Shown piece by piece: positions 1-64,000 of a stretch of 64,000 nucleotides of DNA. Origin of the DNA: Eledone cirrhosa (taxonomy: Eukaryota). The stretch's first letter is position 1. Each line of letters starts with the position of its first letter. Under the pieces are notes generated by a model. The model was not told the DNA's origin, made no database searches, and saw only the letters and a list, made by a program, of their open reading frames with translations. The stretch is from contig OZ024756.1 of NCBI GenBank assembly GCA_964016885.1, positions 33,790,001-33,854,000 on the forward strand, written 5' to 3'. Both the position numbers and the translations under genes were made by a program.

Positions 1-78
1 AATAAGATTCAAAATTGAAATGCCAATAAGGGAGTTGAATAATCAAAACCGTAGCGGTATGTCATATATCAAATCATA

Positions 79-195
79 TATTTTGTCTCATGAGGACGTA
101 CTGAAAAAACAGAACAGTAGCTTTGAGATATATATAATAAAGTATATATTTTGATTATGCGAATATTTTTCATTTGTTAACATTTTGAATAATAT
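79..195 (+). mobile_element. Degenerate copy of hammerhead-bearing (TA)n-embedded element, family E (relative of 63570-63870)
   Basis: attttgt-CTCATGA-ggacgtactg...cagtagcttt-GAGA-tatata-TA-ataaagta matches the 63616-63682 ribozyme with two core mutations. Its 3' flank ...ttgttaacattttgaataat runs into (TA)n. Confidence 0.6.
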
Positions 196-436
196 ATATA
201 TATATATATATATATTAATAAAATAAATAAAAGGCCTCGGGCGCACCCGAACTACACCGATGTCCTGTAATTCAGCGCCGAAACATCGGTTCGGGATACA
301 TATACAGCTGACGATGGAAACTCCTTTCTTACCCTCTCCTCCGTCCTAACCACCATCCTAAACCTTGTTTTTAGTAACCACACAGCTCCTTTCGTTTCAT
401 AACCTTTTGTAAATATATATATATATATATATATAT

Positions 437-646
437 AACAAAGGAATTGTGGTAAGGAACCAGATGGACCATAACGCACCAGAGTACTCAATGCGTAGTA
501 GAGTGGGAAATAGGAAAAAGTATGACCCCGACGGCAGAGCTCAAGCCGTTTCGACGGCTATTTTTGGACTCGAAATAGCCGTCGAAATAGTCCAGAAATA
601 GCCGTCGAAACGGCTTGAGCTCTGCCGTCGGGGTCATACTTTTTCC

Positions 647-648
<2 letters not shown>
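437..648. mobile_element. Family A fold-back element in (TA)n, carrying the 3' half of a hammerhead (Penelope-like pLTR-type)
   Basis: Inverted arms 511-570 and 589-648. Contains GAAAcggc-ttgagctct-gccgTC (stem III plus GUC site). (TA)n on both sides; several other copies in the window. Confidence 0.75.
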
Positions 649-706
<58 letters not shown>

Positions 707-1206
707 GTCAGGAATGTCCTGAAATAATGTTGTTAATAATTAAAGATTTGGGGCAATTCAATATAACGACGTTTACCATTGTTAAATTAAGGTTCGAGGC
801 ATAATTTAACAAGTATTCATACATTAAATTTTGATGGAAAGTTTTGTAGACAACTAGAAGCCTTTTAAAACAAACGATTTTATATCATAGAGCTAGAGCC
901 ACGTTCAGGGTTTTTGTGGTTTCAAATGGGTTAAGTTTATTTAACTTACAATCAGCCACCACTGATGAAGTTTAGCTTCAAAGTTTGTCAGTAGTGTCAC
1001 AAATATTAACAATACAAGATGTCAATATTTAAACACCATATACGCATATAGTGAAATGATTTTTAATTAAAATGTTATCGTTAATAATATCTCTTGTATA
1101 GTTGACATTTAATATTAAAGCTTAGTGTTACATCTTCAACAGATACATGACATGTTGATAGAACGCTGATGTACTGATACAGCACTTGCAACTACTAAAT
1201 CACAAT

Positions 1207-1452
1207 TTAACCCTTTAACATTTACATTACTCTATAATTACAAAAACGGCTTAAAGAGAATAACAATATCGACAGTAAATATTGTAAGGTGTTTGAGTTA
1301 AGATTTAGATTATATTTTCATGAAGGTTTTACCTCACCTAATTATCACGCATAATATTGAATCTATGATATTTTGATATTATTTATTTTGAGAACAACAC
1401 TTTAACATCAGTATGAATGGCCGGTTACTGCTGGTTTGCACAGAAAAGGGTG
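1207..1452 (+). mobile_element. Possible degenerate piggyBac-type MITE
   Basis: Starts TTAAccctttaacatt and ends ...ggtttgcacagaaaagggtga (decayed TIR). A similar ...aaatgggTTAA end lies near 933. Confidence 0.3.
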
Positions 1453-1757
1453 AGAGAGTTTTGGACGGATCATGCTACCAATAAAAACAGACGCAGCTGT
1501 TGGTTTTCACTTCAATGTATTACAAATTTCCGGTTGCTTGTTTCAATAACCGGATGGTTATTTATTTATTGTTAAAGCTCTTTCGTCAAACATACTATGA
1601 CCTCCTCAGTGACTGATTTCTTATTTTGTATCTCTTTCTGTCTATCCTACACCATTTTTAAAAACATGTTGTATATATACATACATACAAACATGCATAC
1701 ATACATACATACATACATACATACATACATACATACATACATACATACATACATACA

Positions 1758-1788
<31 letters not shown>

Positions 1789-2197
1789 CATACATACATA
1801 CATACATACATACATACATACATACATACATACATAATCTAGGCAGCATAGTGATGGAAAAGAAATATTACTATATATAAATCAAATATAAAAAAAACAG
1901 CGAACCGCTGCTTATTTATTCTCTGCATAACTTCGTGTCATATTTATTTAGCAATCAGCTCACTATAGTGATGCTACTGTCGAGAATCACGCAACAAGAA
2001 CATATCTAATAAAAACGAAACAAATATATAAATACAAACTGAACACTGTAAAAAAGTAAATATCACCATCCAGAAACATTACCAACGATTTGTAAAGTTT
2101 TAGGGGAGAGCAAGATAATAACTAGTAAAAAAATATGTATTTATCGTTTATCATTTTAAAGGATAATGGATAATATCCATCTTAAAATCGAATGTGT

Positions 2198-2254
<57 letters not shown>

Positions 2255-2512
2255 CGGAAAAAATGAAACGAAATTTCATTTCCCACTCTTAGTACGGCTG
2301 TTACTTAAATATAAGTATGTACACGTACATACATATATGTATGCAGACGTACAGTAGTATGCATATATACATACATGCACACATATATAAATGTACGTAT
2401 GGATTCACCGAACATTTATTATAATGCTCGGTGTGTTTGTAAACAAGCATCCCGTTTTAAGCCGTAGTGTCTAGCAACCATCGTTGCTCGTTTGTTCAAC
2501 ACTGACAAAGGA

Positions 2513-2555
2513 ACGCTGTACTAGTTTCAAGCTTATTAGCTATCGTCAGCAACGT
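2513..2555 (-). ncRNA. Minimal type I hammerhead ribozyme (family C, left arm)
   Basis: Exact reverse complement of the 2809-2851 motif. Confidence 0.75.
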
Positions 2556-2808
2556 ATACCTTCCTGCCAGATTGTTGAACGTATATACTTACCTTATGCA
2601 TATTAACGGCTGAGTAGCCCAATTTTCATATCGAATGGGTTAATCGGCCGGGTGCACTGAAAACGATAAATAGAAAAAATGAAACGAAATTTCATTTCCC
2701 ACTCTTAGTACGGCTGTTACTTAACCCACTCGATATGCAAATTGGGCTACTCAGCCGTTAATATGCATAAGGTAAGTATATACGTTCAACAATCTGGGAG
2801 GAAGGTAT

Positions 2809-2851
2809 ACGTTGCTGACGATAGCTAATAAGCTTGAAACTAGTACAGCGT
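2809..2851 (+). ncRNA. Minimal type I hammerhead ribozyme (family C, right arm)
   Basis: acgttg-CTGACGA-tagct(aata)agctt-GAAA-ctag-TA-cagcgt. Stem I acgttg/cagcgt, stem II agct/agct closed by U.U, palindromic stem III ACTAGT, predicted GUA cleavage after 2845. Confidence 0.8.
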
Positions 2852-2991
2852 TCCTTTGTCAGTGTTGAACAAACGAGCAACGATGGTTGCTAGACACTTT
2901 CGGCTTAATACGGGATGTTTGTTTACAAACACACCGAGCATTATAATAAATGTTCGGTGAATCCATATATATATATATATATATATACACA

Positions 2992-3073
<82 letters not shown>

Positions 3074-3076
3074 CAC

Positions 3077-3124
<48 letters not shown>

Positions 3125-3240
3125 GTGTATATATATATATATATGTGTGTATGTATATGTATATGTATATGTGTATATATGTATATATATGTATATATAT
3201 ATATATATATATGTGTATATATATACATATATATATATAG

Positions 3241-3849
3241 TGTCAGGTCACCAGTTGGTGCTACTGGTAACATGTATCCCAGTACAACCTGTCTCATGGT
3301 CGGGTCGTTGGCGACTAAACTGGCAACCCCACCAAGGTTTCTTGGGGAGGAGGGTGACTTTGGACATCCTGCAGGACTAAAAACGAAACCTGTCAAAGGG
3401 CAAAGGAGCTCTTAAGAGTCAATGGCCATCCAAAATCACCGGGAGAGATGACCCCTTAGCCTTTGTCAAGGCAGAATTCTAGGAGAAGGAAAACTCTGAT
3501 ATAACACCTGCAACCCTGATGGTATCCAATGATGTTGACTTGTTCTTCTTTTTGGTAAATATCATCTTGGTTAAGAGAGTGGGACTGGCTTTGTGCAATG
3601 CCTTTGCTCACTATAAAAGCTTCACGGCACAGGCATTGCTTTATATCTGGAGATCTCTCTGCACTTGTCGTCACATGGTACCATGGGCCCAGCACTATGT
3701 GTCAATAATTGTCACAGGTGTAGTGTTTGTACCAGAGTTTTCAAGTCACTGGCTGGACTAAAAAGTCACACTTGTTCAGGGCATCGGTAGGGGTTCTCCT
3801 ACATGGATATAAAGTAGTGGCCGTACTCGAAAACGAGTTGGCAGCCACC
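3241..3849 (+). mobile_element. Non-autonomous RTE-clade LINE derivative (5' UTR joined to 3' end)
   Basis: RTE-like 5' UTR motif ctaggagaaggaaaactctgat (~3479-3500, from recall). 3719-3790 encodes [23 protein letters not shown], a C2H2-like finger as at RTE ORF C-termini. Flanked by (TA)n. Confidence 0.55.
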
Positions 3850-3904
<55 letters not shown>

Positions 3905-4059
3905 CATATATACACATATACATATACATATATATATATACATATATACACATATACATATACATATATATATATACATATATACACATATACATGCAGC
4001 CTTAACTTAGTTATCAAGGACCTTCAGCGTGATACAGATTATGGCCATTTTCCATTTCC

Positions 4060-4177
4060 AGCGTAATAGAATGAAATAAAGTGTCGTGTTGAGACACACG
4101 ACGCACTGCTGGAAATCAAACGCACCACTTATACCATCGTGATCAAAGCACCCTATGCACGAAGCCACGTGTCTTCA
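4060..4177 (-). mobile_element. SINE family S2, degenerate 5' part
   Basis: Similar to the head of 15928-16212 (gtgaagacacgtggc... and ...caacacgacactttatttca on the minus strand). Confidence 0.5.
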
Positions 4178-4523
4178 CTATAATATCCAGTGGTTGATCA
4201 AATAAAGATACCAAGTGGGGTTAAACATATGGAGGCCTAAAAAAGATAAATTTATATGATGCTTATCCGTTGTGACTAGTTTATTCTCATGCTGCGTGCC
4301 ATGATGTGTAACGACCAGTATAATGTGTTGCGAGTGTATTGATGATGAATAACCAAAGTAAAAACAACTTTGTGTCAAGATGCATTATTAATTTTCTGTC
4401 GGAATTATGAATTACTGAGACAGACACAAGACAACAAGTCATATTTATTAATATTTTATTGAGAATGATTTTAGAAACTTGAAAGTAGCAAATAATTCTG
4501 GGTTGCTTTATAGAAGAAATAAA

Positions 4524-4640
4524 ATTGGAGTGGAGTTGGCCGGCCGCAGGTGCGAGTACAGCGATGTGGAGTGGCTATTCCAGCGCATTACCCTCACAGT
4601 CCTCTGGGGCAGTGTATTCTCCATCCTGTCGGCCGGAACC
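4524..4640 (+). mobile_element. CRE-clade non-LTR retrotransposon 3' fragment
   Basis: Encodes IGVELAGRRCEYSDVEWLFQRITLTVLWGSVFSILSAG, matching the 30551-30889 fragment. Confidence 0.7.
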
Positions 4641-4799
4641 CAAAGGCAGAAGGTAAGTTTGTGGGGGATACTCTTCCGGACGTTACATTCTCACTAGTCA
4701 CATATATAAAAACTAGCTATCATCCATAAATTTTTGTTTGGATTTAGTATCGATCCTCTAGATAGAGCTGCTCAACGTTACCAAACTTAGACCAATTAC

Positions 4800-5070
4800 A
4801 TTAATTGTCAAGTCAAGAGTACTCAAACTATACGGTCATATAAAATGATCAACTCGTGGTGTGAGTAGTTTTTTCCTGGGAGGAAGGTTGACTGGTAAGA
4901 GAAGCAGAGGCCAGCAGCCAAAACAATGGCTTGGTAGTGTCAACTTATGGACTGGACTGCTGGTGATCGAACTTTGTGGAGAAAAATATCTCATGTTGAA
5001 GCGCGGTCTGCATCTGGTGGAGTTTTGCGTCACAAGAATCTATCCTCTGCCAACGGCCACCAGACACCAC
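4800..5070 (+). mobile_element. RTE-clade LINE 3' fragment (decayed ORF C-terminus)
   Basis: LKLYGHIK*STRGVSSFFLGGRLTGKRSRGQQPKQWLGSVNLWTGL fits the GH..R / GKR.RGR...W...V..WTG pattern of RTE ORF ends. Confidence 0.65.
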
Positions 5071-5465
5071 TCTATTCCTTCCAATGTCATTATATATCAT
5101 ACCAAAATGGTGACCTTCAGAATAGATGTGCATACATACTCACACATATAAGTTTAAATACGAGATAAACTTATCTTTTGGATCAAGGACGAGGCAACCA
5201 ACTTAATGATGTTGCCAAGATTAAATGCATCTGGTACACTCAATAAAGAGGTAATGCTGGTTCCGCTATAAACTGAAACCCTGTAAAATTTATAATGTGG
5301 TTGGTGTTAGGAAGCACGCGTAGCAAAAGAACTAATGCCAAAATAAAACGTATCTATGCGAGATTGACATGGGGGTCATGCAATATCTATAAAAGGACAG
5401 TAGTTCTCATTAAGTACTGGCTGGATCAATAAACAATCCTTTCAGCTCACGTATGTTTGGAAATG

Positions 5466-5545
<80 letters not shown>

Positions 5546-5597
5546 GGTGAGAGATCGATAAATAGTTTTATCTATAAATATGTTTATATATATACAA

Positions 5598-5642
<45 letters not shown>

Positions 5643-5711
5643 AAACATATAGGTACATATGTAAGAATATGATACATTTATGATATATATATATATGTAT
5701 ATATATATATC

Positions 5712-5758
<47 letters not shown>

Positions 5759-5930
5759 TTTTAAAATGATATATGTATATATAAGTGTGTGTATATGTGT
5801 GTGTGTGTCTGTGTATGTGAGTGTGTAGAGTGAGGTTATATGAAACGGAATACAAATAAATCTAAAGACAAAGTCATTGTAGCAATAGTTTATTTCCATA
5901 TTTACACCCATACAAACCATACATACACAT

Positions 5931-5998
<68 letters not shown>

Positions 5999-6115
5999 AA
6001 TATATACATGTACATATACATATGTATATATGTGTATATATATAAACATGTATATACACTTTTAAATATGTATATATATATATTGAATTAGTATCGGTTT
6101 TTGTACTTTATAATT

Positions 6116-6186
6116 ATTGTTTCTACTTTAGGCACAAGGCCAGCAATTACCCAGTGCATTACTGGTACTTTATTTTATCGACCCAG
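6116..6186 (-). mobile_element. SINE family S1, 3' fragment
   Basis: Reverse complement of gtcgataaaataaagtaccagtaatgcactgggtaattgctggccttgtgcctaaagtagaaacaat. Confidence 0.85.
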
Positions 6187-6265
6187 TACTTTATAATTAT
6201 ATGTGATTGTTTATGAAGTTAGTGTAATATTAAATACAAATAAATCCGATGTGTATGTATGTACG

Positions 6266-6326
<61 letters not shown>

Positions 6327-6421
6327 TATATACACATATAACCATATATATATATATTTACAGAAATGAATATTATATATATATATAAACACATACATAT
6401 ATATATATATATGTACGTACG

Positions 6422-6465
<44 letters not shown>

Positions 6466-6546
6466 TGTGTGTGTGTGTGTGTATTATATACACATATAAC
6501 CATATATATATAAATTTACAGAAATGTATATTATATATATATATAA

Positions 6547-6608
<62 letters not shown>

Positions 6609-8376
6609 GTATATATATAAGTATGTATGTATATATATAAGTATGTATGTATGTATGTATCTGTGTGTTTATACACATATGCATATAGATATTTATTTGT
6701 ATATACGCACATATACATTATATTTATTTCTATGTGAGACACTTTGTGTGTGTTTCCTCTTCGGTCATATGAATATGTTATATGATTAAAGTAATTAAGA
6801 ATAAGCGTTAATTACACGATCTGAATAGCGACCTCTCGTTGAATTATTACGATATAGTCGAAATTCCTTGTCCAAATCAATTAACCACATAACAATGATA
6901 CTTTGCTCAATAAATAAACAACCTACACATGAAAATAAATATTTGTTTTTCCTTTATCCAAAGACAATTTGTTACATTCAATCACGATTTTCTAATCTAA
7001 AAATATATACAAAATTATTATAAAAATAAATTTGAAAAGAAAAGTTGTATATTCATGGGAAATTGATAGCGTGTTGTGCTTGCTGTATGAAAACCAATAG
7101 TTTACTTATGAATTCGATAACTCTTTCTTTCGTTTTTTTTTTTTTATTATTTTATTTTTTGCAATTCCAGAACAATTGACAAATATTTTATGAAATATAT
7201 TGAAGTTTCGAAATGGAATATTGATTTGAAATATTTTAAAGTTTTTTTTTTCTACTTATGAATAGTATGATTGGTGCTTGGTGCTAACATACTTACTGTA
7301 AAGAGGCAAGAAATATTTTTATTGAAAATTATATATATCCGTATTGTGGGGAGATAATTATTAGCTTAGACCTTTCATTATCGTATTTCTAATGAAAGAC
7401 ACTGCTGATGATTTTCAAATCATTTTTTAAATAATCAACACTTGGAAGAGTGTATTAATGTAACTAACTTCCTAACAATTAAGATGTATTTTGAACATCA
7501 TTTAACAAAGTTTCTTTCATAATATTATGATGGATATCTTTTTTTTATTTAGATAAATATAGTTATTTTAAAATGAACAATTTCGATTCAAAGAATCGGA
7601 GGCAGTTTCAAGTAGATTGCTCTCAAATGAGTTAATAAAACATTCTTGTGTAAACTTGGCCGCGTAAACAATTGAAACATTTTACTTAATTAAAATTCGT
7701 TATCACTACTAAGCATCTGGTGTTACAATAATGTTTCAATGCGTTATATATTGGGGTATAAGTAAATTGGTAGATGTTTCTATTAATTAATTATAAAGGA
7801 CTTTCCACCCACGACTCTCTGTCAATGAGGACATCGCTGGCATCTTAGATGTTGCCTCAATTAATGAATGGATTGCCGGCTGTCTCATTATTAAGAAAAA
7901 TAAATAGAAATAGAAATTATATAAATTTTACTCAGAATCTGTAGGTCAACACAGGGTGTTGCGATTTGGAATTAACTTTGAAGCCACAGCTTTACTAGAA
8001 AAGATTGCAACACCGTGTGCAATGTATAAGAGTTAAATATTTATGATTTAGAATGAAGTATAGCATGGAATTATCATCATCATCATCATCCGGTGGCCTC
8101 AGCCGGAATTGGACTCAACAATTGAACGCGCGTGGGTCTGTTGTTCATTGTCGTTGCCAAGTCCTGGCTTTCAATACCAGAATCTCTAGAGATGGTATCA
8201 GAGTAGAAGAACTTGCGTCCCCTGTTATTAGTGACTGATTGTGGTTTCCAAAGCATTAATGGGGACACAGCCTCACCGACAGCTGTTTAAGCAACGGAAC
8301 AACCTACTCATAAAATTAACACGTAAGTGGCTGAGCATTTCACATAAACGTTTCACCTTTATTATAACTGTCAATG

Positions 8377-8526
8377 CTTTGCAGCATGGAGTTACGGACC
8401 TTTACGAACTGAGTTCAAATCCTGCCGAAGTCAACTTTGCCTTTCATCCTTACGGGGTCGATAAAATAAAGTACCAGTAATGCACTGAGATAATTGCTGG
8501 CCTTGTGCCAAAAGTAGAAACAATTA
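8377..8526 (+). mobile_element. SINE family S1 (5'-truncated)
   Basis: B-box gagttcaaatcc, central gcctttcatccttacggggtcgataaaataaagtacc, tail agtagaaacaatta. Confidence 0.85.
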
Positions 8527-10500
8527 TAACCGTCAATGAGATTCAGCGTGGCACAGAGTGCAACACAACTGGTCTTTTGTTATTACAGTTTCAAGCCTTC
8601 TGCTAGGCTTCCAAACAAGTTCCGCCTATCTAGTTTTACTCACAAGGCTTGAATGAACCCGAGACTGTGGGAAATGGTACTTGCTCTAGATGCTACGCAA
8701 TGGGATCAAACTCAGGACTTAATGATTGCGAACCGGGATTCTTAAATATTCGGCCATATTGCATCTAGTAATAAGGAGATAATAACTCGATGTTAAACTG
8801 CGTATATGATGCGAGGTTTAACGATTCTTTTTGGAATAGTAATGGTTCATTTTTAGCCATGATATGTTTTTTGTTGTTTTGCAATTTCAATGAAATAGTT
8901 TGAAATGTGAGCCAAGTAATATTTTATACACCAACTATAATTAATTTGGTGTTTCATTGATGCCGATATAGAGATATTTAGACCTATATTTTCTGATAAC
9001 CAACCACTGTTGAAAGATTATGATATCGTTCTAAAAATCATTGCTTATCATGCAAACATTCATGTCGAAAATGATTAATATTCAGTCAGATGAGAAGTAT
9101 CATAAAAATGACAGATTACAATTTTTGTTCATTTTATATTTATATATATACTTATAAGATAACGCTGTTCTTTTTAAATCTTATAGTATACAAGCAAAAT
9201 TGACCAGAAATTTCTCTACCACTCTTTCTCTCACTGTCAATTACGTATTTTAAGCGATATTTATTAGACCGTATCAGAATCGAATTTCAGTTCTTAAGAG
9301 TACTACATATTTTATCTTCTACTTTTTTTTTATATATTTCACGCCCGATAATTATAACTACTCATATCTCGCTACAGATGTCTGTGTTTATAATCAATGG
9401 TGAACGTTTCTGTGATATTGGTCAATTATTCTTGCTTATAATTTGCTTCTAAACATCGGATCAATTCTAACTGACTTCCCTACACTAAACCGCTCCTACG
9501 TAATTGTATACATAGACAGTGTAATTGCGTATTTTTTTTTCAATTAGGTTATCTACTGCTATATCACAGTACACATTGCAATGTACACTATCGGTATATT
9601 TCAATTTTACGCTGATAATGTAGTTTAATTTAGTAGTATGTTTGAATGTTGCCTTTAAGCTGAAGATTTTGCCAAGTGGAAAATAACCAGCATGGAGGCA
9701 ATTCTTTAAATTGTAAATGACAAATATATTTCTTTTCTTTATTATTCAATCAATGTATGAACTACAGCACTCATAAGAATTTCCAAGATCTTTTATGGAT
9801 CATTTATTGTAACGATTGAAAGACAGATATTTGGGGACGGCCATATACGCCACCAGAAACCCAGTATTAACAATTGCTTCAAAACCATTTTCAGGGCAGA
9901 AGTGAAGAAATATTACACAAAGCAAATTCTCTCCCGACAACGCCAAAGACTCCACTGGTCATAAGACTGCAACTCTTCATCGCTTAACAAGGGATATAGG
10001 CCAATGTGCGATTGCTGGCCATGAAAACATTTACACTGTACGGCAGCTACCTTCTGCTTGATTAATTGATTGATTAATTGATATAGGTGGAAGGGAAGGT
10101 GAAATATATGATATGATCGGTAAGCTAGTTCCAATTCTTGCAGTGCAGTGGATTCTAGTAACTACAAGGACCGGGTAAAAGCGTGAAACTAGGCGATAAG
10201 TTAAGCCGACCTCTCCTCAATGTCAATTTAAATATCTAGTTGCCCATTCGGCATGACTATAAAGTGGATGTTGATCTTCCGCCTCAGAACATGTCTGATT
10301 TAGCATAAATATAATCAAAGAAAATCCAACTCTGAACATCAGACTTCGTTCCAGGCATAGATATTTCACACCCGACTACATAATCCAATATGTCCGTCCT
10401 CCTTAGGGGTGGTTTGACTGAAATGTAGTTGCTATATCTATCTAGAAGACTGTGCGACCATAAAAAGTGTCTGTAGTTGATTAAATTGGTAAATAGATAG

Positions 10501-10541
<41 letters not shown>

Positions 10542-10618
10542 TAGATATATAGATATATTGTTATTCTTTGGAGGGTCATGCTGCCAACAAATTCAAATAC
10601 GAAATATATATATATGTG

Positions 10619-10716
<98 letters not shown>

Positions 10717-10749
10717 ATATATACATAAATACATATATATATATATATT

Positions 10750-10797
10750 AAAGCAGCGATTCTTAGGTTAAACTTTAATCTGTTATTTTCATAAATA
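10750..10797 (+). mobile_element. Family B short-arm fragment in (TA)n
   Basis: aaagcagcgattcttaggttaaactttaatctgttattttcataaat matches 44960-45006. Confidence 0.7.
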
Positions 10798-10913
10798 TAT
10801 ATATACTTGTGTGTGTGAATGAAGTAATTCCGTCGGAAAGGTCTAGGAAAAAGAGTGCTCTATGTAGGTTACAGAGTTTATTAGTTATGTAATAAACAAC
10901 ATAAGATAATTAT

Positions 10914-10972
10914 TTCATTTACCAGTGGTTTCTTGAAAGCAAGCAAAATTTGCTTTCAGTCATCAGAATCAA
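10914..10972 (-). ncRNA. Type I hammerhead ribozyme (family F, inside TA-flanked element ~10820-11066)
   Basis: Minus strand: ttgatt-CTGATGA-c.tgaaagca(9 nt)tgctttca.a-GAAA-ccactgg-TA-aatgaa. 8-bp stem II, near-palindromic stem III ACCACTGGT, GUA site. tgtaataaacaacata is repeated inverted at ~11039-11054. Confidence 0.7.
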
Positions 10973-11305
10973 AAGATCCTGATGTATTTATCGACAGCGG
11001 ATTTTAAAAAAAGTTTTTAAAATCCGCTCTCCACAAAATATGTTGTTTATTACACAACAAAAAAAAATATATATATATATATACATACATACATTTATAT
11101 GGGGGCGTAGCTGTGTATGTGGGGGGGTGTATGAGTGTGTGAGGGCATGTTTGTGTATAAATATATAAAGAGAAAGATATATAACTGAGTAGAGAGATAG
11201 ATAAATGTTTAGTAGCAGTACGTAAGATAATGTGTCAGAACGACAGATAGGTAGATATGATAGGTAAGCAGTGTCGTAGAAAAGATAAATAAGTGTTAGA
11301 TAGAG

Positions 11306-11491
11306 TAATTGTTTCTATTTTAGGCACAAGGACAGCAATTACTCAGTACATTACTGGTACTTTATTTATCGACCCCGTAATAATGAAAGGCAAAGTTAAC
11401 TTCGGCCGGATTTGAACTCAGATCGTAGAGGGGACGTAACTATGCTGGAAAGCATGTCCGACCCTCTACCGATACTGCCAACTCACCGCCC
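11306..11491 (-). mobile_element. SINE family S1, full length
   Basis: A-box tggcagtatcgg and B-box gagttcaaatcc on the minus strand. gtgttagata occurs on both sides (probable TSD). Confidence 0.9.
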
Positions 11492-11750
11492 TTGTGTTAG
11501 ATATAATATGAGAAAATTACACAATATATTCATATTGTGTAATGAAGTTAAATAGTAAAATTAAGTTAAATTAAATGATTATTATAAGACAGTATCTTGT
11601 GGTTAATTAAATTAAATCTAACTTAATTTTCTCTATTCATTTTACTTTGCATTAGTAATGTATTGTGTAGTTCTGTTACTCAACCTCTCAATTCATGAAT
11701 TTTTCACTTCAATTACATTTGTGTTATTGCTACACACACACACACATATA

Positions 11751-11783
<33 letters not shown>

Positions 11784-11805
11784 GTGTATAAATATATATG
11801 TGTGT

Positions 11806-11842
<37 letters not shown>

Positions 11843-11947
11843 AATATATATATATGTTTTATATATATATGTATATATATTTATATATATATATATACTT
11901 ACATACATACATGTATGTAAGTATATATATATATATATATATATACT

Positions 11948-12006
<59 letters not shown>

Positions 12007-12008
<2 letters not shown>

Positions 12009-12092
12009 CGAAGGAAGTGTGGTAAGGAACCAGATGGACCATAACGCACCAAAGTACTCAATACTTAGGGTAGTAGAGTGGGTAATAGGAAC
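12007..12092 (-). mobile_element. Family A long-arm fragment abutting (TA)n
   Basis: Nearly identical to 45037-45122. Confidence 0.8.
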
Positions 12093-12330
12093 GTGTAGAG
12101 AAAGAGGTCTGAGTGTGTGTGTAAATGTGTGTGTTATAATAAAAATGTTTTTATACAAATCTACACGTATGATGAACGGATCGATACTAAACGGATCGAT
12201 ACTAAACGCAGGTGGATCATGACTATAATACCCCAAGCCGATAATTTGTGAAACATATGTATTGTTCGATATGGAATATAACATAAAGTGAAGCTTCGTT
12301 ATCCCGTACATAATATATACATGTGTGTAT

Positions 12331-12370
<40 letters not shown>

Positions 12371-12432
12371 GTATGTGTGTGTGTGTTGGTGGTGTGTGGT
12401 GTGTGGTGTGTGGTGTGTGGTGTGTGGTGTGT

Positions 12433-12549
<117 letters not shown>

Positions 12550-13424
12550 GTCTGGTGTGTGTAGGCACATTGTCACTATTGTCATTTGAATGTGGGATGG
12601 TATATTTTTACATCGAGTTAAAACCCTGCCCAGGTTGAATTTGCCTATCTTTCATTCTAGGTCGATAAATAAAGTTCTCTCTCTCACACTCTCAATCTTT
12701 TTTCTCTTATTTGCAGGAAGAATTTGGTTGTGTTCCTACCTAGAAACGAATGGGTTCTACCACATTTTAAATTGCCCATACCACGCTGCATGTCTAAGCA
12801 GAGATGTTCCCTACAGCTTCATCAGGCGTTAAGACAATGGGATCCAGCAAGGAAATCAATTTTGTCGATGCAGCTTTCCGGTATTCTCTTTAGATTCTCG
12901 TGTTTAACATTGCTTTCATAAAGTAGCCACCCTTTCCACTCTGTCCACACTTGCTCATCACATATAATACCACTCTTTTCTTTTATTAAAAAAAAAGCAA
13001 TTGTATTTTTTTTTTCTTTTCGCTCGATATATAAAAAAAAAATGTTTATCTAGAATTTACCGCAGAGATGGAAGGTGTAATAAAACCTTGATTTGTATTC
13101 GTTTGTGATTCTTGGATAGCGTCCAGGACACGGCACTGTTTATCGATTCGCAATTTTACTTTACATTAAGCTATAAATCAAACAAAAACACATATGAGGC
13201 TATGAGAAAGAGATACTGTAACGATCTTTTTTTTACCTATCAACGACCACCTTATGACGCAAAGTTTACAAACTGGCTGCTTTCGGTATTCTGAAGTTCG
13301 CAATGGTATTACGACTGATTAAATTGAAGATATTTTCACTCAATCAAAAATAGAACTGCCTTGTTGAAATTCTACGCGATTGGTCAAAACATTGATGTAT
13401 GTGTACACACATACACACATACAC

Positions 13425-13463
<39 letters not shown>

Positions 13464-13569
13464 AGACCCTCTTGCTGCTATATCAAGCGTTAACCTAATA
13501 TATACCTTCCATATACTGCACCGACAGTGTTGTTATTCTTATTTACCTTTTACATACATATATATATAC

Positions 13570-13633
<64 letters not shown>

Positions 13634-13636
<3 letters not shown>

Positions 13637-13857
13637 AAAGTTCTATTTAAATTGTTGGGATACAACCATTCCTGGAGCTTCCAACAGTAATGGTTGCATT
13701 TTTTAAGGGTATGTCAATATTTATTTATAAAACTGATCTATATTGTATTTTGTCTGATGAAAGCATACCATAATTTAACGTGGTGTCCTTGAAATATGTA
13801 TAAGTATAATAAAATAAATATGGTTTTATAAATATAGTTTCCATTTGTTAATATCGT
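13634..13857 (+). mobile_element. Family D short copy (internal-deletion derivative of 40471-42045) with hammerhead
   Basis: The first ~32 bp match the reverse complement of 42014-42045; the rest matches the reverse complement of 40471-40660. (TA)n on both sides. Confidence 0.75.
13747..13815 (+). ncRNA. Type I hammerhead ribozyme (family D)
   Basis: attttgt-CTGATGA-aagcataccat...gtggtgtcctt-GAAA-tat(gtataa)gta-TA-ataaaat. Intact core, AUA site. Confidence 0.7.
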
Positions 13858-13877
13858 ATATATATATATTTATATTG

Positions 13878-14054
13878 AAATAACAGATTAAAGTTTAAGC
13901 AAAGAATCGCTGCTTTCACTCTTAAAGCAGCGATTCTTTGCTTAAACTTTAATCTGTTGTTTTAATAAGAAATATGCTTTACGGTTTTATATATTTTATA
14001 TATATATATTATCCTTATCGAGCCCTCTGCGGATTTTTGTCTTCACATTTATTA
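13878..14054. mobile_element. Family B fold-back element in (TA)n
   Basis: Arms 13878-13917 and 13924-13963, with the long arm continuing to 14054. The junction lies in hammerhead stem II. Confidence 0.8.
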
Positions 14055-14063
14055 TATATATAT

Positions 14064-14348
14064 AAAGTCTAAAGTATGTCTTAAGACAGAAGGCTCACTT
14101 GGCCGGTGTTTATCCCGGTTACATGTCGTGAAGCGACTGAGAGTACAAGGCTACCCCCCTGGACAAGACGATAGGCCATCACAGCGTTAAACCCCCAGCT
14201 ATTGCTGCTACTCATTTGCAGCTGAGTATACTGGAGCAACGTGAAATGAAGTGTTTTGCTCAAGAACACAACACGTAACCCAGGAATCGAGCCCACGACA
14301 TTATGATCGTAAGTCCAACACGCTTACCACGAGACCGCGTGCCTCCAC
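14064..14348 (-). mobile_element. tRNA-derived SINE family S2, full length
   Basis: tRNA-like head (ggtctcgtggtaagcg...gggctcgattcc), central gttcttgagcaaaacacttcatttcacgttgctccag, short tandem actttag tail. Confidence 0.8.
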
Positions 14349-14349
14349 T

Positions 14350-15927
<1,578 letters not shown>

Positions 15928-16212
15928 AGTGGAGGCACGCGGTCTCGTGGTAAGCGTGTTGGACTTACGATCATAATGTCGTGGGCTCGATTCCTGGGTT
16001 ACGTGTTGTGTTCTTGAGCAAAACACTTCATTTCACGTTGCTCCAGTATACTCAGCTGCAAATGAGTAGCAGCAATAGCTGGGGGTTTAACGCTGTGATG
16101 GCCTATCGTCTTGTCCAGGGGGGTAGCCTTGTACTCTCAGTCGCTTCACGACATGTAACCGGGATAAACACCGGCCAAGTGAGCCTTCTGTCTTAAGACA
16201 TACTTTAGACTT
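15928..16212 (+). mobile_element. SINE family S2 (copy within the inverted duplication)
   Basis: Reverse complement of 14064-14348. Confidence 0.8.
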
Positions 16213-16325
16213 TATATATATATAATAAATGTGAAGACAAAAATCCGCAGAGGGCTCGATAAGGATAATATATATATATAAAATATATAAAACCGTAAAG
16301 CATATTTCTTATTAAAACAACAGAT

Positions 16326-18035
<1,710 letters not shown>

Positions 18036-18736
18036 GAACGTATACTTGTTGGGTAAATATCGGTGTGTTGAATTACATGAAAACCAGCGTGAAAGCAAAG
18101 TAAGAAAGTGCTTTGCAATAGACACACATACTCACACACAGGTAAGCACAACTCCCTAACCATTAACTCACGCACCTTCAAATATTATACTTTAGTTGTC
18201 TTCTATACACTATAAAATTCAAAATATGTTTCTGACGTCATTTTGAAAAAAAATAAACATAAACAAGAAATCAAAGAGAAAAAATGAAAGAAAAACAGGC
18301 TCGAGACAAAATAAATCAATAAAAATGGAGATATTTGTTTACGTAATTATTCCTTGAGTAATGGCGTTTCGAAATGAAGAGGTTATGCAGAAATTAACTT
18401 CGCTGTTTTAAAAGACATAGACTGCGAATTTAGTTCATGAACATTTATAACCAATTTACAAAACTACGCTTGTAATCTTCCGACTCATGAAATTCTCGTT
18501 AGAAAGTATAGATTTTACGCTTTATTTCTCTTGTATAAGCTATTTCATTCCTCTCCACACCCTCTCCACATCTATATTGCCATATGTTGCGTCTGTAAGT
18601 ATACATATATATATTTATATATATAAATATATATATATGTGTGTGTGGGGGTGTGTGTGGTGTGGAGGGATGCGTATGTCGTGAAAATGTGTGTGTTTCT
18701 ATACACATATATATATATAAATATTTATATATACTG

Positions 18737-18769
<33 letters not shown>

Positions 18770-18946
18770 GTGTATATACATGTGTGTGTCTGTGTGTATA
18801 TGTAGATATATACGTATATATATGCGTGTGCGCGTGTGTGTGTGTGTGTGTGTGTGTACGTAGATATATATCTATGTATGTATGTACGTACATATATATA
18901 TATACGTACATATATATATATATACGTACATATATATATATATATG

Positions 18947-18995
<49 letters not shown>

Positions 18996-19001
18996 ATATA
19001 T

Positions 19002-19047
<46 letters not shown>

Positions 19048-19137
19048 ATATATGTATATATGTATATATGTATATATATGTATATATGTATATATATATA
19101 ATGTATACATATATATATATATAATGTATACACACAC

Positions 19138-19186
<49 letters not shown>

Positions 19187-19229
19187 AAATGTATACACAC
19201 CTACACATATATATATATATAAATAAATA

Positions 19230-19282
<53 letters not shown>

Positions 19283-19405
19283 TGTTGGCTTATTGCCTAA
19301 TATTTTGTGGGCATTAACTTTTCACTCATATTATTTTCACTATGTTTGTTAACAAAATTACGAATATTAATGATACGAACGTGAATACGAAGTCAAGCAA
19401 TAATA

Positions 19406-19848
19406 ATAATGGTTTCTTATATAGGCACAAGGCCAGCAATTTTGGGGGAGGGGAACGTCGATTAAATTGACCCCAGTGCGGGACTGGTGCTTTATCGACT
19501 GGTGCTATATCGATCCAGTAAGGGTGAAAGGCAACGCTAACCGGTGCGGGATTTGAACTCAGAATGTAAAGTGACATAACTCTATACTGCAAAGCATGGT
19601 GTCTGATGCTCTTCCGATTCTACCAATCCACCGCCCAAATAATGGTTTCTTATATAGGCACAAGGCGAGTAATTTGGGGGGAAGGGAAAAGTCGATTAAA
19701 TCGACCCCAGTACGTTTCTGATGCTTTATTTTATCGACCTCGTAAGCATGATAGACAAAGCTAACCTCGGCGGGATTTGAACTCGGAATGGCAAGTGGCA
19801 TAACTCTATGCTGAAAAGTTTGGCGTCTGACGCTCTACCGATACTGCC
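19406..19848 (-). mobile_element. Two tandem SINE S1 copies (long variant with gtcgatttaatcgac segment)
   Basis: Two units, 19406-19637 and 19638-19848, each with A/B boxes and an agaaaccattat tail. Confidence 0.85.
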
Positions 19849-20560
19849 TAATAATAATAATAAGGATAATGGTAAAACTACCTTTTGCATCAATGGCCAA
19901 CCGGGGAAGGTTGGCTATAGAAAGTGTAGCATCAGCGGTGGCGCTACAGCATGGCCTCATCCTGTCAGCTGGAACACGTAATAGAGTAATAGAGGGGCCA
20001 AAGTGATTGTAAGGATGATCACTACTTTGTTTAAATGATCTGCGATTTAGAGTGGACGCAATTGGAGGTTCTGAGTTTTTGTCGTTTCAAGAGTAATAGA
20101 AATGAGATCACATTGAAACGAAATCAAAGATGGAACTTCTAAGTCACATATGGTGGATTTGTTTCCAAGGACATGATGTATGTTTTGTACTACGTTTCAT
20201 GAAGATCCAGAATACTCGGCTGAACATGTTTTTTAAGTATATTCCGAAATATATCGAGATAAATACATTTTGTGTTGTATGTATGTGAGTGTTTCATTCT
20301 CATAAATCCACTCATATGTATTTATATCTATACTTTCAAACAAACCCACGCATGCGCTGACATTTACTATCACACACATACACACTCACAGATCTATTAT
20401 CGTAACAAAAAGGGTAAACAAAGTTATTGATGAACAGATACAGTGATGAAAGGATTATGAAAGAAGGATTAAAATAATAAACTGGAGATACTATACATAT
20501 AAATATATATATATACATACATATATATATAAAAATATATATATATATAAACTTACATAT

Positions 20561-20593
<33 letters not shown>

Positions 20594-20767
20594 AATATAT
20601 ATATATATATAAACTTACATATATATATATACATATACATATATATACATACATACATACACGTATACATAAAATCCCACATGCACACACGCACTCGCAC
20701 ATCTATTTATGTACCTATATACATATATACATACATACAAACGATATATCCTCATACAAACATACTC

Positions 20768-20850
<83 letters not shown>

Positions 20851-21562
20851 CAGACTTTTTTATTTGTATCTATCTACAAACAAATATTTTCAGGGTGACT
20901 TGTCTTTCTTTACAACCAATAAGACAGACCGTATGTTTAAATATAGCCAACTTCCTGTGTCTATTCATGATTTTTCCACCATATTTTCCAAACAATTCTA
21001 TAGATATATTTTTAAATTTTTTTAAACATTTCTTTTAGTTTTCTTATTTAAGATATCTTTTTTTTTTTTCATCTTCTAGATAAATGATATTATTTTTAAA
21101 ACAAAATACTTTTAAGAGAATGAAAATTACTTCATGTATCAATAAGGTAATAAAACTAAATACAACAACAACGACGACAACTACAATATTAACAACAACA
21201 ACGACAACAAAAACAATACTAACAATTCTAACAATAACAACACTGAAGAAAATATACTGAAGAAAAATTCTATTCGAAGACGTCAAAAGGATTAAAAATA
21301 ATGTCGCATATTAGGGAGGAGTTGGATGGTTAAGGCGACTGATATAAATATAGAAAATAAGGAAATGGAAACATTTTCTCAAGATATCAAATGTTGCTAG
21401 AAATATTTAGTAGAAAATAGTCAGAAATAACCAAGAAGTTTTCTATAATAAAACATAGTTGGTATTGGCGTTGATTAAATGTATGAAAAATATGACAGGA
21501 ATATGTTAGGTTAAGGCATTAACTGAATAATCTGATGGTTTGGCGGTTCAACCCCTCTACAC

Positions 21563-22507
21563 CAGTGCTTCTCAAATTATCTGATGTGGCGGACCGGCAT
21601 TTTTTTTCAATGTGCCACGTACCGCTAATATTTCGTAGTAATATTAATTTATACCGGAAACGATATATATAATGAATATAATAAAAGTTGACCATTTTTT
21701 TTATCTTCTATTTATTTTGTAAACAAATAATACAATATCAAAACATATAAAAAAAAGTAATAAGAAAAAATAACAAGCAGTTTATTAACAGAAAAATAAA
21801 AATTATATAACCTTAATCTTTACTAGTGTGAAGGTGAGCCTGCTTCTTCTTTGTCAGTTTATCCAGTCGTGGTTCAATTGAGGACAGTGCCACGCGCATG
21901 GAAATGAGGGAATACCACGTAAATAATGTTTTTTTACTGTTAAGAATTAATCAGGATATTTTAAGCGTGAGAAAACAGTTATATTAAGGGAAGAAATAAT
22001 TTATTTGGGGATAGGGGCCGAAGTAAATAGAGAATGGTTTTGAAGAGAGACTAAAGTATCATTCGGCGGCATTACAATATCACAAATATACTACATTTAC
22101 TTACGTAATCACTACCACAGCCGGGAAGTACCACGCGTCACCACCGGCCAACTGATAAGTTGTTTACTTACTGCAGTGGGTCGTTTAGTGACGGAAACTG
22201 ATGCTGCACGGTTCATTTTCTTTTATTTGACTTTCTTTCTTCATAGAAAACTATGATATATTATCAAACTTATATTTTTACTATCACGTTAATTTACCTA
22301 TTATTGTCATATAATTTTCACCCCAGTTTTCATTGCATAAGGACAAATTACTGAAACTAGCAGTCACTAAAATTTCTTTGAAATTCCTTAGATTCTACCA
22401 ATTTCTCAAATGATTCCTTAGCATGGCCCTGGACACTGGCCGCGTACCGGTAGCTGATGGCTCGCGTACCGGCACCGGTCCGCGGACCACCACTTTGTGT
22501 AGCACTG
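21563..22507 (-). mobile_element. Non-autonomous hAT (Charlie/Buster-type) DNA transposon
   Basis: TIRs cagtgcttctcaaa / tttgtgtagcactg. Perfect 8-bp TSD ctctacac (21555-21562, 22508-22515). Minus-strand remnant MRVALSSIEPRLDKLTKKKQAH at ~21834-21899 resembles a Buster-type transposase C-terminus. Confidence 0.9.
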
Positions 22508-22556
22508 CTCTACACGGCAACTTGTGCAAGTGTCTATAATTATAACGTCAGTTGAG

Positions 22557-22750
22557 GGCGGTGGATTGGTAGTAACGGTGGAGGGTCGGACACCATACTT
22601 TTAAGCATAGAGTTACGTCCCTTTATGGTCTGAGTTCAAATCCCGGCGAAGTTAACTTTGCCTTTCATCCTTACAGGGTCATAAAATAAAGTACCAGTTG
22701 TAATACATTGGAATAATTGCTGACCTTGTGCCAAAGGTGGAAACAATTAT
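22557..22750 (+). mobile_element. SINE family S1, full length
   Basis: ggcggtggattgg head, B-box, central domain, gaaacaattat tail. Confidence 0.9.
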
Positions 22751-23537
22751 TTTATATTCTCAGTTCAAAATCCACCGCAAGTCACATTTCCCTAAATTTA
22801 CATTTCTAGAGTCAATGAAAAAAGTACCAAACTAATACTAGGGTCGATATAATCGACTATTCTTTGCTTCCATAATTCTGTGGCTGTTTGATTATTATAT
22901 TATAAAATAGTATGGTGGATCTAGTCAAAAGCTATGCTGAAGGAGACATTGTATATTCTGTTTATACATCATTATTCCACGTTGTTGTCATTTAATTATA
23001 TTTCTCTAACAAATAATTCAGCTATTCATTCACCTTTTCATACACTCATATTAACACACATCGAGACTACATTAACACATTACCATTCTACACAGTCGCC
23101 ACTAAGATGTAATTCAATGTCTATTGTCTGTCAGTAAAAGGTTATGCGTTCCTGCAAACTCAAACCCATTAGACACTGTCTCTGTTGTACGTGTTGTCAC
23201 ATTAAAGCGAACGATTCACTTATATATCAGAAGTATACAACTGATTCCTATTAAAGCCAGGAGGACACTGAACTTTCTTCAAACCATTTAACAAACGCTA
23301 TTTAGGATTTCAAGCCAACAATATATGTATATACTTGTAAATAGCGAAATCTCTTCTCGTGCAGAACCGAACTTTTTTCAATGACGTTTGTCAATTTGAC
23401 GTATAGTGTAACACAAACTTCTAATTTCCTTTTTCTATTTGTATACATAAAACCCTTCAAATGAAACGTTGTAATTTTATGTTGGCAAAATGAATGTAAA
23501 ATAGACTCTGTATTTGTGTTTGTCTCTTTGCCTTTCT

Positions 23538-23641
<104 letters not shown>

Positions 23642-23717
23642 GACTGACTCTATATTTACATATATTACTTCACCACCTATATTTCCCATTCTCTTTCTCT
23701 CCGACTGGCACTCTATC

Positions 23718-23748
<31 letters not shown>

Positions 23749-24130
23749 TTCACCACCTATATCACGCTTTCTCCTTCTCTTTGACTTGCTCTCTATCATT
23801 ACATATGTATCTCTACTTCAGCACCTAAAATCTCGCTTTGTCTTTCTCTCTAACTGACTCTCTATCATTTTACTTCAGCACCTAAAATCTCGCTTTCTCT
23901 CTGTTCAATGTGAATGTTGTAGCTATATTGTTATCGAATTGTTTTATTTATATCTGAAATTTTTTCAATGTTAAAATAGGAGAAAATAACATGAAAAGGA
24001 TGCACTAAAACGATTCGTTTCACACGTATTCATTCATTCATCGTGCTTGTTACGGATGTCTTTATTTTAGCTAGAATGTTCTATTAATGTATATATATAT
24101 AATGTATATATATATATAATGTATATATAT

Positions 24131-24223
24131 ATAATTGTTTCTACTTTAGGCACAAGGCCAGCAATTACCCAGGGCATTACTGGTACTTTATTTTATCGAC
24201 CCCGTAAGGATGAAAGGCAAAGT
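24131..24223 (-). mobile_element. SINE family S1, 3' fragment
   Basis: Matches the S1 central domain and tail. Confidence 0.85.
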
Positions 24224-24637
24224 CTTTATATATATATACATTATATATATTTACATTATATATATATATACATTATATATATAATGTATATATATATATA
24301 ATGTTCTATTAATTTATATATATATATATATACAGATATGACCAGCAGATAGTATCAGTAATAGAAAGACCAATGGAAACATTGTTTATTTGGTCTCATG
24401 TAACTCCTTTCCTTTATTGCTTTAAAAAACAAACAATAACGAACTATGATAAATCTGTAGGTGCACGGGTTCAGTGCTGGTGTGAAGGGCCCCTTTATAG
24501 GGGTTCATACTATGGAAAACGTTCGACCTAGGTCACCGGTCTAGAAAAAAGAAAAGCACATGCGTTCATATCATGGATAGTGTCTTTTCTCTTTTTGGTG
24601 TTAAGGTTTGAGAGAAAAGTTCGTTATTGTTTAGACT

Positions 24638-24638
<1 letters not shown>

Positions 24639-24679
<41 letters not shown>

Positions 24680-24680
24680 A

Positions 24681-24743
<63 letters not shown>

Positions 24744-24943
24744 CAACAGTAGTAATAATTGTTTCTACTTTTGGCACAAGGCCAGCAATTATCGCAGTGC
24801 ATTACTGGTACTTTATTTTATCGACCCCGTAAAGATGAAAGGCAAAGTCAACTTCGATGGGATTTCAACTCAGAATGAAAAAAGGACCGTAACTCTTTGC
24901 TGCAAAGCATGACGTCCGTCCCTCTACCAATACTGCCAATCCA
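24639..24943 (-). mobile_element. SINE family S1 with expanded (TAC)n/(AGT)n tail
   Basis: S1 body 24756-24943; (AGT)n tract 24639-24755 at its 3' end. Confidence 0.85.
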
Positions 24944-25517
24944 TGTTGTTTAGCACGTCGAACGAGGAGAGTTGACATGTCAGCATTACTCAAAGACACA
25001 ACGTACCACCAGGAATCGAAATCGGTGACAATACGTTGTGGGCAGAACTATAAAGCTACGTGCCTTTACAAATGACGTTATCTACACTTTGGATAGATAG
25101 CAAACTATAAGGTGTTAGAATTCGATGGAGACTTTACAGAATTCAAACTTCTTAGATATATGTTTAGATAACTACTGCTGCTTACGTCAACTAGTAAAAT
25201 TATAAGTTATGTCACAGTTATGTCACTCTAACGATAGCTTCAGCAACACCTTAGTGAATTACCCTTTGAAGTTAAATTTCTACTGCAGTTTGAAAATATT
25301 AATATTAATAGATCTGAGTACAACTAAATATATACTTATTCACGGAATATGCTGTTGTTATTCTACTTACAACTGATTACGAAAGTCGTAATAGATAGAA
25401 GATAGTGACAGTCTGCTACAGCAGGTATTTGAAAATTAAGGAATTAAACTTTCCAGGCGACTATAAAGATTTACGATAGATGGCTAGGCTGTTTATGTCA
25501 TTATTTATATAACCAAG

Positions 25518-25810
25518 GGCGGTGGACTGGCAGTATCGGTAGAGGGTCGGACGCCATGCTTTCTAGCATAGTTACGTCCCTTTACAGTCTGAGTTCAAAT
25601 CCCGCCGATATATAACCAAGGGCGGTGGATTGGCAGTATCGATACGGACGCCCTGGTTTGTTTGCAGCATGGAGTTACGGGCCTTTACGATCTGAGTTCA
25701 AATCCCGCCGAGGTTAACTTTGCCTTTCATCCTTACGGGGTCGATAAAATAAAGTACCAGTAATGTACTGGGATGATTGCTGGCCTTGTGCCAAAAGTAG
25801 AAACAATTAT
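25518..25810 (+). mobile_element. SINE S1 with duplicated 5' half
   Basis: Partial head 25518-25607, then full copy 25620-25810. 15-bp TSD ttatttatataacca (25501-25515, 25807-25821). Confidence 0.9.
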
Positions 25811-26110
25811 TTATATAACCATCCTCTCACTAATCTTTCATTTGTCTGCTTATTTGGAACGACTATAAAGATTTAGTAAAAAAAAAGGGGGCTATATTCA
25901 TTATGTTATTACTCATATATACAACCATTCTATTACTAATCATTAAAACTTTTAAGGGACCTTTGATGTCACGCCTGATATTGGAAAAGTGCATCATATT
26001 TGTTGATGTAGGGTCGTTTTCAGTATTATCTACATCTAAAACCTTTATCAAATTGCATAAAATATGATATGTAACTTTAACTATTATATATATGTGTGTG
26101 TGTGTGTTCG

Positions 26111-26237
<127 letters not shown>

Positions 26238-26301
26238 CATATATAGATATATATAATTATCATAAGGATAAGGAACAAGGATATATATACAACCATATAT
26301 A

Positions 26302-26335
<34 letters not shown>

Positions 26336-26407
26336 TGGGGGGAGAGAGAAAGAAAGAGAGAGAAAGATAGAGATATAGAGAGAGAGAGAGATAGTCATGA
26401 GTCAAGG

Positions 26408-26507
<100 letters not shown>

Positions 26508-27042
26508 TGGGAGAGAGAGAAATAGAAAGGGAGAGAGAGCGAGAGAGAGAGAGAGAGAAAGAGAAAGAGAGAGAGAGAGAAATATCCCGAATAACTCCTA
26601 TCCAGTGATTATGCTTATTTCCCTAATGTTCCTTCTCATCTATCTACTGAAACATAATTTCACACCAGTTTCTAGGATAAACATATTAGAAGAGAGAAAA
26701 CAACATTAGCTAAAACTTCAAAGCTCTTAGGTATATTTCCAATTGAAGCCCACATAAACAATTTATACAAAATATAATATGGTGATTTATCAACATAAAA
26801 GGGAACAAGCATGCTGGTATATGGGAAAATGACTGGGTTTATCTTTTTTTCTTTTCTGCCTTACTCCTACAATGGATAGGATTTGGAAGGTTATGTTTGT
26901 TTGAGTTCTTCCTCGTGGGCATTATACCGTAAATATGCATATTTGATAATATTTTGATAATAACGAAAAATGTGATGTATTACTGATATGGAATTTACGG
27001 TGGATGTTCTTGTATATACATGTATGTATATATATATATATT

Positions 27043-27116
<74 letters not shown>

Positions 27117-27855
27117 TAGTTTTATATATATATATATATTGTGTATATATATATAATAACTGAACTGTATATTTACAGGTCAGTAGTTACCGAGTAGTGT
27201 GTTTTCTATTACTTTAATACGTTGTGGATATTTTCTGAAATATCTTTGCGTTACAAAAAGGAACAGAACTAAGAACATTCAAACATATACCTTGTAATTA
27301 CTGATGAAGGGATAATACAACATGATAAATATGTGATAACTACAGGTTATATCAAGATCACATGATCGCTATTATATGAGGGTTGATGATATACAAGTTC
27401 AGAGTTACATTAAATTGTCTGCCAGTCTATAATTTATACTAAGATTCCCTCTATTTCTGATCTATACATATTTTATTAACTGTAGAATATATATCCATAA
27501 TTTATTCAGTCCTCTTATTAGTTTCATATCCAAATATATGGGTGCTGGATTGGCAGAATTGCTACAGGGTTTAACGAAATGCTTTGCAAGTTATTTTATT
27601 TCTGAGCTCAAATGTTGTTCAAGTTAAGTCTGCTCTTTAATACTTCTGGAGTCGATAAAATAAAGTACCAATTATGTACTGTGATGGATATAATCGGCTG
27701 TTCCCTTCCCACAAAATTAGAAACCATTATATCCAAATGCAGATGGTAAAATACATGAATTAAATTGTTATTCAACGTCAGGCATTGGTGGGTCAAGCGA
27801 TTGTTATCTGAAGTTAAAGATATATATATATATATATATAGTAATAATAATAATA

Positions 27856-27888
<33 letters not shown>

Positions 27889-27889
<1 letters not shown>

Positions 27890-28342
27890 GACCTGATATA
27901 ATATTGAAGGACTTTCAAAGGAGGGTATGCCTGCTAATTGATATGTCTGTTCCAATAGACAAGAATGTATCTATAAAAACATTTGAAAAATTGAGCAAGT
28001 ATAAGGACCTGGAGATAGAAATTGGAAAAATGTGGAAATTGAGAACTAAAACAATACCAGTGGTTGTAGGCGCTCTGGGAATGATACCTAAGGGGTCTAA
28101 CGACTACTTATCGCAAATCCCAGGAAACCCGCGTATAGGAGAAATACAAAAGATAGTACTAATGGGAACTGCCCATATACTAAGGAAGATCCTGTCAATA
28201 TAAGTACATCACAAGTCTAAACACTAAGGATGCATGTGTGAATATGTGTGTTCTTTCTTGAACATGGCGGACCTTGTTGTCTCTTGAGGTCACTGGTTGT
28301 GACTTGGTGATAACTCGTATAAACATAAAGCAAGATAAATGC
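27889..28342 (+). mobile_element. R4/Dong-clade non-LTR retrotransposon, 5'-truncated (restriction-like endonuclease end plus 3' UTR) in (TAA)n
   Basis: Open frame RPDIILKD...LIDMSVP...EKLSKYKDL...PVVVGALG...LMGTAHILRKILSI* (27889-28203) carries the PD-(D/E)xK RLE pattern. (AAT)n on both sides, the known Dong target. Confidence 0.85.
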
Positions 28343-28369
28343 AAATAATAATAATAATAATAGTAATAA

Positions 28370-28454
28370 TAATAAATTTGAAGACTAAAATCCAAAGACT
28401 AAAATCCGGTTAAGGGTGAAAGCAGCGATTCTTTGCTTAAACTTTAATCTGTTA

Positions 28455-28460
<6 letters not shown>
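28370..28460. mobile_element. Family B rearranged short copy
   Basis: The distal end (taataaatttgaagactaaaatcc) is joined in opposite orientation to ccggttaagggtGAAAgcagcg...ttattttaa, then (TA)n. Confidence 0.75.
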
Positions 28461-28499
<39 letters not shown>

Positions 28500-28501
<2 letters not shown>

Positions 28502-28616
28502 CAAAGAGCGTGTGGTAAGATACCAGGTGGACCATAACTCACCAGAGTACTCAATACTTAGGGTAGTAGAGTGGGTAACAGCTGAGCTCCGGACGTTTCG
28601 ACATCTAGATCCGAAC

Positions 28617-28663
<47 letters not shown>

Positions 28664-28846
28664 AACCAGTAAGACCCCGACAGCTGAGCTCAAGCCGTTT
28701 CGACGGCTAATTCTGGAATTAGCCGTCGAAACGGCTTGAGCTCAGCTGTCGGGGTCTTACTGGTTCCTATTACCCACTCTACTACCTCAAGTATTGAGTA
28801 CTTTGGTGCGTTATGGTCCACCTGGTTCCTTACCACATTTCCTTCG

Positions 28847-28849
<3 letters not shown>
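28500..28849. mobile_element. Two family A pieces separated by (TA)n
   Basis: 28500-28617 is a long-arm variant. 28660-28849 is a fold-back centred on ctaattctggaattag. Confidence 0.8.
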
Positions 28850-28883
<34 letters not shown>

Positions 28884-29412
28884 AATGTATTTTCTGATGG
28901 GAAGAGGTGATAGGTAGTATCAAGGTTTTCGGCTTTTCCCTTTCCCCAAAATTAGAAACTATTATATTCCAAATACAGTTGGAAAAATACGTGAATTAAA
29001 TTGGTATCCAACCTAAGGCAATGGTGGTTCAAACGATTTATATCTGTAGTTAAAGATATATATTTAGGAGAGTATTTTCTTTTGGGAAGAGGTGATAGGT
29101 CGAACCAAGGTTGACATGTAGGAGAAGATCAGGCTGGAGGGCTTTAAAGTTTTGATACGATGGTATCAGCCTGGGTGAAATGAAATGTATTTATATTAAT
29201 GAATAATAATTACACTCGGAGGAGCGTAGAAATAACCATTAGGTTATTGAACACTTAATCACGAAAGGCAAAGACGACATCCGCCTTATTTAAATGAATC
29301 GCACTAATTAAAAACAGCATGAGGTGAACGTAAAAGGAGTGACATTGATTCCATCAATATATTGTCTGTACCGGATGTGTTTTGATCATTAACCTAATCA
29401 TTATCTTCGTCG

Positions 29413-29598
29413 TGGATTGGCAGTATCGGTAGAGGGTCTGACGCCATGCTTTGCAGCACAGAGTTACGGCCCTTTATAGTCTGAGTTCAAATCCCGCCAA
29501 GGTTAACCTTGCCTTTCATCTTTACGGGGTCGATAAAATAAAGTACCAGTAATGCACTGGGTAATTTCCGGCCTTGTGCCAATAGTAGAAACAATTAT
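29413..29598 (+). mobile_element. SINE family S1, full length
   Basis: A/B boxes, central domain, tail. Confidence 0.9.
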
Positions 29599-29835
29599 TT
29601 TCGTTACCATGGGTGCATCTTAAATTAATTATAATTTCTAGGTTCAGTTACTTTAATGTTAGATGTAAGTGTCGTCATACACAGCAAGCCCCTGGATATG
29701 TTTACTTAGTCCGTATTTATGGTCGTCTGGTGTTTAGTTTTGCGCATATCAGCCAGTTGCCATGTAATAATCGAATTTTCATGGACACCGTTCTAGGCTA
29801 AGCATTTATGATAATGGTAACAATACAACATATGA

Positions 29836-29930
29836 TAATTGTTTCTACTTTTGGCACAAGGCCAGCAATTACCCCATTGTATTACTGGTGCTTTAGTTTG
29901 TCGTTCCCGTAAGGATGAAAGGCAAAGTTA
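29836..29930 (-). mobile_element. SINE family S1, 5'-truncated
   Basis: S1 3' half flanked by direct repeat aatacaacatatga (TSD). Confidence 0.85.
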
Positions 29931-30111
29931 ATACAACATATGACAATAGTAACGATGTAGTACAAATGCAGCAACAGTAACAATTAAAAACATTTACCAC
30001 ATAAAAATATTCACTTAGATTTCAGAAACTTAGCGGGTTTTTTTATTCCAAATTCCAGATCATCATAAATGTTCTTATGCTTATATAATTCAGGATTTGA
30101 GCTCAGGTTAT

Positions 30112-30250
30112 GGCGCATGGCTTAGTGGTTAGAGCATTGGGCTTGCAATCGAAAGGTTGTGAGTTGAATTCTCGGACCGGGTGATGTGTTGTTTCCTTGA
30201 GCAAGACACTTTATTTCACGTTGTTCCAGTTTACTCAGCTGTAGAAATGA
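30112..30250 (+). mobile_element. SINE family S2-related, 5' part
   Basis: A-box tggcttagtgg, B-box-like gagttgaattc, then ccttgagcaagacactttatttcacgttg. Confidence 0.7.
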
Positions 30251-30514
30251 GATGATAGGGACTGGGGTCCCTATTATTACATTACCCAAGACACATCCAA
30301 CGAGATATACCTTGGAGGAGGCCAACTAGACCTGACGTTCTAATGATTCTACCAATGCGACGGCTTTTATTCTATACTCCAGAACCCCCAAAATATTGTT
30401 ATATCGAAAATATTGATAAATATTATTAGTAATAATAGTAGTAGTAATGTATGTAAAAAGATACAAGATATCTACTTGAAAGGATGAATAATAGGTTGCT
30501 TATGGGTGATGTCT

Positions 30515-30889
30515 AAAAACATCTGACTGATAAAATGATAAGTCAGTCAATCATATTGGTGACCTCCCCACAGTCCCGGCGGACAGAATGGAGAAGGCGT
30601 TTCCCCGGAGGACAGCAAGGGAGACGCGCTGGAAAAGCCATTCCAGCTAGAGAGGCTCACACTTGCGGTTGGTCAGCTCAGCACCTATGGTGGTGAGTAG
30701 GGAGGTAGCCCTAGGGCCGAAGACATCAGAAGTCTCCACTGCCAAGGGTACACCCGCAAACCTGTCGGAAATCGACCGGTATTTGAAGAGTTTGGCCTCC
30801 TCAGCCCGATGTGCAGCAGAACCTGGGTTACTCGCAGACTGCACCAGGTTGTAGCTGGAGAAAGAATCGGTGAAAGTGGCATCCCAGAC
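30515..30889 (-). mobile_element. CRE-clade non-LTR retrotransposon 3' fragment (restriction-like endonuclease domain, one internal stop)
   Basis: 30889-30551 reads VWDATFTDSFS...PGSAAHRAEEAKLFKY...VPLAVETSDVFGP...IGAEL...*LEWLFQRVSLAVLRGNAFSILSAGTVGRSPI*. The 3' UTR is shared with 52799-52830. Confidence 0.8.
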
Positions 30890-32071
30890 GATATAAAGAT
30901 GTAATGTGGGATTTGACCTGAGAGACCAGAAAGCCGAAATAGATATTGCAAGTTATTATATTCGATGTTCTAACGTCTGTACCAATTCAACAGTTTTTAT
31001 TTTAAACCAGATCAAAAATACTTTGTAAATCATATTTTTATTTAAATCAGCTATCTCACTCAAGGAAGTTAATACAACTACTTCAAGAAAACGAAAACTA
31101 ATATAAGGAAGCTCATTGCGAAACTATTTACATTTCAATAGCTTAACAATCTCGGCAATGTTTTATGCATGAAATTTCACTTAGAGTAGAATAATTAATG
31201 GCATAATTGAATAGATTCCTCTGATTTCAATTTACAGTTTTATTAGTTTTACAAATTAAAACTTATATCAGAATCATATTTATGGTTTCGAAATACTAAT
31301 TTCATATTTTATTTTTTCGACGAATCATTTTAGTTTCCCATTAGATATTTAAACGGTTTCTTTATAAATAATTTCCCAATTCAGTTATATAAATTGAATT
31401 TGCATATTTATTTATTAATGTATTTGTTTATTTATTTATTCATTTGTAAACTAGATAACACATGTGTATCGAATGTGTGCCCATCACTCAATCGTTCTAT
31501 TCAGAAGTGTAAATTTGAATTTAAGCGTAAGTTTGAATACTTAAGCGGAAGTCTTGATATGTTTATGCCATGTCATGGTAAGGGCGCTTAAATGCTGATG
31601 GAATCACTAGAGACACTATCTTTTTCAGAGACGTAAAAAACAGAGAGAGGGGGAGGAAGAATTGACCCCAATATTAAATTGGTAATTTATATTTATCGAA
31701 CTCGAACAACTTAACATAATACTGATAAGGTGAGTCACTAAATATTATATTTTAATAACCTATATATGGTTCTGACGAGCTATCTTCAGTATTGCGGGCT
31801 TTCTTTTTCCTTCCAAATTATGTACTCTTATTTGCACACACACACACACACACGCATACATACGCTTATGTACACACAAGCACACAAACACCCCCATACA
31901 CAGAAACACAAACCCAAACACACAATCACACATACATACATACATATATACATATATATATAGAATAAGGAAAAGCGAAGTAGTTCGCTTTTCCTTATTC
32001 GATATTTACTCCGTCACTCCTATGTGGAAAAAGTACGTTGAGTGCTTGAATTGAATTGCATCAATGTTTAC

Positions 32072-32118
<47 letters not shown>

Positions 32119-32192
32119 TATATAGATAGATATATATATATATATAGATATAGATATATATATAGATATATATATATAAGAGTAAGTCGCAA

Positions 32193-32327
32193 CCGCCGAG
32201 GTTAGCTCTGCCTTTCATCCTTACGGGGTCGATAAAATAAAGTACCAGTAATGTAGTGGGATAGATTTAATCGACTTTCATCATATCCCCCAAAATTGTT
32301 GAGCTTGTCTAAATTAGAAACCATTAT
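32193..32327 (+). mobile_element. SINE family S1 (long variant), 5'-truncated
   Basis: Central domain plus gatttaatcgac segment and agaaaccattat tail. Confidence 0.8.
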
Positions 32328-34356
32328 ATGCCTATATATTTGCGTGTATGTGTGTCTATGTGTGTGTGTGAGTATGTATGCATATACACATGTATACATA
32401 CAAACTCTTATATATATTTTTTTAGCTGGAAGGTCCATATTTACTGAATAACTTTAGACCTCAGAATATATATAACATACAATTCTGATGGACGTACTGT
32501 AGCATGACCATGGACGTTGTGGCTCACAACACTAAATGAATGCCGTTCTATATAATCGCCAATAGAAAATAAAACAATTATTAAATATATTTTAAAAGAT
32601 AATAAAAAGCATGCATGCATAAAACATTTTATAATCGTAGTTAGAATAGCATATATCTTATCACATTGAAAGACTCCCGCCGATTCACTATCTTATAATT
32701 TGTTTTGCTTTAATTTTTAGTGTTACGTGTTCAGTAACATTCAATTTCTTATTACATTCCGCTTCCTTAACAAATACTGAAAATAGCTTCTGAGATTTTG
32801 TCAATGTAAAGTCTCACTTCCATTTAAATTTCCTTTTGTTATATTTGTCATATTTTCTTACTCAGAAAAACAAGATTCGAATGAGGTCGCGTTTCGTAAT
32901 AAAAACATTGATTTGACATTTATATCTGCTTTAGATATATATGTGTAACAATTTTTTCATATTATGTTTAAATGCAGATAATTAACTGAGCTCTAATTAG
33001 TGATCCTTTCATCACTACTTCGACAAGTTTGGTGGTTATGTTTCGCGGATGAAGTCAGAAAAATACAAGTAGCAAAATACGTTTGGATTTGCCGCCCGTT
33101 CTTATCGGAAAAAAAGTAGAAATAATATTCGTTATTTACCAATGTATTTTCTTCATTAAATAAAGGTTTACACTAACATAACTAATATCAGTGGAAACTG
33201 TCTAGCAAGTAATGTGATTCCTTTCTTGTTTATACTCTCTGCAGTGGAATATGCTGCCACCAAGCTAGCTGCATCAAAACATTAGTTCAAGTTAAGTGAG
33301 TGGTACTCTTTCATTACAAAATAAAACAAAGCAAAATTATAAACAATTTCTAACAAACTAAAAATACATCAGAATAACTGGAGATGGATGTGAGAGATTT
33401 GAATTCAACTAGTTCTTGACTTTTCCATAATAATTCCAGTCTAGAATATAAAAGGAAAATATAAATCTGGCTGTTGCGTCATTGAAATCAGATGGTGGTG
33501 GTGTTGTTTTTGCTGGCATATTTTCAGTCGCCCTAGTGATTTAGATAGTCTCCCACATTGTGCAAAATGGACAAGGGGATGAATTTTTTGCTGAAGATAT
33601 TACCAAGAAAAGACATACGAACAGTACCATTAGACAAGCGAATAGGATTGTATTATCTCTTTCTTCTTCATTGTCAATAGATGATATTGTTTTTCGTTTA
33701 TACGTGGTACGTCCACGGGGCATAGTTTGTAAATAAGATGATGGAGTGCAAGGGTGTTTAAAATGATATAACTTCAAAATGTAAACATAGAAATTACAAA
33801 TAAAGTAAAACTATAGATAAATCATGAAATAAACATAATTAACTAGAACAAAAAATTAACGAAATATTTCAAAACATAAAATCGAAACGTTCCAATAGAA
33901 ATTTAGTGATTATTACGTCATGTCTTAAATGTAACGTCACATTCACACTAAGGCTAGTGAGTGCATATGTATACACACACATAAAAACAGGCACGCACAC
34001 ACACACACACATACATCTGATACAGACCAAATACGCACACTCTATTCTTCCCTTCACAGCTCTGTATACAGACACACACACACATACAGCTGATACAGAC
34101 TAAATACGCACACTCTATTTTTTCCCTTCACAGCTCTGTATACAGACACACACACACACACTTATACGCACGCGCACACATATAGCTCTATATAGAAAGC
34201 GATTTTTTTTCTATTTCAGGTAGACGCGCTCCATCATCCACTTTTCTAAAAAGGTGTATCATACACAAAACGCGAGCATCAACAGTTTTCCAAAAGATGT
34301 CAACATGAATAGACCTGTTATTTTTATCTAAAGACATCTTTTCCAATTCCACCCCG

Positions 34357-34616
34357 CCAAAGTCCTAAGCTCATGAGAGGGTGAAGAAATTAGTAACCTT
34401 ATCACTTCTAAATCTAATTAGAAACTGGATAATGTGTGTATATGTGACGCACATGGTTCCCGAACTTAGCGTGTCTTGTACACTCTCGCCACTAAAAATA
34501 GCAGCCGAGTTTACTCGACAATGTGTCACATATACACACATTATCCAGTTTCTAATTAGATTTAGAAGTGATAAGGTTACTAATTTCTTCACCCTCTAAT
34601 GAGCTTAGGACTTTGG
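34357..34616. repeat. Inverted repeat, ~95-bp arms (34357-34451, 34522-34616), ~70-bp spacer
   Basis: Direct comparison; ORFs 34371-34592(-) and 34381-34599(+) share mirrored peptides. No TSD seen. Confidence 0.9.
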
Positions 34617-34671
34617 TAATCCTTTTCACAAATAATATTGCGAAACAGTTTTTATCAAAACTGTCCGGGTG
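34590..34671 (+). ncRNA. Type I hammerhead-like motif with core mutation (family G)
   Basis: caccct-CTAATGA-gc...gc-GAAA-cagtttt(tatc)aaaactg-TC-cgggtg. Perfect 8-bp stem III, GUC site, stem I caccc/gggtg. G5 is changed to A (to C in the inverted copy), so probably inactive. Confidence 0.6.
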
Positions 34672-34851
34672 TTCGGTTGTTACCACAATTATGGTTTGTA
34701 TTTATTTTTCTTGATTTATTCTTAAATTGAGCCTGGTAAACCCTATTGTCTGTAGTTAGTATTTTTTTTCCCCTTAGCGATTCTGGTCCCTTACGATTTG
34801 AACACATATATGTAAATGTCTGTGTTCGTTTTTCTTTTTTGTTCAGTTATA

Positions 34852-34908
<57 letters not shown>

Positions 34909-35359
34909 CTAATTCTTCATTTTAATTTGTATATCACATTTGCAACAACACAGCCCGCCAATTTTTCATTTATATATATATATATATATATACATATATA
35001 TTCATACTTGCGCATATATATATGTGTGTGTGTGTGTATGTGTGTATGTGTATGCGTGTATTTATATATCCCATGTATAAATTATAATTACAGTTTGATA
35101 TCATTGATTTACAACATAATTTCAATTACGTTGTTTTAGGAAATGGATTTTGCTTGTATCACAGCTTGTATTTATAAATACATTTTACAATATTACCTGT
35201 ACAGAGATTAGATAAAAGGATGCATTGTGTCTATAATTTCATTAAAGTGTTCTGCTAAAATGTCTCCAGAATTACACTGTCCAATCATAATTTGTACATT
35301 AAATAAATATTTAGAACGTTGCTGGGAACCTCTAAAATCTGTTCCATTCCTGCATGTTT

Positions 35360-35622
35360 ACCAGGCCGGCGTTTTTTCCGGTTTCCGTGGCGTTAAGCGC
35401 CTGAGAGTACAAAAACTCCTTCCAGGCCAGGACACCTGTCCATCGCAGGGCTAGACCCGCGCCAACTGCTGGTATTCATTTCCAGCTGAGTATACTGGAA
35501 CAACGTGAAGTGAAGCGTTTTGCTCAAGATCACAACACAAAACAAAACCCAGTCAAGGAATCGAACCTTCAACGTTATGATCGTAAGTCCAACACACTTA
35601 CCTCTCGGCCATGTGCCTTCAC
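35360..35622 (-). mobile_element. SINE family S2
   Basis: Aligns along its length with 14064-14348. Confidence 0.8.
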
Positions 35623-35679
35623 ATACTATGGAGGTAGCGTGGTCAAATGGTTAAGAAGTACGCTTTGCAATCTTTCCGA

Positions 35680-35812
35680 GTTGGCGTTGAGCTGGACAGC
35701 TGCAGGTGTGAGCCTCGCGAGCTGGAATGGGTCTTCCAGCGCATTTCCCTTACCATCCACTGCGGAAACGCCTTATCCATTCTGTCTGCCGGGGCTGTGG
35801 GGAGGCCAGCAT
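35680..35812 (+). mobile_element. CRE-clade retrotransposon 3' fragment
   Basis: VGVELDSCRCEPRELEWVFQRISLTIHCGNALSILSAGAVGRP. Confidence 0.75.
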
Positions 35813-38680
35813 GTGGGACCATCATACAGAGAGATGGGGAGGGCGACAGAGATGGAGGCGATGACAGCGGAAGTTCGGCTCTTCCACGTTCGGACCATAT
35901 CCTTGTGGTTGTGTTCATTATCTATAGAGTTTCCGTTTCTACCCAAAACTGAGTTTTATTTATCATAGCCTCGTTTCGACCTAGCCTTTTGAGGGAAATT
36001 GGGTAGACGGAAACTGTTCGGAAGCCCGCCGCATGGACTCTAACCGTAATTCAAAGAGGCCAGTTTTGTCACAAACTGAGTCCCAGTGAATCTCCCTGAG
36101 AATTATGTGAAGACTACACATATTTTTGGAATGTTACCTTATTCGAACAACACGATTGCTCAATTCCTATAGTTTCGATTCGGGTAATAATTGTAGTAAT
36201 TATTTCTACATCCATATTGAAATGTTATCAACATTGTAAGTTTCTTGTAAAATTTGTAATGGATCGAAATTTGTCCGACACTCTTCTTTCTAGTCTTCTG
36301 AACTATTCGCTATAAAACTTATATATCACAGAAATCATTAATAAATCTTTCAATAATCTTTACACGGAGAGTTGATGCCGCCGCACATTGTCAAATCGTT
36401 CAGATATTTATGAAGATTTATCTAAAAATTAATTGTTTAAGTATGTGATAGATATATTTTATAAGATATAGTGAGATATATAGAATTTTCTCTCTAGTCA
36501 CTTGAGCAATCAACATATGATTTGAATCTCGTAAATAATCAAATAATATGAAATGATATATGACAACTGTTAACAAAAATTTGATCAAGTTCGTTAAGAA
36601 ATTCGAAACTATCTTTGTAAGCCGCATACTAAATTCGGTATCAAATCTTAGCGATTTAACGTTTAAATAAGAGTATAATTCATCGAAATATTAAACGCAA
36701 ATGACTAAATGTTCAGTATTTACATAAATTCTGCTTTTTCTTATCAGTTGTCGTATTTATTGATGTCGTATTTATTTAGATTCAATGAAACAATTTATTT
36801 CGAAATGTAGAAATTACAGTGAGTCGGGCAAATGTTTCTTGGTCACGATGGACAAAAGAACGACAGTAGATAAGCTGAAAGAACAAATCTAACGGACGGT
36901 TCTCATTCTTGTTGGTGGCCATTTTTATTCCGATCAAACTGAGTAGGGAGATGGTTCGGAGTCCCATGACATTAAGACATTTCCAGGGATGTGTTTTCAA
37001 GATCAGAAATGACGATTTAACCTTGAAAAGCAGAGTATATTGCATCAGACTGTTAAACTCATCTGCGTGGAGGACTGAATTTTCAATATTTACATAAATT
37101 CTACTTTTCGTTATTCAAAGCAGACTTATTCATTGGGTTTTCTACCATATATTGTGCTCTTGGCCAAAACACTTTATTTCATGTTTCCTATGTTCATTCA
37201 GCTGAACAAAAAAATGGTTTTATCTGTGATTTAACAGATTGTATTGTCACATACTATGTCACACTGAATTTCCATGAAATTACATAAAAGGTACACATGT
37301 TTGTTAAATACTCATCCATAGAACTTAAAACATACAACCATTAACTGAATCGTCACTCAACACTTCTGGGCAGAGTGCAACCTATATTTTCTAAGTAGAA
37401 AATGGTGGAAATTTAAAGATTCAGCTTGGTCGCAGCATTTGGAAGCCCGAGGAGCGACCAAGCTTATAATACATACATGTAATTTTGATGGAAGATTATT
37501 TAACCAATTGCAATAGGTTACATAATGTAACTAATTAAAATGCAATTATGCAAAATGATCGGAGGCATGGCGATGAAATGTTTCTTCAACTGAATATTGG
37601 ACCCGGGTAATATAATTGATTTCTTGTTCGACTCTTTCTCATTTGCTATGGAGCCAGTCCTTGAGGGAATAAATAAAAATTGATTTAAAAAACAGCTACA
37701 GTTAATTACTAAGATAATATCTTTTATAATGCTGTTGATTATTGTTTAGGCATTTATTAATAACTCGTTTCACGGGCGCTTCAATAATTTCCACCACCAC
37801 CGAAACCAAACTATAATATACTTTTTTTTATTTATGACATTAAACTATTTAACGCTGTGACAGATTCCCCTGGAGAAAATTAATTATGAATCATGTACCA
37901 TATGCTAAAATTTCATTTGTCCCTTATCAAACTAATTAACTACATTAATTGAAGCATTTAGTTCCTGTGTGGTAGATTACAGAAAGCCATTATATTGAAA
38001 TTATTAGATGATTCTATCAGAAATATGTATTTATATCTCAACCACAATGGGGTTAGTTATTCCCTGGACAGTATACTACTATGGCTATGTGTAATCATAA
38101 TTGTTTTCTAAAAACAATCAAATTATACCACAATGAATAGGCAGCATATCAGTTTTAAATTTTTAATTATATATCATTAAGAGTTCTTTCGCATTTTTAT
38201 ACAAAAGTAATGTCGAGATAATTTTTATATAATATTCATTAATTTTCTGTTTCTCTATAAGTTCTGGCTTAGAATTAATTTTGAACATACAAAGATAGAA
38301 TATTGTTACGTATTCTGTAACATTTGATAGTTATTATATTTAAATTTAAAGCAACTGATTAATAATTTAATATATTGAGCTATTACAACACTTTGTATGC
38401 AATAAATGTTTTCTTGTTAACATTCAACATTTACGTGGATATTATATTAGTATGATGCGGGATTTTAAAAGTTGTTTTGTCTATTCCTAACGTAATAGAA
38501 TTATATCATGCCTCATTCGGTATATTTTACATAACAGTCGAGAAACATGTTTGGAAAATTATGTTCGGGTGTTTAAACGATTTTACAGGCCTTTAACAGA
38601 AGGCTAGGGTAAAATGACCTAACCACACCACTGAAACGTCCGGCAAACTGCGGTATCTATTAAACTGTTATTATTTTATC

Positions 38681-39395
38681 GATTGGCAGTATCAGTAGAG
38701 CGTCGGACGCAAAGAGTTACGTCCCTTTACGATCTGAGTTCAAATCCCGCCGAGGTTAACTTTGCCTTTCATCCTTACGGGGTCGATGAAATAAAGTACC
38801 AGTAATGTACTGGGCAATTGCTGGCCTTATGTCAACAGTAGAAACAATTATTTTATCATTATGCTGTGGATTGGCTGTATCGGTAGAGGGTCGGACACTA
38901 TGCTTTCCAGCATAGAGTTACGTCCCTTTTCTGTCTGAGTTCAAATCCTGCCGAGGTAAACTTTGCCTTTCATTCTTACGGGGTCGATAAAATAAAGCAC
39001 CAGTAACGTATAGAGAGTCGGACACCATGCTTTGAAGCATAGAGTTACGTCCCTTTATGATCTGAGTTCAAATCCCGCCGAGGTTAACTTTGCCTTTCAT
39101 CCTTACGGGGTCGATAAAATAAAGTACCAGTAATACACTGGGTATTTGCTGGCCTTGTGCCAAAAGTAGAAACAATTATTATGCTGTGGATTGCCTTTCA
39201 TCTTACGGGGTCGATAAAATAAAGTACCAGTAATACACTGGGTATTTGCTGGCCTTGTGCCAAAAGTAGAAACAATTATTATGCTGTGGATTGCCTTTCA
39301 TCTTACGGGGTCGATAAAATAAAGTACCAGTAATGCAATGCGGTTATTGCTGGCCTTGTGCCAACAATAGAAACAATTATTATGCTGTGGATTGG
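38681..39395 (+). mobile_element. Head-to-tail array of five SINE S1 units or partial units
   Basis: Five copies of the central domain; the junction attatgctgtggattg recurs four times. Confidence 0.9.
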
Positions 39396-40220
39396 CACCT
39401 ACATACAACTTGCTTAGAATCTATTATGTTGCCATAATTTGGAACAATATTCAAAGTTGTAGTAGATCACTGTTGACCAAAGAGCAGCACATTGATATCG
39501 AATACGGGACCCAGGGATTGGCAAAGGATGGCTCCACTTCCTAATCACATGTGTACAAAGAAATGAGGCCTTACGAGGATCGGTTGACCATAGGCTGACT
39601 ATGATACTCTCATGGAATGATCAAACGAGGTTAATCATTTTTCTACGTAGTTTTCCATCCCGCCGAAGTTAGCTTTACTTTTCATCCTTATATGGTTCTC
39701 GATAATTTCAAGTACGTATTGGGGTCGATTTAATATGACATTCTCCTCACCTAGCCCCCCAAAATGCCTTGGCCTGGTGCCAAAGAAGCAATGAAGTTAT
39801 TAATAAGAAGAGTTTAAATTAATGCACGGAAGATTTCACAGCCCTAGCATCACTCATTCATAGTTAGCCTGTGAATATGTTAGCCGACCTTCGTACAAAG
39901 TAATGATGCTTTATTTATTTTTTTACTATTCATCCATCTTGCCTAGGGTGATAAAAAATAAAGCAGCAGTCAAGTACTGGATTCCATTTGTATACCTGTA
40001 ATGAATTCTCAGTGTAAATGGAATATATATATATATATATTTTAATAGAAAACAAAAAGCGAAAGACAAGGACACAACACAGGAGCAAACAATTCTTGTA
40101 AAGAAAATATTAGGAATCAATATATGACTTACTTCAGTTGATAAGGATTACAGGATGAATGTGTTGATTGTGACAAAAAGGGAATATCAATAACTTGAAA
40201 ATATGGAGGGGGGAGAAGGA

Positions 40221-40287
40221 GGAGAAGAAGAAGAAGAAGAAGAAGAAGAAGAAGAAGAAGAAGAAGAAGAAGAAGAAGAAGAAGAAG

Positions 40288-40321
<34 letters not shown>

Positions 40322-40350
40322 GCAACAGCAACAGCAACAACAACAACAAG
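40221..40350. repeat. Compound (GAA)n(CAA)n microsatellite
   Basis: Seen directly. Confidence 0.95.
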
Positions 40351-40411
40351 AGAAAGCAACAGACCATTTGATGGAAGTAAATAGTATATACAACCGTTCT
40401 TATATTCATAT

Positions 40412-40470
<59 letters not shown>

Positions 40471-40474
<4 letters not shown>

Positions 40475-42042
40475 ATATTAACAAATGGAAACTATATTTA
40501 TATAACCCTATTTATTTCATTATACATATTTCAAGGGCCACCAGAGCAAACTATGGTGCGCTTTCATCAGATAAAATATAATATAGGTTTGTTTTATAAA
40601 TAAATATTGACATACTCTTAAAAAATGCAACCATTCTGGTTGGAATCTCCTGGATAGTGGAGTTATTAGATTTATTGTTGGTTTATTATGCAAATAAGTG
40701 TTGGAACGGTTTAAAACAGTATATTTAAATTAGTATATTTAAATTAAGCCGTTGGAATAGGGGAAAAAAAAGAGCAAAAAACGAAGGAAAGAAAGAAAGA
40801 AAGAGAGACATCTGAGTATATTTTAGTGAGAGAGAATAGCGTAATTTTGAGAGAAGAGACGAAGAAAATAAATATAGAGTGGATGAATACCGTAAGAGGG
40901 ATAAATCAATAATAACAACTAATAACAGATACTAATAAAAAAAATATATAGTGTGGATGAATACCAACTAATAACAGATACTAAAACAAAGGTGGATAAA
41001 AACAATAATAAAGTTAAGTTGAAGAATTTATGTAATGTTTAATTAATAATGTTTAATTAATAATTTTGATTTAATGTTTAATTAATAATTTATCAAATCA
41101 ATCCGTAGTTTAAATGTTTAAGTGTGTATGTTATATTATATTATTATTAGAGAATATATATTATTAAAAATTATATTATTAAAGAATATATATTATTAAA
41201 AACAGTATTTTTAAATTAAGCCGTTGGAATAGGGAAAAAACGAAAGAAACCTGAGTATATTTTAGTGAGAGAAAATAGCGTAATTTTGAGGGAAGATGCG
41301 AAGAAAAAATATAGCGTGGATGAATACTAATAACAACCAATAAGATACTAATAAAAATGGATAAAGCTAAGTTGAAGAATTTATCTAATGTTTAATTACT
41401 AAATTTGATTAAATGTTTAATTAATAATTTATCAATTCAATCTGTAGTTTAAATGTTTAAATGTGTATGTTATATTATTAAAGTTGAGACATATTATTAT
41501 TAAGGAATATATATTAATAAAAAATATGTTGTTATTAAAAAAAACAAATATAATTTTGTTATTATTAATTAATTAATTAATTAATTATTTTAAAAAATGT
41601 TTAAGTTTAAAATATTCGAATATTTCAAAGCTCATGGAATTTCTGAAAGTTTAAAGGAAATTGCTAGCGATCCAATAATAATTATTAAGATAGCTCTAAG
41701 GATTTAATGTTATAAAGTTAAATGTTATAAAGTTAAGATGTTAAAAAATTTTAATTATCCATCTTAATAGAGTAATTAGAGCATGAATTTTATGTTATTT
41801 TATATCAAGTTATAAAATCATAACTCAACCTGTCATACAGTTATGAGTGTTAAAACCTAAATTTTTCCCATAACGTGTTAACATTTAAAACATTCATTCA
41901 TTGGAATATATCCAAAGCATAAACCATAAAAAAATCTTTCACAAGGGTATATTGTATATTTACTCCAATAATTTGTTGAGTGCTTTATATCAGTTATAAA
42001 AATATTTAGCTTGTTGTATCCCAACAAATTAAATGTAACTTC

Positions 42043-42045
<3 letters not shown>
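40471..42045 (-). mobile_element. Family D long copy (~1.6 kb, non-coding, hammerhead near 3' end, internal tandem duplication) in (TA)n
   Basis: Both ends match the two ends of 13634-13857. ~40711-41196 is repeated at ~41197-41500. No recognisable ORF. Confidence 0.65.
40514..40577 (-). ncRNA. Type I hammerhead ribozyme (family D)
   Basis: Minus strand: attttat-CTGATGA-aagcgcacca...tggtggccctt-GAAA-tatgta-TA-atgaaat. 7-bp stem I, near-palindromic stem III ATATGTAT, AUA site. Confidence 0.75.
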
Positions 42046-42121
<76 letters not shown>

Positions 42122-42129
42122 CGGGTAAA

Positions 42130-42320
42130 ATTCCTGAGATCCATGGATGAGTTCACTCCAGCGGCCTCTGTCCCTCATTATCGCTGCCATGTCATGCGTC
42201 TCCAAGACACCAGTGTCTGTCCTTAGAGCATCAACATATGTTAACCTTGGTCTTCCTCTTCCAGAGTGTCCATGTCTTTTTATATGCTACCAATGAAGAT
42301 TCTAACTCATTGTTTCCGAA
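42130..42320 (-). mobile_element. RTE-clade LINE 3' fragment
   Basis: Minus strand reads HGHSGRGRPRLTYVDALRTDTGVLETHDMAAIMRDRGRWSELIH, fitting GRP..TY.D.L..DTG......M.DR..W. Confidence 0.7.
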
Positions 42321-42574
42321 GACGGTATGATCGAACCCATATATTATGTCTGATAGTATACAGTTCTGTAACTGCTTTAGATCAGTCAATATATAAAGTT
42401 TACCATCATTCCGTTGGTATACCTCTATTACGCAATTTACACCTGAAGGTGTCACCGGGTTATTACGCAACTTGGCCACTGAAATGTGCATAGTGTTTGC
42501 AGAAATAATTAAGGAAATTAAACATAGTTGGCCTCCTGTCATTTCACTTTATAATATATATATATATATATATA

Positions 42575-42765
42575 TAGGAAAAAGTATGACCCCGACGGCA
42601 GAGCTCAAGCCGTTTCGACAGCTATTTCTGGACTCAGTCCAGAAATAGCCGTCGAAACAGCTTGAGCTCTGCCGTCGGAGTCATACTTTTTCCTATTTCC
42701 CACTCTACTACCCTAAGTATTGAGTACTCTGGTGCGTTATGGTCCATTACCACAATTCCTTTGTT
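42575..42765. mobile_element. Family A fold-back element in (TA)n
   Basis: 60-bp arms centred on ggactcagtcc; the long arm ends ...cctttgtt followed by (TA)n. Confidence 0.8.
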
Positions 42766-43039
42766 ATATATATATATATATATATATATATAGGTTCCCC
42801 GAACTACGATCGAACCCGGTGTCGGGAGTTTGAATTTCATGCTTCTAAGCTGCAAGCATCTCATTGAATGTTTTAATGGGTGTCCTAACATGAAAGGGTA
42901 GGCTAAAATGCAGCTTCTCGCTCAAGAGCATGATGTGCCAACCGATATAGAAAACGAACCAGTTACTTTATGATCAGGAAACCAACACGATAGCCGTTAG
43001 GCCACGTGCCTTCACATTTTGTTTGCACAGAGTCAATTA

Positions 43040-43398
43040 GTATATGTAAAAAGTAAAATCCAACAACGAAAGTGTCACTGGTATAAACTACATACATATA
43101 GACCTAGTGTAAATTCTAATACATTAATGTACTTTTCGAATGATAGAGAACATGTCAGCTTGTATATGTAAAAACTGAAATCCAACATCGAAAGATACAC
43201 TGGTATAAACTACATACATATAGACCTAGTGTAAATTCTAATATATCAATGTACTTTTCGAATGATGGAGAAAATGTCAGCTTGTATATATAAAAACTGA
43301 AATCTAACATCGAAAGATACACTGGTATAAACTACAAACATATAGACCTAATGTAATTCATATACACTATTGTACTTTTAGAAGTTCGGAGAAAATGT
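43040..43398. repeat. Three tandem copies of a ~120-bp unit
   Basis: cactggtataaactaca...atagacctagtgtaaattc recurs at ~43076, ~43198 and ~43320. Confidence 0.9.
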
Positions 43399-43796
43399 AA
43401 TTTTATCCAATAATATATAAGTACATAACTTCGTAATTTCTTAATTGTTCTAATTCTCACCGTATGTACAATAAAATGTTAAACTACATCCTATGATGTG
43501 AAATTCTTAAATGAAGTGTTAATGGAAATGTTTAAGTCTATTAAATCTCCTTTATCCTTTTCATTTCGTTTTTTTTTTAACATCTGGTTATAAGGTTAAA
43601 ACAGCTTAACTCAATTCTGGCTAAATCAATTTAAAATTTCCTGTGAACTCTATAAATTCACCCATATTATTTGGTAGGTATCTAGGATGATTTAAGCAAT
43701 CACCTATGACCGTAAATCATGCTTGCTGACCCTCCGCTCTTTACCTTCTGAGTTCAATATCCCGTTCACAGCATAGAGTTACCGGTCTTTACGTTC

Positions 43797-44124
43797 GGTA
43801 GAGCGGTAGAGCGTCAGACACCATGCTTTGCAGCATAGAGTTATATCGCTTTACATTCTGAGTTCAAATCCCGCTGAGGTTAGCTTTGACTTTCATCCTT
43901 ACGAGGTTGATTAAAAAAAAGTACCAGTCACGCACTGGAGTCGATTTAATCGACTTTCCCTTCCCCAAAAAATTACTGGCCTTGTGCCTCAATCAGAAAC
44001 CATTATTCTAAATTAATCTCGCCGACGTTAACTTTGCCTTTCATCCTTACGGGGTCGATAAAATAAAGTACCAGTAATACACTGGGATAATTGCTGGCAT
44101 TGTGCCTAAAATAGAAACAATTAT
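43797..44124 (+). mobile_element. SINE S1 long variant plus 5'-truncated short variant
   Basis: Two central domains; attattctaaattaatct follows each tail. Confidence 0.85.
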
Positions 44125-44516
44125 TCTAAATTAATCTAAATTCCAGAGCTGCCCCCCCCCCCATCATGCATTCTGTGAGAATAAGCCATTCAAATAAGGA
44201 TTGAGTTTCATCACTAATGATGTAAGTAAAATAATAATAATTTTCAACATAGACGTATGGATATTTAGACTGGGATATCGATTAAATAGACTTCAGTACT
44301 TTTTTAGATATATTTCTACAGATCCAATAGGACTGGGGGCAAGGTGGGATTTGAACTCAGGAGATAAAAAGTCGCAAGAAACATCACAAATGATTATGTG
44401 TAACACACTAACGCACTCTTATTAAGTTTCATATAGTGAGTGAGTAGTTTCGTATATTGAGCTAGCCACTCATATGTGTATGTATGTGTATATATATATA
44501 TATGTGTATGTATGTA

Positions 44517-44569
<53 letters not shown>

Positions 44570-44737
44570 ACGTATGTGTATATATATATATATATATATA
44601 TACATATATTTTTTTTTTAAGCAAATATACAAATATATGTATATATACTAATATATATAGATTTATGTATATATATAAATACAAGCATATGTATATATAC
44701 TAATATATATATATATATACAAGCATATGTATATATA

Positions 44738-44785
<48 letters not shown>

Positions 44786-44788
<3 letters not shown>

Positions 44789-45000
44789 ATAATAATAAAT
44801 GTGAAGACTAAAATCCAAAGAGGGCTTGATAAGGATAAATATATATCAAATGTATAACAAACGTAGAGCAAATATTTATTAAAATAACAGATTAAAGTTT
44901 AAGCAAAGAATCGCTGCTTTCACCCTTAACGGGATCTTCAGAAGATCCCGTTAAGGGTGAAAGCACCGATTCTTTGCTTAAACTTTAATCTGTTATTTTA

Positions 45001-45006
<6 letters not shown>
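44786..45006. mobile_element. Family B fold-back element; palindrome axis (44940) lies in the hammerhead core
   Basis: ~66-bp arms around gggatcttc-a-gaagatccc. Minus strand reads CTGAAGA-tcccgttaagggt-GAAA-gca...tgc-TT-aaact. Confidence 0.8.
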
Positions 45007-45036
<30 letters not shown>

Positions 45037-45038
<2 letters not shown>

Positions 45039-45256
45039 CGAAGGAAATGTGGTAAGGAACCAGGTGGACCATAACGCACCAAAGTACTCAATACTTGAGG
45101 TAGTAGAGTGGGTAATAGGAACCAGTAAGACCCCGACAGCTGAGCTCAAGCCGTTTCGACGGCTAATTCTGGACTCAGAATTCTGGACGGCTAATTCTGG
45201 AGTCCAGAATTAGCCGTCGAAACGGCTTGAGCTCAGCTGTCGGGGTCTTACTGGTT

Positions 45257-45260
<4 letters not shown>
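45037..45260. mobile_element. Family A fold-back element in (TA)n
   Basis: Arms ~45116-45176 and 45200-45260, with scrambled junction filler derived from the element itself. Confidence 0.8.
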
Positions 45261-45294
<34 letters not shown>

Positions 45295-45834
45295 CGCATG
45301 TGTGTGTGTGTAAAATTACTTATCATGATTTTGCATTACATTTGCATGCATCTATACATATAACTACAACACATCATAAAGAAAGTACTATCTTTACTCC
45401 AAATGGCCGCCTCATACGTATTTTCTATCGTTTTACATATGAACTCGTGTTTGGTGATATTTGACATCCTATGCCATCTGCTTCACCAATTTTGGCGGTG
45501 CTACTTTGATGTACGTCAATAAAAGACATTATTATCTCCAAGACAAGTGCCATTACATCTCTTGGCTACTTTAATATTGTCTTATCACCTCTTGGTCAGC
45601 GAGAAAATTGCATTCAGGGAAGGGAACCAAAGTTAAGATTAACTCTCTCCCTCCTTTCGTTGTGTGTGAATGCGATTGTATGCATACATATATACACACA
45701 CATATATGTATACACATATACACGCACACACACATATAAAGATACGTATATAACATATATATATACATATATATATACATATATATAAGCATATATATAT
45801 TTATATAGATATAGATTTATATATACATATATAG

Positions 45835-45881
<47 letters not shown>

Positions 45882-45995
45882 GTATACATATATATGTGTA
45901 TGTGTGCGTGTTTATGAATATATTTATAGTTAGGTATGATGGGTTTATCTACTGCATATATATATGTGTATGCGTCTGTATGTACATATATATAC

Positions 45996-46028
<33 letters not shown>

Positions 46029-46569
46029 TGTATGTATGTATGTATGTATGTATCATTTTTATGTATTATGCATACATGCATGTATGTATGTATTATGTGT
46101 ATCAGATATTCTTAATAATCTTGCTGAAGCGAACTGAATAGAGCTTTTATAAACTTCCTTCCTATCGGCGGTTCATATTTAGTAAACTTCAGAAGGCTGC
46201 GACCGTATTCGGTGTATTATCAAAGGCAACATATTTTTCATTGTAATGCGTACCAGTGATTTTGCACTCAGAATTCTTTCGATACCAGGTAGTTTAATAA
46301 TCGAAGAGAGGCTGAACTAACATGATTAAATGCAACGACCTTGGAGTTAAAGTTAAAGATTAAAATATTTAAATGATTCCTTCAAGTGTTTCATGTCGTA
46401 CTAAGCTTTCAAATGTTTTTTGCGCTCTTTCTGTATTATGAAAGAATATTATGGACGCAAATGCCCCCACAGTGATATCATTCCAGTTATGGTGTTCGTA
46501 ATAGAAATGCATAGGATACATGTGCTAGTACGTTCGTTCTATGATAATAACATTTATTATCTAACATAC

Positions 46570-46749
46570 GGCAGTATCGGTAGAGGGTCGGACGCCATGC
46601 TTTGACGCAAAGAGTTACCTCCCTTTACGATCTGAGTTCAAATCCCGCCAAGGTTAACTTTGCCTTTCATCCTTACGGGATCGATAAAATAAAGTACCAG
46701 TAATGCACTGGGTAATTGCTGGCCTTGTGCCTAACGTAGAAACAATTAT
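46570..46749 (+). mobile_element. SINE family S1
   Basis: A/B boxes and tail; TSD ttatctaacat. Confidence 0.9.
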
Positions 46750-46848
46750 CTAACATGCATGTATATAGTAACGGTTATCACTATCAGCATGGATTTATCC
46801 GCTATGACTAAAACAAACTAAACCAAGTACAGAACCTTTATTTGTATA

Positions 46849-47031
46849 ATAATTGTTTCTACTTTAGGCACAAGGCCAGCAATTACCCAGTGCATTACTG
46901 GTACTTTATTTTATCGACCCCGTAAGGATGAAAGGCAAAGTCAACCTCGGCGGGATTTGAACTCAGATCGTAAAGGGACGTAACTATGCTGGAAAGCATG
47001 GCGTCCGACCCTCTACCGATACTGCCAATCC
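46849..47031 (-). mobile_element. SINE family S1
   Basis: Full-length copy inverted relative to 46570-46749. Confidence 0.9.
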
Positions 47032-47591
47032 AGTATAATAATGATACGGATAAGCATATTTGTTTTAAAAGGAATTTTTTGGTGAGTAAGAACAGTGAAA
47101 TAATATATCTCATCTTAAAATGTTTTTAAATTCTCAGATCTGACAGATATGAAGGGTAAATGAGAAAGATAAACTAAAATAAAATAAAATGAAAATGGCT
47201 GAGTGGATCCACATCGTACACTACACACAGTGCTTTGTTCAATACTAAACTGACCCAAGATGACTCATACGTTACAACTGAAATTTGGTCATGCCATGAG
47301 AGTATGTTGGTTTTCCTATGAACCTTTCAGCAGACTCTCCTGGTTTCTTGAGAAATAGTAAGGTAGATTAAGTAGTTCATATTACTTAAATTAAAGAAGT
47401 TAATATTACTAAATATACCGAATGCTTCGTGGTATTCGTTCCAGCTCTCGGTGTGCTAAGTTCAAATCCCGTTATGGTCAAATTTGTTTTTCATCCTTTC
47501 GGCGTCGTTAAAAAAATGTGCCAGTACAGTACTGGATTCGATTCTTCATATACTGTACCGATTGTGTTGTTATTTCTGTTTACCTTTTACG

Positions 47592-47628
<37 letters not shown>

Positions 47629-47734
47629 ATACATATATATGTGTGTGTGCGTGTGTCTACTCATTTTATTTATATAAACTGTATTTCGGGATTGAGTACT
47701 CTTTTCTCTCAGCCGTCAACCACAAACGGATGTT

Positions 47735-47782
<48 letters not shown>

Positions 47783-47825
47783 TATATACATATATATACA
47801 TATATATATATATACATATATATAC

Positions 47826-47874
<49 letters not shown>

Positions 47875-47876
47875 TA

Positions 47877-47918
<42 letters not shown>

Positions 47919-47920
47919 TA

Positions 47921-47960
<40 letters not shown>

Positions 47961-47965
47961 TAGAC

Positions 47966-47998
<33 letters not shown>

Positions 47999-48003
47999 TA
48001 GAC

Positions 48004-48036
<33 letters not shown>

Positions 48037-48097
48037 TAGATATATATAGATATATATATATATATATACATATATAGATATATATAGATATATATAG

Positions 48098-48170
<73 letters not shown>

Positions 48171-48752
48171 TGTGTGTGTGTGTGTACATATATATATACA
48201 TATCTCTCTCTCTCTCCATCCCTCCCACTATGATCAATTTAATTCTCTTTAACTCACTACAATCGACGACATGAAGTCTACGTATCAAAACTGATCAAGG
48301 AATCCTTCCACTTCTACCCTACCTCCATCTCAGTTTGTCACTCTACTTCCTAACTCTCCCCCCCCCCTCTTTCTCTCTCTCTATACTATTCTGTTTGTCC
48401 CCTCACTTTCTAATTCCTCTAGTAAATACAATTCCAAAAAAATGTTTTCTCTATATATTAAGAACTATTTCAAGAGTAACTTACTCACTATTTTGAAAAT
48501 TTGGACGTGAACAACAATTATCATTGAGTGGCTGATATTTGCAGTATAGCAATATAAGGTTGCACTTACCAATGAAACGGTCGTAAATACCTGGATAAAA
48601 TCCTTCTCTTAATGCTTACCTGTGTTTTCTCTGTTATACTTTATACTCCAAGATTGAACGGAATTCTTACAAACTTGTGGAGTTACCCCTAACCGTACGT
48701 TGAAACCGTCCATGAAACTGGCTTTCTTAACCACGAACTGGATCACAATAAG

Positions 48753-48787
<35 letters not shown>

Positions 48788-48813
48788 TGTGTGTGTGTAC
48801 ATGTATATTTATA

Positions 48814-48853
<40 letters not shown>

Positions 48854-48901
48854 TGTCTGTGTGTTACATGTATAAACTATTTACATATTTAAAGCCCTTG
48901 G

Positions 48902-48938
<37 letters not shown>

Positions 48939-49408
48939 TCTCTCTCTCCCGCTCTCCCGCTCTCTCTCTCACACTCTGCGATACAGCAAACGCTATTCGT
49001 TATACAGTTACCAAAATATGATAATTTCTAATTCATAAGTCTTTATTTATGGCGGAAATATAACAAAACAAGCCAAACGCAAACATGTTCAATATCAACC
49101 ATTTCTGACGTAAATATTGTCTACACAAAGAAAAACCATTCTGTGAATAATACATCCCAATGTTTTTTGTGAGAGTGTGTGTGGTGTGTGTGTTTTTTTT
49201 GCAAGGAAATATATATTCCATCATATATTTCAATAATTCAACGGACGGACCTGTACTGGTGAAATACTCCATCTATTTTCATACTCGTTTAATTATGTAA
49301 AATCAATCTTTCATTCTTTCTCTTTGCAAGATCTAACAAACAATAACAAAACAAAACAAAAATCAGCAAAAAATAATTGAAATAAATAAATCAATTAAAC
49401 GTATAAAA

Positions 49409-49773
49409 TAATTGTTTCTACTTTTGGCACAAGGCCAGCAATTACTCAATGCATTACTGGTACTTTATTCTATCGACCCCGGAAGGATGAAAGGCAAAGT
49501 TAACCTCGGCGGGATTTGAACTCAGATCATACAGGGAGGTAAACGTATAAAATAATGGTTTCTTATATAGGCACAAGGCCAGCAATTTTGGGGGATGGGT
49601 AAAGTCGATTAAATCGACTCCAGTGTGTGACTGGTACTTTATTTTATCGACCCCGTAAGGATGAAAGGCATAGTTAATCTCGGCGGGATTGGAACTCAGA
49701 CCGTAAAGGACCGTAACTCTATGCTGCAAAGCATGACATCCGACCTTCTACCGATACTACCAATCCACCGCCC
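49409..49773 (-). mobile_element. Two SINE S1 copies (short truncated plus long variant)
   Basis: aaacgtataaaa precedes both tails; central domains present. Confidence 0.85.
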
Positions 49774-49835
49774 AATAATGTATAAAATAATAATAATGAA
49801 AATTCTGCATTTTATAATTTTTTATTATCATTATA

Positions 49836-50244
49836 GATTGGCAGTATCGGTAGAGGGTCAGGCACCATGCTTTCCAGCATAGTTACGTCCCTTTACGGTC
49901 TGAGTTCAAATCCCGCCGAGGTTAATTTTGCCTTTCATCTTTACGGGATCGATAAAATAAGGTACCAGTAATACATTGGGGTCGATTTAATCGACTTTCC
50001 TCTCCCCCAAAATTGCTGGCCTTGTGCGCATATAAGAAACCATTATTATTATTATTATTATTATTATTGGCAGTATCAGTAGAGGGTCGGACACCATGAT
50101 TTGACGCATAGAGCTACGGCCCTTGCTATTCTGAGTTCAAATACCGCCGAGGTTAACTTTGCCTTTCATCTTTACAGGGTCTATAAAATAAAGTACCAGT
50201 AATACACTGATATAATTGCTGGCCTTGTGCCAAAAGTAGAAACA

Positions 50245-50249
<5 letters not shown>
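49836..50249 (+). mobile_element. Two SINE S1 copies with (ATT)n tails
   Basis: 49836-50045 (long variant) and 50068-50249. Confidence 0.85.
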
Positions 50250-50295
<46 letters not shown>

Positions 50296-50341
50296 GTTGT
50301 TGTTGTTGGTGTTGGATTTGTTGTTGTTGTTGTTTTTATTA

Positions 50342-50397
<56 letters not shown>

Positions 50398-50408
50398 GTT
50401 ATTGTTAT

Positions 50409-50752
50409 TCCTTGAATCTCAGTCATTGATGTTGGTTAACTGGAAAGTCCGTTGGATTGAATATCAAGCCACTACCTGCAGCCTCAGATATTCAGGACGT
50501 ATCGGAGGGTTCTTGCCGTTCCAAGCAAGCATGCCTTTTGAAGCGTTCCAAAAAGCGTGAAGGGGCCTATTTTCTTTAACCATCCCTGGAAACCTTTGGA
50601 GATAGTCCCCAGTGCGCCTATGACAATCGGGATCACTTTGACTTCATGGCAGTTCCAAATCCTTTTCACCTCCCACTTTAGGTCCTGGTATCGGTTAATT
50701 TTCTCCCTCTCCTTCTCTTGCACTCTCGTGTCGAACGGGCAGGCCACATCCT
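50409..50752 (-). mobile_element. R4/Dong-clade retrotransposon 3' fragment (second family) in (TTA)n
   Basis: DVACPFDTRVQEKEREKINRYQDLKWEVKRIW...IPIVIGALG...LQKACLLGTARTLRYVLNI*; (TTA)n on both sides. Confidence 0.85.
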
Positions 50753-50777
50753 ATTATTATTATTATTATTATTATAA

Positions 50778-50965
50778 GGGCGGTGGATTGGCAGTATCGG
50801 TAGAGGGTCGGACGCCATGTTTTCCAGCATAGAGTTACGTCCCTTTACGATCTGAGTTCAAATCCCGCCGAGGTTGACTTTGCCTTTCATCCTTACGGGG
50901 GTCGATAAAATAAAGTACCAGTAATGCACTGGGTAATTGCTGGCCTTGTGCCTAAAGTAGAAACA

Positions 50966-50970
<5 letters not shown>
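50778..50970 (+). mobile_element. SINE family S1, full length
   Basis: Close to consensus; (ATT)n tail. Confidence 0.9.
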
Positions 50971-51012
<42 letters not shown>

Positions 51013-51014
<2 letters not shown>

Positions 51015-51329
51015 CTTGAGTCTCAGTCATTGATGTTAGTTAACTGGAAAGTCCGTTGGAATGAATATCAAGCCACTACCTGCAGCCTCAGATATTCAGG
51101 ACGTATCGGAGGGTTCTTGCTGTTCCCAGCAAGCATGCCTTTTGAAGCGTTCCAAAAAGCGTGAAGGGGCTCATTTTCTTTAACCATCCCTGGAAACTTT
51201 TTGATATAGTCCCCAGTGCGCCTATGACAATCGGGATCACTTTGACTTCATGGCAGTTCCAAATTCTTTTTACCTCCCACTTTAAGTCCTGGTATCGGTT
51301 AATTTTCTCCCTCTCCTTCTCTTGCACTC

Positions 51330-51330
<1 letters not shown>
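51013..51330 (-). mobile_element. R4/Dong-clade 3' fragment, second copy of the 50409-50752 family
   Basis: Near-identical peptide with a slightly shorter 5' end; (TTA)n on both sides. Confidence 0.85.
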
Positions 51331-51372
<42 letters not shown>

Positions 51373-52798
51373 AAAAATATTTCATACTGTTTTATTTCAT
51401 TGTATTTTTTCTCTCTGAACTTTTCTAGTATTGAAATGATGATATATTCACATATAAACAGTTTTTGGTATCATTTTTGCTACAAATCATAAAATTGTTA
51501 TTTTCATACATTCGTTCATTTTCTAGGATCTATTTCTATCCGTTAAGAAATATGCTGGCTGTTTTTAATTATATTCTCTCGTTGAATAATACATTTTAGT
51601 AAAATAGCAAATAAAATTACGATATTTCTCTATATTTGTTTGTTGTTGTATTTGTATTGTTTGGGGGTTTTTTATTTTCTTTACAAAATTTTACTGGATT
51701 TTTTTTTTTTTTTTCCATTCATTTTCGAAAAATAATTGATCGTTGTTCATTTTAACTGTCTAATTGATTGATATGTTTCCGAATGATAAAACCGGAAATC
51801 ATCATCATCAAGTCTATATCAGGGTTGTCTGTTATATCATAGTCTGACCAATATCAAATTATTTATATATTTACATATATAATTAGTTTATAAATATATC
51901 TGCCTATCTATCCTTATATAATAACGTGTAAAATACAACAATGTAGATCCGGAATTAAATCGTGAGCAAAGTTGATCTCGCATGTGTGTTGTTATGTTCC
52001 ATCAGCTTTGTTCACCACTGTATGTGGATGTTAATTCAAAACAAGTGAAAATTGTTATATTTGCTATCTGTCTTATACAGTTACTTTGCTGAGAATATTC
52101 ATATAATTTTCAGAACAGAAACACGTTATTTGTTGCATATACAGTACTCTAATGCAATACATTATCCGAGAATGTTCCCTCTCAACGAACATCTCTCCAC
52201 CAATTTTGCATGGGCTATACCATTATATGATGCACGGTTGCTCTAACATTATAATGTTATGTTAATAAAGCTAAACGACATGTAAAACTTAGAAATGCTA
52301 TATCCCAGCTGTGCAAAAGCTCGTAAGACCTTTGATTGTAGAACATCAAATCATAATTATCTTGGATTCGGTATAGTTGGAAATCCAGGAGATTGTTTGT
52401 ATGATTTCCTACAAGACAAAAGCCCTCTCTTTGTAACCTACGGCCCCATCTCCGAATAGAAACTATGCAGAGAGGCATACAGAGAGATAGTAAATATAAT
52501 GGAACCGTTGTTACTTGCAATAAGTTATGTTTTTTATGATTTCCTACAAGACAAAAGCGATCTCTATATAGCCTATAGTGAGAGCTCAGAATGTAAAATA
52601 TTCAGGGAGGCATACAGAGAACGTAAATATATTGGAACCGTTGTTGTTTACAATGAGTGACAGAAAAAGAAAAGAAACAAGAAAAACATACTGATAGAGA
52701 AGGGGAAACACCAGACAGTAGTACATGTAAGTACTATTAAAGAAACGGAGGGTAGAACAAAGACTCTTATATACATGCTGTATGCAAAAGTATGTAAT

Positions 52799-52967
52799 AT
52801 CTGACTGATAAAATGACAAGTCAGTCAATCATATTGGTGACCTCCCCACAGCCCCGGCGGACAGAATGGAGAAGGCATTTCTCCGGAGGACGGCAAGGGA
52901 GACGCGCTGGAAAGGACATTCCAGCTCGCGAGGCTCACACCTGCGGCTGGCCAGCTCAGCGCCTATG
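52799..52967 (-). mobile_element. CRE-clade retrotransposon 3' fragment with 3' UTR
   Basis: IGAELASRRCEPRELECPFQRVSLAVLRRNAFSILSAGAVGRSPI*; highly similar to 30521-30690. Confidence 0.8.
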
Positions 52968-53177
52968 ATGAGTTGTTCGCATGTCGGATCAGACAACTTC
53001 ACATGCTCTGCACTTTATACTAGAGTGAAGATATGTGTTGATAAGTCAGCTCTCATTCTATTAAATGGACTACTGGTGGTAGCAAGTGGTAGAATGAAGA
53101 GATACAGTGATGGAGCTTCTGCAGGTTAGCTCTAGCTCACTTAAATGGATGCGCACACGCACACATACACATATATA

Positions 53178-53657
<480 letters not shown>

Positions 53658-54020
53658 AGAGAGAGAACGGAAGAGAAATAGAAAGGTGGGAGAGATGCCC
53701 CATAAGTTTAGAAACTTCATTCTTAACTAATTGAAAGATTTCAATTTTTTTTTTTATTTTGTTTTTTCTATGAAAACCAATAAAAGTTTCCAAGTAACCA
53801 ACAATATGTTTCTTTCAGCTAAGAAAGAAATTTCAATTAATTGACCATTATTCTTGTACACCATTCACTGCACACATCTTTAGATTATTTATCTAATTTT
53901 ATTGACTGATGCTTACATGAATTATTTCCCTTTGAACAACTTATAAATACAATATTTTTATATTTTCCATTCTATTGAGATTATATAGTTGAACATCTAT
54001 AACAATACGGCTGTATATTC

Positions 54021-54060
<40 letters not shown>

Positions 54061-54064
54061 ATCT

Positions 54065-54126
<62 letters not shown>

Positions 54127-54217
54127 CTCTCTCTATCTCTCTCTCTCTATATATATATATATATCCTTCTCTCTTGTTGTCTCACTCCGATTCTCTCCCT
54201 CTCTGATACTCTCTGAT

Positions 54218-54269
<52 letters not shown>

Positions 54270-54385
54270 TATATATATATAGATACATATTATATATACA
54301 TACATACATGCTTACATACATTATTCATCCATACGTACATATATATACATATATACATACATACATACATGCTTACATAAATCAT

Positions 54386-54418
<33 letters not shown>

Positions 54419-54422
54419 TATT

Positions 54423-54462
<40 letters not shown>

Positions 54463-54788
54463 ATCAGTATGCGTGTCTACTTTTGCGTGCTCGTATATCT
54501 TATACGGAGTCTTGTTTCCTCTAATTAATTGCTTTATGCCGTTTTGCTTTCGCAATTAAATTCTTAATTTACAATATTTTCAATTGGCTTCATTTATCTT
54601 ATGAAAAAGAAAAAATAAGAAAATTCACAACTTCTCCAAAATTTCTCTTTCCTATTCTATAATTGACTCGATTATTAAAGTATTCGTACAACGTCCAATT
54701 CCAGTAGATGGACAGTTTGATCTCCTATACAATAAAATGAGCAAATTCTTTTTGAGCGAGATTCAGGTGTATATGAAGGTTCTAAATA

Positions 54789-54978
54789 ATAATTGTTTCT
54801 ATTTTAGGCACAAGGCCAGCAATTATCCCAGTGTATTACTGGTACTTTATTTTATCGACCCCGTAAGGATGAAAGGCAAAGTTAACCTCGGCGGGATTTG
54901 AACTCAGTCCGTAAAGGGACATAACTGTGTTACAAATCATGGCGTCCGACCCTCTACCGATACTACCAATCCACCGCC
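54789..54978 (-). mobile_element. SINE family S1, full length
   Basis: A/B boxes; ctaaataataat on both sides. Confidence 0.9.
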
Positions 54979-55057
54979 CTCCTAAATAATAATGGTTTCT
55001 AAATAATAATGGTTTCAAATTTAAGCACAAGGCTAGCAATTTCTTGATACCCTGGGG

Positions 55058-55337
55058 CAGTCATGGGCAATCTGCAGCCCGCGAACCTTTCTGAATGGCT
55101 CAACTAAGTCACCCAAGTGAAATCTTTCTGATTTTTTTACCCCAACTTTTCAGTCGTAATTTATCTTTCTATCCTTTTTACGATCGAGAAAAACAACGAG
55201 TGCGAATTCTGAAAAAACAAATCAAAACAACCGCCCTTTTTTTATGTGGGCACGAATGTAAATTAGCGCTTTCGGCCCAACTGATGATGAGCCATATCTC
55301 ATGCGGCTCGTTTCTCGAAAAAGGTTGCCCATGCCTG
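55058..55337. mobile_element. hAT-type MITE nested in an old S1 SINE
   Basis: TIR cagtcatgggcaa / ttgcccatgcctg; right flank gtctagga is Charlie-like but the TSD is decayed. SINE halves lie at ~55008-55045 and ~55345-55420. Confidence 0.6.
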
Positions 55338-56585
55338 GTCTAGGACAGTCGATTAAATCGACCACAGTATTTAAGAGGTAATTTATGCTATTGACCACGG
55401 AAGGATGAAATACAATGTTGATTAGAGTAGGTCACTAGAGTAGGTCACTAGGGTAGAAAGACCCCCAAATAGCCACGGCTGAAGAATTCTATGAAAGTAT
55501 TGTGTGACCGTTACGTTATCATCATCCTGTGTCCTCGGCGAAAATAGACTCAATGATAAATCTCCATGTGTGTCCTGATAAATCTCAATGATAAATCTCC
55601 AGTAGCTAAATCCTGAGATTGAACACCAACATCCTTGTCTACGACATCTCGATATGAGAGCTTTCTGCGATTCCTTTGTCGTGAGACAAGTGCAGGTTTC
55701 CAAAGCACCAAAGAGGACACTAACAAACCCCACCCCTTACTTCTACGTACAGTCCAGCATCAGTTATATGCGGGAGACGATAATATATCTCTCGGAGAGT
55801 CTTGTGTTCCCTCCAGCTTGTGTTTTGAGAGGGTCTGAGAAGTGATATGGCTTTATATGGCTTCATCTGTTCTTAAAATACAGGCAGTACTTAACTCGTT
55901 TGGTATTCCCAGCCAGAATCTCATTGCTTGACCATATTTGGCAGACGCCAGTTTCAGTAGAGACTGTTGCGTGTTTGCAGTGACTTCTTGAACACTTACA
56001 TACAAACATGTTGTTGTAGATGGGCTCCAGTGGGTTGAGACTACGAATGCTCCAGTTCTGGGGACTAGCTTGCTCGTGAAATTAATATGTAAATGGCTGA
56101 GTATTCCAAAGACACGTGTTCCCTTATAGTACATTTAAAAGAAATTCAGCGTGTCATATGATGTGACAAAGTTAGACATTTGAATTACAGGCACAAATTA
56201 AGTTTTCCCGTTGGAGAAACCCGGAATGAAGTGTCTTGCTCAAGGACACATCGCTCTGCCGTAAGTGTAACTCACGAACTTATTTTAATCATGAGCTGAA
56301 CACTCTAACCACTAAATCTCCACACTTTCATATAAAATATAAATATTAGATTTATCATAAACAACTATTGACATCGATAAATCTGTGTATAAGAACAGCA
56401 GCAACAACAACAGCAACAACAACAGCAAAAACAACAGCAACAGCAACATGAGTATTAACGACGGCAATAATAACAAAGACAACAACAAAAGTAGGTTTTG
56501 AATTAAATTAATTGGTTCTTACAGTTATTTGGTATGAAATGTTGAAATGTTCATCAAATGACAAACATTTTAATATATTTATTTC

Positions 56586-56629
<44 letters not shown>

Positions 56630-56649
56630 ATATATATATACATATATGT

Positions 56650-56712
<63 letters not shown>

Positions 56713-56746
56713 AACACATATATGTATATATATATATATACATATG

Positions 56747-56795
<49 letters not shown>

Positions 56796-56802
56796 GTACT
56801 CG

Positions 56803-56833
<31 letters not shown>

Positions 56834-56834
56834 G

Positions 56835-56881
<47 letters not shown>

Positions 56882-56926
56882 ATGTATATATATATATATG
56901 TGTATATATATATATGCATATATATA

Positions 56927-57022
<96 letters not shown>

Positions 57023-57081
57023 TTTATATATATATATACACATATATATACATATACATATATATATATATATATATACAT

Positions 57082-57142
<61 letters not shown>

Positions 57143-57149
57143 TATACAT

Positions 57150-57241
<92 letters not shown>

Positions 57242-57457
57242 TATATATTCATGTGAATTCATGTGTTCAGATGACAGAATTAGCTGACATGTGTGTAATT
57301 TATCATTGAGTGGATACGGTCTTCCATTAATTACCACGGACACCACGTAAGGTCGCCAGATCAGAGCTAACCAATCAGCAGGAATAATTGCGAGCTGACA
57401 GTTCGCCATTTCTTAGGCAATACTAAATGAGTATCTGCGTTTTCGTGTGTTTGTGTG

Positions 57458-57508
<51 letters not shown>

Positions 57509-57511
57509 GTG

Positions 57512-57569
<58 letters not shown>

Positions 57570-57584
57570 GATGTATATATGTGT

Positions 57585-57703
57585 ATATGTGAGAGAGAGA
57601 AAGTGTGAGACGGTGTCTGTGTGTATGTGTGAGCGACAATTTATATGTGTGTAGTTGTGAGAGAGAGAGAGAAAGTGTGAGACGGTGTGTGTGTGTGTGT
57701 GTC

Positions 57704-57735
<32 letters not shown>

Positions 57736-57737
57736 TT

Positions 57738-57821
<84 letters not shown>

Positions 57822-58377
57822 CGACAATTTATATGTGTGTATATGTGAGAGGGAGAGAAAGTGAGATGGTGTGTGTGTGTGTGTGTATGTGTGAGCGACA
57901 ATTTATATGTGTGTATATGTGAGAGAGAGAGAAAGTGTGAGACGGTGTGTGTGTGTGTGTGTGTGTGTGTGAGCGATAATTTATATGTGTGTAGTTGTGA
58001 GAGAGAGAAAGTGTGAGACGGTGTGTGTGTGTGTGTATGTGTGTGTGTGAGCGACAATTTATATGTGTGTATATGTGAGAGAGAGAGAAAGTTTGAGACG
58101 GTGTGTGTGTATGTGAGCGACAATTTATATGTGTGTATATGTGAGAGAGAGAGAAAATTTGAGACGGTGTGTGTGTGTGTGTGAGCGACAATTTATATGT
58201 GTGTAGTTGTGAGAGAGAGAACGTGTGAGATGGTTTGTGTGTGTGTGTGTGTATGTGTGAACGACAATTTATATGTGTGTATATGTGAGAGAGAGAAAGT
58301 GTGAGACGGTGTGTGTGTGTGTGTATGTGAGCGACAATTTATATGTGTGTATATGTGAGAGAGAGAAAGTGTGAGAT

Positions 58378-58419
<42 letters not shown>

Positions 58420-58478
58420 CGACAATTTATATGTGTGTATATGTGAGAGAGAGAGAAAGTTTGAGACGGTGTGTGTGT
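57585..58478. repeat. Compound minisatellite, ~60-75-bp unit, about 12 copies
   Basis: Unit gagcgacaatttatatgtgtgtatatgt(ga)n-aagtgtgagacgg(tg)n. Confidence 0.9.
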
Positions 58479-58757
58479 GTTGTGTGTGTATGTTTGAGTG
58501 TTTGGTTGAGAGCGTTTCTGTGTGTTTGTGTATTTATGGCTATATATGTGAGTTAGTATGTGTGTGTGTGTGTGTAAGAGAGAGCGGGGTTAGAGAGAGA
58601 GAAAGGGACGGAGAAAGAGAGAGAAGGAAAGAGAGAGAGAGAGAGAGAGTGAGTGTTCGGTGTGTGTGCTGCGTGTGTTCCTATGTTTGGTTAAGGGCGT
58701 TTCTGTCTCTTTGTCTATATATGTGTGTGAATGTGAGTTTTTTATTTGTATGCGGCT

Positions 58758-58791
<34 letters not shown>

Positions 58792-58947
58792 TTATTTTTT
58801 ATTTTTTGTATGTATTTCTTATGATTACCTAATAGCTACAGATTCAATCATTCTATAATGAAATTGTAGCTATTACACAAATATAAAACTATTCTATACA
58901 CAGGCGCATACACAGAGGGAAAGAGAGAAATGCGGAAGACAGATATG

Positions 58948-59031
58948 CATAGAGAAATACATATTCATAGAGAAATACATATTCATAGAGAAATACATAT
59001 TCATAGAGAAATACATATTCATAGAGAAATA
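58948..59031. repeat. 18-bp tandem repeat (catagagaaatacatatt) x4.7
   Basis: Seen directly. Confidence 0.9.
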
Positions 59032-60160
59032 CGCATACATAAATATACACAATCACAGGCATATGCACACACAATCAGAATAAAAAGCACACACGTGATA
59101 TATATAAACATGCACGCGTATACATACACATATAAACACATGCATATAAACATATACGCATATACAGTCCCAGATACGCCGGTACACAGATACACAAACA
59201 AACTCACATAAAAACATACAACCACACATATATACGAATACACTCACATAGATATATTCACACAAATACACATACAATTATAAATATACACAAAAATAAT
59301 CAAAAAAAAAACACATACACATACTTATGCATATAAACACATGCACATAAACATATGCGCATTACAATCACAGATACGCAGATACACAGATACACAGACA
59401 AACACACATAAAAGCATACAACCACACATATATACGAATACACTCACATAGACATATTCACACAAATACACATACAATTATAAAAATACACACAAAAATA
59501 ACCCCCCACACACACACACACACAAAAGAAAAAGAAAAAACACACATACACGCACATACGGAAACACACATACACAAACAGAGAACTTTATGACATGTCC
59601 GGGGAGATAATTATTATAAATACCCCATCAACGTGGTGGCCATTTTTACTCAGAAATAGTTTATGAAGAAGATATCTTTGAAAGGTCGGTTGTGTGCTAA
59701 TGTGGGAGTGAATATTTTAACGTGTAGTTGAACCCAGTTAGTTCAGTTCTAAATTTAATGATGTGTCGTAAATTTACGCTTTATCTAAACTATAATAAAG
59801 TAAGAAGTGCGGGACTGCGTCCAGAATATTTTTTTTTTTTTATCCCGTTTGTAAAATAAGTTCGATTACTTTGAATAAATAATGAATGAATATTACATAA
59901 TTAATCAACTAAATTTCGCTATTCTTGATTAAATATAAATAATTTTGTTGCTTATTTTAAGATTCACTTCTTTAAAATTTTCAAATGTCAACACTTCCGG
60001 TTAGTGATCGCTTAAATAAACATCCATATATTTCCGTCAGAAACATTTATTATTATTATCATTATTATTGTGCCAAAAGTAGAAACAATTATCATTAAAA
60101 AAAAATAAATAAATAAATAAAAAATAGAAACAATTATTATTATTATTATTCAACTAGGCC

Positions 60161-60346
60161 GGTGAATTGGCAGTATCGGTGGAGGGTCGGATGCCATGTT
60201 ATCCAGTATAGTTACGTCCCTTTACAGTCTGAGTTCAAATCCCGTCGAGGTTGACTTTGCCTTTCATCCTTACGGGGTCGATAAAATGAAGTACCAGTAA
60301 TGTACTGGGTAATTGCTGGCATTGTGCCTTAAGCAGAAACAATTAT
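60161..60346 (+). mobile_element. SINE family S1, full length
   Basis: A/B boxes, central domain, tail. Confidence 0.9.
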
Positions 60347-61133
60347 TATTATCATTACTATTATTACTCAACTATATCTTAAAAACGACAACAGCAACAG
60401 CAGCGAGGAAAACACACGTTCCTTCTATAAATACATTATCTTACGCAAGGAGGGCCGTTCAGCTCCATTGAGAAGCGCATAACTCATTCAGTAGGATAAA
60501 AATAAGACAGATGAAAATATAATAGATGAAATCAGTTACAGTCTGTGTACATACATAACTCCTTTGGCCTCTATATGTCAAACCAATGCAATATATTCGC
60601 TCACTAGCATTGATAGATGCTGTTTGCAATAACAATAACAAATATTACGAGCTTTCTAACTCATTCTTCTTCTTTCTATTCATGAACGAAAATATAAAAT
60701 ATCTTTACAATTGTTTTCAATCTGAAATGTTTTCAGAAATTGTGGTGTATAATTGATGAGAATAACAAAACGCTTGACCAAATATGAATCAGAGATCATA
60801 GAATATTAAGAAACTTCGCTATACCATAGAGGGACACGGAGAAAACGAAAGATTAGTATGAAGCAAAAATATATTAGAAAACAAAACAGAATCGTTGAAC
60901 CGAAAACTTTCCTATCACAACCTCCTTACAATTTTCTCTGCAGTAAACTTTGAAATATTAAGTATTATAATCGATATGTGAAGGATTAATCAGTTTTCCT
61001 GATTACATCAATAATTATCATAGTAAAACAGAAAGGACAATGAGAAAATTATGAGACAGGTCAGAGAGAAACTGGAACATTTCCAGCGCTAGGTGGTCAT
61101 CGACTAAAATCATGAATCACCGGTTCAAGTTAG

Positions 61134-61255
<122 letters not shown>

Positions 61256-61549
61256 GTAATAATAATAAATTTGAAGACTAAAATCTAAAGAGGGCTCCAT
61301 AAGGATAAATATATATCAAATATATAAGAACCGTAGAGCAAATATTTATTAAACTAACAGATTAAAGTTTAAGCAAAGAATCGCTGCTTTCACCCTTAAC
61401 CGGATCTTCTGAAACTAACAAAGTCAATCTGTGAACGCAGAAGTGAATATTTCAAAAAACGTTGCAACCGGAGGAAGACAGGAAGACGATACATTGGTTC
61501 GTGGAAACGTTCCCTGGTAAAGAACGGGAAAAAACGAATATAATACGTC

Positions 61550-61553
<4 letters not shown>
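61256..61553 (-). mobile_element. Family B longest copy (~300 bp) in (TA)n
   Basis: Matches 44786-44939 and extends ~140 bp further; contains the full hammerhead fold. Confidence 0.8.
61366..61416 (-). ncRNA. Type I hammerhead-like motif with CAGAAGA core variant (family B)
   Basis: agttt-CAGAAGA-tccggttaagggt-GAAA-gca(gcgattctt)tgc-TT-aaact. Stem I agttt/aaact, stem III agca/tgct, CUU site, U4A variant. Confidence 0.55.
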
Positions 61554-61584
<31 letters not shown>

Positions 61585-61607
61585 CGACGTATTATATATA
61601 TAATGAC

Positions 61608-61694
<87 letters not shown>

Positions 61695-61876
61695 AAAATT
61701 GCTTCTACATGACTAGAACTGTTTCATTCGGGAAAAATCATGATTAATTATTTAATAGATTTAGATATTTTAATATTCTAGCCCTATAGAAGCCATTTCT
61801 ATATTAAATCTTTATACTCTGCTATGCATTGAGTATCTTACTTACTGTGGTTACCCCCGATTGAACCCGGGATAAA

Positions 61877-61940
<64 letters not shown>

Positions 61941-62305
61941 TAACGATCTGTGGATGCTATAACATTTGAATTGATTAACGCGTTTTTAGACTTTAGACAT
62001 TTTTCTCCTAAATCATTACATATTAACTGTTAAAGTGAAAGCAGCACTTAGGAAAACCTTCATTTGAGATTCTCAAGCGACCATTCAATTATGTTTCAAG
62101 AAGTCCGAGAGAGACACGCTTAGTAATGGATTTACTCGTTCGATAATATACCAGCTGAACCTGAGTCATGCCATACGATAAATATACTACTGTTTGTTTT
62201 AAAGTGTTCTTTTAAAATGTTGATATTTCTGCCAATATCCTCCTACATAATTTGTTTTCATAACAACTTTGTTAAACTATGTTCCAAACATTTGTTCAAT
62301 AATGG

Positions 62306-62557
62306 GTCTAAAAGTCTAAAGTCTGTCTTAAGCCAGAAGACTTAATTGGCTGGTACAAGACTTCCCCCTGGACATGACGCCAGTCCATCGCAGGGTTAAA
62401 CCTCGAGCTACTGCTGGTACTCATTTTCAGCTGAGTATACTGGAGCAACGTAAAATGAAGTGTTTTGCTCAATAACACAACATGCTACCTATGTATCGAA
62501 CCTACGACATAATGATCGTAAGTCCAATACCCTTACCACTAGGCCACGTGCCTCCAC
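62306..62557 (-). mobile_element. SINE family S2
   Basis: Aligns to 14064-14348, including the agtctaa tandem tail. Confidence 0.8.
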
Positions 62558-63200
62558 CAATAATGAGCAATGTTTACTAAATCTTTCCAAATCCTTGATT
62601 ATTTTCAAAATTAACAATCAGTGGCTTTTGTTAGACATCTTTCTAAATGCTTGATAATTTTCAGAATTAATTGAAACACAATCAGTGGCTTTAGTTAGAA
62701 ATATAGTAACAAAAGCATTAAATCGAATTCAATATTTACTAATAAATCATTGTATGGAACTTGAAAAGAGGATATACCAAATTGAGTCGATATATAGATT
62801 GGTGTATTGAACCAGTAACTCCTTGTAGAGTAATAGGGGAGTCTTAATGACATAGAACATATCTTGTCCATTTTAAGCCTGATAGGTATCATCACGTCTC
62901 TATGTCTGAACATAGCCGATTTGGTCCAAAGATAGAGTGAAAATGATAGACAGAGAAAGTGAAAATATATAGAGAGATTATGAACCGACACCAATAGATA
63001 ACTGGTAGTTTATTAATCATCATGGAACGGATGAAATACAGAGTTGACGTTGCCAGGATTTGAACTCAAAATGCAAATAATTCTATCCAAAGTTCAAACA
63101 CACTTCTGCCAATTTGCCGGCCCGATACCATAGAGATACATTTTAAAATTATTTCACTATTCTTCTTTCTTATTTCTTTATTTAGTAAGCGAGAGACTTA

Positions 63201-63303
<103 letters not shown>

Positions 63304-63346
63304 ATATATAAATTAATATATATATATATATATATAAATAAATGAA

Positions 63347-63384
<38 letters not shown>

Positions 63385-63408
63385 TGTATATAAATATATA
63401 TATAAATT

Positions 63409-63443
<35 letters not shown>

Positions 63444-63446
63444 GAA

Positions 63447-63565
<119 letters not shown>

Positions 63566-63569
63566 ATAT

Positions 63570-63868
63570 ATTAATTCAAAATATTAACAAAAATAGACAT
63601 TCGTGTGATCAAGTATATTTTATTATACATATTTCACAGGTACCGAGCTATCTTCAACAGTACGTCCTCATCAGATAAAATAAGATGATGCATGACATAC
63701 CCTGACTTAGTAGATGGTTAAGATTCAGTCATGATTGATCACACGAATGTCTATTTTTGTTAATATTTTGAATTAATATTAATAACTCCGAAAAACCAAA
63801 CTGTTGAGTGCTTCCAATCTATTGTAAAACTCATTCTTTGATTTATTCATTGAACCTTGTTTAACTTT

Positions 63869-63870
<2 letters not shown>
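63570..63870. mobile_element. Family E fold-back element in (TA)n
   Basis: ~44-bp inverted arms (~63569-63612, ~63736-63779) enclose the hammerhead; the right arm continues to (TA)n near 63872. Confidence 0.75.
63616..63682 (-). ncRNA. Type I hammerhead ribozyme (family E)
   Basis: Minus strand: tattttat-CTGATGA-ggacgtactg...cggtacctgt-GAAA-tatgta-TA-ataaaata. Perfect 8-bp stem I, intact core, stem III as in family D; proximal stem II is weak. Confidence 0.7.
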
Positions 63871-63900
<30 letters not shown>

Positions 63901-63904
<4 letters not shown>

Positions 63905-64000
63905 AGTAAGTAAGACCCCGACGGCTGAGCTCAAGCCGTTTCGACGACTGACGACTAATTCTGTACGAATTAGCCGTTTCGACGGCTAATTCTGTACGAA
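63901..64000 (-). mobile_element. Family A variant, short arm and junction (runs off the window)
   Basis: taggagtaagtaagaccccgacggctgagctcaagccgtttcgac... directly after (TA)n. Confidence 0.75.

Follow-up and report, generated by a model that had tools for sequence, protein, structure and literature searches.

Fold-back insertions of a Hydra-clade Penelope-like retrotransposon in Eledone cirrhosa pair one short with one long end, probably through priming of one RNA by both target strands

Introduction

Penelope-like retrotransposons (PLEs) of the Hydra clade have a single ORF with a C-terminal GIY-YIG endonuclease (EN) domain and a (TA)n target, and their copies show a pLTR hammerhead, partial tandems, an inverted 5'-truncated copy and a tail confined to one end (Craig et al., 2021, PMC8557442). 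The motifs listed for the clade are RWK, DKT, a CxCx5C linker, and CxxC and CxH around the E and N of the C-terminal EN; the sections of that study devoted to these elements give neither a pairing rule for the ends nor a pLTR-only mini class. Head-to-head inverted pLTRs, palindromes at the junctions, an optional one-sided tail and solo pLTRs acting in trans were also described for the Penelope elements of Adineta vaga (PMC3846280). The origin of the inverted repeats and of the one-sided tail in PLEs is stated as open (PMC8557442, PMC11167929).

PAc, the Poseidon element of Anolis, cuts and extends both target strands in vitro, and the two internal positions of the RNA at which it starts are the borders of the tail; a dimer is predicted (Frangieh et al., 2024, PMC11167929). 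The steps past first-strand synthesis, and the use of one RNA by both ends, were left open in that study. Animal non-LTR retrozymes are non-coding, hammerhead-related and PLE-derived, and are built of tandem units with whole ribozymes (10.64898/2026.07.22.740005, PMC7229834).

In the present study, fold-back insertions in a 64-kb stretch of Eledone cirrhosa DNA (the window) were compared with loci fetched from the genome. The kind of element and its structure are known, and the genomic evidence that it offers on mechanism is unusually clean. We propose, with a probability of about 0.65, that in the fold-backs of this (TA)n-targeting PLE both cut target strands prime one RNA at two TAT sites, and that the resulting cDNAs are joined head to head.

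Materials and Methods

Element positions are numbered from the A at L089:4849 (+1), L089 being the parent locus. The best matches to the window copy (L002-L030) are biased in shape and were kept separate as the 'best' set. Loci L031-L100 were chosen by an exact 21-mer (+14 to +34), which is blind to ends and partners but enriches for arms that are young and less truncated. Position-blind tiles make up L101-L120 and L159-L198, and L129-L158 were chosen for family B. The ORF-bearing loci L199-L235 are 37 of the best 40 matches to the reverse-transcriptase (RT) region; the other three were L089 itself, one sharing a locus, and one on a small contig, which was left out. Overlapping loci were de-duplicated via flanking sequence, and a few duplicates may persist. 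Counts of pair types and of mixed subfamilies refer to the fetched loci only.

Results

Four fold-backs of one family (family A) lie in the window, and each of them (4/4) forms a palindrome of unequal arms that differ by 71-80 nt, of which the shorter stops at TTCC and both run into (TA)n. The first spans 438-646 and is flanked by (TA)n at 414-437 and 647-672 (unstranded). Its long arm (+1 to +138) occupies 438-570 on the minus strand, with an unpaired 'tail' at 438-512 that has a 5-nt deletion in this copy; an unstranded junction insert of 18 nt (571-588), which copies element positions near +7 to +22, leads to the short arm (+1 to +58) at 589-646 on the plus strand. The second, at 28662-28847, has a short arm from +3 on the minus strand and a long arm from +7 on the plus strand, with a 2-nt overlap. 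Both arms start at +1 in the third (42577-42764, insert of 1 nt) and in the fourth (45038-45258, templated insert of 25 nt at 45176-45200). All four had been described in an initial annotation of this DNA and are real, although its coordinates took in a few extra TA bases.

Partial copies of family A were also found. A long-end stub (+54 to +138) lies at 12008-12092 on the minus strand with no partner arm seen, and a single long-ended arm of a diverged subfamily sits between two TA runs at 28501-28617, also on the minus strand. At 63903-64000 a minus-strand short arm with reiterated junction sequence is cut by the window end, and the next tile (L111) opens with a long-ended arm of the same variant.

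Other families in the window follow the same plan. The family B fold-back at 44786-45004 has its long end on the left (44786), its short end on the right (45004) and a 90-nt tail. Two insertions of other families, 31963-32074 (short arm left, 74-nt tail right) and 63572-63871 (two arms, short end left, 88-nt tail right), follow the short/long pattern of family A, and on its minus strand the latter has a complete hammerhead core, at 63674. The same end pattern was read by eye in the 30 further family B loci, which had been picked by their long end; the view that family B behaves like family A is thereby upheld. One of these loci, L148, carries a similar piece of ORF. In L129-L158, family B showed a hammerhead-like core CAGAAGA where CUGANGA would be the form for comparison, and its arms reach upstream more variably than those of the family A minis.

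Several further repeats were observed in the window. An insertion between TA runs at 216-412 is partly palindromic, contains a GAAAC motif and probably represents another PLE-end family. A 714-nt insertion between TA runs (2251-2964) has inverted arms of 244 nt and holds a 52-nt direct repeat (2257-2308 and 2673-2724). An inverted duplication of 402 nt with 99.5% identity (13952-14353 and 15924-16325) encloses about 1.5 kb of degenerate TA repeat and includes part of a family B element. At 27841-28459, a non-LTR retrotransposon-like ORF is represented by its 3' end, with (TAA)n; next come a family B stub and two family A elements, in that order, as insertions nested in one microsatellite. A SINE-like repeat of 150-200 nt is abundant (6104-6188, 8374-8527, 11306-11495 and about 20 more) and often clustered, inverted or in tandem (46570-47046, 49400-50300).

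The arm 21-mer has 56,898 exact matches in the 3.0-Gb genome, against 0 for a reversed control pattern. Since 600 kb of position-blind tiles held 54 arms alongside 30 exact 21-mer matches, the genome total is estimated at about 100,000 arms, i.e. 28,000-50,000 insertions.

The family A sequence is continuous with a reverse-transcriptase ORF, which is intact in the parent locus L089 (786 codons). The order in L089 is (TA)n, an inverted long-ended arm of 830 nt, a partial upstream unit, the pLTR with tail, the 786-codon frame, the 3' UTR, and finally a pLTR that is short-ended and passes into (TA)n. The L089 protein (P0001) contains RWR, DKT, CNCPDRSIC (CxCx5C), CNLC (CxxC) and CKH (CxH), and YRDD together with, at the C terminus, the GIY-YIG-like VIYQC...AYIG were read by eye; a Pfam and PDB sequence search with this protein gave no match. 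At least 40 near-identical copies of the RT region are present in the genome. An inverted terminal arm was found in 26 of the 37 ORF loci as well as in L089, and partial, pLTR-forming tandems in L211, L230 and L089. Minis and ORF-bearing copies alike have (TA)n as target. The tail is on one arm only, with 80 nt in family A and 74-90 nt in the other window families compared with 30-40 nt in the published Hydra clade, and the unit is about 3.55 kb compared with generally <3 kb (PMC8557442). Family A also differs from the clade as published in having RWR for RWK, a U3-A8 hammerhead and a loop II of about 38 nt.

By motifs, target and structure, the four fold-backs are classed as minimal insertions (minis) of a Hydra-clade PLE. 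An inverted pLTR with a one-sided tail is an already known PLE signature (PMC3846280, PMC8557442), which the initial annotation did not recognise. Beside a family A element, L074:456-2597 holds a second, unrelated frame of 714 codons ending in a GIY-YIG-like region, which probably belongs to another PLE clade.

In long arms, stems I-III of a putative hammerhead were read by eye. Its U3-A8 core occupies -43 to -37, with position 7 varying among G, T and A; loop II, of about 38 nt, contains +1; and the 3' half comprises GAAA (+19 to +22), a loop 3 that is palindromic, and GUC (+39 to +41). An Rfam search returned no hammerhead match to the motif; the U3-A8 variant has already been described (PMC4209133). 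Placing the 5' core directly before +1 was rejected, as none of the 8 matches had the upstream sequence of the parent, and the core is that at -43 to -37. The predicted fold of RNA from +1 to +162 is not unusual (z 0.20). Minis start downstream of the 5' half of the core and so carry the 3' half of the hammerhead only. Retrozymes are recognised by head-to-tail tandems with a whole type I hammerhead in each unit, whereas the minis are head to head and have half a ribozyme.

Arms of family A end at two fixed sites, the short end at +58 and the long end at +138, and in the parent each is followed by TAT. Loci sampled without regard to their ends gave 157 arms, and the distance from the anchor to the start of the first TA run was 12 nt in 63 of these and 92 nt in 50; most of the others were within a few nt of these values or carried small indels. 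When the set was enlarged to 221 arms, the long site accounted for 107 and the short site for 100, with 14 ending otherwise. The end-points are fixed and not random, as the initial annotation had held.

The two kinds of end are combined in one way. Of 82 head-to-head pairs, 70 were long with short, 5 broken long with short, 3 long with another end and 1 long with ORF, while short with short was never seen (0/82) and no convincing pair was long with long. The remaining 3 were scored as long with 'broken long'; by eye, one had an arm cut by the locus edge and two had short ends followed by a different microsatellite. The script left a further 57 arms unpaired, several of them with partners too short or too distant for it. 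Opposite end types were likewise found in all 27 two-armed ORF-bearing insertions (26 ORF loci and L089), three with imperfect ends, and the ORF-bearing arm was long-ended in 15 and short-ended in 12.

The junctions between the arms vary. Among 55, 17 had an overlap of 1-2 nt, 13 were blunt and 25 had inserts, and 53 of the 55 junction strings were distinct, the youngest copies included. Of 16 inserts of at least 5 nt, 15 share a 5-mer with the element ends, in a loose test without control. Junctions are thus made anew in each insertion, which bears out the earlier suggestion that two cDNAs are joined head to head.

Two further explanations have to be weighed against these junctions. Minis could be retrocopies of 'master' RNAs that already form a hairpin, with a single primer extended past the apex and the ends inherited; a few junction types do recur (one of them 4 times in 55), as do the same 5-nt inserts in the 'best' set. 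But nearly all junctions differ even among the youngest copies, and the long insertions keep the end rule with junctions that are all different, so this origin seems quite improbable to us. A MITE, or another kind of DNA transposon bounded by terminal inverted repeats, would also be short, abundant, palindromic and flanked by TA. It would leave one invariant hairpin, and what was found instead are asymmetric ends, a variable apex and a sequence that continues into a reverse-transcriptase ORF; because of the varying junctions and the retroelement parent, it has hardly any chance of being correct.

Truncation was compared in 72 pairs, in which the short arm was the more truncated in 15 and the long arm in 23, with 34 within 2 nt. 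Five pairs (L038, L061, L070, L072 and L095) share no sequence at all: their long arm stops at +89 to +115 and is joined to the short arm. Some of the truncations could instead stem from deletions that arose later at the apex of the palindrome; no increase of truncation with the divergence of the arms was seen (Spearman -0.09, p 0.45, n 67). Since either arm can be the more truncated and five pairs do not overlap, the arms are better read as two independent cDNAs. At L190:9310-9581, a short and a long arm near +1 are joined via about 136 nt that include an RT-coding piece, an apparent template jump.

Self-priming was proposed for the A. vaga Penelope elements, where an antisense template is invoked (PMC3846280), and EN resolution is the source given for the tail in the Hydra-clade report (PMC8557442). 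For family A, a single cDNA would snap back and copy itself, and the second end would be set by EN cleavage or by microhomology at the other site. Identical arms would result at once, and the symmetric apices of the long insertions L218 and L224, whose two arms begin at one shared coordinate, would be explained. However, the short arm should then always start 3' of the long arm, which was seen in 15 pairs against 23 with the reverse, and snap-back can produce neither the five pairs without shared sequence nor those long insertions in which the starts of the two arms are separated by hundreds of nt. We therefore consider it rather improbable; the data favour two target primers. That both target strands prime, as had been suggested initially, agrees with fixed ends each followed by TAT and with non-overlapping pairs that self-priming cannot make.

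The arms of L1 twin-priming products are not known to overlap, and the initial annotation had set these fold-backs apart from L1 on the ground that their arms duplicate the same sequence. Overlap is indeed usual, but five insertions share no sequence, and the contrast was overstated because such non-overlapping pairs occur. L1 twin priming is similar in its second priming at the target and in the joining of cDNAs by microhomology, which gives an inversion (PMC10760644); family A differs in that most insertions turn out this way, with two internal start sites that do not vary and with arms that mostly overlap, giving a palindrome.

Both arms were then compared for their source. Mini pairs were identical over 12 diagnostic nt in 35 of 55 cases compared with 6.6 on shuffling, and no clear chimera between subfamilies was seen by eye in 67 aligned pairs. 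The periods of activity may have differed among subfamilies, and a shared source is therefore better tested in the young long copies. In 19 long insertions the arms agreed at 346 of 354 informative sites (239.7 expected). Among 18 inverted arms of at least 400 nt, the nearest sequence was that of their own partner in 13, and the partner ranked second in 3, sixth in 1 (L203) and last in 1 (L206); these two outliers agree with their partners at all their informative sites. In L230, a 716-nt deletion is present in the inverted arm, the internal copy and the 3' copy, and in no other fetched locus. In the end-blind sample, 159 of 184 arms reaching +12 stop within -8 to +12, against none of 23 partners of ORF-bearing arms. 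Both arms carry one source haplotype and share a template class.

Close inverted repeats can convert each other, and the arms are such repeats, so two RNAs drawn at random from the cell pool might have given arms that became alike later. In a three-way comparison over 3,353 sites, however, the odd one out was the inverted arm at 10 sites, the 3' copy at 7 and the internal copy at 4. The inverted arm is not more homogenised than the direct copies, which speaks against gene conversion; nor is it tied to the internal copy, a further point against snap-back. Conversion would also leave unexplained the strict pairing of ends and the partners of long arms that never stop at +1, and we give it very little credence.

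A single RNA and a pair of RNAs from one locus would look alike in genome sequence. Two such RNAs, as a co-transcriptional pair or a ribozyme dimer, could be primed at +58 and +138 on an asymmetric protein dimer. Full overlap of the arms would then need no strand displacement, the shared haplotype would be compatible, and PLE hammerheads are described as dimer-type with a palindromic loop 3 (PMC4209133), a loop that is present in family A. The rank of the partners of L206 and L203 and the 8 of 354 sites at which arms disagree also count against a single RNA. On the other side, the absence of like-ended pairs would need an extra rule of asymmetry. Pairing through the ribozyme in particular, which the initial annotation had favoured, is not borne out: ends that are strictly one short and one long are not predicted by a symmetric RNA dimer, minis are without the 5' half of the ribozyme, and since the palindromic loop is common to the subfamilies, mixed pairs should form, yet no clear one was seen. 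Two RNAs from one locus thus appear unlikely to us, and priming of one RNA by both target strands is preferred.

The arms of minis pile up near +1, and many extend 1-4 nt or more upstream of it. In the parent, a TATA-like motif at -29, weaker in some subfamilies, precedes +1, and the +1 region resembles an arthropod-type initiator. A cap-derived G was more frequent in a first comparison (p 0.004 and 0.002), in which T was excluded by construction; with a fair control the difference was not significant, at 9/15 against 2/10 (p 0.10) and, in the best-hit set, 7/15 against 4/11 (p 0.70). None of the 37 ORF-bearing copies starts at +1, so the template of long copies does not begin there. Among the readings considered, a transcript start is the likeliest for the apex near +1; in D. 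virilis Penelope an internal promoter lies in this part of the element (PMC2377424).

Three other causes of the apex were rejected. Hammerhead cleavage would cut after +41, whereas arms cluster near +1; a generic RT pause at +1 conflicts with long arms that read past it (0/23 stop); and a splice acceptor at +2 does not fit junctions that, by eye, show no constant upstream exon. Five long arms stop at -955 to -958 (inverted arms in L204, L232 and L234, main arms in L226 and L227), near L089 position 3892, where a motif like that at +1 lies beside a C-rich tract (G-rich in cDNA); this is either a second transcript start or an RT stop. Other recurrent stops were at -657, -135 and +128.

Discussion

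In the mechanism that we prefer, the GIY-YIG domain of the element would nick both strands of the (TA)n target, as has been shown in vitro for another PLE, PAc (PMC11167929). The target 3' ends would pair with the TAT sites after +58 and +138 of a single RNA template, and since the arms overlap, the long cDNA would have to displace the short cDNA in the overlap. The two cDNA 3' ends may then be joined by short microhomology with templated fill-in, a polymerase-theta-like process, and each cDNA would template the second strand of the other. Minis would come from short RNAs beginning near +1, driven by a likely promoter inside the pLTR and mobilised in trans, and long insertions from RNAs that start further upstream. 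As each RNA has one +58 and one +138 site and each would be used once, the pairing rule and the shared haplotype would follow without extra assumptions.

PAc is similar to family A in that both strands are cut and extended, two start sites bound the tail, the target is AT-rich and ribozyme cleavage is not needed (PMC11167929). It belongs to another clade, and its start sites are without homology to the target, whereas both family A sites match theirs by TAT; this difference counts against our reading. So does the fact that PAc showed no strand difference in start site, in an assay that did not address pairing within one event.

More tentatively, and at somewhat less than even odds, we suggest for Hydra-clade PLEs in general that twin priming is the rule, that the cDNAs cross-prime each other, that this process directly yields both the inverted pLTR and the tail, and that pLTR-only RNAs renew fold-backs by themselves. 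A search of titles and abstract openings, mostly without subscription journals, found no same-RNA twin-priming model for PLEs; files S1 and S2 of Craig et al. (2021) may hold family A and its ribozyme.

Family A offers a large natural record of insertions with one +58 end, one +138 end and the same source. Because there is a young parent whose ORF is open, and because the smallest RNA needed is only about 140 nt long, the question of mechanism becomes directly testable by experiment. The reading also provides a way in which the second strand could be made without being primed separately, and an estimated 28,000-50,000 palindromes that repeat annotators could label as MITEs are reassigned. If the more general suggestion is true, two sites 80 nt apart would serve one target end each, and tens of thousands of non-coding fold-backs would form a self-renewing class in the genome of E. 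cirrhosa.
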